From a virus (lineage: Duplodnaviria > Caudoviricetes): a stretch of 64,000 nt of DNA. The position numbers and the translations under genes are program-made. The stretch lies in IMG/VR virus record IMGVR_UViG_3300028048_002144; one strand, given 5' to 3'. Numbering within the stretch: the first letter of the stretch is position 1; each line of letters begins with the position of its first letter. This document shows, in pieces, positions 1-64,000 of the stretch. Under the pieces are notes generated by a model. That model saw nothing but the letters and a program-made list of their open reading frames with translations, was not told the DNA's origin and ran no database searches.

Positions 1-804
1 ACCAAGTTTGGTGATAACATTTCCAAAAATATTCATATATCTATCTCCTTTGTTTATGAATAAAATATTATTTTCTACACTATTAATATGACTTGAAAAC
101 CCTATATTTTGTGAAAATGTGTGCAATTTTTTTATAATATTTACTTCATTTGGTATTTTACAGGCTTTGATCTCATCTGATATACCAAATAAAATAATAG
201 GTGCGAATGATATAGAGTGTAGAGTTATTCTTTGCTTTTTCTCTATATTCTGTATCTTATCTCGTAGAGTTTTCTTTGCTCTACTCAAATCACTTTTAAT
301 AGTACCCTCTGGAACGTTATATAATGCCGACATAGCCTTTATATTATATTCACCATAATAATATCCAATAATATATTTCTGCTGGTTTTTAGGCAGTTCT
401 CGAATAGTCTGGGTTATAATCTTTCTAGTCTCTTCATGCTCTAAGATATTCTCTGGGAAAAGATAATCAACTTCTTTCTTCCCCAGGTTCTCATCTTCTG
501 TAGCCACTTCTTTTATATTCTTACGAATATATGTACCCTTCTGGTTAGCAGCTATTCTTTTAATCCATTTTAGACCAGCTTTTTCGTCTTTTAATGTATC
601 AATATTATTATATACAGCCAGATACGTTTCCTGCATTATATCTTCGGCTTCTTCATTATCCATGCCATCAAATACTAATGAATACCAGACATAATTTTTA
701 GAGTAATTATATATGTCTTCAAATGCAGATTCGTTTCCGCTTTTAAATGATATTATTGCTTCGGCTATTTTTTCGACATCATTTTTGTTTTTATTTGTTA
801 TCAT
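1..804 (-). CDS. ECF-type sigma-70 factor (runs off the left edge; absent from the ORF track)
   Basis: Manual translation from ATG 804: region 2 AEDIMQETYL...WIKRIAAN, region 4 LPKNQQKYIIGYYY...YNVPEGTIKSDLSRAKKTL; no stop before base 1. Confidence 0.85.
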   Translation of the reverse strand, partial: MITNKNKNDVEKIAEAIISFKSGNESAFEDIYNYSKNYVWYSLVFDGMDNEEAEDIMQETYLAVYNNIDTLKDEKAGLKWIKRIAANQKGTYIRKNIKEVATEDENLGKKEVDYLFPENILEHEETRKIITQTIRELPKNQQKYIIGYYYGEYNIKAMSALYNVPEGTIKSDLSRAKKTLRDKIQNIEKKQRITLHSISFAPIILFGISDEIKACKIPNEVNIIKKLHTFSQNIGFSSHINSVENNILFINKGDRYMNIFGNVITKLG

Positions 805-962
805 AATTTTCTATCCCATAATAAATCTCCTTTTTAAAATTATGCTTTTCTATATATAGGTAGCACATAAGATTAAAAAGGTTGCAATTTTTTGATTATT
901 TTTTAAAATATTTTTCTACTCAAAATAATAAGGGAGATAAACTCCCTTATTATCATAACTCA

Positions 963-1361
963 TTATACCATATATTTCGACAAAGTGATAAGATCTGCCA
1001 TTTCACGTTTAATATCATTAACTGAATATATAGGGCAAGTATCTGTTCTGGATTTTACATTCTTTCCGAACATCTTATATATTTTTGCATTTTCGACTAC
1101 TTGATTTGTTAGGCATTTTACACTGTCTCGTGTTATCATATCTTCATTATTATGCTGTAATTTTTCTGTTAGTGTTTCTATCATATCGTATATCTTTTTG
1201 AATGCATCGTCCATTTCTGGTGTAGTATCAGAGTCTTCCCAGAGTGTCATTACTTCGAACTGAAGCTGATGTAATAATGGCCCAATTCCTTCATTTTTCA
1301 TAAGTTCTCCTCCTTTCTGCATATTTCTCTGGTTATTTTTGTCGTTAATAAAATCTTTCAT
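963..1361 (-). CDS. Hypothetical protein (start may be 1301)
   Basis: ORF on the coding strand, two in-frame RBS/ATG pairs, followed by a hairpin terminator. Confidence 0.6.
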   Translation of the reverse strand: MKDFINDKNNQRNMQKGGELMKNEGIGPLLHQLQFEVMTLWEDSDTTPEMDDAFKKIYDMIETLTEKLQHNNEDMITRDSVKCLTNQVVENAKIYKMFGKNVKSRTDTCPIYSVNDIKREMADLITLSKYMV

Positions 1362-1559
1362 AACAACTTCCTTTCTGTAAAAATATTTTTCTCTTCACTA
1401 TACATTTGGGGTGAATCTTTGCTGATTACTAAAAAAATGAGAAGAATTTATATTCTTTTTATTTTTATATGCAATTAAAATAATTACTTATCTCACCCTT
1501 TTAATATACATATAGGTCGTGTTGATGCTAAATCTGCAGAAATTTTTTGAGAAATATAA

Positions 1560-1596
1560 AAAAAGCCTACCAACAAATAAATGTTAGTAGGCTTTT
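1560..1596 (-). terminator. Intrinsic terminator after nrdD
   Basis: AAAAGCCTAC...GTAGGCTTTTT hairpin with T tract just after the stop at 1603. Confidence 0.75.
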
Positions 1597-1602
1597 GCAG
1601 CA

Positions 1603-4600
1603 TTATTTCTCCGAATTACTCTTCAAAGAAGTGTTTTCGATTTTAGGAATAGCTACATGCACATATCTATCCTGGATTTCCTGGGTTCTACCCTGGTTCC
1701 AGAACTGAGATCCAATATCCTTTATACCCTCGGTTTCCCGATACTTAGGGGAATTTATACCCTCGGCTTCCCGATATTTAGGGGAGTAGACTATACAATC
1801 AAAATATTATTCTATATTTAAAATTAAGTGGAAATTATAGTCGTTGAGCGTCATCCCTACGCAATGCTTTAAGGGAGTTTCGTTGCGTTTGATTACCCAA
1901 TCCTTAATGATTTTACCTTACCGATTCCGTTACTAATCGCCACATATATATTTCTATATATGCTTGGTTATTAAGGCTCTAAGGGAGTTCCCGCAGTTTA
2001 TTCCATTTAACGTGGCCCTATTGAGGCTAAGCCACATGTACGTCTTGATACATGCATTTTACTCTGATCACGATTCTTGCAATTTGGACATTCCCAAACT
2101 AATTTGTTATGCTCATCCTTAACAATACGAATTTCACCGTCATATCCACATACTTCACACAAATCTGACTTTGTGTTTAATTCTGCGTACAGAATTGTAT
2201 TATAGATATGCTGCATGATTGCAATTACTGCATCAATATTATTCTGCATGTTAGGGATTTCAACGTAACTAATTGCTCCACCAGGTGAAAGTTCCTGGAA
2301 TTCAGCTTCTTTTGTTAACTTGCTAAAGGCATCAATCTTTTCCATTACGTTTACATGATATGAATTAGTAATATAATTCTTGTCTGTAACGTGTGGGATA
2401 ATGCCAAATCTTCTTTGAAGATTCTTAGCAAATTTGTATGTAGTAGATTCGATAGGCGTTCCATAAAGAGAATAACTAATATTTTCTTCTTCTCTCCACT
2501 TTGCACACTTATCATTCATATACTGCATAACTTTAAGAGCGAATTCTTTTCCCTTTTCACTTGTATGTGATTCACCGATCATTCGATAGCACATTTCAGA
2601 TACTCCAGCATATCCTAGTGAAATAGTTGAATAATTTCCGTAAAGGAGTTTATCAATTGTTTCACCTGGCTTTAGTCTAGCTAAAGCTCCATCCTGCCAA
2701 AGAATAGGTGCTACATCTGATGGCGTTCCTAGCAATCTTTCATGTCTTATACGCAATGCCCTATGGCAAAGTTCTAATCGTTCATCGAAAATCTTCCAGA
2801 ATTCTTCCATATCTCCATTAGATGAACATGCTACATCAACTAGGTTGATGGTTACGACACCCTGATTAACGCATAAAGCAGACTATCTCTTCTATATAAT
2901 TATTTATATAGCGATGCGCTTGGAATCAGGCGATAAACTCTGATCCTACTGAGCTACACTCATCACTCATAGTCGTTACACCGTTTTCTTAATTAAAGAA
3001 ACTTGGCACGGTATTGGCAGCTACCCTTATTAAGGGCCTTAGCGTCTCTTACGAAGCGTATTCGCACAGATCGTAACTTCTGTCTTATTTAACTTCTACC
3101 GTTAGCAATATAAGATTAATTTTATATCACACCGTTTATCAAACGTTCACATCGTTTAAGGACGACCTAATCAGGCAACGTTTGTCAATCGTCCATAATA
3201 TTTATGTTCACCTTCTTTGAAATTCAATGCATTTGCTTTATTGTCAGCATTGCATAGATTTTCTCTATTCTTTTCATTATCTGCTGTAAGGAAGGATCTG
3301 CAACCCCAAATATGTTCACATGATTCGCAACATCATGCAGTTCCCTTATGAACTTCTCTATGTCGCCATAGACGAGATATGAATTTCACATATCCAGGAC
3401 AAAATATAAAAATTTGTCGTTCAGACTATATCACGCTCTGGATTTCTCCAGTAGTCCTATCTTTTCGCTTTATCATTTGCTTATAAAGCTACTCTACTCA
3501 CTTCGTGTCATTTCTGACCTTATTTTCATGCTATTTTTCAAGCCTTGTAGCTTTCGATAGTCGTTAGACTTTTACAATTTTATATGAAATTGATTTAGTA
3601 CGGTAAGTTATCTTATATAAGACTTACTCCGTTTAGATAGGTTTGCTAATATTGTCACCAATATTAGGCACAGGTTTTGTTTATGCACGGATAAACATCT
3701 CCATCCTTTAATTCCTTCATCTTCTTTTCTGAAATATAATCCGGAACCATTCTTTTTGCAGTACATTTGGCTGCTAGTTTTGTGAGATAAAAATACGGGC
3801 TGTCTTCTGTAATGTTGTTTTCAGAAAGCACATAGATTAATTTAGGGAAAGCTGGAGTAACATAATTGCCACTTCTATCTTTTACACCTAAAATTCTCTG
3901 CTTTAACATTGTTTCAATAATTAAAGCCAAATCCTTTTTCGCATTCTCATCTTTAACTTCATTTAGATACATGAATACAGTTACAAATGGTGCTTGCGTT
4001 TTCTTAGTATGATTGATGTATCACGCTAAGGCTGACTATTTCTTGCTTGATGATTAACATCAAACCAATGCGTTTCCGCAGTCGCTTGCACAGCTGCGTA
4101 CGGTATAAAACCTAGTCGATACAATTACAGGTTAATGAATCGTTAAGTTATGGGCTTCTGGATTATTTTTTATCCAGCGAGCCAATGTAGCACGGGAAAC
4201 TTTCAGATATTTTGCCAGTGATGTCATTGTCGTGAAGCGTTTTCCGTCACATAGAATATAGTCAGTGAATAATTTTCTTTGTCTTGAATGCGTTGGCTTG
4301 CCATCTTTAAGCGTCCGATAATAATGAACGTTATTTTCAGATGGTGTTACCCATTCAAGGTTATCGACCATATTATTATGCTTGTTACCGTCTTTATGAT
4401 TAACAACGGTAAGCGATGCATCATGTGGAAGGAATGTCTGGGCAACGATGCGATGGAGTAATAATGTCCTTGATTTGCGTGTGGCATCGTTTTTCGTTAG
4501 AGATATACGTACGTATCCATCCTTACTATCCCATGCTTTCTTGAGGTAATAGGCTTTGTATTGTCTCGAATATGATCGTATTCGCCCTTTATTAGATACT

Positions 4601-7356
4601 TCATAGTCTTCATATCCAAGTATCGGTTTCCATATTTCCCCATCAATAGTGTCATAGTTATATTGGCGATGACTATTATTCTTCTTGTCATTTATAGCTT
4701 GTCTAGCACGAGCGTGTCTGCGGTTTGCCTTCTCTTGGTTGGCTTTATATAGCGCAGGATCACGTTGTATATATATCTGATCGATTTGTGCCTTTGTCGT
4801 TCCTATTTTGTCAGCAATCTGTTGTGATGTTGCATCATTGTTCAGCATAGTGATTATCGTTTGTCTGTGCTTATTTACAAATTTTTGCTGAGATGGCGAC
4901 AAGTGCGTTTGATGTTTAGGTTTCGGTGTCTGCCATTCTCTTAGCTTTCGTGATATCACATATCTTTGAATGTGAAACAGACGTGATAAATAGGCGATTG
5001 ATTTTCCTTCCTTTGTATAAAGATATTCTATTTGTTCTTTGAGAAGCTGGCACTTCTCATATTGATTCATTGAATTAAGCATTTGTGTGTGCTCCTTTCC
5101 TGTAGTCACGAGATTATCTTTGATATTGAGATTTCTCTCATATCAGGATTTTCCTCGTTAGCCTCGTCATATAAGCGAGACCCCGCCTCTGGCGGTTAAC
5201 ATTGTTTTAGAACGGCCTAGCGATAACTGAACCGTTCGTTGATTGTAGTGTGATAAGCTGGTACTGAATAGTCTGACATCCAGCTTCAATTTCTTTCTTT
5301 ACTTCCATTTCGATAAGTTCATTAAACTTCTCTTTAGGAATAGAAATATTTAACTTCGTCAATTCATTTGTCATTCTCTTTTTGATTTTTTCTCTTGATC
5401 TTTCTACGAAAGGTGCAAGATGAGAAAGAGTGAATGTTTGTCCCAATTTAGGAATTTAATATGTAAGTTTTTGTGCTACACATAAATTAGACTATTTCTT
5501 GTTGACATTTGTATGTGCCAACCAATGCGTTTCGATTATAGCTATCTATAATCTACAATTAGTCGTTACAATTATTTATTATTAATTTGATATCGTGTTT
5601 TTCTGGGTGATCTAAGTATCTTCGAGTTTGTGTTTCTGACTTGTTTAAGAATCGTGCAAATGCTGCTACGGTTTTGAATTTATATTTATCTTTATATAAT
5701 ATGTAATCGAATTTATATCTTTTTTTATTAACTATGTTTCTTTTATTACTTCTGTAAGCATGAAGATTATTATCAGCTTGTGTTGACCACTCTAAATTTG
5801 TTGCTTTATTATTCAATACATTTCCGTCTTTATGATTTATAGTATTCTTCTCTTCACTATATCCTTTAACAAAAGCATGTCCTACAAGTCTTGATACCTG
5901 TAAGTTTTTATTTTTTACCCTTACATATAATCTATTGTTATTTTTATTAGGATAAGGTTTTAATAAAGCGTATTTTTTATATCTTTTTTTATAGCTTTTA
6001 ACTCTTCCATAATTAGAAATATAATAGTTTGGATATCCTAATATAGGTTTCCATATCTCATCATCAAAATTTTCAAAATCATAATCTAACGATGAGTTTT
6101 CTAATTTATTAAATAAATTATCTTTTGTTCTAATTTTTCTTCTATTGATATAATCTTCATAAGTTTTGTTTAATACATCATCATTTTTTATGTAAGTATA
6201 TACTAATGATTTTATAGATATTTTTAACTCTTTTGATATTTTATTAAGTGATATATCTCTATCTAATCGAGATTTAATATAATCTCTGTTCCTATTAATA
6301 AACTTCCTAGTAGATGGAGTTATATGTCTTTTTGAATTAGATGGTTTTATTTTCCATACATTCTTTAATTTATCACTTACAGTCTTTCGATTTATTTTTA
6401 GTAATCTACTAATATATGATATCGAACGACCTTCTTTGTTATATAAAAACACGATTGTTTCTTTTAATAATTCTGCTTTTTCCGAACTTCTCATGAGCAT
6501 TCCACTCCTTTAATAATAAATAATCACGAGATCAGCTTTTCCAACCTACCTCGTTAGCCTTGCTAATTAAAGCAAAACCCTATTGTGATAGTTAACATTG
6601 TTTTTATACGGCAGACTTTAAACCGTACTGTGACGAAGCTACCTGAGCTACAATCTGTGATGTGACTGTACATGCTGTTAAGAAACTATGTGGCTTATCA
6701 ATTTTCGTTCCAGAAATTGTTGTTCCGTTCTGGAGCATATCTTCCAGATTGACCAAACAACAATTACTCATATGATTGGCGAAGTAATCGCTGTCGTGGA
6801 ACTGAATGATTCCTTCTTTATGTGCTTCTTTGATCTCTTCTGGTAAGATGTACTTATCTACAAAGTGTCTTGACCATTCACCAGCCATATAGTCTCTCTG
6901 AACAGAAAGTATTGTAGGATTCTTATTTGAATTCTCCTGCTTTACTTCTTCGTTCTTAATTGCTACATGACCATCTTTTTCAACTGTCACATCAATAATG
7001 TTCTGGATCTTTCTATCTATATCTGACATGTTTCGCTTTTCATTGTGCTTATATCTATACACAATGTACTTCTCAGCTAATTCTGCATGCTGCAAATAGA
7101 TAATTTCTTTGATTACAAGATCCTGAATTTCTTCTACAGAATATGCTCGATTTGCATTTATTACTGTTCTAGTAATATTCTCTGTAATTTCATTAATCTC
7201 TTTTGAAGTTAGTTTTTCGATTCCTCGAACTTCATTGTTTGCTTTGCCTATCGCAATCTTAATTTTATTTGGTTCATACTCAGCCTGAGTACCGTCTCTT
7301 TTGATTACATAGACATTGCTTGTTTGATTTGCTTCTTTGATATTCTCATTAAACAT
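1603..7356 (-). CDS. nrdD: Anaerobic (class III) ribonucleoside-triphosphate reductase, six exons: 7356-6622, 5443-5231, 3996-3683, 3306-3188, 2869-2030, 1718-1603 (about 778 aa spliced)
   Basis: ATP-cone VIKRDG, SNCCLVN; joining exons keeps frame and restores QYG|GQ, TNG|QAPF, PCM|GCRSFL, YGRF|NQGVVTINL and the glycyl-radical motif RRTCGY|IGSQFWNQGR. Confidence 0.95.
1719..2029 (-). ncRNA. Group I intron 5 of nrdD (no ORF)
   Basis: Exon ends GUGGCU pairing with GGCCAC (P1, U-G at splice site), P7 ACGACUA/AUAGUC, terminal G at 1719. Confidence 0.9.
2870..3187 (-). ncRNA. Group I intron 4 of nrdD (no ORF)
   Basis: P1 GGACGAU/GUCGUCC, P7 UGUAACGACUA/GAUAGUC, terminal G at 2870. Confidence 0.9.
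3307..3682 (-). ncRNA. Group I intron 3 of nrdD (no ORF)
   Basis: P1 GCAU/GUGC, P7 AACGACUA/AUAGUC, terminal G at 3307; splits the Met codon of CMGCR. Confidence 0.88.
3997..5230 (-). mobile_element. Group I intron 2 of nrdD with homing endonuclease
   Basis: P1 GAACGGU/GCCGUUC, P7 AUCGACUA/AAUAGUC, terminal G at 3997. Confidence 0.92.
4132..5082 (-). CDS. Intron-encoded NUMOD4-HNH homing endonuclease
   Basis: EIWKPILGYEDYEVSNKGRIRS (NUMOD4), VNHKDGNKHNNMVDNLEW (HNH); RBS GAAAGGAG before ATG 5082. Confidence 0.9.
   Translation of the reverse strand: MLNSMNQYEKCQLLKEQIEYLYTKEGKSIAYLSRLFHIQRYVISRKLREWQTPKPKHQTHLSPSQQKFVNKHRQTIITMLNNDATSQQIADKIGTTKAQIDQIYIQRDPALYKANQEKANRRHARARQAINDKKNNSHRQYNYDTIDGEIWKPILGYEDYEVSNKGRIRSYSRQYKAYYLKKAWDSKDGYVRISLTKNDATRKSRTLLLHRIVAQTFLPHDASLTVVNHKDGNKHNNMVDNLEWVTPSENNVHYYRTLKDGKPTHSRQRKLFTDYILCDGKRFTTMTSLAKYLKVSRATLARWIKNNPEAHNLTIH
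5444..6621 (-). mobile_element. Group I intron 1 of nrdD with homing endonuclease
   Basis: P1 GUACGGU/GCCGUAU, P7 UGUAACGACUA/AAUAGUC, terminal G at 5444. Confidence 0.92.
5559..6500 (-). CDS. Intron-encoded NUMOD4-HNH homing endonuclease
   Basis: EIWKPILGYPNYYISNYGRVKS, INHKDGNVLNNKATNLEW; stop codon overlaps intron P7. Confidence 0.9.
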   Translation of the reverse strand: MLMRSSEKAELLKETIVFLYNKEGRSISYISRLLKINRKTVSDKLKNVWKIKPSNSKRHITPSTRKFINRNRDYIKSRLDRDISLNKISKELKISIKSLVYTYIKNDDVLNKTYEDYINRRKIRTKDNLFNKLENSSLDYDFENFDDEIWKPILGYPNYYISNYGRVKSYKKRYKKYALLKPYPNKNNNRLYVRVKNKNLQVSRLVGHAFVKGYSEEKNTINHKDGNVLNNKATNLEWSTQADNNLHAYRSNKRNIVNKKRYKFDYILYKDKYKFKTVAAFARFLNKSETQTRRYLDHPEKHDIKLIINNCND

Positions 7357-7471
7357 TTGTATACCTCCTTCGCTCATAAAAATATCTACGTATAATATGA
7401 AAGATTAATATTAAAAAAATACCTAGATAAAAATATCTAGGTATTTGTATGATATTTACTTCTCTTATGGC

Positions 7472-8137
7472 TTATGGAAGGTCTACAGTATATTCCCATT
7501 TTTCAATTATAAATTCATCTAGTATATCAGCAGCAATATCATTAAGGATTTCATCTACTGGATTATTCTTAAGATATTCCCTGATCTGCTTATTTGTGGT
7601 AAGGCCTTTATCTTTTAATACTTTCTCAAATCCTTGTTTGTCTTTCTTATACAGAACTGAAAATAGTTTTCTTAAATCCTTTTCTGTATTATCGTTAGTA
7701 TTTTCCAAGAAAGAATAAATATCCTTATCATCACCCCAGTATCCTATTACGTACTTATCTTTAAACTCAGAATCATTTGTAACGTAAATTCCCATATTAG
7801 GTTCTTCAGATGTACAAGTAATACTCATGGTATATCCAAGTTTGTCAACTAGAGCCTGCCACATCTTGTTCATCGGTCCCCAGGCAGTATGTGTATTAAT
7901 CATAAGTTCATTGTCGTTCGCAAGTTCTACTTCATCAATACAACCTCTACAAGGATATTTCCCACTCAAAGGATCTGATTTTAGTCCCTTTTCTACTATC
8001 AATCCTAGCCAATCATTATTCCAGCTGTTCTCGATAGTTGTTCCTTCTTTCTGCCAGCTAATAATGAGATTGTATAGTTTCTTCGCCTCATTATTCATTG
8101 AGTTAAAATTCAGATAATTATAGCACCAATTTGGCAT
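7472..8137 (-). CDS. MPNWC-type (DUF1281/Api92-like) protein, paralog of the next gene
   Basis: N-terminal MPNWC, TAW.P and EE motifs; colinear similarity to 8239-8916. Confidence 0.6.
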   Translation of the reverse strand: MPNWCYNYLNFNSMNNEAKKLYNLIISWQKEGTTIENSWNNDWLGLIVEKGLKSDPLSGKYPCRGCIDEVELANDNELMINTHTAWGPMNKMWQALVDKLGYTMSITCTSEEPNMGIYVTNDSEFKDKYVIGYWGDDKDIYSFLENTNDNTEKDLRKLFSVLYKKDKQGFEKVLKDKGLTTNKQIREYLKNNPVDEILNDIAADILDEFIIEKWEYTVDLP

Positions 8138-8238
8138 ATCTTTTCTCCTTTCAATCTTTACAAGTTATAATGTTAATATGAATAATTTTTTTGTATAAAA
8201 AATACCTAGGTAGTTTTTTGACTACCTAGATATTATCT

Positions 8239-8916
8239 TTAAGCAATAAGTTCTTTAAATTCCCACTTGCGAATTTTTATATTACTAACAGGAACAATTT
8301 CGCTCATAATTTCAAATAATCGTTCAATTTTTCCTTTTCTAAAGTATGTCTTAATCTGCGTAAGGGTAGAAGCTTTAGAATAATACTTTCTCATATATTT
8401 TTTCGCTTGTTTAAATCTTTCAGGATAGTTCTCTTTTGCTTTTATATACGTATCAAACAAAAATGTTCTCACATACTTTTCTTCCGCTTTATAGTCGCTA
8501 TCATATTCGGAGTCAAAACTATCAATGATATAGGCATTCTTTAATTCTGGTTCGTTTGTTTGATAGATTCCTATATTCTGTTCTATAGAAGTGTATATGA
8601 TATTTGCTCCTGGGATATATTTATCTACAAGCATTAACCACATTTCATGCATAGGCTTCCAAGCTGTATTTACTGAAACAAATAATTTATTATCACAATC
8701 TAGTTCAAGATTGCTTATCCAACCTATGCATTCAATTTCTTCTGATAAAGGGTCCATTTCTAATCCTTTTTCTACAACTAGCCCTAACCAGTTATTATCC
8801 CATGAATGTTTTATAATAGTGCCTTCTTCCTGCCATTTCTCAAGTAAGTTAAATAACTTTTTAGCACCCTTATCTTCTGTTTTAATTGTGTATCGTGTAT
8901 AACACCAATTTGGCAT
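8239..8916 (-). CDS. MPNWC-type (DUF1281/Api92-like) protein
   Basis: MPNWC, SW.N.WLGL.VEKGL, TAWKP shared with 7472-8137. Confidence 0.6.
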   Translation of the reverse strand: MPNWCYTRYTIKTEDKGAKKLFNLLEKWQEEGTIIKHSWDNNWLGLVVEKGLEMDPLSEEIECIGWISNLELDCDNKLFVSVNTAWKPMHEMWLMLVDKYIPGANIIYTSIEQNIGIYQTNEPELKNAYIIDSFDSEYDSDYKAEEKYVRTFLFDTYIKAKENYPERFKQAKKYMRKYYSKASTLTQIKTYFRKGKIERLFEIMSEIVPVSNIKIRKWEFKELIA

Positions 8917-9066
8917 AGTTAATTCTCCTTTCTTATATCAAAATCTAATAACAATATGAACAATTTTTTATATAAAAAATAACCCGAAGAATTAAACTTC
9001 GGGTTATTTCGTATTACTGTATACTTTCTAAATAATCAAATAAATTTATCTGAGAACCTAATTTCA

Positions 9067-9822
9067 TTACTGGTTTTCAGGTCCTTCTGTTGCATCCCAG
9101 TATCTTCCAAGATTTCGGATATCACCTAAATCACCAAAGATTGGATCCGTTCTAAACCTTTTCATAGGTCTTTCCATTTTATTCTGCAAGTCAATGAGTT
9201 TATCCCAATATTCCGGCATATACTTCCAGATATTATGGAGTTCTTTCTGGTTCTTATTACAACAGCACCAGCATGAAACTCTATCTAATAAAGTATATAA
9301 GTCTGGTCTATTCTCATCTTCTGTCCAATGGATTTCATGTTCCCAACAATAATTTAGAGCTTCGGATTCTATAACGCCCCATTCTGCTAATGGTGCTCTT
9401 TTATAGTCTTCCATTCGCTCTAATCTTTTTGGCTCATCAGCTGCGATTCCAATATATACAATAGCATCATTCTCTTTAGCATATCTATCTAGTGCAGTTA
9501 ATTTATCTCTAGTTCCCCAGCGACAAAGACCTCCGCACCAACCATAGCCAAGATGATCGCCTTTCTGCTTTGAATGTACTGGTTTTTCAAGCATATCATA
9601 CATAAATGGTCTTTCTGGTTTTAACTCAATATACTTAATGTTATGTTCTTCAAGTATCGGTAGAATCTGATCACGCACATGATAGATAGCGTTAAATTCA
9701 ACGCCAGTATCATAGTACATAACTTCATCAAGTGGATACCCTTTCTCAATTAACATAAGTAACATTGCTACTGAATCTTTTCCAAATGATACACTTGCTA
9801 CATATTTAGTTTTGTTTGTCAT
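9067..9822 (-). CDS. PAPS reductase-like PP-loop protein (phage type)
   Basis: SVSFGKDS PP-loop, YIGIAADE, RVSCWCC. Confidence 0.85.
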   Translation of the reverse strand: MTNKTKYVASVSFGKDSVAMLLMLIEKGYPLDEVMYYDTGVEFNAIYHVRDQILPILEEHNIKYIELKPERPFMYDMLEKPVHSKQKGDHLGYGWCGGLCRWGTRDKLTALDRYAKENDAIVYIGIAADEPKRLERMEDYKRAPLAEWGVIESEALNYCWEHEIHWTEDENRPDLYTLLDRVSCWCCCNKNQKELHNIWKYMPEYWDKLIDLQNKMERPMKRFRTDPIFGDLGDIRNLGRYWDATEGPENQ

Positions 9823-10055
9823 AACACACCACTACACAAATACTGCGTAAGTGGATAGTTTAGGGATTGCTCTTATACGAATAGGATCATTTCTGGATTC
9901 CTATCCTTATAGCCACGATGCGCTTAACTACATACAGTTATAATCTCGTGTTATCCGTCTTTCGACACCAAATTATAATTAAGTAGTTAAGGACTACTTT
10001 ACGAACCTTCATCGTATTCTCCAAGGCTCAACCTGGTTTACCAGGATTCGTGTTA
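9822..10055 (-). ncRNA. Candidate structured RNA leader upstream of the PAPS reductase-like gene
   Basis: ORF-free 230 nt with nested complementary segments (see findings). Confidence 0.55.
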
Positions 10056-10484
10056 TTCCTTTCTTTTATCCTTTATTGTTTTATCCTTCTCTGGTTTTGA
10101 AATAATACCATTATCAATCAATTCGTTTAGATATTTGATAAATTTAACCTGAATATCTAAATCGTCCTTGTTTTCAATCTCTTTTGGATCATAAAACTTA
10201 TTGAACTTATAACCGCACATTCCTTCATGACTAGAGAAATTAAAATCTATTTTGCCATCTTCATAAAATCCAACCCAAAATTCATCTTCATAGTCGTAAC
10301 ACATCATAGTACAAGAATGTTCCGTATGGCACCAACATGGTTTGTGCATAGCTTTATTGAACCATGTTTTCTTTTTTAATTTTTCCCAATCTAATACTTT
10401 CAGTGTCTTGATATTCTTCGGTGTAAGATTATATTTGTTAGGATATTGTTCAATTAAGTCAAAATTCATATATCTTTTGGACAT
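10053..10484 (-). CDS. Hypothetical protein
   Basis: ORF with RBS on the coding strand. Confidence 0.65.
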   Translation of the reverse strand: MSKRYMNFDLIEQYPNKYNLTPKNIKTLKVLDWEKLKKKTWFNKAMHKPCWCHTEHSCTMMCYDYEDEFWVGFYEDGKIDFNFSSHEGMCGYKFNKFYDPKEIENKDDLDIQVKFIKYLNELIDNGIISKPEKDKTIKDKRKE

Positions 10485-10588
10485 ATAATTAACTTTTCCT
10501 TTCTGTTTGTTTTATTTTCTACTTTTTCATATACTTTTATTTCTTTTTTGATATGATATGAGATTAATAGTTAATAGCTTCTCATTTA

Positions 10589-11353
10589 TTAAACAAAGAG
10601 ATTAAAAGCTTCTTGTTCATTAATAAAAAAATGAATTCCTTCTGCACATTCGTCAAAACGGTCTTCACAAAAGTTTGGTTCTTCTACTATTTTGCCAACT
10701 TGATAAACAAATGAGTTGTCATAGATTGAATATGCCTTTTTATAACTTTTTTCACCATTTAACGATTTAATTTCAAGAACCTTTGCTTTATTGCAGCGAC
10801 ATTTTCTATTGGTACCACTAGAGCGTTTAGCATCTTCTGGAATTTCTAATTTGACCATACATTCTGTTAATCCAAACCCTCTTTCTTTGCAATAAGCTTT
10901 TTTCCAGCCGATAAAAGAACCTTCTTCTGGGCAGACCATTGGGATATAGGGTATGTTTTTAGTTGTACATAATACCGCACCATGTACGTCTGCGTTACGT
11001 AACTCAGCATAATGCAAGTCAGCATAACTAAGGTTTGCACAACATAAGTCTGCCCCACGCAATATAGCGTAAGTCAAGTCTGTAGCACGCAAGTCTGCAC
11101 AACACAAGATAGCGCCTCGAAAGTCAACAGCACGTAAATCCGCATTACGCAAATCCGCATTACACAAGTCTGTACCTCGCAAGTCTGCACCATACAAAAT
11201 AACTTCCCGTAAATCTGCCTCACGCAAATTGTAGTTGCGTAAGTTAAGCTGATGTAAGTCCTCACCACGCAGATTAGCACGTTCACCGTCTTTGTTACCA
11301 CGTATCCACTTTTTGTGTTTTTTCATAATTTCATTTAATGTCTTTTGATCCAT
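10589..11353 (-). CDS. Pentapeptide-repeat protein with DUF5758-like C-terminus
   Basis: A(D/N)LR.. repeats; GWKK, KCRCNKAKV, GIHFF. Confidence 0.88.
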   Translation of the reverse strand: MDQKTLNEIMKKHKKWIRGNKDGERANLRGEDLHQLNLRNYNLREADLREVILYGADLRGTDLCNADLRNADLRAVDFRGAILCCADLRATDLTYAILRGADLCCANLSYADLHYAELRNADVHGAVLCTTKNIPYIPMVCPEEGSFIGWKKAYCKERGFGLTECMVKLEIPEDAKRSSGTNRKCRCNKAKVLEIKSLNGEKSYKKAYSIYDNSFVYQVGKIVEEPNFCEDRFDECAEGIHFFINEQEAFNLFV

Positions 11354-11507
11354 ATTTATTACACTTTCTATTCTTCTTAATAATTAGGTTTATAATTATC
11401 TTTTATAATTTTTACTGTTCACACCATGTTGTAGCTGCTGTAACTACCATCTTCATTTCTTCGTCTGTTAATGGTTTTAGCGTACACATAGTAGAACAAT
11501 TTATATC

Positions 11508-11534
11508 AATTGCTCCGACTCTATAAAGTCGAAG
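11508..11534. repeat. Isolated copy of an IS200/IS605 end hairpin
   Basis: aattgctccgact-ctataa-agtcgaag versus aattgctccgact-tttata-agtcggag at 54682-54708. Confidence 0.55.
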
Positions 11535-11569
11535 TGTAAGTTTTGCCTTCTCTTTAATACAAATAGCTA

Positions 11570-12463
11570 CTATATCATCTCTTCCTTAGCAATTTGTTCA
11601 AAATCTTCCCATGTTAGTTCTTTTAACTTTTCATCAAGAACTTTATTAGCGTATTCATTATCGTCTTCGCAGCAGATTTCAATATCTGTAAAACGCTCTT
11701 TGCGAACAGTATCATCCATAATATATTCACGTAGCTGTTCAATATACTGCTTTCCTACTGCACTCGAACAAACACGATTCTTATCGTTACTTAATTTTTC
11801 TTCAAAAACTCTATACGAATCTGGGAAATATTTGCCATATTTCTCAAAGAATTGTTTTTGTTTATTAGTAGATTCACCAAGCATTGCCTTTTCAAATATA
11901 AAATTATTGTTCTTTTTAATTGTTTTTCCATCAAATGTAAAAACATCAATATGTGTAGAGGTATCTGGGTGATAAATATTATCAGATAAGCCACATTCAG
12001 GCTCATATTTGTATTCAATCTTTATATGCAATTCGTTATCAATTTTACAATATGATGTTTTTGTAATAATAGCAGACGGTTCTATGCCACCACCTTCTAG
12101 CTCATCAATTTCGTGCTGAAGTTTGAAAGCTTTTATTGCTATATAATGCATTTTGCTTATAGGATATTCTTTATACTTACTCTTTTTAGTCTGCTTATTA
12201 TTGATTTCTTCCACGATATAGTAATGTTTTGCACCGTATCGTCCATGACTCATTGCATATTTATCACGTTGTGATCCTGCAGCCCATATTGAAACGAAAG
12301 ATACATCTGCATCAATAACGTCTCGTTTTAAGGCTTTTCGAATAACTACATTCTTTCCTTCAAAAAACTTATTTACCGCTTCATTCATTGTTTTTGCTTC
12401 TATAACAATGACATCAGGACAATAAGTTTCTTTTCCATGGAACTCTAATTCATACTTATTCAT
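11570..12463 (-). CDS. Hypothetical protein
   Basis: 297 aa ORF with AAGGAG RBS. Confidence 0.7.
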   Translation of the reverse strand: MNKYELEFHGKETYCPDVIVIEAKTMNEAVNKFFEGKNVVIRKALKRDVIDADVSFVSIWAAGSQRDKYAMSHGRYGAKHYYIVEEINNKQTKKSKYKEYPISKMHYIAIKAFKLQHEIDELEGGGIEPSAIITKTSYCKIDNELHIKIEYKYEPECGLSDNIYHPDTSTHIDVFTFDGKTIKKNNNFIFEKAMLGESTNKQKQFFEKYGKYFPDSYRVFEEKLSNDKNRVCSSAVGKQYIEQLREYIMDDTVRKERFTDIEICCEDDNEYANKVLDEKLKELTWEDFEQIAKEEMI

Positions 12464-12478
12464 TTATATCTCCTTTAA

Positions 12479-12901
12479 TTAAAGCTCACTATAAAGATTG
12501 TGGCCAAATAAATCATGGCATTCTGAACACAACACATCTTTATTCGCCCCTTCTGCAACTGTTCCACAATATTTACAGAAATGACGATCCTTCGCTTCTG
12601 CAATCTGGATTCGCTTTAAATTCGAATATTCCGAATCTAGTGCCTCTCGAATCTCATTCTCGGATTCAGCTTCCCAATTCTCCCATTCAATTGTCTGTCC
12701 ATTCTGTTTCGTAATTGATACGATATAATCTGTAGTGCGCAAAAACTGATCATACAGAGGCTGAGCCTTTGTAATAAATTCGTCTAAATTCGCATCACTT
12801 AATCGAGATAGCTTTGATTTCGGAATCTTCTTTCCATTCTTTTTTGCTATAAAATTCTCGTGAATGAATCGTATCTTTGTTGCTCTATTATTTCTTCTCA
12901 T
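12479..12901 (-). CDS. Hypothetical protein with C-terminal zinc finger
   Basis: CKYC...CSEC; promoter motif and RBS upstream. Confidence 0.7.
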   Translation of the reverse strand: MRRNNRATKIRFIHENFIAKKNGKKIPKSKLSRLSDANLDEFITKAQPLYDQFLRTTDYIVSITKQNGQTIEWENWEAESENEIREALDSEYSNLKRIQIAEAKDRHFCKYCGTVAEGANKDVLCSECHDLFGHNLYSEL

Positions 12902-13016
12902 TTATATTCTCCTTTCTTATCTATAAAAATCTATCTTTAATATGAATTATTTTTTGCACGAAAAAACCACCCAGATTACTCTGAGTGGTTTTATAATTCT
13001 TATATGAACTTACAAC

Positions 13017-13418
13017 TTATGCGAATGGGATTTCTTCTGTTACTCCTTCTGGAATATCAGTGAATTCTTCCTTTGCATCTTCCGCAGCCTTTTCTGTATT
13101 ATCAGAACTATGGTTCTTTCTCTCGCAGAATTCAAACGATTCTCCAAGGATTGAATTGCCATAGATCTTCTGGCCTTCCTTATTTGTGTAGTTGTTGTTT
13201 CTAAGGCTACCCTCAATAAGGATCTTTGAACCCTTCTTAAAATACTTAACTGCGTTTTCAGCAGCCTTACCGAAGAATGCAACTGTAAAGAAATCAGCTC
13301 CTTCTCCTCGAAGTCTTGGAACGATCAATGTTACGTTCGCAACAGCTGTATCCTTTCCAGTGTGTCTAAGTTCAAGCTTCTCTTCCTTTACGTATCCAGT
13401 TAACTGTACTCTGTTCAT
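13017..13418 (-). CDS. ssb: Single-stranded DNA-binding protein
   Basis: MNRVQLTG, KGSKILIEGSL, acidic tail EEIPF. Confidence 0.93.
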   Translation of the reverse strand: MNRVQLTGYVKEEKLELRHTGKDTAVANVTLIVPRLRGEGADFFTVAFFGKAAENAVKYFKKGSKILIEGSLRNNNYTNKEGQKIYGNSILGESFEFCERKNHSSDNTEKAAEDAKEEFTDIPEGVTEEIPFA

Positions 13419-13732
13419 AATAATATGATTCCTTTCTGTTATTAAATATTATTGACTAGTTTTTATATGACAGAAAATTATTCAAAAATTTCTGCCATTC
13501 TTTTGTACTTTTCTTCCTTCTTTTTATTTACAGCTTTAAAGTTCTTTCTAGGCTTGTACTTTTTACAGTTCTTACAAACCTTTTTCATGTCACTGGTCTT
13601 ACCCTTCTGACATGTTTCTCCAAAAGCTGTGTAATAAATACAAGGTGCTAATCTATCTTTCATAACAAGTCCTCCGTCTAGTGTTTTTACATTATTAATA
13701 TGACTGATAATGCTTACTATTAGTGAAAATTA

Positions 13733-14629
13733 TTACGATTTTTCTAATCCTAACCATTCAGCAATTGTCATTTGCCTATATTCACTAGGATTATCTTCTT
13801 TTTCTTTTAAAGTGAGTTCTTTTACTATCTGATCTCTTTCAGCTAATGTCTGTTTAGAAAAACAATTCCATTTTGGATATGCAAGATTAGGTGTTTTCTC
13901 AAGTGCTACATATTCATTCCAAATATTAGGCATCTTTTCATATATCATTCTATGCTCACATAATTTAGCGTTAGGGCAGAACCAACATCCATCTCTCGTT
14001 ACTCCTGGTAATGTATATTGTGGTGATACCATATCGTATTTTTCACATAACCTATATGCATCTTTCTCTGTATATCCATACTTGTCTAACAAAGAAAACG
14101 TATTAGGCTGTTTATACAAGGATTCGAGGCGTTTTGGTTCATCTAATGCTATTCCTACGTATTGGATACTATTGTTTTTGATATTAGCTTTTTCCCAGTC
14201 TTTTATTGGCTTTAATTTGCAATCTCTTTTGATTGCGCACATACCACTAGGGACAAATCCCCATGTTTTTCCAACTCTTTCTGGATCTGGGCTTCTAGAT
14301 AGTTTATGGTAGAAATTACTTAAAAAGTCTTTTTTAGCTCGTAGAATTTTTACTTCATATCCCCATGATTCAAATACTTTTTTCTTTTCATATATGAACT
14401 TTATTATATCTGGATTATGTCCAGATATATTTCTCTTTAAGTCATACATTACTTCAGCAAAAAGTATTGTTACTTTATCACCAGGATTCATTAGTTCTTT
14501 CTCATGCTCATGGAACAATATTACTGTGGCAGTAGAATCCTTGCCACCGGACCATGAAATAACATGATTAACAGGTTCTGAATTAAGATGTGAGTTTTTA
14601 GTAGCTTCAAATGTCTGTAACATGTACAA
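13733..14629 (-). CDS. Second PAPS reductase-like PP-loop protein (start uncertain)
   Basis: SWSGGKDS, YVGIALDE, RDGCWFCP. Confidence 0.85.
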   Translation of the reverse strand: MYMLQTFEATKNSHLNSEPVNHVISWSGGKDSTATVILFHEHEKELMNPGDKVTILFAEVMYDLKRNISGHNPDIIKFIYEKKKVFESWGYEVKILRAKKDFLSNFYHKLSRSPDPERVGKTWGFVPSGMCAIKRDCKLKPIKDWEKANIKNNSIQYVGIALDEPKRLESLYKQPNTFSLLDKYGYTEKDAYRLCEKYDMVSPQYTLPGVTRDGCWFCPNAKLCEHRMIYEKMPNIWNEYVALEKTPNLAYPKWNCFSKQTLAERDQIVKELTLKEKEDNPSEYRQMTIAEWLGLEKS

Positions 14630-14724
14630 ACATTCAATCGCATATATAGAAGCGTGGATGATAGGCTACTCAACAAGTTCTTTCATCCTTAATGCTTACT
14701 ATTCCTCACCTTAAACAATCTTTC

Positions 14725-15078
14725 CTATATGGCGATTGCTACCTCCTCATTAGTATTTTTTAACATCTTAATTCTCTGTCGAACTATACGTAGTTCTACT
14801 ACACTTTTCTGTCTTCTTTTACGATCCATTCGTAAGGACTCTTTATCAAAACCTACCAGGCTTCGATTCTGATCTAGCTGCAAATCAATGATAGTATCAT
14901 AATCTGCAATACTCTCTACTAATTCCTCTTCTAATGAACACAGTTCATCATAATTCATCGTAGAAATATCTTTTGTCTCATTTCCGCATGCAAATTCTTC
15001 ATCTGTGAAAATCATTACATTTTTATCTGATTCGTCAAATGGAATTAACACCGGATTTTTCTTTTTATGTTTCTTCAT
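14725..15078 (-). CDS. Hypothetical protein
   Basis: Promoter motif at 15113 and RBS. Confidence 0.65.
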   Translation of the reverse strand: MKKHKKKNPVLIPFDESDKNVMIFTDEEFACGNETKDISTMNYDELCSLEEELVESIADYDTIIDLQLDQNRSLVGFDKESLRMDRKRRQKSVVELRIVRQRIKMLKNTNEEVAIAI

Positions 15079-15264
15079 TTCGTTCTCCTTTCTAACTTAA
15101 ATAGTTATTTTTAATATGAATTATTTTTAGCAATAAAAAACCAGGTACAGATTAAATGTGTCTAGTTTAAATATTGTCTTTCGAGATTATTGTGTTGAAT
15201 GAATTTACGAATTTTTCATCTGTCATATTAAATACGTTTGAAATCGAAAGAATTGGAGTACAAA

Positions 15265-15453
15265 ATGGAAAATGCTAGTTTTAATTTCGTATTGACGTTA
15301 GATGCTTATTTAAAAAATGGTCATGTTGTGACGTTTTCTCCTAATAAGTCTCTTTGTAGAATTATAGAGATCTTATGGGATAAAAAAGAATTAGTTTTAT
15401 TAGATCAGAGAGGAAAATTATTTTTATCTCATTTCTCTAATATTTCTTTATAG
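15265..15453 (+). CDS. Small hypothetical protein on the minority strand
   Basis: CTGTCATATTAA in + orientation at 15220, GGAG RBS, terminator hairpin at 15477-15518. Confidence 0.55.
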   Translation: MENASFNFVLTLDAYLKNGHVVTFSPNKSLCRIIEILWDKKELVLLDQRGKLFLSHFSNISL

Positions 15454-15802
15454 GCAGCAGCGTGTATACGAAAAATAAAAGACTACCTTCCAGGTATTCC
15501 TGGTTGGTAGTCTTTTTTAGATTGTTCTTTTAGGTTTTCAGGGAATTATTGTTACTTTTATTATATAGATAAAACACAAATTCTAAAAGTATTACTTTTT
15601 TGTATTTAGTTCATGCAGCTCATCTGCAATGATTGATAATGACTCCCCAATATTAAGAAGTGCTTCTAGCATCGGATCTCCTGCACTACTTCGTACATTT
15701 CTCGCAAACTTAATTGTTTTATCGTGCATAGAAACATATTCCTTTTGTTCTCGCTTCTCTTTCCCGATTGTATGAGTTTTTCTTTTATTAGTTTCCATTT
15801 TT

Positions 15803-16354
15803 CTATACCTTTTCTAAATCTCTGTCGCATACAGTTGTTTGGTTATATTTATTTTCAGATACTTTATAGACAATACCGCTCCTCGTTACCGAAACTTCGT
15901 CTACAGTGTATTTTCGTTCTGGATCATATTTTAGTCTTACAGAATCTCCAGGTAAAAATCTGCAGGACAAATGCTGTTTTAATGATGATTCATCGTTATT
16001 TTTGGCATTTCTTTTGTTTACCTTTGTTGGCTCTGCCACTTTTTCTACTGTTTTCTTTGGCTTTGCTGCATCGTCTTTATTTTTAGTATTCGTAGTTTTC
16101 TCTTTTGTTTTAGTGGCTGATTTAACTGCCTTAACTTCCGGTTTATTACTTGCTGACTTAGTTTCCTTTTTGTCAGTTTCCTTTTTACCTCTTCTTTTCC
16201 TTTCTTTTTCGGTAATCTTGTTATTATCATCAATAAACAGCCTTACAATTTTATCTTCAAGTTCTATTCTGGCAGTATCATCTTCTATTTCAAATTTAAG
16301 TGCATTAACATAATTTTTTTCAATATATTTTTTGAGCCATGTTTCTTTTTTCAT
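15803..16354 (-). CDS. Lys-rich protein with possible KOW/SH3-like C-terminus
   Basis: RBS GAAAGGA before ATG 16354; FLPGDSVRLK. Confidence 0.55.
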   Translation of the reverse strand: MKKETWLKKYIEKNYVNALKFEIEDDTARIELEDKIVRLFIDDNNKITEKERKRRGKKETDKKETKSASNKPEVKAVKSATKTKEKTTNTKNKDDAAKPKKTVEKVAEPTKVNKRNAKNNDESSLKQHLSCRFLPGDSVRLKYDPERKYTVDEVSVTRSGIVYKVSENKYNQTTVCDRDLEKV

Positions 16355-16358
16355 ATAA

Positions 16359-16532
16359 TTATCCTTTCGAAAATTTGAGTTCACATCTATACGAGCAAAA
16401 TATAGGGCTAATCCCATGTTTGTATTTATTATTCATCTCTTTCGATGACAATGCAAATTTTTGTTTACAACAAGGGCAAGTTAAGATTTCTCCTGTCCCT
16501 GTATAATTTTTAGGATGTAAAATTATGTCCAT
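16359..16532 (-). CDS. Small zinc-finger-like protein (57 aa, not in the ORF track)
   Basis: Manual translation: TCPCCKQKF...FCSYRC. Confidence 0.6.
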   Translation of the reverse strand: MDIILHPKNYTGTGEILTCPCCKQKFALSSKEMNNKYKHGISPIFCSYRCELKFSKG

Positions 16533-16544
16533 ACGTTTTCTCTC

Positions 16545-17549
16545 TTAATTTTCTAGAATTGTAATGTTATAAAACTCGGGTAACATTAAATCTATTTTTT
16601 TCTTATCTTTTAAAGTTACTACCACTGGTCTCAATACATTTTCAGCTCGGTTTTTTACAACTCTGGCCTCTTCTCCAGTTGATAATTTAACTGTGGTTCC
16701 TACTGGGTATACAACAACATATTTAATGAATGTTTCTACTACGTCAAAATTAAACATGATTCCGCAATTACCCATTAAGTATTCAATAGACTCTTTAGCA
16801 TCGTATTTCTCTTTATACGCCCTTTTAGAACATAAAGCGTCATATACGTCTGCTACATGTATTATTTTGGCTACAAGAGGAATTTTAAGGCCTTTGAGTT
16901 TATTAGGATATCCACTACCATCTTCATTCTCGTGGTGGCACAGAACGCCTGCTCTTGAAGATGCATTGATAAGAGTATTATCATACAGCATGTTATATCC
17001 TAATTCTGGGTGGGTATTGATAATTGCTCGTTCTTCTGGTGTTAATCTACCAGGCTTATCTAAAATATCTTTTGATATTGCAGTTTTACCTATATCATGG
17101 AATAACGATCCAATAGCTAATTCATTTAACTCTTTATTATTAAGTCCCATACCTATTCCACATGCTATAGCCAACATACATACATTAACACTATGCTCAT
17201 ATGTATTCTGATGATAATTTTGGATAGTATTCATATCTAGCAAAATTTCATCTTCTTTCATCATTTTATCTACAATATCATTAGCTAAAAATATTACCTT
17301 ATCTATTGATAAACTCTGTAATGCGTTGACCAGTTCATGTCGCTTTTCATCTGAGATAATATCTTTTAATTCTTCATATTCCGAAAATTCATCGAATACA
17401 TATATCCCAGAAATCTTGTTCTTTTTTAACTGCTTAATTAATGATGTAGTAAGTTTTTTGTTTGCTGCTAATAACAGCTTATCTTTATGATACAGTGATT
17501 TTACACTAATCATATTTGGTTTTAGTTCGTCTATTCTTACAAATCGCAT
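16545..17549 (-). CDS. HD-GYP cyclic dinucleotide phosphodiesterase
   Basis: HSVNV, HDIGK, HPELG, HHENEDGSGYP, VADVYDA. Confidence 0.93.
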   Translation of the reverse strand: MRFVRIDELKPNMISVKSLYHKDKLLLAANKKLTTSLIKQLKKNKISGIYVFDEFSEYEELKDIISDEKRHELVNALQSLSIDKVIFLANDIVDKMMKEDEILLDMNTIQNYHQNTYEHSVNVCMLAIACGIGMGLNNKELNELAIGSLFHDIGKTAISKDILDKPGRLTPEERAIINTHPELGYNMLYDNTLINASSRAGVLCHHENEDGSGYPNKLKGLKIPLVAKIIHVADVYDALCSKRAYKEKYDAKESIEYLMGNCGIMFNFDVVETFIKYVVVYPVGTTVKLSTGEEARVVKNRAENVLRPVVVTLKDKKKIDLMLPEFYNITILEN

Positions 17550-18359
17550 AGATATTACCTTACTTTATCTATGTTGTCTTTTTCGGTTATTATACTGGGC
17601 ATGTAACATAGAAAATAATCTTCTTTCATTTTCCTTTTTAATTTTTTCGGCTTTTACCTGTTCGAGTTCTTTTTGCTTGTTCTCTATCTTCTTTCTTTTC
17701 TCATCAGGATATACTTCTAAAGCCTTTCGCTCGATGATATATTTCCCTACCGAACTAGATAGAGTTTTATGATTGTCTTTTGACAATTCTCGTATTAATT
17801 CATTTCGTCTATCATTGTTCATAAATACCTCAAAAAATTAATAAATCATAAAGTTTCAATATTAATATGACAGTTAGCAAAGTATATCCTGCCTTTTTTC
17901 GCACAAAAAACGAGGAGATTTCTCTCCTCGCTTTTCTTTTTTACATGTTATATGCTTTTTTATATTCTTCCCAGGCTTTATTTTCTTCTTCTGTCTGGGT
18001 ATATGTGTTTTCTCCAATTTTACCAGTCTTGCAAACCTTGTCTTCTTCTAAGACCTTTTCAATGTCCTTTTCTAAAACTTTCATGTCTAAGTTACCTTTC
18101 TAGTTATTTATTGGTTTATTATTGAAGTCTTCACTATTAATATGAAAGATTAATGAAACTACGTTTTACTCTTTAATATCAATAAGTAATCCATACTTGT
18201 CTGCGATAGTTTTATTGACTATAATTCTATCTTTTTCAAGCGTTACAATTGCTTCTTCTGTGCCAAAGTATTTCCTGCCGCTTTTCCGAATTAGTAATTC
18301 TTTAGAATCAAATGTAACTCCAACTAAATCTTTTACAATTTTTGTTGTCTGTAGCATAT

Positions 18360-20606
18360 TTATTCTCCCTTTTTCACCATTTTCACTAATTCATCTTCAG
18401 TAATAATAGGAATACCAAGTTCTTTTGCTTTCTTGTTTTTACTAGAAGTAGAATTTACATCATTGTTAACAAGATAAGATGTTTTCTTTGATACTGAACT
18501 TGTTGTCTTACCACCAAGTCCCTCAATCCAGGCATAGAGCGCATCTCGATTGTTAAATCTGATTACAGAACCAGTACAGCAGAAGGTTAATCCTTCAAAA
18601 GGCATTTCATTACTACTTTTATTTTCTTCTACAGTAAATGGCTCAATTTCAAGTTCTTCGTATAAACCCTTGAATGTTTCGTTATATCCGCTATCAATAT
18701 CAAAAATAGCCGGTAGAGATTCGCTGATCCAATTCTTTAGATTAGTTACAATAACTGGTCCAAAACCTTCGATACTTGAGAAATCATAGCCGCAATCATA
18801 CATATTCATTAAAACTTTGAAATAATCAAAACCATTAGGCTCATTATGTCCAGTTTTTTCAACAGCATGTCTTGTTACTGATTCAATTTCTTTCTTTAAG
18901 AGTTTTACCTGACCATGACCAATATTAGGAATACCCTGTGCCACTAGAATACGCTCAAAGGTCGTTTTACGACTCTTATTAATAGCATCTACCATTTTCT
19001 TGGCTGATGTTTTACCCCAGCCTTCCTGGGCTTCTAGCGACTCTCCCCAGATGTTTGCGATATGCCCTTTGTTGATATATTCGTTCGCCATAAAGTATAG
19101 TTCTTCTGGGCCATCTCCTTCAATGAAATCATTTTCCATTAGGAAACGAATCATCTCTACAGATACACCATCAATATTCATCTGGTTTCTACCACAGAAA
19201 TATTCAAACTGATGCAGCTTTCTTTCCGAACAATCATTATTACTACAGAAATAATCTACTGATCCATGATTCTCGATTGGTTCTCCGCAGAATGGACAAG
19301 TATTTGGTACCTCATATACAGCCTTTGGTTCACGATAAATAGTATCTGTAAGCTTAGGAATAATTTCCCCAGACTTAATAATTCCATATACTCCACCAAT
19401 TCCAATATGGTGTTCACGAATATAATCCATATTATTAAGTGTTACACGATTTACTTCAGTTCCACAAATCTGTAGTGGCTTACCGGTTTCATCATCACAT
19501 ACAACTCCTGTAAATGATAATTTTCCTGTTCTTCCAATACCTACTTCAACATCCATTAAACGTGCTCTTTTTTCACTCTGTGGATACTTATATGCAATAT
19601 GCCCAGCACTGTACTTTGATGTGCCTTTGAAATCTTCCTGGTATGTTTTCTGATCAATCTTAACTACTGCTCCATCAATATCATAAGATAACTTATCTCT
19701 TGTTGATTCAATGAAGTTAATAATTGTATCAATGTCTTCAAAGTCTTTACCATACTGGCAATTAACAATAGGGAATCCACATTCCTTCAATGCAAGCAAT
19801 CCGTTTATCTGTGATTTTGTAAGAATATCATTACTAGCTCCTTCAACTTTCTGTACATTAAAAATGAACATTGAAAGGCCTCGTTCTCTTACAAGTGTTG
19901 CATCTTTCTGGCGTAAAGTTCCTGCTGCTAAATTTCTAGGGTTTGCAGCTGGCTTATCTGGGTGTGCCTTATTGTAGCGTTCGAAGTTTTCTTTAGACAT
20001 GTATACTTCTCCACGAACCTGAAACTCATCTCCAAGTACATCATGTGGTAAAGCGCCTCCAATTCTATCATTATGTGAAAAAATAATAACAGGAGGGATA
20101 TCTTCTATCTGAAGATTTTCAGTAACGTCTTCACCAATAAAACCATTACCTCGTGTTTCAGCAAGCACCAAGCGATACTGATCCTGGTACATTTCATCTG
20201 GGTCTCCAAGCACGGGCGTTTCTACATACTGATAACGAAGGGTGCAGGATAACCCATCAATTTTATGTTCAACTGAAAATTCAGCATCTGGGTGAACCGC
20301 CTTTACAGCTTCTACCCATTCCTTTACACTTTCCTTATCGAATACATCTTCAATAGATAGCATAGGCACATCATGTTCTACTTTCGCAAATTTAGATGAT
20401 GCTGTGCCACCTATTTTCTGAGTAATAGAATTGTCTGTTACCCATTCTGGATGTTCTTTTTCAGCTAACTTAATTTTTCTCATAAGCTGATCGTATTCAA
20501 AATCTGATACTAACGGTGCATCCTGGTTATAATACGCATCTGCGTATTTATCCGCTTTTTTTAGCATTTCCTTATAATCGTTTTTTGTTAGTTCTGTCTT
20601 TGACAT
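18360..20606 (-). CDS. ligA: NAD-dependent DNA ligase
   Basis: KIDG adenylation site, TRGNGFIGEDVT, NPRNLAAG, CPFC zinc finger, BRCT SVSKKTSYLV. Confidence 0.96.
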   Translation of the reverse strand: MSKTELTKNDYKEMLKKADKYADAYYNQDAPLVSDFEYDQLMRKIKLAEKEHPEWVTDNSITQKIGGTASSKFAKVEHDVPMLSIEDVFDKESVKEWVEAVKAVHPDAEFSVEHKIDGLSCTLRYQYVETPVLGDPDEMYQDQYRLVLAETRGNGFIGEDVTENLQIEDIPPVIIFSHNDRIGGALPHDVLGDEFQVRGEVYMSKENFERYNKAHPDKPAANPRNLAAGTLRQKDATLVRERGLSMFIFNVQKVEGASNDILTKSQINGLLALKECGFPIVNCQYGKDFEDIDTIINFIESTRDKLSYDIDGAVVKIDQKTYQEDFKGTSKYSAGHIAYKYPQSEKRARLMDVEVGIGRTGKLSFTGVVCDDETGKPLQICGTEVNRVTLNNMDYIREHHIGIGGVYGIIKSGEIIPKLTDTIYREPKAVYEVPNTCPFCGEPIENHGSVDYFCSNNDCSERKLHQFEYFCGRNQMNIDGVSVEMIRFLMENDFIEGDGPEELYFMANEYINKGHIANIWGESLEAQEGWGKTSAKKMVDAINKSRKTTFERILVAQGIPNIGHGQVKLLKKEIESVTRHAVEKTGHNEPNGFDYFKVLMNMYDCGYDFSSIEGFGPVIVTNLKNWISESLPAIFDIDSGYNETFKGLYEELEIEPFTVEENKSSNEMPFEGLTFCCTGSVIRFNNRDALYAWIEGLGGKTTSSVSKKTSYLVNNDVNSTSSKNKKAKELGIPIITEDELVKMVKKGE

Positions 20607-20700
20607 ATGTTTCTCCTTTCATACTTTAAAACTACTATTAATATGAATTATTTTTAAACATAAAAAAGCTAGGTACTAACTATACCTAGCTTTATAATCC

Positions 20701-21205
20701 TTATATAAAATTTGATACAGACATTCCTGGTGCATTCCACGGTGATGATGGGCCATAATCTCCACTTGTTGCTGATGTATACTCATGCACATCTTCTTCA
20801 TCTTCAATTTCGGCTACTCGCACAAACTCAATCAAGCCTGGAATTACATAGCCACAATCTAAAGTGACATATTCATCGTATTCCTTGAGCGTTTCGTCAA
20901 GTTCGTTCTCTGGAATAGCTCCCATGATCTGATATACAACATCTGCGAAATGCTTTTCATCACATCTATCCTTAATGTCATGGAAAACACCTTCTAACAA
21001 TGCTGAAATATCATCTGAGTCAATATCGTCTTTACCGATTTCGACAATATGTGCATATGGCATTACTCCATCATTTGTTGTATGATACTGCATAAGTGCT
21101 ATATTCTGAAAAATTTCTACCTCAGAATTACTAATAGGGTAATACCTATCTCTCGCAACCTTTTTTGAATGATTCGATCTGTTCTGTATTTGTAACTCTA
21201 TCCAT
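20701..21205 (-). pseudogene. Hypothetical gene with a +1 frameshift at A6 (21161-21166)
   Basis: Promoter, RBS and ATG at 21205; removing one A joins it in frame to ORF 20701-21093. Confidence 0.55.
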
Positions 21206-21438
21206 TCTATTCTCCTTTCAGTTATTAGATATCTAGCTAAAATATGAATGATTTTTTATAACAAAAAACTACCTAGATAACTAGGTAGTTTTGGGCTTGT
21301 AATCAGATTTTACAATCGTATCCATTTTCTTTATTTCCATTATAGCATGCAACATTTTGTTAGCAGTATTTTTCGATACATTAAATTCTTTTGATAATAG
21401 TTCTTTCCATTCGTTATTTGTCATAAGGATTTCCTCCT

Positions 21439-22227
21439 TTAATAGATAACCATCGCTCTTCTTCCCATAGCATTCCATACATTCTCAAACGTACCACGGT
21501 TAATAGTCTGCTTACCGTAAATAGGATCTGTAGTATATACATTATTATCATCAAATCCAGATAGTACAATACAATGTAGATTTGAATATCTTCCATTTCT
21601 TGCATATCTTGGTGACTGATAACGAAGTGTAATCCATACAACTACAGGATTTCCGTTTCGAATCTGATTATATAATGCACTTACATCTGATCCAGATAGA
21701 TTCTGTGTACTAATTCCCGTAGCATTTGAAGCATTATAATTATTTACTGTCTGCTGCAATACTGGAGCAAAACAATACCATCCAGTATTATCTCGTGGGT
21801 TTCCTATAAATATACTATTAGGATCTCCCTGACCTTTAGGTAGGTAATAATCAGCCATCGTACACTTATCTACGCCATAACCTTTATAGTTCATTACTTC
21901 TGTAAGAGAAGTTACCTCACATCCATTAGGAAGTTCTGGGTTCTGCATGATTAGTGGTACTGGCAAATTATAACTTTCTGTTACTGGTGCAGGAGCCTGG
22001 GCCTGAGTTCTTACTGCAGCAGTTCTTCTTCTCGTAGCCTGAGTAGTAATCTTTTTAGCTTCTTCTGCCTTCTTTAACTCTTCAGCTTTCTTTACTTCCT
22101 CGGCCTGTTTTGCCTCTGCAACAGTCTGAATGTTTTTATTTGCAGTCTGTAACATTGTGTTGTTACTTGTACTTACGATCATTGTTACTGCTAATGTCAA
22201 TAATGTTTTAATTAATATTTTTGTCAT
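21439..22227 (-). CDS. Secreted C39-like peptidase
   Basis: Signal peptide after RBS and ATG 22227; QNPELPNGCEVTS, HCIVLSG, DP. Confidence 0.85.
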   Translation of the reverse strand: MTKILIKTLLTLAVTMIVSTSNNTMLQTANKNIQTVAEAKQAEEVKKAEELKKAEEAKKITTQATRRRTAAVRTQAQAPAPVTESYNLPVPLIMQNPELPNGCEVTSLTEVMNYKGYGVDKCTMADYYLPKGQGDPNSIFIGNPRDNTGWYCFAPVLQQTVNNYNASNATGISTQNLSGSDVSALYNQIRNGNPVVVWITLRYQSPRYARNGRYSNLHCIVLSGFDDNNVYTTDPIYGKQTINRGTFENVWNAMGRRAMVIY

Positions 22228-22648
22228 GTCATTCTCCTTTCTCTTAAAACATCTAATTTCAATATGAAAGAAAAATGTGCAATTTTGCTTTTTAAATATT
22301 AATTTTTTATAAATAAAATATATAAGACAAAATAGCCCTATAAGACATAATATTTTTACGTTAGGATCCACAGATTCTATGAACATTTTTATTTGTGGGA
22401 TAATTAAAAACATAGAATAGACTGTATCTACGATAGCTTTTATATCTTCTATAATGTCTTTTATTTTTGAGATAAATTTTATGGTTTCTATAATTTTGTT
22501 TATAATCATGCTGGGTTACCTCCATAATTCTTTTTGCGGGCCTATCCCCTCTATAAGTAATTATGGTAAAAACTCAGCAAGGCACGAAAAAACTCCCATC
22601 ACGTATATCAGAATTGATATATGATGAGAGTTTTTAGATTATGCTTTA

Positions 22649-23494
22649 TTATTCAAAATGTGCGCCATCTAATAAATCAGCATATTCTTCGTCTAACAAT
22701 TTAACGTATTCTTTAGACTCAACATAGTCTTTAAAGATTTGTCGTAAAAATTTCTTCTTTTCTTCTTCGTCTTCTGGCATTGAATCAGTTTTATAACCCT
22801 TCTTTGAAAGATAATCAGGAAGGTTCTCCAAAAAATTAAAATATTCACTTTTAATATAAATCTCTGAATTAGGAGCCAAGTATTTTGTTATAATACCTGT
22901 TAAGTGCCAATCGAACCAATTAGATTCTTCATACACTTTTCTATTTATAATATCTCTGAGTTCAACCCATACAATAGTATGATATCTGTTGTGCTTATGA
23001 ACCATGTTATACCTATAATCATCATAAGTTACCACTTCAACAGCATAACATATAACTGCTAATACAATAATCAAAATTATTATACTTGCAATAATCTCAT
23101 TTGTTGCTGCTATTGGCATAATGAAGAACAATAATGCTAAAAGCAAAAAGTGTATTGCGCAAGAAATAAGTGTAGTATAAAAACTAACCTTATTGTCTAT
23201 ATTTTCTTCCTCATCCATATTGTATCTATAGAAAATTTGAGACTCACCTGAGTTAAAGCAAATTGTGCCAATTTCCATAATTTTAGGTTTACATGATGCT
23301 GCTTTTTCGATACATACCTTTATTGGCATAATTAGAATAAATGCAATTAAGCCAACTGCTAAAACGCCAGCCAGGATCAGACTCACAAGAATTGCCTGCC
23401 AGTATAAAGCTTCTCCATAGTTTGATGTATTTAATGTTTTAATATTTTCTAAGTGTCTTACGCTATCCTGTAGCCAGTTAATATACTGTTCCAT
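22649..23494 (-). CDS. Membrane protein
   Basis: Three hydrophobic segments. Confidence 0.65.
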   Translation of the reverse strand: MEQYINWLQDSVRHLENIKTLNTSNYGEALYWQAILVSLILAGVLAVGLIAFILIMPIKVCIEKAASCKPKIMEIGTICFNSGESQIFYRYNMDEEENIDNKVSFYTTLISCAIHFLLLALLFFIMPIAATNEIIASIIILIIVLAVICYAVEVVTYDDYRYNMVHKHNRYHTIVWVELRDIINRKVYEESNWFDWHLTGIITKYLAPNSEIYIKSEYFNFLENLPDYLSKKGYKTDSMPEDEEEKKKFLRQIFKDYVESKEYVKLLDEEYADLLDGAHFE

Positions 23495-23514
23495 ATTTTT
23501 CTCCTCTATTTTTA

Positions 23515-24102
23515 TTATTTTCTGTACTTATTATTGTCTGTTACATACTCGTAAAGTTTCTGCTTATCAATATCCTTAATCGCTCTATATGTGTGATATA
23601 ACTCAAACATAATGCGATTTACGATATTGTTTGTATCTAATCCAGCAGCAGATACAACGTCATTTACTTTACCGATAGGAAACTTTACGTCTTTGCATAC
23701 TGCGTAGACGATTTTATTTTTGAATTCGTCTCTTTCAACATAAATAACAATAGTTCCATTATCATATGCTTCTTTTACTTCATCTTCTGTTAACTTCTGC
23801 ACGTTTGCCTGGAAGTAAATTCTTTCTGCGATCTCTGAAAGCTGCTTGAATAAAGTGGAGTCATCTTTAATTGCATAAATATCATCCCAATCTCTCGGTG
23901 TGATTGCCTGGTAAGAATTGCCAGTATCAAACTCTAAGCAATTAATACACATCCATTTGATATCTGCTCCAAAATCTAAATACTCATGCTTAACTTCATA
24001 AGCATGCTTTGTATCTAAAGAATTTAGAAGAGATATTAAAGCAAACAGTTTTCTTTTCATAAACTCATTTTCAGTTGTACTTTCGTTTAATTCTCTATTC
24101 AT
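23515..24102 (-). CDS. Hypothetical protein
   Basis: ORF with AGGAG RBS. Confidence 0.65.
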   Translation of the reverse strand: MNRELNESTTENEFMKRKLFALISLLNSLDTKHAYEVKHEYLDFGADIKWMCINCLEFDTGNSYQAITPRDWDDIYAIKDDSTLFKQLSEIAERIYFQANVQKLTEDEVKEAYDNGTIVIYVERDEFKNKIVYAVCKDVKFPIGKVNDVVSAAGLDTNNIVNRIMFELYHTYRAIKDIDKQKLYEYVTDNNKYRK

Positions 24103-24159
24103 AGTTTTCTCCTAAAAAATAACACCCTAGATCATTACTCTAGGGTGTTTCTCCAATTA

Positions 24160-24981
24160 TTACATTGCTAAAAAATCAATGTTAGTTACGTTTACTACTT
24201 TTAAGATCTTTTGACCTACTGGTCCGATTTTTCTTGCTGAATAATTCCAATCAAGAATAAATTCGACTACAGAACCATCACCTTGAAAATTAAGATCTCG
24301 TACTTCTACGTTCCTATTTCCCGTATCAGTACCAAGAACAAAGTTTTCTCCAGTGTCTACATCTACTAATCTTGTTTCCATACCGCCTACATGATATCTA
24401 TGGCTGCTATCTGTATGTCTATCAGATTTTAAATCTCCAACTATACACTTTAAAATAGTACCATCTTCATATAGGACATCAATCTTATCTCCTACGTTCT
24501 TTGCGTAGCCAGTACCTACTGCAATTAGATATCTATCACCTAGTTTTACATAACCGTTAGGATCAGTATAAATACCAGGATTTAATAGCTGCTGATACTG
24601 CGCTGATGTTTTCTTTGTGATATTCTGTCTGTACTCATAGGAAAATGCATCTGAACGACAAAGAGCTTCGTTATTAGGCACGTTATAAGCTGAAGACATT
24701 ACATAATTTGTTTCATTCTCTTCGGCTTTCTTTGCTCTCATTTTATTTACAACTTCGTCACTTGCCATATATGTACCAACCTTTACGATACCTTCTGTAT
24801 CTATAGAAGGTTCATTTGTAGGTGTTAGATGAAATGTTACTCCAGCTCTTGTGTTGTGATGTATCTTATTGGTTACTCCTGCGGTAGGAGCATTGAGTTT
24901 CTCTGTAGCATTTACATTTAGCATATTCATATTCGTTAGTATAGTTAAAGACAAAAATAATATTACTTTATTTCTTTTCAT
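24160..24981 (-). CDS. Secreted protein, possibly 3D/double-psi barrel cell-wall domain
   Basis: Signal peptide; YLIAVGTGY..VGDKIDV...CIVGD. Confidence 0.5.
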   Translation of the reverse strand: MKRNKVILFLSLTILTNMNMLNVNATEKLNAPTAGVTNKIHHNTRAGVTFHLTPTNEPSIDTEGIVKVGTYMASDEVVNKMRAKKAEENETNYVMSSAYNVPNNEALCRSDAFSYEYRQNITKKTSAQYQQLLNPGIYTDPNGYVKLGDRYLIAVGTGYAKNVGDKIDVLYEDGTILKCIVGDLKSDRHTDSSHRYHVGGMETRLVDVDTGENFVLGTDTGNRNVEVRDLNFQGDGSVVEFILDWNYSARKIGPVGQKILKVVNVTNIDFLAM

Positions 24982-25163
24982 AAATTCCTCTTATTACTTT
25001 CTTGTTGCTTTTTTGTAGTTGCATATTAAATATGACAGAATTGTTAAATTGTTACATTTGTATTTCTTTCTACTCCTTTCATTCTTTGGAAAATCATATT
25101 TAATATGAACGATTTTTAAGATAAAAAAATACCCTGGAATGATACCCAGGGTATTTGCTATAA

Positions 25164-26046
25164 CTACTGATTGCTTCTCATATCTACAATTGGTGATGAG
25201 TCTCCACTAACTTTAGGAAGTACACCATCCCATTTCTCGATATACTGCTTCTTGATGACATTGTCTGACAGGCTCTGATTAAGTTTTGTATTTGCTTCTG
25301 CTTCAGCATCTGCTTCAATCTTAATCTTATTAGCCTTTGCCTTAGCTTTAATTTCTGTTGCCTTTGCATCAGCTTCAGCCTTATCTACATTTGTCTTATT
25401 CTCAATTGCCTGCTGCTCAGCCTTCTGCTGTGCTTTGATCTTATTATTAATTGCTTTCTCTGTCTGCGCATCTACATCAATATTGATAAGTGATACATTA
25501 GAAACTCTAATTCCATATGAATCAAATTTTTTCTCAAGATACTTTGTAAGTTCCTTATTTACATCAGCTCTCTTTGTACCACGCATATCAGCTACTGGGT
25601 ATTTTGCAATTACTTCCTTTGACCAAGAAACGATATTCGGCTTAATGAATGTATCTTTAATCTGTTCACCGCTTCTACCTTTGAACCTAGTGAACACATC
25701 TGTTACCTGGTCAGCGTCATACTGGTATGTAAAAGTCAAATCAATTGATACTGTCTTTCCTTCTGAAGATGATGCAGTAAAACGTTCATTTTTTTTCTGA
25801 ATCGCCACGATCATTCTTAGTAAGATAAGACTGCTCAATACCAATTGTATATTTTGTTACATGCTTTGTTGGTGCAATTAAATGCCAGCCCTGTGAAAGA
25901 GGTCTCTTTTCTACACCACCATTCATGTTATACACGATTCCTACATAACCAGCTGGGATCTTTACTGTACAAATCATTAGCATGATTATACAAAATACAA
26001 TTCCTACGCCTGCAACAATAGCTCCAATTAAACCTTTTGTCGCCAT
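25164..26046 (-). pseudogene. SPFH/prohibitin family protein, +1 frameshift at A8 (25789-25796)
   Basis: IPAGYVG..LSQGWH N-part and YIEKWDGVLP C-part join in frame if one A is removed. Confidence 0.85.
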
Positions 26047-26104
26047 AAAGCATTTCCTTTCTAGTAAGGTAAGTTTTTACTATTCATACCAATTTAGAAA
26101 AAGT

Positions 26105-26497
26105 CTACATGAAAAATAAAAAGGTCAAAATGCCTATTAGAACAATTTCTACAATAGGTCTAATTACTAAATTCTTCTTTCTCTTTTTAGCATATTTAAG
26201 CAGCTCTACATTTTTATTGTTTCCAGCATCTACACTATAACAAACTTTAACTTCATCGCCCTTTTTATATGGGATAGTATCGTATACGGTATATTTCTCT
26301 GTATTGTTTACGAGAATATCAATCGTATAGATTGTGTAGTTTATCTTTTTGTACTCTACACCCTTCTTACAAGCGGCAACTTTACCCACTACTTCTTTAC
26401 CGTTTTTATAACGCATATATCCTTTATAATGGTTATAAAGTTTTAGTGTGTTTATAAACAAAAAGAATGTTACAATCGCTTCAATTATATATGCCAT
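26105..26497 (-). CDS. Small membrane protein
   Basis: Hydrophobic helices at both termini. Confidence 0.6.
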   Translation of the reverse strand: MAYIIEAIVTFFLFINTLKLYNHYKGYMRYKNGKEVVGKVAACKKGVEYKKINYTIYTIDILVNNTEKYTVYDTIPYKKGDEVKVCYSVDAGNNKNVELLKYAKKRKKNLVIRPIVEIVLIGILTFLFFM

Positions 26498-26544
26498 AAA
26501 AATTCCTCTCTTTTTACATTATTTTTCTCTATTTTGTTTGGGAG

Positions 26545-27366
26545 TTAGTTACTGAATGTTTTACAAGGCTGTTCTATTACTTGATACGTTTTACCTACGG
26601 TATCAGCTACAACATAGCTGCAATCCCCGTATTTGCTCTTATTTCGGTGTGTAGAATGAGTATCGCAAATTATCATTGTAGAATTGTTTTTATCGTTATT
26701 TAGTTTAAGAACATGTCTTTGTGGAGTATGACCGACTATCTGGTATGTATTTGGTAATAAAAATTTCGTATATCTATCATCTTCTACTCTGATCCAAATA
26801 GGTGAAATATCATCCCACAATTCCTTTGATCTACATTTATTGATTCTGTCTACAATGTGATCAATATCTATGTTTGGAATTTTATATGTTTTATCTGGGT
26901 TAGATAGTACATTTGAATACCACTCAACAACTATATCATCCAGACCATTAAAATATATGAATGGGATACTAACACCAGCATGCGAGAAAAGAATATTATC
27001 TATCTTATTTACGAAATTCATATTTTCACCAAGCAAGTGTTTTAACACCCTTAATTTCTCTCTTATTAACTTTTCTACCTGGATACTATCTGATGTTCCA
27101 GACTGCCATTTATGCCATATATAAGAGATATCATGATTTCCAATACAGAAATATACACTATGTGACTCTTTATATTCTTTACAGAAGTTAATTAGAGAAT
27201 TTAATGTTTCTTCATACAGTTTAATATTTCTTTGTTCTCCAAAATCATCTACTATATCACCCAAGAATACAATTCCATCTATATCTGGAGTCGTGTCTAA
27301 GATATTTCTAGCATCTTCTATCATATATGGTTTTAGATGTATATCCGGAATTACTAATACTTTCAT
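26545..27366 (-). CDS. Calcineurin-like metallophosphoesterase
   Basis: DIH, GDIVD, GNHD, HAG, GHT. Confidence 0.92.
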   Translation of the reverse strand: MKVLVIPDIHLKPYMIEDARNILDTTPDIDGIVFLGDIVDDFGEQRNIKLYEETLNSLINFCKEYKESHSVYFCIGNHDISYIWHKWQSGTSDSIQVEKLIREKLRVLKHLLGENMNFVNKIDNILFSHAGVSIPFIYFNGLDDIVVEWYSNVLSNPDKTYKIPNIDIDHIVDRINKCRSKELWDDISPIWIRVEDDRYTKFLLPNTYQIVGHTPQRHVLKLNNDKNNSTMIICDTHSTHRNKSKYGDCSYVVADTVGKTYQVIEQPCKTFSN

Positions 27367-27879
27367 GTATTTTCCTCTCCTATTATCTAGTTATTATTTT
27401 CTTCATCAAAAAGTCCTAAAAAGTAAAATATAATTTTCATAGAAACCAAAACTATATCGAATCTCACAATAAAAAGAGCAACATTAGAAAGTAGGGAGCC
27501 GGTATATAAAAATATTACAAGCAAAGATGTGATGATTGCTTTAACACTATCAGCCAGCATTTCTTTCTCAAAATCACTAAAGTCCTTAAAATTAAGCATA
27601 CTTTTGTATCTCTTTCTGTTACTTATTTCCCATTGAGTCCTATTCTCTTTCTATGCTTTCTTTTATTGCTTCCAAACAATTTATCAAACAAGAGAGCAAT
27701 CCAATTTTTTTATTTTTTCGAGCTATGTGCGTTTCACTTGAAAGATCTGAAATTTTAGGTCCTAGAAACGCTATTAGAAGTGTAGAAATTACACATATAA
27801 GTAACATAAGTAAAAATGAATATGGAGTTCCAGGTATCAACATCGTAGTATCTATCATAATATTGCCTCTTAATCTTCA

Positions 27880-28318
27880 TCAAAAATATTTCTTAACTTC
27901 ATCGAAAGTTATTTCTTTACTTTCTCTTTCTGGATCACCTTTTATACAGCGTTCGTCAATGGTCTCAAAATCTTCATCGTTATCACCAAATTCCTCATCT
28001 TCAATTTCGACTAATTTATCAAATATAAATTTTACTATTTCTTCTTTGCATCTTTTTCTTGTCATGTTTTTTGCATCTATTTGACGAAGATAATTTTTAA
28101 TTTCTTTAGGCGTATCTATAGCGATGTAAATATTTCCTACCTGGGAATCTTCGTTGTTTGGATCTATATTCCCAAATGTTCCAGTAACACCGATCCCGTA
28201 ATCAGTTCCATAGAATTTTTTACAAGCTTTTGCCATTTCTACAGCTGTTGCAGATGAATATACTCCATACTTTTCTATTACATCTTTTGGTACACCATTT
28301 TTAATCTTTGCTTCATTA
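27880..28318 (-). pseudogene. cinA: 5'-truncated CinA/PncC (NMN deamidase) domain gene
   Basis: NEAKIKNGV..YGVYS.ATAVEMA...GIGVTG; the N-terminal AESCTGG part is replaced by an out-of-frame membrane-protein start at 28448. Confidence 0.7.
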
Positions 28319-28458
28319 GGCTCTCATAAAATACGCCCATAAAAAGCATTATGGCAGTACCAATATAAAAAATAGCAATTTCAATACCTATTACATTTTC
28401 AGAAAAGACTGTTTTATTGATTTTCTTTTTTTCAGTTTTTGAGATCATGTTTAACTCC

Positions 28459-28959
28459 TTATTCTTTAACTATATTTGCTAATGGTTTCGTTCCGTTATA
28501 ATATTCCAAAGTTGGCTTACTTGGTATATCTACATCTTCTGCTATATAGTAGATTACATATCCATCTTTAATATCTTTTAATGAGTATTTATTATGCTTA
28601 CTTTTATCCTTAGTAACCTTTTCTTTTACCCGAGCATTTATTTCTTTAGTAGAATTATCCGATTCCTTAAATTTCATAATGACTTTTTTATTATTTGTAT
28701 TTACAGCGTTAACACTTACCAGATTATTTTTATTGTTAGCTGCATAATCATTTGCGCAAGACTTATTAACAGGAGGAAAACCAACCATAAGAACTCCATA
28801 AAGTATGGCAAACATTGATATTGTGGTAATTTTGTTATCTCCTTCAATCATTGATTTAATAAGAAAATAAATTCCTATCATACCAAAAACTAAACCTATT
28901 AGTCCAATCTCAAACATTTCATTTTTAGTTATTGTTCCATTTAATAATGCGTTTAACAT
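28459..28959 (-). CDS. Membrane protein, paralog of 45510-46103
   Basis: Shared NNKN.LVS, MKFK..DNS, NKYSL..I.DGYVIYYI, SKPTL.Y. Confidence 0.7.
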   Translation of the reverse strand: MLNALLNGTITKNEMFEIGLIGLVFGMIGIYFLIKSMIEGDNKITTISMFAILYGVLMVGFPPVNKSCANDYAANNKNNLVSVNAVNTNNKKVIMKFKESDNSTKEINARVKEKVTKDKSKHNKYSLKDIKDGYVIYYIAEDVDIPSKPTLEYYNGTKPLANIVKE

Positions 28960-29061
28960 ATGTACTTTTTAACCTTCCTATACTGCCATTTTTACTTTGC
29001 CCTATTATTAATATGACTTGATATATCTTAATTATTTTGTTTTTGCTTAAATTTTTGCATT

Positions 29062-29210
29062 GAAAAAGCCACCCTATTGCTAGAGTGGCTTTTATTTGCG
29101 ATTTTGATGAAAGTATTAACGAGGAGTGGATCGCAACTATCCATTTAATTCTATACATCTTTGCTTAGAAAAATGTATAAAACTAACTAACTCCTCCCTT
29201 TCATATTTTC
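29062..29210 (-). ncRNA. Candidate small structured RNA with own promoter and terminator
   Basis: GTCATATT at 29218-29225, nested stems, terminator 29063-29093, no RBS-linked ORF. Confidence 0.55.
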
Positions 29211-29591
29211 TAATTTTAATATGACTAATTATTTTTTCTTTTCTAAGTATAGTTCCTTTTTGTTCTTGTTATAAATTATATCGTAATTTTTTACAGTTTC
29301 TGAAGTTATCTGTACATTCTGGACTTCTTTTTTATCGACATAGGCTCGTTCTACTTTTATATTTGAATATTCTTTTAGCTTTGCACGGATTTCATCATTC
29401 TGCTTTTTCTGTATGAAGAAAACTAGAAGTATAGTTGTGATAGCAATTATCACGAATCCCTGGACAATAATATACATTACGTCTAAAAAAACATCTTTCC
29501 CAGTCTTTATCTCTTCCATAAGGGCCTCCTTTCTAATAAATCTATAATTATGAAAAAAGAAGTCGGATAGCATTCACTATCCGATTTCTTC

Positions 29592-29828
29592 TTATTCTTC
29601 ATCTTCTGATCCAGGCGTTTCTTCGGTTTCTTTGATTTCAATATTTACAGCACATGTATTTCCATTGTATTCACCCACATCAAATTCTACTTCTGGTTTC
29701 TTTAAGATATCTTTTCTCTCTGGCTTACTTTTAAATGCGTGAATATTGAAAAAGATAAGCTTATCGTCTTCTGACTTAATAAAGCCATATCCTTTTGCTT
29801 TGTTATAACTCTTAATTCGTCCTAACAT
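29592..29828 (-). CDS. Cold-shock domain protein
   Basis: KGYGFI (RNP1), IFFNI, VEFDV. Confidence 0.85.
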   Translation of the reverse strand: MLGRIKSYNKAKGYGFIKSEDDKLIFFNIHAFKSKPERKDILKKPEVEFDVGEYNGNTCAVNIEIKETEETPGSEDEE

Positions 29829-29842
29829 ATATCTATCCTTTC

Positions 29843-30937
29843 TTACAATGTAATCACGGTATCGTTGATGGAAATTTCTCCTTCAGCAGGAAGAACAATA
29901 CATCTCTTGCCATCTACTATTTTTACACTTAAATTGTCACTATACTCTAATGGAATAGTGATGGTTGAATTTGCACTCTTGATCTTGATGTTTTTAGTAT
30001 TAATCAAAGCATTTACCGACAAATCCTTATCTGTAAATCTCTTATCATATTCCTTTTCGATATCATTTCTATCACTGTCTGAAATATCGCTATTTCTAAT
30101 AATATCTATGAATTCTTCTTTCGTTACTCTGCCTTCAATGTTATCTTCATTGATCTTATCGCTTAATTCGTTTAGCATTGAAAGTGCACTATCTACACTC
30201 TTATTATTCTTAAAGGTATATGAGAAGAAACTCTTTTCCTGCTCTGGTTCAACAATTTCTCTACAAGTAAGAGCATTTAGAAGATTATTATCTACTTCCT
30301 TTTTGGAGTAATAAAGCACAGTTTCTGTATCAACCATTCTATCTGTAAATGCAGGGTATAAGAATCCATGCATAGGTGGTTTTACAATCCAGTTTCTTAA
30401 CGCTTCGTCAAAATCCATTTCTTTATTATCAAAAGCAAGATCTGCCTTCTGCAGCTTAACTGGGCAAATTACACAGTTAAAGAATTCATATGTACCATCT
30501 GAAAATTCAAATGATTTTACATTATCTGATGTTTTCATCGGGTAGTCATATACATTCGTCATTAGAAGAATGCAGTAATTTTCTGGATAACTAATATTCT
30601 TTATCAGCTCATTAAAGAACATTTCTACTAATGTATTAAAATCGCTATCAGCACTTCTTTCACCAGCAATTTTTAACATACATTCCTTCATATCATTCTT
30701 CTCTGCAATATCTGTATTAAACTGCAAATTATGAAGGTTCTTTCCGAACTTTCCACTTAGATCTTTCTTGAAGATTGCACTATACTTATGCAGGAGTTCA
30801 TCGGTCATAGAAATAGTCTTTGAGTGCGTAAAAGCTAAAACCTTTCCTTCACTATTAATATATGCTCCATGCAATGATCCAAGCATTCCTTTAACGCTAA
30901 ATGTCTTCTTTACTTCCAAAAGTTCTTTTCTGTTCAT
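29843..30937 (-). CDS. DUF4317-family protein
   Basis: LSGKFGKNL, YDYP.KTSD, CVICPV, GFLYPAFTDR resemble this Clostridia family as recalled. Confidence 0.75.
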   Translation of the reverse strand: MNRKELLEVKKTFSVKGMLGSLHGAYINSEGKVLAFTHSKTISMTDELLHKYSAIFKKDLSGKFGKNLHNLQFNTDIAEKNDMKECMLKIAGERSADSDFNTLVEMFFNELIKNISYPENYCILLMTNVYDYPMKTSDNVKSFEFSDGTYEFFNCVICPVKLQKADLAFDNKEMDFDEALRNWIVKPPMHGFLYPAFTDRMVDTETVLYYSKKEVDNNLLNALTCREIVEPEQEKSFFSYTFKNNKSVDSALSMLNELSDKINEDNIEGRVTKEEFIDIIRNSDISDSDRNDIEKEYDKRFTDKDLSVNALINTKNIKIKSANSTITIPLEYSDNLSVKIVDGKRCIVLPAEGEISINDTVITL

Positions 30938-30949
30938 AAAAAATCCTTT

Positions 30950-31360
30950 CTAAAATTCTGATACAATAATTCCATAACGGTCTAGCATCATCTTTTTCTT
31001 GATCTTAAAAATGCTATATGCTGCACCTTTTTTATATCCTTTTACGTCTTCTACAATTTCTTCATAAGTTCCATCTTCGTTTTTCTTTTCATAAACAAAA
31101 TCAGCAATATAACTTACGCTTCTTTCTTGTAGTTTTAACTTCTTTTGTCCCTTCTTAGGTCCTTTCTTATAAACTTCATCGATAGGTATATACTGATTAG
31201 GAATTAGTTCGTATGGAACCTGTAGTTTTAAGGCTCTAATTTGTCCTTTCTCGGCCTGCTCCTTTAGATCGAGGTATCTTTCAGCTTCTTTAGAGGAATC
31301 GAATGTGAGACCATCTACAATGGTTTTACGAGCCTTATATTTGTTTCCTTTTCTCGCCAC
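30950..31360 (-). CDS. DUF1064 PD-(D/E)XK phage nuclease
   Basis: NKYKARKT.VDG.TFDS, YIADFVY, VEDVKG. Confidence 0.88.
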   Translation of the reverse strand: MARKGNKYKARKTIVDGLTFDSSKEAERYLDLKEQAEKGQIRALKLQVPYELIPNQYIPIDEVYKKGPKKGQKKLKLQERSVSYIADFVYEKKNEDGTYEEIVEDVKGYKKGAAYSIFKIKKKMMLDRYGIIVSEF

Positions 31361-31456
31361 AATATCACTTCTTTCTATATTTTATTTTTATTGCTACATT
31401 AAATATGACTGAAATTCTTTTTTTCGTTTATTTTTTATACAAAAAAGCCCTGGGAA

Positions 31457-32479
31457 TTAACCCAAGGCTTTTAATCGTTGTTCTTTTTGTTCTAATCTTT
31501 TGTCAAATCCTTCCTTACCTATTACTTTTAATAGTTCGTCCGGATCTTTATACGGGGAAAGATTAATCTTATATACATTCAGATTATATGGTTTTAATAT
31601 CTCAACAGCTCTTTTTGTTGCTTTCTGGCCTGCTTCATCGGAATCATAACACAAGTATATGTCTCTTCCCAATCTGCCTAGGAGATTGGCGTGTTCCTCT
31701 GTTAAAGCTGTTCCAGATGTTGCTATAGTGTTTCTAAAACCATATTTATGTAGTGATATTACATCCATCTGCCCTTCTACAAGGATAAATCCTTTTTCTT
31801 TAGCTTCTGTTCTGGCATAATTCATACCATATAATAGCAGCTGCTTTTTATACAATAAGGTTTCAGATGAATTGATATACTTTGTCTTTTTAGGATTTTT
31901 TTCTAATGTCCTGGCAGTAAATCCTACTACGATTCCATCTTCATCCATTATAGGAAAAGTGATTCGCTTATAGAATTTAAGATAATCTGCACCAGGACTA
32001 ATAAATCCATATTTCTCTAATTCTTCTTTAGTATATCCTTTATCTAAAAAAGGTTTAATATCGCCATTACAATAGCCTATTCCCCAGTAGCGAATATCTT
32101 TCTGGGTAATGCCTCTTTCTTTTAAATAAGCTATACTCTCTTTAGTATAACTAGTAAAGAAAATTTTAGCTGCATCTCGATATAATTCTTCATATCTTTT
32201 CTTTTCCTTTAGATATTCCTTTATACCATGATCCTTTTTTATCTTTTTGCTTTTTAATATAGAATCTTCTATTTCAGCATAAGTTTTATCTTTTTGACTT
32301 AACCTTGCTAGAGATACTATATCACCACCTTTATTACAGGATATACAACTAAAGAAGTTATTTTTTAATATTAATGTTTCTTTTCCACAAAAAGGACATT
32401 CCGCAACAAGTGTTTCTTTTGTCAGTTTCTTTTTGTCATTGAAGAAATTATTAATATTAAAATATTCTCTTACTTCCAT
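31457..32479 (-). CDS. dnaG: DNA primase (zinc-binding plus Toprim, no helicase-binding tail)
   Basis: CPFC..CISC, KYINS, VEGQMDV, YDSDEAG, KDPDE. Confidence 0.93.
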   Translation of the reverse strand: MEVREYFNINNFFNDKKKLTKETLVAECPFCGKETLILKNNFFSCISCNKGGDIVSLARLSQKDKTYAEIEDSILKSKKIKKDHGIKEYLKEKKRYEELYRDAAKIFFTSYTKESIAYLKERGITQKDIRYWGIGYCNGDIKPFLDKGYTKEELEKYGFISPGADYLKFYKRITFPIMDEDGIVVGFTARTLEKNPKKTKYINSSETLLYKKQLLLYGMNYARTEAKEKGFILVEGQMDVISLHKYGFRNTIATSGTALTEEHANLLGRLGRDIYLCYDSDEAGQKATKRAVEILKPYNLNVYKINLSPYKDPDELLKVIGKEGFDKRLEQKEQRLKALG

Positions 32480-32794
32480 AAATACTTTCTTTCTAAGAAA
32501 CTTATTGCCTTATTACTGCTTTATTACTGCTTTACAAAGACCTCAATCTTCATTGGAAGAAGTAACAAGAAACCATTCTCGAACTGAATAGCTCTTTTCT
32601 TTAGTCCTTCGAGTGTTTCTACTCCAGTTACACCAGTCAAAACGAAAGTAAAGGTATCATCATCAACCTTAATAATCTCGTTGATATTGTTTCTCAAAAC
32701 ATCCAAGAAGTAAGCTTTTCCCATCTTATTTACTTTTCTAATTGCAATTGTCATTTTGTTTTCCTCCTTATTTTTGGTTACTTAATAATTAGTC

Positions 32795-33211
32795 CTATAC
32801 GTCATATCCAACTGAATGAAAGATATAATATCTTCCATCTGATCTTTTCTGTGTTCTATAAGTTATTGTGAAAGACTGCCCTGTACAGTCAAACTGACTA
32901 GGTGCACATTCTAATCGCATATTCTCTTCAAAGAAGTCCTGTGCCGATTTCTTGCTTTTGATTAATTCTGGTAATCGAGTTAGCAATAAATAGCCATCTA
33001 TATCACTAGCAATCATCTTGCTTACAACAGGAATCTTATTGTATGCACGGATATCTTTCTTTCTCTCATTAATACAATCTCGAAGAGCCTTTTCTTTTAC
33101 CTGGATCTCTTTTAAATCCTTATCTTTTCTCCACTGAGAACTATCTAAAAGCTCTTCATAGAACAAGATGCTTGAATATGCATTCCTAAGATCTCTTCTA
33201 TTTCTTATCAT
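32795..33211 (-). CDS. Hypothetical protein
   Basis: ORF with AGGAG RBS. Confidence 0.65.
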   Translation of the reverse strand: MIRNRRDLRNAYSSILFYEELLDSSQWRKDKDLKEIQVKEKALRDCINERKKDIRAYNKIPVVSKMIASDIDGYLLLTRLPELIKSKKSAQDFFEENMRLECAPSQFDCTGQSFTITYRTQKRSDGRYYIFHSVGYDV

Positions 33212-33698
33212 AGTTATCTCCTATTCTTTATATGCTGGCTCAACATTTGACTTTTCAGATTCATCATGTCTCATCTCAGCCTTACGCCATACAACGCAAT
33301 GTCTACTACAGATTTCATTACAATTACTGCAAAAATCCTTTTCTTCTTTTTCTGTTATATACTCACCAACTCGCTTCATAGCTTATCTCCTCATTCTTTG
33401 TACACAGGCTCAATGCTTAACTTCTCACCCTTAATAGGAAAAATATCGTTTTCCTGCATACTTTTTACCATTTTTTCAGCTGATTCTTTATTTTTAGCTG
33501 CTCTGACTTCTACTACATTCCCGTTATTTGTTCTAACAACTTTGTATCCCAGTAATTCACTTACATTTGGAATTTTAGAAAATTGCTGCACGTTCATATG
33601 TATACTTCCACCTTTCTATCTTTAAAATTCTGTTTAGAATATGAAAGATTTTTAGGAAGAAAAACCCTGGAATTTAATCCAGGGCTTTACTCTTAATA

Positions 33699-35156
33699 TC
33701 AATTCTTTGTATCATCACATGCGAGTGCCGGTAATGAGATATCAGGTAGCCAATTTTCTTTCGACTTTCTTCTCAGTTCTTCTGGAACTGTTGAAGTATA
33801 GAATGCTGAGGTTTCAGCGATAGCAGCATCGATGAACCAAAAGACATCACCGTTCTGCATGATGTCAATAGACCACTGGCCATGCATGTCATCACAGTCT
33901 TTAATGAATTCAGTAACGTGTACTGTAACAGTGTCTTTATTAGCTTCATAACGGTCTACAAGACGTTCTTTGTTGAGACTGTAAGTAATATAGTCGTGCT
34001 TAGCATCAATATCGTTAGGTTTTGATTCTGCACGTTCTTTGAAGTGATTTAACATTACATCCGGATCCCAATAGTTATGTACACCGAGAACCTCTTTTGT
34101 ATCAAAATCCACGAATACTCTGTATTCGGTGTGAAGTGGCATACCATGATAGATAGTTTGATTACCTTCTACATCATCGATAAACTCACGGACAACCCAT
34201 TCAACTGTTGTTCCTGCTCCATAGATGCAAGGACTACATAATGGAGAAGCCATTTGAATATCTCTCTGATGAAGATACAACAGATATTCGCCAAGTTCTT
34301 TAACTTCTTTTTCACCCTGAATAAGGGCGTTTCTGAAGTCTTGTTTATTGGAACGGATTCCTGTTTTTACGAAATATTTCTTTGTATCATCAAGTCCAAA
34401 TACTTCATGGCAGTAGTTATCTACGATATCAAGCGTAGTTCTTGTAATCATAGGATATTCAACCTGTCTCGTAAGCTGAAGCATTGTGATTGGAACCTTT
34501 ATGATTTTTGTGTTTGGAATTTTGAAAAATCCATACTTGTCAACAGCCTTAGTCATTCTTGGAAGCCAATTACCCATAGATGAAGGATTGTTATCAATCA
34601 TAGAATATGTCAATTCATCAAGGTCAAGAATATCAAGTCCTTGTCTGAACATGTGATAACACGTTTTCTGCTTTTTAATATCAGTCTGTGTAAGGGCTTC
34701 GTTGAGAAAATAAAGCAATTCCTTGCCTGTATCAGGTATATCTCTCTGAGCATACAAACCTGTACACTGAGGCTGAATACTTTTTGGCAATGCTTTTATA
34801 TCTTCTGGCTTAACATGCTCAGAATCTGCAATACGATATGTAAAATCGATGAGTTTCTGAGAAGTTGTCTCTCTTTCGTATGAATATACGACTGTCTGAG
34901 AAATAAATTCATTGACGATTTTACGAGCAATTTCCTTTGTTGCTTCATCAGATACAATATCGTTTTCTCTGAGTTCTGAAGCCTGTTTTGCATTTACTTC
35001 AAAGTAATTGTCTGATATACCTTTTTTAAAATCAGCTGCATGATAAGCGTTTTCAAACTCAACAATCGCTTCAGGATTGGTATTCAACATATTAGCAATC
35101 TCATCAAGAGATAATGCAGATTTCTTTGGCTTTATTAAGTTTTTTAAAAAATCCAT
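33699..35156 (-). CDS. Probable ATP-grasp-like protein
   Basis: YFVKTG, WVVREFI, EYRVFVD, WSIDIM..WFIDA. Confidence 0.5.
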   Translation of the reverse strand: MDFLKNLIKPKKSALSLDEIANMLNTNPEAIVEFENAYHAADFKKGISDNYFEVNAKQASELRENDIVSDEATKEIARKIVNEFISQTVVYSYERETTSQKLIDFTYRIADSEHVKPEDIKALPKSIQPQCTGLYAQRDIPDTGKELLYFLNEALTQTDIKKQKTCYHMFRQGLDILDLDELTYSMIDNNPSSMGNWLPRMTKAVDKYGFFKIPNTKIIKVPITMLQLTRQVEYPMITRTTLDIVDNYCHEVFGLDDTKKYFVKTGIRSNKQDFRNALIQGEKEVKELGEYLLYLHQRDIQMASPLCSPCIYGAGTTVEWVVREFIDDVEGNQTIYHGMPLHTEYRVFVDFDTKEVLGVHNYWDPDVMLNHFKERAESKPNDIDAKHDYITYSLNKERLVDRYEANKDTVTVHVTEFIKDCDDMHGQWSIDIMQNGDVFWFIDAAIAETSAFYTSTVPEELRRKSKENWLPDISLPALACDDTKN

Positions 35157-35185
35157 TTTATTTTCTTCCTTTGTTTTAAAGAGCT

Positions 35186-35536
35186 TTACATCAATTCTTC
35201 GAGATCAAATCCTTCGTGGCAATAACCATAAGTATCTGATAGCCAATCAGAAACCAACTCTTCGAAATCTTCATCGTTATTATCAAAATCCTCTGGGATT
35301 TCTACTTCTGTTGGGATTCCCAAGAAATCGGCAGCAGTTATTACATTATGATGAATCTGGCTTAAAGCAAAATCATCTCTTTCTTCATCAGACATAGCTT
35401 TAAAAGCCTTTTCTTCTTTTTCAGTGCATTTAAGCGCCTTTGCTGCTTCATCTACAGACATGGTATCAAGCTTTTCTAAAATCTCATCCTTGTCAATATC
35501 CCATAAAATATTAGTTGTTTTATATCTTTTAGCCAT
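35186..35536 (-). CDS. Acidic hypothetical protein
   Basis: Promoter motif at 35573 and RBS. Confidence 0.65.
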   Translation of the reverse strand: MAKRYKTTNILWDIDKDEILEKLDTMSVDEAAKALKCTEKEEKAFKAMSDEERDDFALSQIHHNVITAADFLGIPTEVEIPEDFDNNDEDFEELVSDWLSDTYGYCHEGFDLEELM

Positions 35537-35772
35537 ATTTTTCTCCTTTCATACTTAAAAAAATCTATTTTAAATATGAATGATTTTTTACAACAAAAAA
35601 GCTAGAGATTAACTCTCTAGCTTTTATTTCTTGATTATTCAATTGTTCTTGCAAACGTTACAGCTTCTTCTTTTGTATCAAAGTAATATTTGCTTCCTAC
35701 TTCATCATCGCAAACCCATTTACCGTTCTTTAGGTAAATAAGCCATCCGTTTTCTATAATGCTATCCATTAT

Positions 35773-36141
35773 TTACACTCCCATATCATCCAATGCTTTT
35801 CTCAAAAAAGCGTCTATTACATTTTGCTTGTCTACACTCTCATAATTCTTGTAGAGGCATTGAATTCTTTCCCAAACTTCGTCTGTGAGATGAAAACTAC
35901 GCTTTTTTGTGTTTAGTTTAGAAAAATTAATATCAAGGCCTGTTTCTTTCCCTTTCTTTTTAATCATATCTTTTTCTTTTAACAGGGTGAAAGCTGATAC
36001 TCTACTAAATCCATAAGGACAATCTTCTGTTTCCCAATCTTTCATTGTTGTTCCATAGAAATAATAATATAAATCTTTATAATCATTATCATTTGCTTTT
36101 ACTCTGAATTCCTGTGGTTTTGTAAATAGTTTATCCATCAT
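35773..36141 (-). CDS. Putative ribbon-helix-helix DNA-binding protein
   Basis: KKRSFHLTDEVWERI...IDAFLRKAL. Confidence 0.5.
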   Translation of the reverse strand: MMDKLFTKPQEFRVKANDNDYKDLYYYFYGTTMKDWETEDCPYGFSRVSAFTLLKEKDMIKKKGKETGLDINFSKLNTKKRSFHLTDEVWERIQCLYKNYESVDKQNVIDAFLRKALDDMGV

Positions 36142-36468
36142 TTTTCTCCTTTTTTTGTTACTTCAATAAATACAGCAATATAGATGCGAGAATTACGATT
36201 ATAAAACTGCCGATACACGTTGTTATCGCACGTTCCATTTTGTTATTATCATATGTGTTTTTCGCAACTATTGCAGGTACAATACCCCCGATAATACCGA
36301 TACTGCTAAATACCAGTATTGCAAATGTTGCCATTAGTCTTTTAAACTCAATATCCATCATTATTCTCCCTTTTCTTCAGCTATATGACCATCCATATTA
36401 TTTTTCTTTGGCTTATAATTTTCGATATCAATATTTGTTTCTTCCTGCATACTACTCTTTCCTTTCGA

Positions 36469-36867
36469 TTATTTATATTGTTCAGGGGATAGATATGCAA
36501 CGTCATCAAAAACATCATCAAATGTAGCTGTAAAGCCTGTAAAGAAATTTTCAAATTCCTGATCATAAGATTTTGTTTCTTCATCAAAACATGAAATATC
36601 CTTCTCTACACGATTCTCTTCGCTAATACTGATATATACATGTTTTCTCTTCAAAACAGCTGCTCTTAAAAGTATAAGAGACATAGGATCTTCGATTTCC
36701 ATTTCTACCAGGATATAAGTCTCATCTGGTGTTTCATATTCCTTACATCCAGTTGAACCTAATTCCGGCAAAGAAGTCTTAAAATCCTTCTCTTCCTCTA
36801 ACAGCTTTTTGATTTCTTCATAATCACTCTTTGTTAATACAATACTAAGCTTTTCTAAATAACTCAT
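36469..36867 (-). CDS. Hypothetical protein
   Basis: Promoter motif at 36900 and RBS. Confidence 0.6.
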   Translation of the reverse strand: MSYLEKLSIVLTKSDYEEIKKLLEEEKDFKTSLPELGSTGCKEYETPDETYILVEMEIEDPMSLILLRAAVLKRKHVYISISEENRVEKDISCFDEETKSYDQEFENFFTGFTATFDDVFDDVAYLSPEQYK

Positions 36868-36962
36868 ATTATCGTCCTTTCTTTCATCGTTTTTCTATTA
36901 ATATGAAAGATTTTTAGCAAACAAAAAGCACTCAACAAAGAGTGCCTTTTGATATTATTATT

Positions 36963-37394
36963 CTATTCTGTTAGATAGTCAGAAAGATTTGTAAAGTATT
37001 CTTTTATACTTTCCTCTGTAATTATCTTATTACTTTTAATACGTGCTTCTTGCCACGGTGTTTGTTGGCTTATTAACTCTAGTAAACGAGTAGTTGAGAA
37101 TTTATCGCATAAGTCAATTACTTCGTCTACCATCTTTCTGTCTTCTTCTTTAACATAAAACCAATCTGATTCGAATGGAATAATATTTCCGTTGCCAAAA
37201 GGTTTATATTTATAATAGATGTTAGGTATTACTGGGCCAACATCCCAGGCTTCTATTTCCGCATTAAAGCACGGGACACCCTTTTCACATAAGAACTGGG
37301 CTTGAATATAGTAAAGAATACATTGCAATTTCAGATTATTAACAGGAGTTTTTCTGATAATATGTCTTGCTATTAAACAAACGTTATATTCCAT
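36963..37394 (-). CDS. Panacea/SocA-like (DUF4065) antitoxin
   Basis: LKLQCILYY.Q, IEAW.VGPV, PW. Confidence 0.85.
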   Translation of the reverse strand: MEYNVCLIARHIIRKTPVNNLKLQCILYYIQAQFLCEKGVPCFNAEIEAWDVGPVIPNIYYKYKPFGNGNIIPFESDWFYVKEEDRKMVDEVIDLCDKFSTTRLLELISQQTPWQEARIKSNKIITEESIKEYFTNLSDYLTE

Positions 37395-37862
37395 AGTAGA
37401 CTCCTCTAAATGCTGATAATTCTAGTATGGTCATGCAAGCATTCTTCGCAGACCTCTTTACCTTCATAATCAAACAGTTCTTCTACATCTTTTCCACATT
37501 CATCACAATATAAATGTAGTACATGTCGTCTCGGGCAACTATCACCTAAACAAGGATATCCTGGGGATTCACAACTACAACATTCGTTTTCATATGTCTG
37601 CATTATACTCACTCACTTTCTTTCTTCGCTTTTTCATATGCAGTAATAAACTGCTCGCATACATCTGAATCGTAACGATCAAATTCTTCGTACCAGCCTT
37701 CTTTTAAGACACTTATTATTGCTGCTCTATCTCTATCGTTGCTGATCTGGTTTACTACCTTTTCTTTTAATTCTGGATTGCTATTGCATTCCTTAATCAT
37801 GTCCTGGATATCATCATTTGTATAAAACATTCTTTTTCTCCTTATTACTCAATTTTTCCTTA

Positions 37863-38483
37863 TTACTCAAAGCTCTTGTATATCTTCTCGAAATCTACTT
37901 CATGCAGAATTTTAAGTAGTTTATCCATCTCTGGATTTCTCCAAGCGTGATGTCCGTATATATGACAATCATTGCTATAATGGTAATCATTACTCTTCAA
38001 GAAGTTCTGTGCATCTTCTGATGATAAGAAACAATTAGATTCTTCTTCAACTCTCTTATACTGAAGATGAATAAATCTACCATCTTCACCAGTTGCATCA
38101 TTTAAGTTTTCTGCTAACTCTTCTGTATCAAAAGAATTAACCAAAAGTTCCCACTGTTCTTTAACGAAATCATCTTCATAAAATTCGTTATCATTTAGGA
38201 TTTTTGTCACTATCTCTTTAGTGAAATCATCATAATCTTCACTGTCACATACTTCTTCTGTGCTCACAGTGTCATAAACAGTAAATCCATCTGGATCATC
38301 AAGCTTTTCTCCATAGATTTTCTTTGTATCCAGAATTGTCCAATACAAAGGATCTGCTGTACTCGCATTGTCCTGTGTATTAATATCTTTCTGCAGATTC
38401 ATAAGGAATTCTACTTCTTCCTTTGTTATGTTTCTCTTTTCATAGGTATCTTCTCTTCTTTTTAAATTAAAAAATTTAGCCAT
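37863..38483 (-). CDS. Hypothetical phage-type protein
   Basis: TQDN.STADP..W, WRNPEM; promoter motif and RBS. Confidence 0.7.
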   Translation of the reverse strand: MAKFFNLKRREDTYEKRNITKEEVEFLMNLQKDINTQDNASTADPLYWTILDTKKIYGEKLDDPDGFTVYDTVSTEEVCDSEDYDDFTKEIVTKILNDNEFYEDDFVKEQWELLVNSFDTEELAENLNDATGEDGRFIHLQYKRVEEESNCFLSSEDAQNFLKSNDYHYSNDCHIYGHHAWRNPEMDKLLKILHEVDFEKIYKSFE

Positions 38484-39575
38484 TAATTTTCTCCTTTCTG
38501 ATTTTCAAAATTCTATTTGTAATATGAATGATTTTTGGATAAAAAATAAGCACTGGTTAACCCAGTGCTTATTACTTAATTTAGATATAATACGTGTATC
38601 TGCATTTATTCTTCCACCTCTTTAATTATTTCAAATATTTCTTCCTCTGATAGATCTTCATAATCCCCGACTTGAAAAGAACATTGATAGTTGGTTAAGT
38701 GGGGACAATATTTATATTTTTTGTAATCCATTATTTACCTCGTCACAAAGCATTTTTATTTTTTAATAACTGGTGTTCGAAAGTATCTGGTGAATGTTAT
38801 CTATCTTCCCAAATATCTACAATATCTTTGTAATTGCATCCCATAGCATTACAACAAAATTTCTTCGCTTGACGTTTATTTTCAGCGATAGTTCTAAAAT
38901 GATAGATACTACCGTAAATTTCGTAAGACACAACATATTTTCTACCCATTATATACCTCTAACTTTGCTTCAAGCGGAATTACTTCAATATCGTCTGTGA
39001 AATAAACAAGTCCATAATTCTCTAAATCAACTGCATTGCAAGATATTTCATATTCATTTATTACTTTGTTTAATTTCATATAAATGTGGTTAAGGTGCTC
39101 ACTAGATGTTTTGAAAACCTCTCCGCTTTTGAGATTTTTAAACTGTTTAGCTGCTTTATTATTAGATTCAAATACTTTTAATGTATCCATTATTTTCTCC
39201 TTTCATTCTTTAATTTTGTTTTAAATATGAATGATTTTTTTATATAAAAAACGCCCCAGTTAATCCTGGAGCGTTTCTATTATTTTAGATCAAAAGTAAT
39301 ATCATCAGCAATTGCCAGCCAAATACCAGCTATTACATGCTCGACTATTATGATAGGGAAAAACACAATTGCAGGATAGTCGTGGTTAAACATCAGTATT
39401 GTAAGAAACATATCAAGCATTATTGTTAACTGAATAATGAAATTACTATCTAAAAAAAATACTTTTCTTCATATGGCTCTCTTCTCTTTCTGCCTTTCGC
39501 AGAAAACAAAAAGCCAGGAGTTATATTCACTCCTGACTTTCATAAATACTATTCATTCCTTATATGACAGATTTT

Positions 39576-40259
39576 TTATTTCGTGAATTCTAATTCTGTC
39601 AGTACATCATCATAACTGATATCGAAGCTTTTGCACTTTCTGAAAGACCAGCTTAGATCATTAATCTTTGTAGCAGTGCACATAAGAAGCATATCATCTC
39701 TTTTTAGTGATACTTCTTCTTTTCCCCATTTATCCATCAGCACTCTAGTATCAAATCCTCTATTAGTACCAACAGCATATCCGTTTGGAGTCTTTGTGAT
39801 AGTGAGTTTCAGATCCTTGTCTATCATATAGATATCTTTACAAAACTCTGTAAGAAGTTCTTCGCTATTGATATCAAAATCAAAGAACCATTTCTTCTCT
39901 TTTGCACATTCCTTCGTTGCTGCGATTGCTGCAATCTTTGAATCAATACTGCAAAGATTGAAATCATCATTATTAATTAGATGCTTAACGAGTTCTTTCT
40001 TAACCTTTGCCATATCTCTTGTATTATTAGACATATATAGTCTACATCGTTCCAGGTCTACACCTTTAAGGCAAAAGTCTTTAAAGGTATCTTTTAACTC
40101 TTCAAAAGATCGTGTAGTAAGAAATGCTTTTCTTCTGTCTTTGAATCCTTCTATGTTTCTATTATCTTTATTTCGAGAAACCATAAGCACTACTCTAGCT
40201 TCTTTATCGCCTAGATTAGTTGTTTCTCCCCACTTACTAAAGTTTCCTGCCATAATCAT
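39576..40259 (-). CDS. Phage-type hypothetical protein
   Basis: SRNKDN, WFFDFD, TPNGY. Confidence 0.6.
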   Translation of the reverse strand: MIMAGNFSKWGETTNLGDKEARVVLMVSRNKDNRNIEGFKDRRKAFLTTRSFEELKDTFKDFCLKGVDLERCRLYMSNNTRDMAKVKKELVKHLINNDDFNLCSIDSKIAAIAATKECAKEKKWFFDFDINSEELLTEFCKDIYMIDKDLKLTITKTPNGYAVGTNRGFDTRVLMDKWGKEEVSLKRDDMLLMCTATKINDLSWSFRKCKSFDISYDDVLTELEFTK

Positions 40260-40996
40260 TATTCCTCATCTTCTTTATTCATATTGTTGCGAGAAAAATT
40301 CTCAAGAATTACATCAGCTAAATATTTACCTGGGTTTAACCAGATTTCATATTTAGGATTTCCAACTCTCATATTTTCTTCGCTGGTCCAGTTATCCCAG
40401 TTCTTATCTAGCACGTTTAGGAATTTACTCATATCTTCTATATGATCATTATTTCTATTCTTATATCTATTAAAGTATTCCTCCTTACACTCTGTACGAG
40501 GAATTACTTTAGCGATAGTAACGTTGTGCTCATTCAGAAGATTAAGAACTTTCTCGTGCTGACTAACAAATATAAAATCATACTTGTTACTCTGGATATT
40601 TTTGAGAATATACTTTACGTATTCTTCTTCCCAGCCATCACCCTTAAATTTAGATGAATCAGAATCATGGATACTAAATCCATATTCTCCCTGGTGATTG
40701 AAAAGATATGTTTTCCCACATCCAGGGAATGCAGAAATTACAATAGTTGGGTTAATTTCTCTCTCTTCTTTAATAGCTTCTTCAAATGCCGCAACAAACT
40801 GTCTACGAACATCTGGATCATAGCGTTCAAATGTCTCATAATCTCTACTTGAAATTACATCCTGGATAGCTTTCCAAGCTGAGCAATCATTGATTTTATC
40901 TAATACTTTTTTACCAAAACTCATATTATCATGACTTTTTTCAAGCATTCTCTGTACATCATAATTTGAATATATTGCATTTTTTGTAAATAACAT
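40259..40996 (-). CDS. P-loop kinase-like protein with extra N-terminal domain
   Basis: ISAFPGCGKT, DSDSS; N-terminal 75 aa resemble ORF 37609-37830. Confidence 0.75.
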   Translation of the reverse strand: MLFTKNAIYSNYDVQRMLEKSHDNMSFGKKVLDKINDCSAWKAIQDVISSRDYETFERYDPDVRRQFVAAFEEAIKEEREINPTIVISAFPGCGKTYLFNHQGEYGFSIHDSDSSKFKGDGWEEEYVKYILKNIQSNKYDFIFVSQHEKVLNLLNEHNVTIAKVIPRTECKEEYFNRYKNRNNDHIEDMSKFLNVLDKNWDNWTSEENMRVGNPKYEIWLNPGKYLADVILENFSRNNMNKEDEE

Positions 40997-41293
40997 TGTT
41001 TTTTCTCCTGTTTTTCATTAGTCCTACTTATTTATCTATTTCTACTTATTTGTCTACTCGTTCCAAATCTTTCTCATCAAAAAGAAGAAGTCCTGGTCTA
41101 AATCCTTCTGTGTGATGTTCCTTCCAAGGGTTATTCTGATCCAGTTTAACAGTTACTCTTCCTATATTGTCAGTTTTAACAATTTCTCCGACAAAGCCCT
41201 TTGTAATATAGATATCGTTTGTGATTTCTACTTTTTCGCCTGTTTTGAATTTATTATTTCTCATTGTTTTAGTTCCTTTTCTAGTTCTTATTA

Positions 41294-41932
41294 TTAGTTG
41301 AGTGCATTCTTCATCTTTACAATAGTTTCATCGTATTTATTTCTTACTTTTTCTAAAATCTCTTCTACTTCAATCGGGTGATTGTCGTTAGAATCAACGC
41401 CTACATGGAACCATAGAGGGTTGATTGCTCCATTCTTGTTCATGAAATCCTCTTTCTGATGCGTATGCCCAAAAAGAGAAATTACTTCTGAACCTAGATT
41501 ATCCTTATACGGATATGGATCTACATTTGTAGGAATAGCGTACGTTTTCACTACTGGATAATGTGAGATAATGAATTTTTGCTTGTTAATAGTAATTGTA
41601 TGTGCAACATCTGGGAAAACATTAAATCCAAGTTGCTTATAGATTTTTACCTTAGTGTTAGTATCGTGATTTCCTAGAGTTACACATACATTTTTGCACT
41701 TAATTTCTTTTAATAAGCTATATACATAGTTATAAGCTTTCTTATCTCTATCTATATGCATATCTCCCATACAAATGTCTCCTAAGATGTATAGATAATC
41801 ATCTTCAGCGACCATATTGTTTATATTATCTATAATTGCACGGTCATGTTCTTTTATTGAATTAAACCCTCGCTTTTTATAGATAAATTCTTTGTTATGA
41901 TTTAGATGTAAATCACTTGTAAAAAAATTCAT
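41294..41932 (-). CDS. Calcineurin-like metallophosphoesterase (phage type)
   Basis: TSDLH, LGD, GNHD, SHYP, GHTH, HVGVD. Confidence 0.92.
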   Translation of the reverse strand: MNFFTSDLHLNHNKEFIYKKRGFNSIKEHDRAIIDNINNMVAEDDYLYILGDICMGDMHIDRDKKAYNYVYSLLKEIKCKNVCVTLGNHDTNTKVKIYKQLGFNVFPDVAHTITINKQKFIISHYPVVKTYAIPTNVDPYPYKDNLGSEVISLFGHTHQKEDFMNKNGAINPLWFHVGVDSNDNHPIEVEEILEKVRNKYDETIVKMKNALN

Positions 41933-42058
41933 ATAACGCTCCTCTCAGGTCTTTTTTAATTAATCAGATTTAATATGAATGATTTTTATACGAAAAAACC
42001 ACTCAGATTATTCTGAGTGGTTTTACAATTCTTATATGAACTTATAATGTTATGTTTT

Positions 42059-42230
42059 AGATGCAAATCACTCGTAAATTGACGCACCCATTGGCTAAAA
42101 CCAATGGGATTCTTGCTTCACCGTGCGGTTGCACTATTTAGTATCTGCTTTTGTAGTACCTCATAGCGACTTACATACACTCCACAAGCGTGACTTTCCG
42201 AGCGTCCCTCGGTAGTTAATGTTTATAGGA
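42059..42230 (-). ncRNA. TnpB omega/reRNA scaffold plus guide
   Basis: ACGCTTGTGGA, GTAAG and TGAAGCAAGAA shared with the second element; guide starts at 42078. Confidence 0.75.
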
Positions 42231-43418
42231 TTAATCTGCTCCGAAGCCTATTATTTCTAATGCTTTGTCGAGAATATTATCTGCGGCATTGTTATCCCTA
42301 TCGTGATAAGCACCACAAACAGGACAAGTCCATTCTCGAACATTAAGATTCTTAACTTCTTTGTTTTGATAGCCACAATGATTACACAACTGACTTGATG
42401 CATAGAACCTCGGTACTTTGACAACTGTACTACCGTAGATTTTAGCTTTGTATTCAATCATAGTTACAAACTTTGACCAAGAAGCATCAGAGATAGACTT
42501 TGCTAATTTGTGATTACGAACCATTCCTTTTACATTAAGATCTTCGAGTGCTATCAGTTGATTTTCCTGAACAATCCTCGTTGACTCTTTCTGTAAGAAG
42601 TCATTCCTTTGGTTAGTAATATGTTCATGTATCCTTGCCACAACCTTACGTTGTTTCTGTATGTTGGAACATTCGGATAGCGGTCTATCATATATCGGAT
42701 GCCTATAACCTTTAATGATTTTGTAGCCTACGATATGACTTTCTATCATTTTGGAAAGTTTATGTTGCGCTTTAGCGAGTTTCTTCTGTGATTTTGTTAA
42801 GTACTTGTTGTTAGGGCATTTGTAACCGTTGGTATCAGAATAGAAATCTTTGATACCAAGATCAATGCCTACCATGTAACCGTTGTTGGTTACATCAGAT
42901 GTGGGCACATCTACATTCAACACACAGAAGTATTTATCACTTGGCGTTTGCTCTATGGTAGCGTTGTTTATTTTTGCAGAAGATAAGTCCATAGAAACCT
43001 TTGCCTTGACGTAGCCAAGTTTTGGCAACTTAATATGTTTGCCATCTAAAGTTACACAGATATTGTTGTTTACATTCTGTGTGCGGTAGGTTTTAAAGGT
43101 TTCCTTTTTAGACTTAAAGTGAGGGTAGCCTGCTAAATGTTTAAAGAAGTTTTTATATGCTCTATCCAAATCCTTTAGGGCTTGTTGCAAAGATATAGCG
43201 TCTACATTTTTTAGGAAAGCAAAATTATCTTCTTTCTTTAGGTTGGTCAGCATAGCATTGGTTTCTTTGTAACCAATACCAACGGAAGTAGTTTCGTAGG
43301 TTTCTTTACGCAGAGCAAGACCTTTATTGTAAACCAATCTACAACAACCAAAAGTATTCGCTATTAAGTTTTGTTGTGTTTTATTAGGATATATCCTTAT
43401 ACGAACACCTTTTAGCAT
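42231..43418 (-). CDS. tnpB: RNA-guided endonuclease TnpB
   Basis: RIYPN..Q, FGCCR.VYN, RuvC D-E-D intact (GIDLG, LEDL, DRDNNAA), zinc finger. Confidence 0.95.
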
Positions 43419-43444
43419 ACTTATTACTCCTTGTAATCTATTTC

Positions 43445-43473
43445 TATAATAATGCGAGTTAGTAAGTGTAAAA
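43445..43473 (-). promoter_or_regulatory. Sigma70/SigA-type promoter for tnpB
   Basis: TTTACA-17 nt-TATTAT upstream of AAGGAG RBS. Confidence 0.55.
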
Positions 43474-44005
43474 TAGTTTTTCGCCCATGAGTAATTTATA
43501 AAATCTATTGATACTAATTATTTTTTCTCTTTTTCTTTATCACTTTCTTTTTCTTCCTTGTTTCTATCTTTTTTCTCTAAGCATACTTTATCATCACAAT
43601 CTTCACAAAACATATACGTGACTTTGTGATCTACTATAGGGCAATATTTACTCATGTTCATGCCTTTCTAAATTAAATTGTCCATATTTTTAAAACTGTT
43701 AAACTAAGTAAAATTTGGGCAAAGTATATAACATCTTTACAGTTTTTTACTTTATAATGGCTATTAGTTATAGCATTTACTATGTTAACTAGACATTTTT
43801 GCACTTCTGGAATTCCTAAAGATGCAATTGCAATAATCACTGCGACAAATATTACCATTCCTAGCGCATATTCTGAACAATATGGTGAGTCATAATTTTT
43901 CACAGCGTTTAAAAAATTTATTGCAAAACTCATAGAAATTAGTAAACACGTTGAACATAAGATTACTCTTGACATCATTTCCATCATAAACATTCTCTCT
44001 TTCCG

Positions 44006-44500
44006 TTATTTGAGGAGTTCATCAAATTCCTTCTCTGCTGCTTCAATAACACGATTAATACTCTTTTCTTTCTCTTTATCGCTTACGTCAATTGAATCTA
44101 AATTATACATAACATATTCGAGATATTTTTCTTTCATCCAGTTATCAAATTTATCAGTTGTAAGAGTTTTAAGAGTTATATAAATAGATTTTCTTTTGTT
44201 TATAATCTCTGAACTGTTTGATAAAGGATATCTAGTGTGCTTAATAGTATTCTCTATACTCCCCCACAAACATTCATATCCTGCGATTACAGATTTTAAG
44301 ATATCATCTTCTATCTTAAATGGCAGTCTATGTTCTTCTTCTTCATACAAACCTAATTTTTTGCTTTCAGCGAAAATACATTTTAGATTATCAAAGATAT
44401 CTTCTTTTGTTTTTATACCAATAGCTTTCCATTCTTCTTTTGTAACTGGCAAAAGTTGCTTTATTTTTGCAAATTTAATATTTCTCATGAATGGCTTCAT
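44006..44500 (-). CDS. Hypothetical protein, paralog of the C-terminal part of 47099-47842
   Basis: K.A...Q.LP.T.E.W, CIF.E.K, I..GYE shared. Confidence 0.65.
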   Translation of the reverse strand: MKPFMRNIKFAKIKQLLPVTKEEWKAIGIKTKEDIFDNLKCIFAESKKLGLYEEEEHRLPFKIEDDILKSVIAGYECLWGSIENTIKHTRYPLSNSSEIINKRKSIYITLKTLTTDKFDNWMKEKYLEYVMYNLDSIDVSDKEKEKSINRVIEAAEKEFDELLK

Positions 44501-44627
44501 ACTATCTTCCTTTTGAAAACAATTTCTATATTATTAATATGACTTGAACTTCTACTTTTAAGGATTTTCGTTCCGTTTTTCTATAAAAAAAGAACCCACA
44601 AATTGTGAGTCCTTTTATAGTAAATCA

Positions 44628-45476
44628 TTATTCTTCCTTATTTAGTATTTCTGCTATTTTAATATTCCTCAATTTTCTTACTATTAAAGCAAAAATTATT
44701 CCTCCTAATACGGCAGCAGCAGTTGATGCATATATAGTTACATCTTTTGGATATCCTTCAAAATTAATGAATCTCGGGATATAAGATATCGCCTGGTATA
44801 TTACAAGTAGCAAATATACAAAATAGATATTATCTGTTACCTTAAACCAGTAGCTTAAATAAATGCCTACCGCAATCTGTATAGGTATAGAATATACGTT
44901 TTCATTTTCTACACATCCAAATATTGCTCCGGCTACAACTATATATAATAATGGGATATCATATAGATACATCTCCAACCTTTTATTAGTAACATAAATA
45001 AAGAGTAATATCTCTATTGCAGATACTACAAATATCTGTAGCAATGTCTGAATTATATTGGCTGCATTTACATACATTCCTGTAATATTATTCATTGTAC
45101 TGTTAATGTATGATGCTGTTCCAAAGAATATAATAGGGATTACTGCCAGGGAATACCGTTTCTGCGTCCTAGAAGGCCTCAAATCGGCTTTAAAGTCCTT
45201 TATATAGTTAGTTCCTAGATAAAAGCCCATAATCGCCATAATGACGTAATATAAAGTCGATATGATGTAATTAAAATTAGCAGTATTAAATCCTTCATCA
45301 TCTTTAAAAATCCTAAATATGCTGAATACTACATTTCCTAGCATAAAAAACAGCACTATAAAGAATATTGATGGAAGAAGTGTTTTTATCGATTGCTTTA
45401 ATCTATTTATTAATCGCTCGTCTTTATATGTATAAAGAGATATATCATTTGCAGTTCTTACTTCTCTTTTTGACAT
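44628..45476 (-). CDS. Polytopic membrane protein (possibly degenerate CPBP/CAAX family)
   Basis: About 7-8 hydrophobic segments; AIEILLF, IFG. Confidence 0.55.
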   Translation of the reverse strand: MSKREVRTANDISLYTYKDERLINRLKQSIKTLLPSIFFIVLFFMLGNVVFSIFRIFKDDEGFNTANFNYIISTLYYVIMAIMGFYLGTNYIKDFKADLRPSRTQKRYSLAVIPIIFFGTASYINSTMNNITGMYVNAANIIQTLLQIFVVSAIEILLFIYVTNKRLEMYLYDIPLLYIVVAGAIFGCVENENVYSIPIQIAVGIYLSYWFKVTDNIYFVYLLLVIYQAISYIPRFINFEGYPKDVTIYASTAAAVLGGIIFALIVRKLRNIKIAEILNKEE

Positions 45477-45509
45477 AACTGATCCTTTCTTATATTTGTT
45501 TAAGTGAAA

Positions 45510-46103
45510 CTAAAAATAAACATGCGTCTGATAACCGCCAAAATTGAGTACTTTAAGTGTACGATGACGAGTATTTTCAAAGTCAGTATCCTTTTCTGTA
45601 TTGTTCTTTGAAGCTTTTACTTTATCAACATACTTTAGAGTTGGCTTACTTGATGGATCCGTATCCTTAGAAATATAGTAAATTACATATCCATCTTCAA
45701 TGTTTTCTAATGAATATTTATTATACTTCTTTTTATCTTTGGTATACTTTTCTTTAATTGAAGCTCTAATATTTTTAATAGAATTATCTGGATTCTTAAA
45801 TTTCATAACAACTCTATCACTATTTGTATCTATAATATTGTTATCTTCATCTATAAAATTTATACTTACCAAACTGTTTTTATTGTTAACCACATAATTG
45901 ATGAAATGAGTATTGATAATATTGCTGCTAAAAGATATAAACAATCCTGCAAGCATGAAGAACTTTGCAAAAAAGAGAAAATCCTCCCATCCATTTCTTT
46001 CTGAATTTTTATAACAATAAAAACCGAATGCGAAAATTGCTATTCCAAATAAACTAAGTCCTATACATGTATTTCTACTTATTATTTCACTAAAAAAATC
46101 CAT
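45510..46103 (-). CDS. Membrane protein, paralog of 28459-28959
   Basis: Colinear similarity. Confidence 0.7.
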   Translation of the reverse strand: MDFFSEIISRNTCIGLSLFGIAIFAFGFYCYKNSERNGWEDFLFFAKFFMLAGLFISFSSNIINTHFINYVVNNKNSLVSINFIDEDNNIIDTNSDRVVMKFKNPDNSIKNIRASIKEKYTKDKKKYNKYSLENIEDGYVIYYISKDTDPSSKPTLKYVDKVKASKNNTEKDTDFENTRHRTLKVLNFGGYQTHVYF

Positions 46104-46136
46104 AATAATTATCTTTCCTTTCTGTTTTTATTCTTC

Positions 46137-46553
46137 TTATTCTGCTTCATGATCTGGAAATTCAGCTTCTGGTAGCCAAGCTTTAGGATTGAAATACAGT
46201 TTATACTGATATGGATTTTCTTCCTGGTCATCTAATGTTTCTATAATGTATGTAACATTATCAGCCAATCCAATGTAATACATCTTAAACTTGTCTTTAC
46301 CAGTCTTAATCATGACTTCAAGCTGATGTCTGCCTTCATCTCTTACTTCTGTAATAGCGATTCGACCACTCAGAACAAGCAGGTTATCTCCAGTAATGCC
46401 ATTGATTACTGTAATTCTTCTCATAGACTTAAAATTATCAGCATCTTTCTTTACGTTATGAGTCGCAATCTCATTTTCTGTACATGCTGTAAGTGGTGTA
46501 GTAACTACGCAAATAGCAAAAACTAATACTAAAAGTTTCTTAATCTTTCTCAT
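46137..46553 (-). CDS. Phage-type lipoprotein
   Basis: Lipobox LTAC; RRITVIN, GLADNVTY. Confidence 0.75.
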   Translation of the reverse strand: MRKIKKLLVLVFAICVVTTPLTACTENEIATHNVKKDADNFKSMRRITVINGITGDNLLVLSGRIAITEVRDEGRHQLEVMIKTGKDKFKMYYIGLADNVTYIIETLDDQEENPYQYKLYFNPKAWLPEAEFPDHEAE

Positions 46554-46556
46554 TTC

Positions 46557-47000
46557 TTATTTCTCACTTTCTTTCGATTTTTTCTTTTTTACTCCGAATA
46601 AATTATCTATACTTGCCGGATCCTCTGGTTCGATGGTTTTATATATTTCTAGTTCACATACAGACTGATAAATCAGACTAAATAAAACTACAATAATTTG
46701 AATAGCAATAATTACTCCATCAGCCATTGTTGTTAAAGTAGATAATTTAAGATTTGATATTTTACTTACTGCTGATGCTATATGATTATCAAAAAAGCTT
46801 ACTACCATAGCCACAAAATTTATTTCAGCTAAAAATAACGGAGTGAGCGGATGCCTTCCTATACGTCTGCATACCTTGTCTCCGCTCAATGTAACTTCCC
46901 AAAATCTTACTAATAATATAAGCATTGTTATAGTTGTTAAAAATGAAGCTAAAGTACTTAACTTAAATGCCCATGATAAAAATTCTCCCGTATTATTCAT
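46557..47000 (-). CDS. Membrane protein
   Basis: Three hydrophobic segments. Confidence 0.6.
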   Translation of the reverse strand: MNNTGEFLSWAFKLSTLASFLTTITMLILLVRFWEVTLSGDKVCRRIGRHPLTPLFLAEINFVAMVVSFFDNHIASAVSKISNLKLSTLTTMADGVIIAIQIIVVLFSLIYQSVCELEIYKTIEPEDPASIDNLFGVKKKKSKESEK

Positions 47001-47098
47001 TTTTATCCTCCATTTCTGAAACTTTAACCTTCAGCTCTGAAATAAAGTTTTCCATGCAATTATATTTATCGCAATTCACTGTATCTCCACAGAGTTTC

Positions 47099-47842
47099 TT
47101 ATATTCCTGGTATTCCTCTTCGTTTCAAGGCCTCTTTTGTATCTTCAGACATTTCATAGCCCTTACCCCATAATTTGAATAAGATGTAATCATTTCGTTC
47201 TTTTTGGGAAAGGCTTTTTAATACAAATATTAGATACTCATACATCTTTGCTTTTTCTTCATACATTTCTGTTTTTGTAGCATTTTTATATAAGTGAAGC
47301 CAATATTCGTATCCAGATCTTATAGCGTTATATAGATTGAAACTAAATTTCGGATCTTCCATTAAGTTATTATAATTAAGCAAATTACCAGCTTTTAGTT
47401 CCAAAAAGATACAAAGAATTGTAGTGTATATTTGTTCTGGATCTTTAAATTTTGGATATGTGCATGTTTTATTAATTTTGTCCCAATTTTCTTCTGTTGT
47501 TGGCAGATATTGGAAAACAGATGCTAATTTCATATCTTTCTTTAGACTATAAAATACATCTGTTATTACAACATAGATCATCGTAATAATTGCCAAACAA
47601 ATAAATAATACTACTAATACCGAAAGGCCGCTTATCCAAGGTACTTTAGTAAAAAATTCAATCAAGTTCTTGGACATATATGGTTTAAACAAGAATAATG
47701 TGAGGTTGCCAATTCCATAAGGGATAGAAATGATCCCAGCTAGACAAAGTATTATTGTTAAAACACAAATAATGTCTGTTCCTGTATTAGTATCATTGAA
47801 AAATGCGTTTAAATACGATTTCTTCTGTTTTATTTCTTTCAT
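47099..47842 (-). CDS. Membrane-anchored hypothetical protein
   Basis: Two TM segments plus a domain shared with 44006-44500. Confidence 0.65.
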   Translation of the reverse strand: MKEIKQKKSYLNAFFNDTNTGTDIICVLTIILCLAGIISIPYGIGNLTLFLFKPYMSKNLIEFFTKVPWISGLSVLVVLFICLAIITMIYVVITDVFYSLKKDMKLASVFQYLPTTEENWDKINKTCTYPKFKDPEQIYTTILCIFLELKAGNLLNYNNLMEDPKFSFNLYNAIRSGYEYWLHLYKNATKTEMYEEKAKMYEYLIFVLKSLSQKERNDYILFKLWGKGYEMSEDTKEALKRRGIPGI

Positions 47843-48047
47843 TGATTTATACTTCCTTTCTTTTAAGCAATCTTATATATTTAATATGACTTAAAATTTT
47901 TGTTTTCACGGTTTTGTATTTGTTTTTGTTCAAATAACATAGCATTTTCGGTGATAATTTCTTATTTGTGAGGGAATATAAAAAAGAACCCACAAAATGT
48001 GAGTTCTTTTACTATGAATTTCGTTATTCTTTCGTTTCTATCTGAAC

Positions 48048-48329
48048 TTACGCCTGTTCCTGCAACTGTTCTTTTGCTAACTCCTTATATTTACCAAGGA
48101 TTACTCCAGTAATATGAGCGTATAGTTCCTTACTAAGAGGGAAAGCTACGTCCTCATATGTTCCATCTGCTTTAGCCTTAGAAGGGAATGCTACAAAATG
48201 GTGGCCGTTCCTATCCTCCATAACTCTTATATTCTTTACGACAAATGCATCATCAAGCGTAAAACTTCCGATTGCTTTTACTGCCCTGTCGTTATCAATT
48301 ATTTTAAGTCTTACTTCTGATACCTTCAT
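48048..48329 (-). CDS. spoVG: SpoVG family nucleic-acid-binding protein
   Basis: KA..SFTLDD.FVV.NIRV, FVAFPS, G.YEDVAFP. Confidence 0.92.
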   Translation of the reverse strand: MKVSEVRLKIIDNDRAVKAIGSFTLDDAFVVKNIRVMEDRNGHHFVAFPSKAKADGTYEDVAFPLSKELYAHITGVILGKYKELAKEQLQEQA

Positions 48330-48513
48330 GATTATTAATTCTCCTTCTTATTGGCTTCATTTTCTAGGACATTCATCCGAATAATAACATCCTATTTTTG
48401 CATGTTTGCATTTTTTACATTCCTTTGGAGTGTTTCTCTTGCTCGTTTTCATATCCTTTATCTTTCGTAAAATATTGTCAATTAATCTCATTATTTCACC
48501 CTTCTTATTTTGC

Positions 48514-48798
48514 TTAAATCAAATATATCAGCATAGTTACATAATGAATAATTTGGTCTTGTACATAATTGATTTTCTTATATCGTGCTTTTAGTGGATC
48601 TACGATTAAATGTGCTGCCAATAATACGCCTAATCTCCAGTCAAAGCCAAAGCATACATAAAAGGGCAGGCAGTATAACACGCAATGCACAAACAAGTGA
48701 TACCAATTTTCACCTTTTGTTTTGGCAATAAAATCAATCTGTAGTACATAATCACCTACTAAGTGGCAACAAATAAGTTTAAATATTAGCTCTGCCAT
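48514..48798 (-). CDS. DUF3307-like membrane protein
   Basis: HLVGDYVLQ, H..VD, DQIIH. Confidence 0.8.
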   Translation of the reverse strand: MAELIFKLICCHLVGDYVLQIDFIAKTKGENWYHLFVHCVLYCLPFYVCFGFDWRLGVLLAAHLIVDPLKARYKKINYVQDQIIHYVTMLIYLI

Positions 48799-51573
48799 TA
48801 TTCAATCCTCTCTGTGTAATCAGTTTCAAGTAAAACTACTCCATCTTCTGAAAAAGTGAGATCATCTATTTTTGTAACAGCATAATATCCATCTACATAA
48901 TCAGCTGTATTCGGAATAAATATCTTTGCATCTTTTGGGAGGCTTGATAATTCCTTAATTAACTGTTTTACAGTCATAACTTTTTCGTTTTCGTCCTCTT
49001 TCTCTTCTTTCTCTGATCTGATTAAAGGGTGATTGCCACACTTTAAATAGTTAGGACAAAATAAATCGCCATGATCCCAATCTGCTCCCCAGAGTTCGAT
49101 ATCCTTGCTCCGGAAAGATGTCTTAGTAAGCTTATGAAAATGCTTATCTAAATTTTTAACCTCGATTTGTACATTACCCATCCAAACCATTTCAGTTCCG
49201 CATTTTGGACACTTCATCGTTTTCTTCCTTTCTTAATTAGACTAAATATATTGTGTTATCTGGTGTTTCCCATTCGATATCATTTTCTGAAGAAAATATA
49301 TTCTCATCTGGATTTGCTATTTCTGAGAATGAATATTCTTTTACTATTGGAGAATTGTCGTCCTCGCCAGATAAAACTATTCTGGCAAGATCTTCTAAAG
49401 ATTTCTTTTCAAAGTATTCATATTCACCACCATCTAACATATTTCCATTACTGTCGTAGATATAATATCCAACCATTCCAATAGAACCTTCTAAGTATCT
49501 ATCGTTATCGCTTTCATAGATATATAAATAATGCATATCTCTTGTGCGATATAATGCCGCATTTTTTGTTAGCGGATTATCACTACTTGTTTTTGCCATT
49601 TTTATTCTTCTCCTATATATTTTTTAAGAACATTCAACATCATTATTTGTCCCTGTCCTAATAAATTGACTAAACCCGTATTTGGATCTGTATTGCATTC
49701 AATATTAAATTTCATATCTTCAATAGCATCATCAATATTGGAACGCAACTTAAATAATTGCTGATGTTCTGCTAATAATGCTTTATTGGTTTCAGCTAAA
49801 TCTAAAATTACGAGTCGCAATGTCTCATATTCAGAACGATCTACCACATCTGTTTTAGGCAATTCGCCAACATCATAAACATATTTTGCATTTCCGTCAT
49901 CATCAATGATTGACAAATTATCCCAATCGTCAATTCTTGATATATCCATATATTCTGCCATTTACTCTCCCTTTCGTTTACTCAAAGTTTTAAACATCTT
50001 ATTCCATTTCTCAATGAGTTCTTCTTTATCTTCGTAGTATCCCGTACTCATACCGCAATCACTATTAAGGCATTCAATCGAATAGTCACTACGGAATTTG
50101 TACTGATGAACCATTAGTTTTACACAGGAATGACACATAGGGCATTCGTTGTGGTATTCAGTTGCTTTTTCCTGCTTTGGTTGGCTGATTCTTATTCCTA
50201 TGCCAATGCCGATTGCCAAAGTAATTGCTGATACAAATCCGATAACTAAAATTGCTAGGTTCTTGTTCATTACTCCCTCACTTCCTTTATGTTTTTAACG
50301 TGGCTTTTCCTGAAGCACACATCTGTTTCTGGGCATCTTAAATAATAATGTTGTGGATGCATCATAAGTGGCTCAAAGTGTTCGTTCCACCCAAGTACAC
50401 CAATTCTGCTATGCCCATCAAGAAATGTTACTTCGACTTGCTTATTAAGATATTTGTCTAACTTTTCACTTCTTCTATTCATTTGTTTTCTCCTTTATCA
50501 AGTGATACTGTAACTAATGAATATGGGATTCGTTTAGTTTTGTCTGTAACTAAAATTACTCTCCAATCATATTTTTCTCGTTCTAATATATGATTAATTG
50601 TTTTCTTGGTTCTATATGCAGTAGATCGAGAACAATCTAAAGCAACTGCACCATCAAAACCAAGTTCTTCAATTATCATTCTGATATCCATTTATATTCT
50701 CCTTTAATATCCTATTAAAATTGCAATTTCCTTTGAATTAAAAAACACTTCTTCTACCTGATCTTCTTTTACGATATAAAGTTCTTCAAATTTCTTTATT
50801 GCGTCTTCTTTTGATCTGGCATAACAAAGAGCTAAATCTTCAAGTTCTTTATCTTCATTTATAATTTTAAGTCGATATAATCTCATTTACTTTCTCCTTT
50901 CATACTTAAATTCTGCTTTTAATATGAAAGAAATTTCCATAATAAAAACGCCCAGATCTCTCTGAGCGTTTATTTTTAAATATTTAATTTTTTCTTTTAT
51001 TTTTCGTTACATAAGACTTCTCTTATCTTATCAATATAGAAATAATCTTCTGACATGCTATCGTTATCATGATCTTTTATGATCTTCTCAATCTTTTGCA
51101 GCTTCTGCATTGATTTAATAGCAAAGTCTATTGCATACCAGGTACTAATAGGATGTGCTTCATATCCGTAGCCTTCGATGTAGCTATCCTGAATACCCTG
51201 TAAGTCTTTTATTGCGATTTCGTATGACTGATCCTCTTTTGATTTTTCTAAAGCTCGCCTTAATTCTTCTTCGTTCATTTACTCTCTCCTAAACTCTTTA
51301 ATATCTGTTTAAAATCATCATAATAGCCTACCCAAGCCCAATTATGTTCTAACGATTCAAGAGTGTTATAATAATCACCGTTTTTAATTAAACGTAATAA
51401 TGTATCCTTTTTATGTGAGTCGTTTCTGTCTCCATTTCTTCAATGATCTCGATCATTAAATGCATCATTTGTTCCATAGAGTCTTGAATTTGGTTTAGAT
51501 CTTTGTCATGTCCCACTTTATACTGTAGATCTCGTGCCTTTTCATACAATTTCTTTTTCTTATCACCTGTCAT
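48798..51573 (-). other. Run of about ten small phage-type hypothetical genes
   Basis: Tightly packed 60-140 aa ORFs with RBSs, some with CxxC pairs (48798, 49962). Confidence 0.6.
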
Positions 51574-51636
51574 TTGTTTATTCTCCTTCCAAACTTTATA
51601 ATTCTAGTAATAATATGAATGATTTTCGAAAGTGTC

Positions 51637-52086
51637 TTATAAGTAGCAAACGATTATTTCAACGTCAAAATCATCAAATGTTTTATGAATTATTTCTTCT
51701 ACTTTTTCCCATTTTAGCTTATCGAGTCCACAACCAATTAGTGGCATAGCAATTTTTAACGGTGTATCATCAGGACTAAAAAATAAATGTCTTTTTAGAT
51801 GTAATAATGCCTGCTCGAGAGTTTCGTAAGTAGGCTTTAAATAATAACGCTTCTTAGTAACTAGGTTAAATACGCCTTTAAAACCATCTATTTCTGTATA
51901 TAAACAATAACCTTCATCATTCCAAGCAAGAAATGGATACTTGTTAAATAGAGCGTCTTTTACACCTCTTTTTGCAAATTCTCTGGCTATACCAGCTCCT
52001 AATTCAAAATCCGAACTAATGCAATGAACTAAATAAAAATCGCTGTCTACTGTAAATAAATCTCTTTTTTCTTTTCTTATTTTCAT
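51637..52086 (-). CDS. Macro domain ADP-ribose hydrolase (Poa1p/DarG-like)
   Basis: DLF, HCISSD..LGAGIA, NLVTK, MPLIGCGLD.L.W. Confidence 0.9.
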   Translation of the reverse strand: MKIRKEKRDLFTVDSDFYLVHCISSDFELGAGIAREFAKRGVKDALFNKYPFLAWNDEGYCLYTEIDGFKGVFNLVTKKRYYLKPTYETLEQALLHLKRHLFFSPDDTPLKIAMPLIGCGLDKLKWEKVEEIIHKTFDDFDVEIIVCYL

Positions 52087-52946
52087 CTGTCATTCTCCAA
52101 GTCTAATTCTGTTTTCTTATTTTCTGCCCTACATTTATCTAACTTAATAGACCACTCATAATAAGATTTATCACTTATACCGTTGTTATAATATTCGTGG
52201 CACTTATTAGGACAATCTATACATTTACATTCCATATGTTTTCTCCTCTCTGTTTCCAAAATTCTGTTTATAATATGAATTATTTTTAGAGGGGTTTATG
52301 TGGGGAGTTTATGGAAAAAAATATGAGATTACGAGATTGTGAAAGAATATGTATTATTTGTTAGTTTGACCTGGTGTGCGTTTAATAGGACTAAGGATAA
52401 TATGCTTGATTAATATATTTAGCTAAAAGGTAATATGTTTAGTTAGAAACTTTAGCCAGAAGTTATATTCAGAGTTATAACCAGAATTTATTTATTAAAA
52501 GTAGGCAGCAGTTATATATAAAAAAACAGGCAGCTTATGCTACCTGTCTTGTAATGGGTTATATGATATTTACTTTTGTCTATTATCACTAAATATCACG
52601 AAAATCCTTACCGTACTTTTTCGACAAGCTATATATAGCCTTATCATATACTTCTTTCGTTATATAGTTGGTATCATATAAATTCTTTGTCAATATTACT
52701 TCTATTGGGATACCTTTTAGTTTATCTGCTTTCTGCTTACGCATTTCTTCTTTAACTTCTCTAAAATTTATTATTTTCTTATCTCTCATATATTTACCTT
52801 TCTTTGTGATGATTAATTACAAGGCAGCAGTATATAGTTAATCTTGTTTACAAGAAAAGATACTCTTACTTGCAAGAAGAGATATATTATACTGGGTGCA
52901 AGCAAGCTATATATCTGCTTGTTTAGCTATATATATTTGATTTTAC

Positions 52947-53166
52947 TTTTATTACCTATAATATGATAATAAAAGTATATTTTGATTTATTTCTATAAGT
53001 ATAGATGATTATTTTAGTTACCTATAATATGGTATTTTAAGGCTAAATTTTATTCATTATTTTTGCAGCTAGTGTTAGCTTTTATTACCTATAATATGAT
53101 GATTAAGTATAGGAATAGGCGGTTATTTGCTTTATGTTAGAGTATTTTTATTACCTATAATATGGT
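52947..53166. repeat. Four direct repeats of TTACCTATAATATG at 66-67 bp period
   Basis: Cores start at 52952, 53018, 53085 and 53151. Confidence 0.9.
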
Positions 53167-53591
53167 AAATATGTGGTTACAGGTAATTATTCTATCTCTG
53201 TACGGGAGAGTGTATGTATTGATATACGTTCGATTAGTTTCTATCCGCACATGAGAGGGATAGCCATTAGGTGAGGAATGGTATTATCTTTATCTGTGCC
53301 TATATGTCTTTCTTTATGCCACAGGGGATATATTACTGTGCGAGTGGTTTATTATTTAAGTGTAGGCAAGTATTATCTATGCTTCTCAGGAGAAGTAATG
53401 GCTATGATGATAGTAAAAGTATAGGCTTATGGTTATATCATATTTATTCTCTTATTTATAACCGAAAAGTATTCGTTTTTAATCATATGAGAAGTAATTT
53501 CTATGGAGAAGTGTATGATATACTACACTTTGATAAAGTGTAACACTTTAATCAAAAAACACCCTCTTAAAAACAAGAGGGTGTCCATACA

Positions 53592-54308
53592 TTAAAGTCC
53601 AGTAAAACAAATAAAGAACGACATTAATAACCAAGTAATCCAATATAGCTTTATAAAAAAATGATCATTCTTAAAATACTCTTCTGGTAGAAATCCAAAT
53701 AGTTCTGGTCTGTTAGATGAAGTATAAAGAATCATCTTTGAGCCTTCTTTATAAGCTTTTTCAGTAAATAATTCTACCTTTCTTAAAGGCATTCCCATTT
53801 TATTTGTACTGCTAGGAAATGTTCTAGCAGTTGTTCCATATGTTTCTAAAGCTTCTTTCTCAGTAACCCATACATATGTATTAAACTCATGTAGGTCTAA
53901 TGGTAACATACTTGAGAAAGTAACATCCTTTGTAGAAATAGTTTGACTATGCGCAGGCACACTTCTCTCTACCATTCCAAAGGTCTTTTTATCCTTTCTG
54001 TAAGGAATTCTACCCCATCTAGGGCCTTTCTTATTCTTTATGAAGTAATTAACGATATTTTCGTTGTTATCGTATACGTATCTCTTTCTACCCTTAAATA
54101 AAGTGCTTGCTGCCATTAAAAGCAAAAGAAAAACTATACCAGAAAGAACTTTATTGATAGTATTATACATACTATCTGGCAACCTCATATCATAAAGAAA
54201 ATATTCTACTGCATAGCAAATAACACATACAACGGGTGCAGCAAACATGTTAAATACGAAATAATCTCTTTCCTCTTTCTTATAAGCTTTATAATTAGTG
54301 TCCGACAT
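53592..54308 (-). CDS. Membrane protein
   Basis: Three hydrophobic segments; promoter motif at 54365. Confidence 0.65.
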   Translation of the reverse strand: MSDTNYKAYKKEERDYFVFNMFAAPVVCVICYAVEYFLYDMRLPDSMYNTINKVLSGIVFLLLLMAASTLFKGRKRYVYDNNENIVNYFIKNKKGPRWGRIPYRKDKKTFGMVERSVPAHSQTISTKDVTFSSMLPLDLHEFNTYVWVTEKEALETYGTTARTFPSSTNKMGMPLRKVELFTEKAYKEGSKMILYTSSNRPELFGFLPEEYFKNDHFFIKLYWITWLLMSFFICFTGL

Positions 54309-54460
54309 AACAATATCCTTTCTACTCTAAATAAGTATTATATTATATTCTATTCTATATATATAATATGACACTATCAAACTATTTTTTAGCATTTTTT
54401 CTTTCATATTTTTATTGAAGAGTATTAACGGTGTTTATAGAAAGAGTAAGAGGTACAGAT

Positions 54461-54682
54461 ATGGTTTACCCATCTAATGATCTGGTAGATACACTTTCCT
54501 CTAATACCCCTATGAAATCACCTATAGAGATTAATTTATTACGAGAGAAAAAGCGAAAACTTGAACGTGAACAGCATGAGTTGAATAAGGATAATGTCCA
54601 AAAATCAGCTTCTTATCGTAATAAACAGAAGGTTAAAGAAAAGGGTATTAAAGCTGCTCTTCTACCGGATTTTTACCGGTGA
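54461..54682 (+). CDS. Small basic protein on the minority strand
   Basis: TTTCATATT in + orientation at 54402, GAGGT RBS. Confidence 0.5.
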   Translation: MVYPSNDLVDTLSSNTPMKSPIEINLLREKKRKLEREQHELNKDNVQKSASYRNKQKVKEKGIKAALLPDFYR

Positions 54683-56032
54683 ATTGCTCCGACTTTTATA
54701 AGTCGGAGCTTCTTGCTTCAACCATTACTGCATTCCTAACAAGTTACCTTGTCGGCTCGTCTTACACAATGTCCACAAGCGTATAAGTTCGGGCTATTCC
54801 ATCCCTACTATAATATTTAGTTCTAATCTACTTCAGCCAGTAGTCGTAATCCTTCGTTTAGGATATTGATAGCTGCGTTTTGATCACGATCCATCGTAAG
54901 ACCACAATCGCATACCATTTTACGGATGGTTAAGTCTCTCATTTCTGGATGTTTTGTTCCACAACAATGACAAATTTGTGATGACGGGAACCACTTATCT
55001 ACTTTTACAAGATATTTGTTTCTTTCTGATAACTTATATTCAAGCATCGACAGAAACATACCATAACCGTTATCCAGAGTAGCTTTACCGTTCCCAAATC
55101 CTTTATTAGACATAGCTTGCATGTTTAAGGATTCCACACATACAACATCATACCGATTGGCTATCTCAGTAGATATCTTATGCAGATTATCCAGACGCTG
55201 ATTAGCAATATGTCTATGGATTTTGTTTACTTTACGGAGTTGTTTTATATAATTTTTGGACTTTACCTCGTGTTTTTTAGATCCTTGCATGCGGGATAGC
55301 CTACGCTGTGCTTTGGCAAGTTTATCATGACTCTCACGATAATATTTGTGATTAGTTCCTACGTTACCGTTGCTATCCACATATAAGCCATTAGAAGCGT
55401 AGTCTAATCCGATAGCATTGGTCTTATCTGCTACATAAAGATTTGTTATATTCGCAAACTCAAAAAGAATAGAAATATAATATTTGCCATCTGATTCTTG
55501 TGATACGGTAGCGGATTTAATAATCCAATCGCTATCAGGAATACGATGGATAACTGCTTTTACCTTACCAATCTTAGGAAGCTTGATATATTTATTCTCT
55601 ATGATAGCAACAGTGCCTTTTTGATTATTAGTAGTATAGGACTTTCGGCTATGTTTTGCAGACTTGAATTTAGGGAATCCGTTTTTCTTTTTGCGGGATT
55701 TACTAAATGCATTGCGAAATGCTTCCTGTAAATCCATTTGCTTATTAGCAAGAGCTAGACTATCCACTTCTTTGAGATAAGGATAATCTTTTTTGTATTT
55801 AGCAGGTGTAACAGTAGGGAACTTGCCAGTAGCCTTGTAACCTTCAATTTTATCGGAAAGCATAAGATTCCAGACCTTACGACAACAGCCAAAGGTTTTA
55901 GCAAACATAACAGATTGTTCAGTTGTCGGATATATTCTGTACTTAATTGCTCTATTCATTAACTACCTCATGCGATTCATTTTATCGCCTATACTGTGCT
56001 TATTGGTGAGGAAATCTCGTCCACGGTGACTC
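54679..56032 (-). mobile_element. IS200/IS605-family TnpB-only element inserted 3' of TTAT at the end of clpX
   Basis: Right end GCTCCGACT-TATAAA-AGTCGGAGC then TTCAC; TTAT at 56036-56033; removal leaves sensible ends for both flanking ORFs. Confidence 0.8.
54823..55959 (-). CDS. tnpB: RNA-guided endonuclease TnpB
   Basis: YRIYPT, FGCCR, GLDY, VESL, DRDQNAA. Confidence 0.95.
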   Translation of the reverse strand: MNRAIKYRIYPTTEQSVMFAKTFGCCRKVWNLMLSDKIEGYKATGKFPTVTPAKYKKDYPYLKEVDSLALANKQMDLQEAFRNAFSKSRKKKNGFPKFKSAKHSRKSYTTNNQKGTVAIIENKYIKLPKIGKVKAVIHRIPDSDWIIKSATVSQESDGKYYISILFEFANITNLYVADKTNAIGLDYASNGLYVDSNGNVGTNHKYYRESHDKLAKAQRRLSRMQGSKKHEVKSKNYIKQLRKVNKIHRHIANQRLDNLHKISTEIANRYDVVCVESLNMQAMSNKGFGNGKATLDNGYGMFLSMLEYKLSERNKYLVKVDKWFPSSQICHCCGTKHPEMRDLTIRKMVCDCGLTMDRDQNAAINILNEGLRLLAEVD

Positions 56033-57482
56033 ATAATTCTAATTTGATTTCTTTTGCTTCAGCATTCTTTTCATAGATTTGTTTATTAACTAATGTCTGT
56101 GTTTGAGACAATAAAAATCTTACACCTAACTTATTTTTGAATGCCTTTTTAGCAATTTCTTTCTTTAAATCATCAGACATATATATTGATATATTATATT
56201 TGTCTGACATCTTTTTCTCTGGAGAGATTCGTTTATCACATAAAATCTTATAAAAATCCTCTTCTTTTAGTTCGTTTAATTCTGTAATAGATGTAATTCG
56301 TCCTGCTATTTCTGGGATAATCCCAAACTTGATAATATCGTCAATGCTTATCTCTTTATGTTCTGATGCATTGTTTTCTGAGCCAAATCCAATTGTATGT
56401 GGTTTATCTGTTTTTGCTTTATATAACATCTCAAAAGCACCTAAAAATACAAAAGAGATATTACTTGTATTAATAATTACCTTGCTATATTTATCAAAAT
56501 TAACAGTAACGTTAGTGCCTTCTATCATAGATAAGAATTCACCTTGTAATGTTCTATGTAACTGTTCTCCACCAGATGTTATTTTAGGCGAACACATTTT
56601 ATCAAATTCATCAAATACGATAATACTATGTTCTACGTCCTCTACACTCATTCCAGAAGCTAACATTTCTTCTAAAACAGAATATGATTTCTTATTGCCG
56701 GTAAATCCATCCGCAGTAATAGATGATACGTCATATATATAAATATTATTATTAAGCTTCTGTAATGTTCTCCATATTTCGGTTTTGCCAGATCCAGATG
56801 GCCCGATAAAAAGTGCATTTTCTTTAATATCTCGATTTCTTTCCCATAGAATCATAGCAGCTTGTTTCTTTGCTTCTTCCTGGGAAAATACAAAGTTATC
56901 TAAAAACTGCTTAATATCTTGTGGTTGTAATTTATCTTTGATAACATCTTTTAGATCTAAGCATAGACTAGGATCTATTTCACTTTTAATTTTATCCCAT
57001 TTTTTAGGCAAATATGTACTTAATACATTTTCATAATCTATTTCTGGGAGTTCTGGGGCATCATCACCATATAGGTTATCTAAATCTTCTATAGATTCCA
57101 TACTCCTAAAATCAGCTAAAGATAGATTATCAATGTCTACACCAGAGAATGTTTTAGATACTCCAAAAATATCTTCTTCTGTAACAATATTTGCGCCTTT
57201 TATAGTCAAAGCAACATCTATATTCCCCTCTATTTCTTTTTCACATAAGAATCCTTTATCTACAAGAGAATCAATAATCTCTTTAGAATAATCTTTTTCA
57301 TAATCATATGTTTGCTCTAACATATTTAACATATCATCCAAATTGATAAATAATACTGGAACATAATTAGGATCCATTTCTGCGTTAATTGTGATTTCTG
57401 CCCAGTATCGAGAAAGCATGATACAATATAGGCGCAGCATTCTTTTTTCGTTGTCTGTTAGTTTCTCTTTTATATTATCCAT
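56031..57482 (-). CDS. clpX: ClpX-like AAA+ ATPase with atypical N-terminal domain
   Basis: QEEAKK, GPSGSGKT, FDEFDK, IGF loop, PEIAGR, GVR; no C4 zinc finger. Confidence 0.8.
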   Translation of the reverse strand: MDNIKEKLTDNEKRMLRLYCIMLSRYWAEITINAEMDPNYVPVLFINLDDMLNMLEQTYDYEKDYSKEIIDSLVDKGFLCEKEIEGNIDVALTIKGANIVTEEDIFGVSKTFSGVDIDNLSLADFRSMESIEDLDNLYGDDAPELPEIDYENVLSTYLPKKWDKIKSEIDPSLCLDLKDVIKDKLQPQDIKQFLDNFVFSQEEAKKQAAMILWERNRDIKENALFIGPSGSGKTEIWRTLQKLNNNIYIYDVSSITADGFTGNKKSYSVLEEMLASGMSVEDVEHSIIVFDEFDKMCSPKITSGGEQLHRTLQGEFLSMIEGTNVTVNFDKYSKVIINTSNISFVFLGAFEMLYKAKTDKPHTIGFGSENNASEHKEISIDDIIKFGIIPEIAGRITSITELNELKEEDFYKILCDKRISPEKKMSDKYNISIYMSDDLKKEIAKKAFKNKLGVRFLLSQTQTLVNKQIYEKNAEAKEIKLEL

Positions 57483-57584
57483 AAAAACCTCTTTTTATTT
57501 TTAATATGACTTGATATCCTAGGTTTTCTCTGTTTTTAGCGCAAAAATAAAACCAGAGATTTCTCTCTGGTTTTATAATTAACA

Positions 57585-59321
57585 TTAATCCCTTGAATAC
57601 TTGTCTACAGCTCCTATTGTTTTAGCTTCTGCTGATACTTTTATATCCAATAGATATGCTTTGTTCGTCTTATCATCTATTACATGTACTTCATAGCCAT
57701 TTTCATCTTCGAATTCCTTTAATTTTGCATATGTTTCTGGCCACTCTTTAGAGTATAAAGAGTCAACATGGAATAGCAAATGAGATGACTTCTTTTTTAA
57801 CGGTTCAGCATTTTGAGCAAAAGCTACATATGTTGTAGTTGCAACTTCATCACTATTATCATTATCATTCTGATCTTCTTTAATCAGAACGTTTAATCGA
57901 ATAGCATTGTTTTTCTTTAGCAAGATCTCATTTTTATTAATGAATTTCTCAAAACATAATACTCTTATAGAATCTGTTTTATCTTCCAAATCAAACATAA
58001 CCATTGATTTTCCGGTTTTAGTCTTTTTATACTCTAAATTTGTGATAATACCAGATATATATTCAGTATTTAGTTCTACATTCTCAATAGGCTTATCAAC
58101 TACGTTATAGTATTCAATCGGATGATTAGTAATAAAAGCACCAATAAGTTCCTTTTCCTTCATCAATGCTTCGTAATCATCTTCTTTTGAACTCTCTAAA
58201 TGATATATTTCTACATCATTCATTTCTGCTAATAATGCGTTAACACTATTTTCAGCATTCTGGATTTTTTTCTGAATAGAGTCTACTGTAGGAATTTTAT
58301 TGTTTGTAATAATATTACTAATAGCGATATTATTTTCGGTTAATATCTCTTTAAATTCATTTATATTATTACCTTTATATGATTCCACTAAAGGTTTTGT
58401 ATTTTTTAGCGCTACCAATTTTTTCTTTTTATCTTTCATAGTTTTTCGTAGTGCTAATAACTCTTTAACTGGAGTAAACTCCTCTTCACTAGCATCATAA
58501 TCCAGATCTATGTTCGAATATCCCAGACTTCTAAAAGCCCCAATATCTATTAAGTTTTTAATAGTTGCATCTTCAATAGAAGTACATCTATTAATAAAAT
58601 CCTTAAAGCTTCTAAATGGACCGTCTTTTTTTCTGGTTAATAGAATATGTTTAACATCATCAGTTTTTAGTCCCTTAATCATATTAAAACCTAGAATTAT
58701 AGTAGGCGTTTCTCTTTCTCCTACTACAATACATTTAGCATTAGATTTATTGATATCTGGTGTAGAAACTGACACTTTAAAGTCTTTTGCATCTTCTATG
58801 ATACCGTTTATTTTTTCTAGCTTATCAGTATGATCAAGAATTGATGCAAAATATTCTCCTGGATAATAATATTTGAGTGCTGCTGTTTTGAATGAAGTTA
58901 GTGCATAACAAGCCGCATGAGATTTATTAAAGGCATATTTTGCGAATTTGAGCATTTTTTCGAATAGATCTTCTGCTACTCTTTTGCTTTCCTCTGGAGT
59001 ATCACAGATTTTTCTATCTATGCAGCCTTTAATAAAAATTTCTCTTTCAGCTAAAATCTCATCTTCATGCTTTTTAGACATGGCTCGTCTAACTATATCA
59101 GCTTTGCCAAGTGTATAATTCGCAAGTTCACAGAAAATCTGCATTACCTGTTCCTGGTATACAATTACAGAATATGTTTCGCCCAAAATAGGCTTTAATA
59201 ATTCTGTATCATACTTAACATTAGCATTTTTCTTATTCTTAATATAGTTAGGGATTTCGTCTATAGGCCCTGGTCTATACAAAGCATTCATAGCTATCAA
59301 GTCTTCAAATTTTAGACTCAT
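57585..59321 (-). CDS. dnaE: DNA polymerase III alpha, C-terminal subunit (fingers, HhH, OB)
   Basis: ALYRPGP, VYQEQVM, RRAMSKK, YAFNKSHA, PDINKS; own promoter motif and AGGAGG RBS. Confidence 0.93.
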   Translation of the reverse strand: MSLKFEDLIAMNALYRPGPIDEIPNYIKNKKNANVKYDTELLKPILGETYSVIVYQEQVMQIFCELANYTLGKADIVRRAMSKKHEDEILAEREIFIKGCIDRKICDTPEESKRVAEDLFEKMLKFAKYAFNKSHAACYALTSFKTAALKYYYPGEYFASILDHTDKLEKINGIIEDAKDFKVSVSTPDINKSNAKCIVVGERETPTIILGFNMIKGLKTDDVKHILLTRKKDGPFRSFKDFINRCTSIEDATIKNLIDIGAFRSLGYSNIDLDYDASEEEFTPVKELLALRKTMKDKKKKLVALKNTKPLVESYKGNNINEFKEILTENNIAISNIITNNKIPTVDSIQKKIQNAENSVNALLAEMNDVEIYHLESSKEDDYEALMKEKELIGAFITNHPIEYYNVVDKPIENVELNTEYISGIITNLEYKKTKTGKSMVMFDLEDKTDSIRVLCFEKFINKNEILLKKNNAIRLNVLIKEDQNDNDNSDEVATTTYVAFAQNAEPLKKKSSHLLFHVDSLYSKEWPETYAKLKEFEDENGYEVHVIDDKTNKAYLLDIKVSAEAKTIGAVDKYSRD

Positions 59322-59424
59322 TTTTTAATTCCTCCTTTTTATCATTAAAAATCTACTTATAATATGAAAGATTAATAAGTCAATTTATCAAAAAAGCCCT
59401 GGGAATAATCCCAAGGCTTTTACA

Positions 59425-61512
59425 TTACTTGCTGTTTAAATAGAATGCTTTGAAGATATCAATCAATTTATCAGCTAGTTTGTTTGGTTCACATGCAATA
59501 AATTGCTTTCCATACATTTTACTATATGTATCCAAAATCTCTTTATTATAACTGTCATTCATATCCAAATACTCTGAGATATAAATAGGTACAACTATAA
59601 TACCATTTTCCCTAGCAATTCTAACAGCTTCCTGTACATCATATGCTGGATTAATTTCGGTAGAATTATAATCCGTAGGAAGACCATCTGAAATAATTAC
59701 AAATATCTTCTTTTCTTCTGGACGATTAAGGAGTTCTTTTGTGGCAATTCTGATTGAATATCCATCTTTATTTCCACATTCAGCATCTAATGCCTTTAAG
59801 AAATTGAATGAATTAGAATTACTCTGTACTTCATCAAACTCTTTTACACATCTATGAATAACGTTATTATCACTGCATGTAAATGATGTGATTTTAAGAG
59901 GCATTAATTCTTTAAATGCTTCTTCAATTAAAGTCGATGCTCTACATGCTAACTCTCTTTTACTTCCATACATAGAACCTGAATTATCCTGCAAGATATA
60001 TGCGACTCCGTCAAATTCTTTTTCGTCAATTTCACGTTCAAAGAATTCTGTTTCACCTAGAATCATCTTGTACAGATCATCTTCACAAACGTCTCCTCGT
60101 GTTAAATCTGTTTCGATTGACTTCTGGTTACGAAGAATCTGCATTAATTCCTGTTTAACTTTCTGAGCATTTGCCTGGATATCTGTAGGCGTTGGATAAT
60201 TCAACTTATATTCTCTAGGCAATTCTTTAAAAGTAACATCTGGATCATACAGTTTTCCTTCTGATTTTTCTAATGATGGTGGAGTTGGATTCATTTTAAC
60301 AGGCTTTTCCATAACGCTTTTTTGAGAATCAATTTTACTCTTTTCCTTTTCAGAAACTGCATCTAAGCTTTCCTGGGCTTCTTTTACATCCTCTTCTGAT
60401 GGTGTACTTTTAGCTGAATCTTTAAGCTTTTCTTTAACATCTTTGCCTTTAGCTTCATCTCCCTTATCTTTTTCTTCTTTTTTATCGCTTGATGAATCAA
60501 AGATATTAAATCCATTCATAGATATATCTTCGCCAGTTTCATCATCGCTCTCTTCATTCGGAGAAAAGTTTTTAGGAAGATTATCGTATCCTTTTGCATC
60601 TGTTGAAAACATTTTAGCAATAGCACCAAGCATATTTTCAACTTCTTCAGCATCTAGTTTTACAGCTTCTAAGAATAGATCGTAGAGCTTGTTTTCGATT
60701 TCTAAAGATTTCTTCATTACTGTCATTGTTGTTTTGGCAGTAACTGATGTACCGATATCCATAAGCATTGAATCTAAAAGAGTATTAACTTCACCATCTT
60801 CTTTTACTGTATCTGCATAGTTTTTCATATACAGGCCCGATGTTGATAATGAAAGAATCTGATTTAGAATAATCTGGAGTTTTTCAATAGCGGTTAAGTC
60901 TTCCTCTTTATGTGGAAGCTTAAATTCTGCGCTATTGTAACTCTTGTTTCGGCTTACTAACAACTGGTTTTTAAAGTTATTAGATATCTCCATCTGTTTT
61001 CTTTCAATACGTCCATCTTCCATAGCATTACAGATAAAATGGTTAAATTCTTTGATTAAAGGAAGATTGATATAAATCTTTTCCTTTTCTCGCAAATACT
61101 TCAAGAATTTATCGTAATCTTCGTCTTTCTTAAAGCATCTAGTTTTACCTTCATACTTCGTTGACATATAGACAAAAAACGATTTTAAACCGGTTTTAAG
61201 TCCCCACATCCATGATCTAGCTGATGTATGTAAGATATGCCCAATCTCATGTCCAATAAGATACTTAATAACCAATACAAATTCTTTTTCATCTTTGCAT
61301 TCAACTATTAGTGGATTGCTTAATCCAATGTTAATGCACGGTGTGTTTTCATCATTATCAGTATAAACATCCTCAGAAAAATCCATTGTTAAACAAATTT
61401 CTTTGTCGATGTTATTAAGTATCCCCCATACTTTGACTTCACTATCAAATATGTTGTAATACTTATACCATTGCTTCTCAATAGCTTCAATATCTACAAT
61501 TTTAACGTTCAT
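59425..61512 (-). CDS. vWA-domain protein with N-terminal HEXXH (CobT/NorD-like)
   Basis: HEIGH, NAMEDGRIE, DNSGSM MIDAS, SDGLP. Confidence 0.85.
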   Translation of the reverse strand: MNVKIVDIEAIEKQWYKYYNIFDSEVKVWGILNNIDKEICLTMDFSEDVYTDNDENTPCINIGLSNPLIVECKDEKEFVLVIKYLIGHEIGHILHTSARSWMWGLKTGLKSFFVYMSTKYEGKTRCFKKDEDYDKFLKYLREKEKIYINLPLIKEFNHFICNAMEDGRIERKQMEISNNFKNQLLVSRNKSYNSAEFKLPHKEEDLTAIEKLQIILNQILSLSTSGLYMKNYADTVKEDGEVNTLLDSMLMDIGTSVTAKTTMTVMKKSLEIENKLYDLFLEAVKLDAEEVENMLGAIAKMFSTDAKGYDNLPKNFSPNEESDDETGEDISMNGFNIFDSSSDKKEEKDKGDEAKGKDVKEKLKDSAKSTPSEEDVKEAQESLDAVSEKEKSKIDSQKSVMEKPVKMNPTPPSLEKSEGKLYDPDVTFKELPREYKLNYPTPTDIQANAQKVKQELMQILRNQKSIETDLTRGDVCEDDLYKMILGETEFFEREIDEKEFDGVAYILQDNSGSMYGSKRELACRASTLIEEAFKELMPLKITSFTCSDNNVIHRCVKEFDEVQSNSNSFNFLKALDAECGNKDGYSIRIATKELLNRPEEKKIFVIISDGLPTDYNSTEINPAYDVQEAVRIARENGIIVVPIYISEYLDMNDSYNKEILDTYSKMYGKQFIACEPNKLADKLIDIFKAFYLNSK

Positions 61513-61614
61513 ATTTTCTCCTTTCTTATCTTAAAATTTCATCTTAAATATGAATGATTTTTTGTATAAAAAAAGATAGATATAGCATAAACTATATCTA
61601 TCTTTCTGTTTCAA

Positions 61615-63156
61615 TTACATATCACCGATGATATTGTTAATCAAATTGAGAATAACATCATTTCCAGCATCTGATGTTGCATTAACTACACATGTAGTAA
61701 TAGCCTTTGATAGCTTTGTCATAGGCATTTCCAGACCTTTTGTATTTACCATTACAGCAGCTGTTTCATTAAGTGCTCTTACGAAACCTCGAATATTAAG
61801 AGTATCATCTGAAATATTTCCCTTCTGGTTTGCGTCCTGGAACTTAATGTACAATTCATTACACTTCTCAAAATACTTGCGTGGCAGTCTAGTTTTAGTG
61901 TATTCCTCACATGATTCCATTAAGATATTTAAAATATCCTTATGATATGGGAATTTTACAACATCAAATCTTGACATTGTAGCTGCATCAAGTCTATTTG
62001 TAGATGTGTAATTGCTACCTACATTCTGTGTTCCGATAATAAAGAAATCCTTATTAATTTCTACTGTTCCAGACTTTGCATAGAAAGTTTTACTACCATC
62101 TGCAAAAGGATGCAGGGCTGCTACAGTATTGCTATTACCGTGGTTGATCTCATCTGCGAAATATGGGATTCCTACAGGAGCAGCCTGGAGAAGATTTCCT
62201 CTTTCTGTTCCTAATCTAGGAGCCATTGAACAGTCTTTAGCGTAATTATATGCAATTAGCAGTTCTTTTTCCTCTGGAGTAAGATCTGACATTTTTTTCT
62301 CATTAAGCTTTAAGCTCAATTCGATTTCAATAGCCTTATTTGCTTTTTCAGAGTCAAATGCATCAAGTGCTGATGGTACAGTAGTCTTTGTTTCAAACAA
62401 GTCATTAGCAGTCATTTTGTTATTCAGGATATCTTTTCTATATGGAAGATTTAATATCCAACAAATAGTCTCTGCCATTACACCTTTTCCTGTAGACTTA
62501 TCACCTTCAAAGATAAATGAAGATCCAGCTAATGCTTTACCGAGAACCATAGTGACAATACTCTCTTCTTTATAGAAGTTGATATTATCGTATGTATCTA
62601 CGAACTTAGCCTTTGGCTTAGAACCCTTTTCTTCTCTATTATGAGAAATCCAGTATTCAATTACTGACATAATGAGTTCCTTTGGAGCTGGGATTCTTAG
62701 ATACTTCTTTGATTCCAGATATTCTACAATCTCCATAGCATTGTCTTCATCAATGCAACCCTGGGCTACAGCTTCTTTTACTTTAGATACAATATCACTA
62801 GAAGACTCTACTTTAGTAGTAGTTGTCTTTCCTTTAGAAGCAACCTTTTTATCCTTCACCTTTACAGTAAAAGATACCAGCTGACCACCGTTTTCTTCAT
62901 ATGTATCTTTTGTAATTGAAAAATCAAATGTTAAAGCCATTTTGAGTGTATTCAGATCAACTGTTTCACCAGAATCATTATCAACTACACTCTCTACAAA
63001 TCCAACAGTAGTATCCTTATAATCCATAAGAATTCTAGGCTCTACAAGCTTGAATTCAAAAGCTGCATTCTTTACGCTATTAGCTGTAAAGTCTTTTAAA
63101 AGAACATCTCTCTGTGGATACATAAATGGTGTTTTAATTGTAATGTTATAATTCAT
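61615..63156 (-). CDS. MoxR/CbbQ/CobS-like AAA+ ATPase
   Basis: GDKSTGK, ADEIN, GTQN, LDAATMSRF, IRG. Confidence 0.85.
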   Translation of the reverse strand: MNYNITIKTPFMYPQRDVLLKDFTANSVKNAAFEFKLVEPRILMDYKDTTVGFVESVVDNDSGETVDLNTLKMALTFDFSITKDTYEENGGQLVSFTVKVKDKKVASKGKTTTTKVESSSDIVSKVKEAVAQGCIDEDNAMEIVEYLESKKYLRIPAPKELIMSVIEYWISHNREEKGSKPKAKFVDTYDNINFYKEESIVTMVLGKALAGSSFIFEGDKSTGKGVMAETICWILNLPYRKDILNNKMTANDLFETKTTVPSALDAFDSEKANKAIEIELSLKLNEKKMSDLTPEEKELLIAYNYAKDCSMAPRLGTERGNLLQAAPVGIPYFADEINHGNSNTVAALHPFADGSKTFYAKSGTVEINKDFFIIGTQNVGSNYTSTNRLDAATMSRFDVVKFPYHKDILNILMESCEEYTKTRLPRKYFEKCNELYIKFQDANQKGNISDDTLNIRGFVRALNETAAVMVNTKGLEMPMTKLSKAITTCVVNATSDAGNDVILNLINNIIGDM

Positions 63157-63212
63157 TATAATCTCCTTTCAAACTTAAAAATTCTAATACTAATATGAAT
63201 GATTTTTATAAT

Positions 63213-63247
63213 AAAAAAATAAGAGTAGGAAATCCTACTCTTATTTT
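63213..63247 (-). terminator. Intrinsic terminator directly after the dnaE N-terminal gene
   Basis: AATAAGAGTAGGA-TT-TCCTACTCTTATT plus T tract. Confidence 0.8.
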
Positions 63248-63248
63248 C

Positions 63249-64000
63249 TTAACTAAGTTCTTTTAAGTATTTTCTCATTCCAGCAGACTCAAACTGAAAT
63301 ACGTTCTTTGTTCTTCCTTTAGCATAGATATTTTCGTATACCTCTTCAGCGGAATGGCCAAATCTATCCGTGCCTTCAACTGGGAAATCTTTCTCAATAT
63401 CAATATCTTCACCATAACGTTCGCTAATCATTCTGATAGCATCCGTCATTATTGATAAGTTATTAAGTCCTAGAAAATCCATTTTTAAAAGGCCATTTTC
63501 TTCAGATTCAATCTTATCTGTTTCTACTACTCTTTTATTAGAAACTATTGTTGTAGACGTATAATTAGTAATATCGTTATCATCATAGATAATAATACCA
63601 GCTGCATGCTGTCCATACTGTCTTAGCATTCCCTCAATATTATATGCAATGTCCAGGATCTTTATTGCATTTTCGTTAGCAGAAAAATCAGATTTCAAAC
63701 TTTCAATCAAAGTAGTTTTATTATCATCAATCTCTGAATCAAAAGCCCAGAAATTATCGGTAATCTTTTTACAGATTTCATCAGCTAACGCATAATATGC
63801 ACCAGGAGATCCAACAAGTTCACCATAATATCGAGCAGCATCTTTTACGGAAGACTTTGGCTTTAAATATGATTTAGTGATAATTCCTGCTACTGCATCG
63901 TTTCCATATTTATTCTTAACATAAAGAATAACTTTGTTTCTTACATTTGGAGAAAAATCACAGTCCAAATCGGGCATAGATACTCTTTCTACGTTCAAAA
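63249..64000 (-). CDS. dnaE: DNA polymerase III alpha, N-terminal subunit (palm/thumb; begins beyond the right edge)
   Basis: ERVSMPDLDCDF, QHAAG, GLLKMDFLGL, VFQFESAGM then stop. Confidence 0.93.
   Translation of the reverse strand, partial: LNVERVSMPDLDCDFSPNVRNKVILYVKNKYGNDAVAGIITKSYLKPKSSVKDAARYYGELVGSPGAYYALADEICKKITDNFWAFDSEIDDNKTTLIESLKSDFSANENAIKILDIAYNIEGMLRQYGQHAAGIIIYDDNDITNYTSTTIVSNKRVVETDKIESEENGLLKMDFLGLNNLSIMTDAIRMISERYGEDIDIEKDFPVEGTDRFGHSAEEVYENIYAKGRTKNVFQFESAGMRKYLKELS

Follow-up and report, generated by a model that had tools for sequence, protein, structure and literature searches.

A stranded TnpB/omegaRNA element in a phage-like genome, with an apparent relic of the neighbouring phosphoesterase gene start at its guide position

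TnpB biases the inheritance of its transposon, and the locus described here raises the question of whether such a nuclease, lying beside a phage gene whose start it also appears to hold as its guide, is the remnant of a past insertion or still acts on that gene in other phages. The locus lies in a window of 64 kb (the whole stretch of DNA that was analysed) from an uncultured phage-like genome of ca. 205 kb. Its arrangement is base-for-base identical in an ENA assembly and a Logan assembly, so that it is not an assembly artefact. The relevant features, listed in order of coordinates, are the following.

41294..41932, minus strand: working metallophosphoesterase gene, 212 aa (Pfam Metallophos), with its own ribosome-binding site GAGAGGAG
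41969..42044, minus strand: terminator-promoter cassette, with a hairpin (42024-41995) and T-run followed by the phage promoter-like motif TTCATATT at 41979-41972
42049..42078, minus strand: guide-position relic, 30 nt of a phosphoesterase gene start, encoding FTSDLHLKHN
42079..42260, minus strand: predicted omegaRNA scaffold; it overlaps tnpB at that gene's 3' end, and its last bases are GTCAA (TCAA at 42082-42079)
42231..43418, minus strand: tnpB, 395 aa, intact, with Pfam domains and a structural match to ISDra2 TnpB
43419..43471, minus strand: last ca. 12 codons of a deleted HTH gene and the tnpB ribosome-binding site AAGGAG, aligning with the 3' end of the HTH gene in the related copies L008, L011 and L017
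43472..43497, minus strand: left-end remnant, the first ca. 26 nt (AAATTACTCATGGGCGAA..) and then a deletion scar, with 84-88% identity to the corresponding ends in L008, L011 and L017
43498..43503, minus strand: TTTTAT, insertion motif and TAM of the insertion-sequence family, directly next to the left end in the window and in L008, L011, L017 and L010, where the preceding DNA is unrelated
43504..43517, minus strand: left flank (TTAGTATCAATAGA), which may represent the decayed beginning of the displaced gene copy (ATC AAT AGA ..)
43518..43661, minus strand: 47-aa ORF without Pfam family, the last ordinary phage gene before the element (stop TAA at 43520-43518)

The tnpB product matches three Pfam domains (HTH_OrfB_IS605, OrfB_IS605 and a Cas12f1-like TNB domain; E 2e-19, 6e-21 and 1e-23, respectively) as well as ISDra2 TnpB structures (E 7e-80), and in the alignment with the 408-residue ISDra2 TnpB chain its residues D186, E292 and D375 fall opposite D191, E278 and D361. 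The RuvC D-E-D triad had been called intact in a first-pass annotation of the window; indeed, the acidic residues and both CxxC pairs of the zinc finger are present, and the nuclease looks intact. The dN/dS of tnpB is ca. 0.06, with 42 synonymous versus 9 non-synonymous changes in the window lineage; this is the signature of purifying selection, but the divergence behind it (dS ca. 0.65 to the nearest known tnpB) may have accumulated partly before the element entered the phage and partly afterwards. The predicted omegaRNA scaffold is conserved in six copies, and 6 of its 54 predicted pairs show compensatory changes; a search of the element against Rfam returned only a weak, sub-threshold match to RAGATH-18 and no intron. 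GC content is 36.5% in the element versus 30.2% in its flanks, and the closest relatives of tnpB come from a Eubacterium MAG and from the same metagenome.

The element shares several traits with the ISDra2/IS608 type of IS200/IS605 elements, which carry TnpB and a right-end omegaRNA (Karvelis 2021, PMC8612924; Meers 2023, bioRxiv 10.1101/2023.03.14.532601): the three TnpB domains and the catalytic residues are the same, the predicted scaffold overlaps the 3' end of the gene, the guide would correspond to the DNA just past the right end (...TCAA in the window, as in IS608) and the TAM to the left insertion motif (TTTAT). It differs from them in having no tnpA nearby, in being immobile after deletion of its left-end hairpins, in having close relatives whose tnpB is separated from the left end by an XRE-type HTH gene, and in a putative guide that is a second copy of the start of the neighbouring gene. 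Sequence comparison supports the view that the locus is a TnpB/omegaRNA element of the IS200/IS605 type and that the start of the neighbouring phosphoesterase gene has left a relic at its guide position.

The ends were mapped by comparing the window copy with five relatives, all independent copies of the same insertion sequence. On the right, similarity ceases immediately after ...GGGTGCGTCAA in the window copy and in the five relatives, and the flanks differ (TTT, TTT, ATT, TCG, TTC and ATA); on the left, (T)TTTAT followed by AAATTACT... occurs in all copies having a left end, with unrelated DNA before it. The ends are therefore fixed by five independent copies, directly after TTTTAT and directly after ...GTCAA, which agrees with the right end (TCAA) and motif (TTTAT) first read from the window alone. 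It follows that the relic, whose first base is the first base past GTCAA, lies exactly where the guide would be templated, and by position alone it is the putative guide template.

The left-end hairpin, by contrast, is not eroded as first described but deleted. Relative to L008, L011 and L017, ca. 270 nt are missing from the window copy between the repeats GAAAACCCATT and GAACCCATT, and the lost portion included the two hairpins of the left end, the promoter (TTGACA-17-TATAAT in these relatives) and the greater part of a small HTH gene (57-58 aa) that is present in all close relatives of the element. The subterminal left-end hairpin CCCATYAGCTTTAGCTGATGGG of these relatives, which TnpA needs, is among the missing parts. 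Because of this loss, the window copy cannot transpose. As to tnpA, reported as absent, the genes called in the 6 kb to each side of the element include no Y1 transposase family; such absence is common for non-autonomous copies. To judge from this anatomy, the window copy is the descendant of a mobile IS200/IS605-type element and is itself no longer mobile. The relatives recall the IS605-family elements that bear the Arc repressor (preprint 10.64898/2026.09.24.754181), as they carry a gene for a small DNA-binding protein beside the element promoter; however, Arc is a ribbon-helix-helix protein whereas their putative regulator is of XRE-type HTH (PF01381/PF12844), and in the window copy it has been deleted.

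As initially noted, 27 of the 30 nt past the right end (42078-42049) are shared with codons 4-13 of the adjacent phosphoesterase gene (41923-41894), and the pair formed by 42048-42078 and 41893-41923 (28/31) is the top direct repeat of the region. Within the window, the 20-nt guide is found at only two places, the relic and the working gene, when 0.04 would be expected. The mismatches with the working gene, at guide positions 6, 16 and 24 (ACG/ACA, TTG/TTA and AAA/AAT), all fall at third codon positions and the first two are synonymous, which had been taken as a sign of recoding. This argument is weakened by the fact that at all three differences the rare or unseen state sits in the relic and not in the working gene, ACG and TTG representing 8% and 13% of codon usage and the Lys of the relic occurring in none of 115 homologues. 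The guide may for this reason have drifted, and the differences can be explained by such drift just as by an allele that had diverged. If the relic drifted from a once-identical resident copy, the guide would no longer match its first target.

The allele of the carrier itself appears protected at the sequence level. As had been pointed out, the would-be target in the working gene (41923-41894) is preceded by ATTTT (41928-41924) and not by TTTAT; with mismatches at guide positions 6 and 16 in addition, the working gene lacks a TAM, is mismatched in the seed and should therefore escape cutting. In an alignment of the phosphoesterase family, it keeps all metal-binding motifs. N-termini of this family include MNKIY- and MNRIF-FTSDLH. 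The resident Phe before FTSD was considered as an unusual TAM-escape change and rejected, as it occurs in 26 of 115 homologues. The sequence TTTAT followed by TTTACA.. is a natural phosphoesterase start (ATG ATT TAT TTT ACA, or MIYFT) in 11 IMG/VR phage contigs, so that the start of this gene offers a ready-made insertion site.

While anatomy, ends, deletion, and an intact-looking protein and RNA scaffold can be read directly from the alignments, what happened first and what later, and likewise that the locus is expressed, cuts or spreads, is what we infer from them. The history that we regard as rather probable, though well short of certain, is that of a stranded IS200/IS605-family TnpB/omegaRNA element that inserted at a gene start, was followed by restoration of the gene, later lost its left end and is now a passenger. 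The full element, coming from a Eubacterium-like host pool, would originally have carried, in order, TTTTAT, the hairpins, the promoter, the small HTH gene, tnpB, the omegaRNA and GTCAA. Its insertion, on the 3' side of TTTTAT, would have struck a copy of the phage metallophosphoesterase gene right at its beginning, and ten conserved motif-I codons of that copy, just past the insertion point, would persist as the 30-nt relic. The working gene now starts 155 nt downstream of the relic and is equipped with a terminator, a phage promoter motif, a ribosome-binding site and a start codon of its own; most likely, illegitimate recombination placed it there and so repaired the gene that the element had interrupted. 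Subsequently, the left-end hairpins, promoter and HTH gene would have been lost by deletion between short repeats, which put the element out of reach of TnpA.

The cassette supports a hairpin of -20.3 kcal/mol (z -6.4) and, as first observed, resembles a second copy in the window (42044-41969 versus 13011-12936, ca. 91% identical over 71/78 columns). Its terminator occurs in only these two copies in the window, and the motif TTCATATT recurs there 33 times. From the promoter motif at 44536 down to the hairpin 42024-41995 no terminator was found, and tnpB is probably transcribed as the final cistron of the phage unit that precedes it, with the RNA ending at the cassette terminator. An insertion of the element earlier than that of the cassette is favoured because a terminator, promoter and new start would benefit no intact gene but would restore one after an IS insertion.

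The left flank bears on the opposite order, which we consider improbable and in which an earlier replacement of the gene start left a dead stub of 45-50 nt, between the 47-aa gene and the cassette, and the element landed later at the TTTTAT of that stub; the match between guide and gene would then be a historical accident and TnpB a mere passenger. The first-pass annotation had joined left flank and guide into an alternative gene start. The two are indeed in frame (..NRFY running into FTSDLH), but no ATG, GTG or TTG occurs between the upstream in-frame TAA and the junction. The flank also has no good ribosome-binding site, and its similarity to the resident 5' region is not above that of shuffles (4029/5000 and 1475/5000); for these reasons, the interrupted copy may already have been dead. 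A stub with neither start codon nor ribosome-binding site agrees with the replacement having come first, as do the Lys codon and rare codons of the relic, which fit non-coding DNA, and the survival of insertions only in dispensable DNA in a densely coded phage. On the other hand, TTTAT occurs 564 times in the window, which makes a chance insertion at the stub unlikely, and a terminator, promoter and start placed in an intact gene would have conferred no evident advantage before the element arrived.

The protected resident allele and the intact-looking nuclease also bring into play an active gene drive, the reading given in the first-pass annotation, which we hold as possible but doubtful. Together, tnpB, omegaRNA, relic, cassette and new gene start would form a TnpA-independent homing cassette: TnpB would cut TTTAT-bearing phosphoesterase alleles in co-infecting relatives, the cassette would be copied into them in repair from the carrier genome, and with the promoter and substitute start that it brings along the gene would stay functional and could not be cut, thus permitting spread or rival exclusion at little cost. 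Consistent with this, nuclease and scaffold appear intact, the guide is a displaced gene start, the resident copy combines lack of a TAM with a seed mismatch, homology is available on both sides of the cassette, the element has been retained although immobile, and the target motif is conserved and in its usual coding (ATG ATT TAT TTT ACA) carries the TAM in many phages. As a concept, gene drive by the TnpB of IS elements is already published; it is shown, without TnpA, for plasmids (Mears et al. 2025, PMC11870625), and is only proposed between co-infecting phages, in a review of "transposon non-restorative homing" (PMC13565253). The present locus would share with the plasmid drive a multicopy replicon, a guide that records the empty site and spread by cleavage and recombination without TnpA. 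It differs in residing in a phage-like genome and in a cutting activity that is hypothetical, whereas the plasmid drive is experimental, and in an insertion that comes with a replacement gene start keeping the interrupted gene working.

Searches for targets and relatives stand against an active drive. TTTAT with a perfect guide target was found neither in IMG/VR nor in JGI metagenomes nor in 301 genomes from the family of the Eubacterium MAG that carries the same element (closest tnpB), collections that are not equivalent to nature. IMG/VR contained no exact 20-nt guide and no right end joined to the guide, the pattern of the same insertion elsewhere; a codon-degenerate FTSDLHL(N/K)HN pattern gave no match in IMG/VR and, in JGI metagenomes, a single unrelated phage without TAM. 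In the Eubacterium MAG and the 301 family genomes, the guide matched only two imperfect phosphoesterase starts and two chance sites. Every near-target has A or T at position 6 where the guide has G. As to the phage itself, near-identical DNA was absent from 50,697 phage records, and the phosphoesterase and two neighbouring genes retrieved from IMG/VR only matches of at most 39% identity, or none. In a set of 5.8 billion proteins, the nearest phosphoesterase was 43% identical (aa) and the nearest homologue of a 245-aa neighbouring gene 56% over 65% of its length, on contigs that are not syntenic; a diverged relative was thus found in none of the collections searched. The layout is also absent at the second tnpB of the window, at four published phage TnpB loci and at five close relatives. 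Nine other TnpB loci that lack it weigh against a drive, as do the rare states of the relic, which suggest drift.

The two imperfect phosphoesterase starts, each with two mismatches to the guide at most and each in a bacterial genome of the Eubacterium MAG's family, are what would speak for an RNA-guided action elsewhere, either on host phosphoesterase genes or as a TldR-like repression of the neighbouring gene. Such action is highly improbable: the bacterial sites have imperfect TAMs (TATAT and TTTAC) and a seed mismatch, and, unlike TldR, which has lost its RuvC residues and has a guide matching a promoter region beside a TAM, the window TnpB keeps its catalytic residues and the resident site has no TAM.

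Returning to the stranded element, it would today most likely be a low-cost selfish passenger that could still cut an allele with TTTAT in a relative infecting the same cell and be copied there by recombination. Much of the first-pass annotation is retained here, namely the element type, the TTTAT motif, the working copy with a seed mismatch and no motif, the loss of what TnpA needs and the intact-looking nuclease; its argument from third-position recoding is not, nor is its suggestion of domestication. What appears new at this locus is the loss of ca. 270 nt at the left end, which would have stranded the element with an intact tnpB and a predicted scaffold, tnpB being apparently the last gene of a phage transcription unit.

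With the T-even free-standing homing endonucleases SegF and MobE, known for intronless homing and marker exclusion (summarised in PMC13565253), the locus has in common a nuclease gene beside a conserved phage gene and a carrier allele protected by sequence differences, and a rival allele would likewise be cut and converted during co-infection. Unlike in SegF and MobE, specificity would reside in an RNA guide and TAM and not in protein-DNA contacts, the origin would be an insertion sequence, and no rival allele is known. IStrons, in which a group I intron is fused to an IS605/IS607 TnpB element (PMC10690162), offer another way for an in-gene TnpB element to avoid harming the gene; they are spliced out of the mRNA whereas here a second copy of the start, furnished with a separate promoter, would restore the gene.

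Finally, the locus might, as a tentative proposal, belong to a recurrent and undescribed "home-and-rescue" class in phages, that is, TnpA-less TnpB/omegaRNA elements whose guide is a displaced piece of a conserved gene packaged with its replacement. Here the replacement would be a terminator-promoter-RBS-start module, and spread by RNA-guided cleavage and recombination between co-infecting phages is conceivable but equally uncertain. A displaced gene start serving as guide next to a rebuilt, uncuttable start is the layout that a phage gene drive would need, and the locus supplies a fully defined element, TAM and guide. If true, restoration of the gene would represent a third way, besides splicing in IStrons and intergenic insertion, for TnpB elements to spare their carrier, and a home-and-rescue drive would be the RNA-guided counterpart of free-standing homing endonucleases.

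Every gene in the window is encoded on the minus strand. The tnpB locus is given below from 5' to 3' on that strand.

Features of the tnpB locus
43661-43518, minus: 47-aa ORF, first item of the locus
between the 47-aa ORF and TTTTAT, minus: flank of 14 nt
43503-43498, minus: TTTTAT
3' of TTTTAT, minus: IS left-end remnant, ca. 26 nt
between the left-end remnant and tnpB, minus: final dozen codons of an HTH gene, the rest of which is lost
43418-42231, minus: tnpB, 395 aa
to 42079, minus: structured non-coding stretch terminating in GTCAA
42078-42049, minus: 30-nt stretch at the guide position (relic)
42044-41969, minus: strong terminator hairpin and promoter-like motif (cassette)
41932-41294, minus: metallophosphoesterase gene, 212 aa, preceded by a ribosome-binding site

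The locus is no assembly artefact, since a 205-kb contig from ENA and a separate assembly from Logan agree base for base across it. Its TnpB has many relatives with 82-93% amino-acid identity, and the element ends were defined by pairwise comparison of the window copy with five of them from unrelated contexts, including one from the same metagenome, one in a Eubacterium MAG and one in an IMG/VR viral contig. The right end closes with GGGTGCGTCAA in all six copies, the bases beyond it differing, and the left end starts with AAATTACT directly after (T)TTTAT, with unrelated DNA preceding the motif. These shared ends confirm the right-end TCAA and the TTTAT motif proposed in the first-pass annotation, and the relic starts at the first base of the guide position.

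In full elements, tnpB is directly preceded by a gene for an XRE-type HTH protein of 57-58 aa; two left-end hairpins and a TTGACA-17-TATAAT promoter are present as well. Hairpins, promoter and HTH gene fall within ca. 270 nt that are absent from the window copy, a gap flanked by the short repeats GAAAACCCATT and GAACCCATT, so that the left-end hairpin, previously described as eroded, has in fact been lost together with its partner. Since TnpA requires the left-end hairpin for transposition of IS200/IS605 elements, the window copy is stranded. Among the genes called within 6 kb none encodes a Y1 transposase. The GC content of the element is 36.5% versus 30.2% for its flanks. In full copies of the family the HTH gene (PF01381/PF12844), located between the left end and tnpB with its own TTGACA-17-TATAAT promoter (L008:86-445, L011:2650-3000, L017:2646-3000 and L010:1130-1453), may encode a repressor, Arc-like as in IS605 elements.

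As first noticed, 27 of the 30 positions of the relic agree with codons 4-13 of the phosphoesterase gene, which makes the pair the top direct repeat of the region; the 20-nt core of the relic is found nowhere else in the window besides the two repeat copies (0.04 expected by chance). Phosphoesterases of this family usually start with M-I-(Y/W/F)-F-T-S-D-L-H, and in 11 IMG/VR phage contigs (L029-L039) the gene start ATG ATT TAT / TTT ACA AGT GAT (MIYFTSD) comprises TTTAT and a near-copy of the guide; two bacterial genomes (L023 and L024) have a comparable start with imperfect motifs. Such a gene start therefore offers a natural landing and target site to an IS inserting after TTTAT, and, judged by sequence, the relic is the right-side remainder of such an insertion. 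The old gene start previously rebuilt from left flank and relic is plausible in that the two join in frame (..N-R-F-Y/F-T-S-D-L-H) and resemble real N-termini (MNKIY.., MNRIF..); the left flank, with ATC in place of the needed ATG, lacks any other start codon as well as a good ribosome-binding site and shows no significant similarity to the resident 5' region. The working phosphoesterase itself has an atypical N-terminus, M-N-F-F, with Asn at the position that is Ile in 100 of 115 homologues, and, compared with its homologues, carries an insert of 10 residues behind motif II.

The cassette shares ca. 91% identity over 78 nt with a second copy at 13011-12936, confirming the near-identity already reported. 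Its terminator (hairpin of -20.3 kcal/mol, z = -6.4) occurs in the window at these two sites only, the other 31 of 33 promoter-like motifs having different terminators; the duplicated cassette may behave as mobile promoter/stem-loop cassettes do in T4-type phages. The relic stops after codon 13, 4 bases short of the cassette. A CATAA there recurs in the stop-codon context at the second cassette copy, a hint that the junction formed through microhomology. An element originating in the host pool would have inserted at TTTAT in the phosphoesterase gene start, recombination would have restored the interrupted gene by placing a terminator-promoter-RBS-start module and a new copy of codons 1-13 directly 3' of the relic, and the left-end module would have been deleted after this restoration. 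The opposite order, with a relic stub already present when the element landed, appears improbable because a replacement module is of no use in an intact gene and because, with 564 TTTAT sites per 64 kb, a chance hit on the stub is unlikely.

The three differences between relic and working gene (ACG/ACA, TTG/TTA and AAA/AAT) all lie at third codon positions, as had been stated, an outcome that random decay would give with a probability of 1/27. They had also suggested a working gene recoded to escape cleavage, of which there is no sign: the unusual state is each time that of the relic (ACG and TTG represent 8% of Thr and 13% of Leu codons in the genome, and Lys at the AAA residue occurs in 0 of 115 homologues), the working gene having the preferred codons and, at that residue, the common Asn. 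Nor is the resident Phe in front of F-T-S-D out of the ordinary, being shared by 26 of 115 homologues. Drift of the relic and a diverged functional allele therefore fit the data about equally well.

TnpB possesses all three TnpB Pfam domains and matches ISDra2 TnpB structures (E 7e-80) with the RuvC acidic residues and both CxxC pairs kept, in agreement with the intact RuvC reported before. Pairwise dN/dS against relatives is ca. 0.06, dS to the nearest relative is 0.65, and changes private to the window lineage number 42 synonymous to 9 non-synonymous, on a branch that may lie only partly inside the phage. The right-end RNA region is conserved, with a predicted fold of 54 pairs, 6 of them with compensatory changes; Rfam returned only a sub-threshold RAGATH-18 match (42110-42188, minus; 24.8 bits against a cut-off of 44.9) inside the predicted omegaRNA scaffold. 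As its own promoter is lost and promoter-like motifs occur at 44536 and 41972, tnpB is predicted to be the last cistron of a phage unit ending at the cassette terminator, the phosphoesterase gene being the apparent first gene of the next. TnpB is probably still produced, and probably carries a guide of the relic's sequence.

Cleavage by TnpB requires a TAM, the motif 5' of the target, and a TAM-proximal seed. The resident site is preceded by ATTTT rather than TTTAT and mismatches the guide at position 6, so that the working copy is predicted to be safe; all near-targets have A or T at that position. Active homing, in which TnpB would cut a rival allele and have the cassette and replacement start copied in, is consistent with this self-immunity and with the anatomy of the locus, the parts of the earlier proposal of homing and domestication that stand at the level of sequence; we consider it possible but doubtful. 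TTTAT with a perfect guide match was found neither in IMG/VR and JGI metagenomes nor in 301 genomes from the family to which the Eubacterium MAG with the closest tnpB belongs, and nine other TnpB loci examined do not show the layout of this locus. The phage is an orphan whose nearest phosphoesterase and neighbouring-gene homologues are 43% and 56% identical and lie on non-syntenic contigs. A second, unrelated tnpB of the window (54823-55959, minus; 378 aa, all three TnpB Pfam domains) comes last after a ClpB-like AAA+ gene; ca. 500 nt of non-coding or antisense-ORF DNA follow it, and it shows neither this layout nor a guide-neighbour duplication. For the TnpB of the stranded element, a regulatory or host-directed role is improbable.

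That TnpB serves its own transposon as a homing nuclease is established (PMC8612924; bioRxiv 10.1101/2023.03.14.532601), and according to a 2026 review "transposon non-restorative homing" could in theory target co-infecting phages (PMC13565253); no paper found in our literature search describes a phage TnpB that comes with a replacement piece of a gene. Gene drive independent of TnpA has been demonstrated in plasmids (PMC11870625). The best-supported account, and one slightly more likely than not, is historical: the element would be a stranded selfish passenger that has retained its capacity to cut.

Follow-up and report, generated by a model that had tools for sequence, protein, structure and literature searches.

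Replicative C-family DNA polymerases are treated as single-chain catalytic subunits, and to our knowledge the only well-known natural split of DnaE is that of cyanobacteria, which is repaired by an intein. The cyanobacterial halves are encoded by two genes cut in the fingers region and are ligated by means of a trans-splicing intein whose parts flank the break (Wu et al. 1998; reviewed in PMC2677866). Phage-like loci also contain ‘fractured genes', genes of DNA metabolism, dnaE among them, that are broken into parts with a further gene in between (Dassa et al. 2009, PMC2677866); these are defined by split inteins and a free-standing homing endonuclease. In group 2.2 jumbo phages, an intein-less split Pol III alpha, with its catalytic module made from two standalone proteins, has been predicted (Iyer et al. 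2021, PMC7824862). This version is a minimal one that lacks PHP, HhH and OB; it is encoded by widely separated genes and occurs alongside a family B polymerase. Outside the polymerases, phage Aeh1 has a split NrdA whose separate chains together form a working enzyme (Crona et al. 2010, PMC3045599). Neither splicing, whether of RNA or of protein, nor rearrangement of the DNA is involved; a single homing endonuclease gene (mobE) occupies the gap, and the insertion-derived tails that both chains carry are required.

The dnaE locus described here was found in a 64-kb stretch of DNA, the whole of which is called the window. It resembles the Aeh1 NrdA-a/NrdA-b ‘gene in pieces' in that an essential enzyme of phage DNA metabolism is encoded as two separately translated genes, but differs in its AAA+/vWA gap, in having no endonuclease, in tails of only 2–4 residues and in being a C-family polymerase. 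It shares two genes and a cut in the fingers region with cyanobacterial dnaE, whereas no intein residues are present in the window. Unlike fractured genes, the locus has neither split inteins nor a free-standing homing endonuclease, and unlike the jumbo phage version it encodes a full-size DnaE with halves 3.9 kb apart within a replication module. The element that carries the locus is large, phage-plasmid-like and belongs to gut or rumen bacteria.

A break inside the fingers domain

ORFs and their translations show that dnaE is present in the window as two separate minus-strand genes, with an AAA+ gene and a vWA gene in between. The features of the region are as follows.

63249..63998, minus strand: dnaE N-part, 3' portion, running off the window edge (ORF and translation); palm end with the three catalytic Asp and the first ~60 fingers residues (Pfam and alignment)
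63205..63251, minus strand: terminator-like hairpin and T-run, beginning at the N-part stop codon (sequence)
63157..63204, minus strand: head of the AAA+ gene cassette, with ATTCATATT box and GAAAGGAG RBS; copy of repeat D1 (sequence)
61615..63156, minus strand: MoxR/CobS-like AAA+ ATPase, 513 aa (Pfam AAA_5, phrog_249)
61513..61614, minus strand: spacer between the AAA+ and vWA genes, with hairpin and T-run, ATTCATATT box and RBS; copies of repeats D1/D2 (sequence)
59425..61512, minus strand: CobT-like vWA protein, 695 aa (Pfam CobT_C, VWA)
59322..59424, minus strand: spacer ahead of the C-part, with hairpin AAAGCCTTGGG...CCCAGGGCTTTTTT, CTTTCATATT box and AAAGGAGG RBS (sequence)
57585..59321, minus strand: dnaE C-part, 578 aa; remaining fingers, HhH domain and OB fold (ORF, Pfam and alignment)

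The window holds the last 249 residues of the N chain, whose gene ends in ...ESAGMRKYLKELS-TAA and whose C terminus reads ...FQFESAGMRKYLKELS before the stop, the last residues being KELS. Translation of the C-part starts with MSLKFEDLIAMNALYRPGP, its first residues being MSLKFEDL. In Pfam, the N-part matches DNA_pol3_alpha over positions 94–260 (3.5e-34) and DNA_pol3_finger over positions 1–59 of 166, and the C-part matches the finger model over positions 63–164 (1.5e-34) and HHH_6 (8e-22). Since the N-part stops at finger position 59 and the C-part resumes at 63, the break is clean and lies inside the fingers domain.

Alignments to bacterial alpha subunits agree with this placement. The N-part aligns to residues 454–679 of Taq alpha and 392–623 of Escherichia coli alpha, and its PDLDCD and MDFLG motifs, which match SMPDIDTDFS and LLKMDFLGL of Taq alpha, supply the three catalytic Asp. 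The C-part aligns to residues 686–948 and 628–893 of the same proteins, respectively, so that the break falls at about 623/628 of E. coli alpha, ~60 residues into the fingers domain. The RRAMSKK motif of the fingers, which we take to be nucleotide-binding, and FAKYAFNKSHA are both on the C-part (FAKYAFNKSH at residues 126–135); the cyanobacterial split site presumably lies between FAEY and CFNKS, ~125 residues downstream of the window break. The preliminary description had assigned all three catalytic Asp to one chain and fingers, HhH and OB to the other; this stands for the Asp, for HhH and OB and for most of the fingers, but the first ~60 fingers residues are on the N chain.

The intact relative P0124 aligns to both halves, residues 589–848 to 63998–63231 and residues 849–1399 to 59306–57606, without gap or overlap (848/849) and with neither loss nor duplication. 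The earlier claims that dnaE is split in register without intein or intron, and that essentially no sequence was lost, are borne out. Both window ORFs are uninterrupted and retain the catalytic and invariant motifs; the C-part keeps all 57 of the 57 columns that are invariant across split and intact relatives.

Expression signals and rejoining of the halves

The three intergenic spacers are 92, 102 and 103 nt long, and each contains a hairpin with T-run, an (A/T)TCATATT box, a GGAG-type RBS and an ATG. Each of the three downstream genes thus has its own terminator, TCATATT box and RBS, consistent with the initial observation that the N-part stop is followed by a terminator and that the C-part has signals of its own. 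A 42-nt promoter/RBS module forms a three-copy direct repeat (family D1), of which the spacer at 59322..59424 is the reference copy. The hairpin at 63205..63251 is an inverted repeat (I7) with 19-nt arms that are 95% complementary; it escaped a consensus terminator scan, its stem being AT-rich.

These signals bear on a possible rejoining of the halves before use: at the RNA level through cis or trans splicing of a group I/II intron, at the protein level through trans-splicing, or at the DNA level if the 3.9-kb segment were excised in a programmed manner. In close relatives, G002 among them, dnaE does contain an intron: a group I-like insert that includes an HNH ORF lies exactly between SMP and DIDSD. 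The exon has T as its last base and the insert G, and GGGC inside the insert can base-pair with GCCT of the exon. Two further N-part clusters run into a similar tail directly past RPGP. An Rfam intron search of the window gave no match at E up to 1, but since Rfam also missed the clear intron of G002, its silence is weak evidence alone and not decisive. At the window break, however, a stop codon is followed by a terminator hairpin, and a promoter box and RBS lead up to an ATG. The spacers of 92–103 nt are fully taken by terminator, promoter and RBS, which leaves no space for a ribozyme core or intron halves, and the gap itself is filled by two complete genes, each with its own signals.

Protein splicing and excision fare no better. 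Neither half has a Pfam match to an intein or Hint domain, no Cys/Ser-led extension continues past KELS and no HN-Cys/Ser/Thr precedes SLKF. Pfam finds only the AAA_5 ATPase and the CobT_C/VWA protein between the halves, and no homing endonuclease gene. A recombinase gene is absent, and repeat analysis of the window found no excision repeats flanking the gap, the only direct repeats there being the shared promoter modules. In addition, the relative L009 has the same break with a different filling. We therefore regard rejoining as extremely improbable. An intein remnant or ‘clasp' was also considered and rejected, as the window break bears no extra residues beyond the tails of 2–4; in some relatives the C-parts have N-terminal extensions of 45–85 aa, and these lack a terminal HN followed by a nucleophile.

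Relatives, selection and a model of the complex

As had been proposed, homologues split at the same residue were sought, and public metagenomes yielded the same break point in 28 C-part clusters and 21 N-part clusters. The C-part clusters, defined at 90% identity and 33–42% identical to the window C-part, begin just ahead of IEDIIAMNALYRPGP, without FQFESxGM, and the N-part clusters stop 8–11 residues past ESxGM. Some pairs of N and C clusters give an identical length for their longest contig (110,609 for P0402/P0021; 12,056 for P0404/P0008). A PHP domain is present in the N-part clusters and in the N-part of L009. The genomic context of split relatives was read in one independent lineage, that of L009 and its 99% twin G002. 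In L009 the gap spans 5.7 kb and holds ten unrelated ORFs, among them an RlaP-like nucleotidyltransferase, a 5'–3' exonuclease and a DUF3232 protein, and the layout is likewise one of terminator, GTCATA box and RBS. Because these ten genes differ from those in the window, the split is older than its present filling, and the suggestion that insertion of the AAA+/vWA cassette created it is not supported.

Scans of IMG/VR (alignment A2; patterns AMNALYRPGP, D..RRAMSKKH and FQFESAGMR) gave one other split lineage only, again L009 with G002. Among the loci from A2 and a C-part scan, 75 DnaE genes were scored contiguous at the break site and the others were contiguous where checked; loci from later pattern scans were contiguous wherever the junction was readable. 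None of 240 genome and metagenome contig loci obtained with back-translated AMNALYRPGP belongs to the split clade, the matches being intact DnaE of Bacteroidota type; no member was found among GenBank phages, and a literature search found no description of this split.

The intact forms P0124, P0271 and P0408 fall within or beside the split clade. An unsplit enzyme is therefore clearly functional too, and splitting has no known advantage. On quick trees the split forms need 2–3 changes, with p = 0.048 in the AU test for a single clade. A longer linker in P0124 was considered as a sign of re-fusion and dropped, other phage DnaEs carrying linkers of 13–17 residues at the same point. Relatives also show a second break site (site B), ~30 residues downstream of the window break. 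Since site B and the group I-like intron both occur in relatives, dnaE appears to be a fragmentation hotspot here. A wider proposal, which we consider doubtful, is that the DnaE fingers linker in gut phage-plasmids is a recurrent fission point, broken independently more than once, at site A (once in the window lineage and once in the main clade) as well as at site B, and perhaps re-fused in P0124, and with the conserved CobT-vWA/AAA+ neighbour of phage-plasmid dnaE as a polymerase or replisome assembly factor that makes the fissions tolerable.

Selection on the halves was measured in a pair of relatives, L009 and a 99%-identical record. The dN/dS value is 0.08 for the C-part (21 synonymous and 7 non-synonymous changes) and 0.03 for piece 1 of the N-part (17 synonymous versus 2 non-synonymous), and no relaxed selection of the kind that the preliminary description had warned of is seen in this pair. 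‘Genes in pieces' are recognized as two separately translated, in-register halves under selection; such halves are found here, with selection read from the relatives.

Purifying selection in relatives also argues against the view that the split dnaE is a disabled relic, whose halves are decaying or repurposed while the host polymerase or another polymerase of the element replicates the DNA. The window covers 64 kb of a 205-kb element, and a second, intact polymerase may lie elsewhere on it, beyond the window. The OB fold of the window C-part scores 24.4 bits, below the Pfam cutoff of 27 (36.9 bits in L009), and in the tree this C-part is a lone, deep branch; its root-to-tip length, however, is similar to that of its relatives. 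Both ORFs are intact with every invariant motif kept, and the halves lie in a replication module together with a primase and an NAD-dependent ligase. Moreover, the break is common to dozens of diverged clusters, and a dead gene would not persist in this way. A relic is thus very unlikely.

The structure prediction of the heterodimer that had been called for passes its controls. For the window N fragment modelled together with the C-part, ipSAE is 0.85 versus 0.00 for the best control; 58 of 80 solved complexes attain that mark, as do 2 of 110 mismatched pairs, counts that are only rough here because our own alignments were used. The runs have at least 67% of contacts in common, with a partner pLDDT of at least 80, and the modelled interface brings N residues 177–249 against C residues 2–30 and 139–203. 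Contiguous Pol III alpha structures have already been solved, so the prediction may be reproducing them; the model shows likeness and not binding.

The AAA+/vWA pair and a two-subunit polymerase

The AAA+ protein matches AAA_5 with 27.5 bits (cutoff 22) over the second half of the domain only, AAA_3 staying under its cutoff, and phrog_249 (‘porphyrin biosynthesis') with 3.7e-14. Its Walker A motif, GDKSTGKG, is atypical in being without the usual Ser/Thr, and a Walker B motif (FADEI) is present. The adjoining gene encodes a vWA protein that scores 40 bits with CobT_C (cutoff 21) and 22 bits with VWA, and its translation contains an N-terminal HEIGH (HExxH) and a DNSGS MIDAS motif. It has the architecture described for the MoxR–vWA–metallopeptidase pair, and its HEIGH motif matches the peptidase-fused form; MoxR–vWA pairs are chaperone/co-chaperone systems, for which a virion-assembly role has been proposed (PMC7824862).

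Comparable pairs are found next to dnaE elsewhere. In the Klebsiella phage-plasmid pJN2-26 (MZ779062.1) and in the IMG/VR locus L052, a CobT-like vWA gene and an AAA_5 gene lie directly beside an intact dnaE, and tblastn indicates a similar arrangement in L067 and L068. What is shared with the window, and with the pairs of PMC7824862, is AAA_5 and CobT_C/vWA with N-terminal HExxH near dnaE; the order differs, being vWA, AAA upstream of intact dnaE in pJN2-26 and L052 and AAA, vWA inside the split in the window. The pair sits exactly between the halves, and its chaperone kinship together with the hint of a replication link given by these neighbourhoods could suggest a dedicated chaperone that assembles the DnaE halves, with a functional position in the gap. 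However, DnaE is intact in these other elements, which shows that the pair does not depend on a split. L009 and G002, conversely, are split, and neither protein has a homologue in their gap or elsewhere in their records (~60% complete). Given also the altered Walker A and the virion-assembly role proposed for such pairs, we consider a dedicated chaperone unlikely. It was at first suggested that the pair might be passengers or assembly chaperones; since such pairs are ordinary neighbours of intact dnaE in other phage-plasmids, it is not a passenger of foreign origin, nor is it a chaperone specific to the split.

Because the split layout is under selection in dozens of relatives, DnaE here most likely works as two unjoined proteins held together. 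We consider it probable that this ~205-kb phage-plasmid-like element has as its replicative polymerase a DnaE of two subunits whose halves associate non-covalently. Each half would be transcribed and translated alone from the element's standard cassette of terminator, TCATATT box and RBS. The N subunit would carry PHP, palm, thumb and the first ~60 fingers residues, as in L009, and here the three catalytic Asp; the C subunit would provide the rest of the fingers (RRAMSKK, YAFNKSH), the HhH DNA-binding domain and the OB fold. The two polypeptides would reassemble through fragment complementation in the fingers domain and so form a composite active site while staying covalently unlinked. The AAA+ and vWA genes would be replication-module neighbours that came to lie between the halves and are not needed for the split state.

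In this reading of a two-subunit enzyme, dozens of diverged elements from gut and rumen retain a full-size DnaE in the form of two unjoined chains. The cut falls inside a domain and places the catalytic Asp on one chain and the conserved RRAMSKK motif on the other. The recurring dnaE–CobT/CobS neighbourhood is a separate lead on the role of phage ‘cobaltochelatase-like' pairs. If confirmed, the split would serve as a warning for annotation pipelines, in which the halves are at present labelled ‘PHP domain-containing protein' and ‘OB-fold nucleic acid binding domain-containing protein'. It would also offer a natural fragment-complementation site for engineering a split Pol III alpha, and a case study of how an essential phage gene survives fragmentation.

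Organization of the split dnaE locus

Between 52 and 64 kb of the window every gene lies on the minus strand, with a G+C content of ~30%, and dnaE, encoding the α-subunit of DNA polymerase III (Pol III), is present there as two separate halves, termed here N-part and C-part, with two genes between them:

63249..63998, minus strand: dnaE N-part ORF, open at the window edge; C-terminal end ...FQFESAGMRKYLKELS-stop
61615..63156, minus strand: AAA_5 (MoxR/CobS-like) ATPase, 513 aa (ORF and Pfam)
59425..61512, minus strand: CobT_C/VWA protein, 695 aa (ORF and Pfam)
57585..59321, minus strand: dnaE C-part, 578 aa (ORF); N-terminal start MSLKFEDLIAMNALYRPGP

The N-part ORF matches the Pfam families DNA_pol3_alpha (positions 94-260) and DNA_pol3_finger (positions 1-59 of 166), and the C-part ORF matches DNA_pol3_finger positions 63-164, HHH_6 and an OB fold. 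The three catalytic Asp residues (in PDLDCD and MDFLG) are all carried by the N chain, as the preliminary description had it; its assignment of HhH and OB domains to the other chain also stands, but that of the fingers holds only in part, finger positions 1-59 being on the N chain. Among solved structures, the N fragment aligned to residues 392-623 of E. coli α and 454-679 of the Taq enzyme, and the C-part to residues 628-893 and 686-948, respectively, which places the break (site A) ~60 residues into the fingers. In the uninterrupted relative P0124 (1403 aa), residues 589-848 match the N ORF and 849-1399 the C ORF, with zero residues lost and zero duplicated. The Pfam ranges and the junction between residues 848 and 849 confirm that dnaE is split into two genes in register, with nothing missing at the break.

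The spacers between the four ORFs measure 92, 102 and 103 nt, and in all three a hairpin with a T-run is followed by (A/T)TCATATT, a GGAG-type ribosome-binding site (RBS) and ATG; a putative promoter/RBS module of 42 nt occurs in three copies, one per spacer. The window also encodes an NAD-dependent ligase, a primase, TnpB genes and a ClpX-like ATPase. On its downstream side the dnaE C-part is followed immediately by a ClpX/ClpB-like AAA+ ATPase gene (AAA_2 and ClpB D2-small domain; 56031-57482, minus strand), after which comes a TnpB (OrfB_IS605) gene (54823-55959, minus strand).

Conservation and history of the break

When 5.8 billion proteins were searched with the C-part, the 27 best foreign matches and one more proved to be C-parts of 559-658 aa with 33-42% identity to the query. 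These 28 start a few residues (45-85 in a subgroup) ahead of IEDIIAMNALYRPGP and lack the upstream FQFESxGM, and every lower-ranked match either has FQFESxGM or is a gene-call fragment. A relative's N-part retrieved 21 clusters, 808-893 aa long and comprising PHP, palm and the beginning of the fingers, that stop 8-11 residues past ESxGM; the picture obtained with the window's own N fragment against a 50%-identity representative library agrees. Homologues split alike are thus documented on both sides of the break, and for some N/C cluster pairs the longest contig reported is identical in length (110,609 for P0402/P0021; 12,056 for P0404/P0008). C-parts P0002, P0004, P0006, P0014, P0019, P0022, P0026 and P0029 have 45-85 aa added at the N terminus that show neither homology to DnaE nor an intein-type ending and that possibly serve as an interaction tail, comparable to the tails in Aeh1 NrdA. 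Public annotation calls P0016, a site-A C-part, an 'OB-fold nucleic acid binding domain-containing protein', and P0446, an N-part whose ORF departs from the DnaE frame past RPGP, a 'PHP domain-containing protein'; the split polymerase thus escapes recognition there.

The gap context of relatives was read in IMG/VR only and covers one independent lineage, the locus L009 and its 99%-identical twin G002. In L009 the N-part (849 aa) ends ...FQFESAGMRNNLKMLCS-stop and the C-part (561 aa) follows after 5.7 kb; the gap holds ten other ORFs, among whose products are an RlaP-like nucleotidyltransferase, a 5'-3' exonuclease and a DUF3232 protein, so that the intervening genes do vary, and both of its ends show a matching terminator/GTCATA-box/RBS arrangement. 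The remaining fetched DnaE loci are contiguous at site A wherever the junction is readable (75 loci from two scans were scored contiguous; others were checked one by one). Between L009 and G002 the C-part shows 21 synonymous differences against 7 non-synonymous ones (dN/dS 0.08) and the first N piece 17 and 2 (dN/dS 0.03), low ratios that speak against relaxed selection in these relatives; the second N piece is short, and its 3 synonymous versus 5 non-synonymous changes are too few to weigh. The window's halves retain all columns invariant across split and intact relatives, and in root-to-tip length its C-part is on a par with relatives.

The split may have had one origin followed by re-fusions, or several origins. 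Intact P0124, P0271 and P0408 fall within the split clade or next to it; for the C region, quick trees require 2-3 state changes, with the window C-part as a lone deep branch, and a single split clade gives p = 0.048 in the AU test. At a second break further downstream in the fingers, site B, at least 10 N-part clusters (P0125-P0127, P0405, P0411-P0413, P0415, P0454, P0458) that read through site A stop 38-47 residues after the GM of ESxGM, behind ALYRPGPxDxIPEFIxxK. Two further N-part clusters read into an intron-like tail directly after RPGP, and among phage DnaEs the site A linker varies from 13 to 17 residues. The second break site, the intron-like tails and the linker variation therefore indicate that this fingers stretch tolerates insertion and breakage.

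The AAA+/vWA pair

In translation, the vWA protein has the motif HEIGH in its N-terminal part and DNSGS as its MIDAS motif. The Walker A motif of the AAA+ protein (61615-63156, minus strand) is GDKSTGKG, in which GK is not followed by the customary Ser/Thr; only the second half of the AAA domain has a Pfam match, and the first ~200 residues match no family. Jumbo phages carry MoxR-vWA pairs in which the vWA protein is fused to a metallopeptidase, and a role in virion assembly has been proposed for them (Iyer et al., PMC7824862).

The preliminary description had offered the pair as possible passengers or assembly chaperones. The Klebsiella phage-plasmid pJN2-26 (L360; MZ779062.1 91071-98378) encodes a CobT-like vWA protein, an AAA protein and an intact DNA polymerase III alpha, in that order, and the IMG/VR locus L052 (3428-11461) a vWA protein, an AAA protein, a sigma factor and an intact DnaE. 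In both of these unrelated phage-plasmids the vWA gene and an AAA_5 gene thus stand immediately upstream of intact dnaE, but for the sigma factor gene of L052. Homologues of either protein are absent from the L009 and G002 records (each ~60% complete). In phage-plasmids the pair recurs next to dnaE, split or not; found beside intact dnaE and missing from these records of split relatives, it does not qualify as a split-specific chaperone. The closest GenBank-phage relatives of the vWA protein carry porphyrin-biosynthesis or cobaltochelatase-like annotations, and the association with dnaE hints that such 'porphyrin biosynthesis' proteins may serve replication.

Possible rejoining or assembly of the two halves

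Neither window half contains a Hint/intein domain or intein residues (Pfam, translation). Rfam yields no intron match in the window, a result weak alone, as Rfam also left unreported an intron-like insert in G002. The spacers of 92-103 nt are short and fully occupied, so a ribozyme core or trans-splicing halves do not fit, and the earlier claim of neither intein nor intron core is upheld. The gap harbours no recombinase gene and, bar the shared promoter modules, no flanking repeats.

The G002 insert (~0.9 kb; L110:2257-3170, in IMG/VR record IMGVR_UViG_3300045988_182851) sits in the N-part precisely at the SMP|DIDSD junction, where the catalytic aspartates lie. T is the last base of the upstream exon and G that of the insert, GGGC within the insert can pair with GCCT in the exon, and the insert contains a 172-aa HNH-type ORF; by sequence, it looks like a group I intron. 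It lacks the stop/terminator/promoter/RBS architecture and is therefore unlike the window's break. The N-part ORFs of P0446 and P0150 exit the DnaE frame right after FRPGP, reading ...WGFSVNPITQGCxA-stop, probably another intron site, since read-through at the G002 insert yields a similar tail. The cyanobacterial DnaE intein site (between FAEY and CFNKS) lies ~125 residues further downstream than the break in the window. With inteins and a homing endonuclease both absent, the locus falls outside the class of split-intein DnaE or 'fractured genes' (PMC2677866).

Modelled as a complex, the window's N fragment (249 aa, alignment of 14 rows) and C-part (578 aa, alignment of 28 rows) reached an ipSAE of 0.85 versus 0.00 for the best of three controls. 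Among solved complexes 58 of 80 attain this mark, among mismatched pairs 2 of 110; these counts are only rough here, custom alignments having been used. The runs had at least 67% of contacts in common and a partner pLDDT of at least 80, and the modelled interface joins N residues 177-249 with C residues 2-30 and 139-203, that is, packing inside the fingers. The heterodimer proposed earlier thus passes in prediction, a pass that may reflect the predictor's acquaintance with contiguous α-subunits, whose structures are already solved; the model shows that the two pieces still resemble one fingers domain, a likeness and not binding.

The literature searched holds no account of a dnaE split in this clade. 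The split Pol III α of jumbo phages (PMC7824862) is minimal, whereas the window's DnaE is full-size and clustered. As a working analogue, the Aeh1 nrdA gene in pieces comes closest: its two chains make up an active enzyme with no splicing involved (PMC3045599). The preliminary observation is confirmed and its interpretation partly supported: DnaE would act as a non-covalent two-subunit enzyme, a mechanism that we regard with good confidence as the most likely one.
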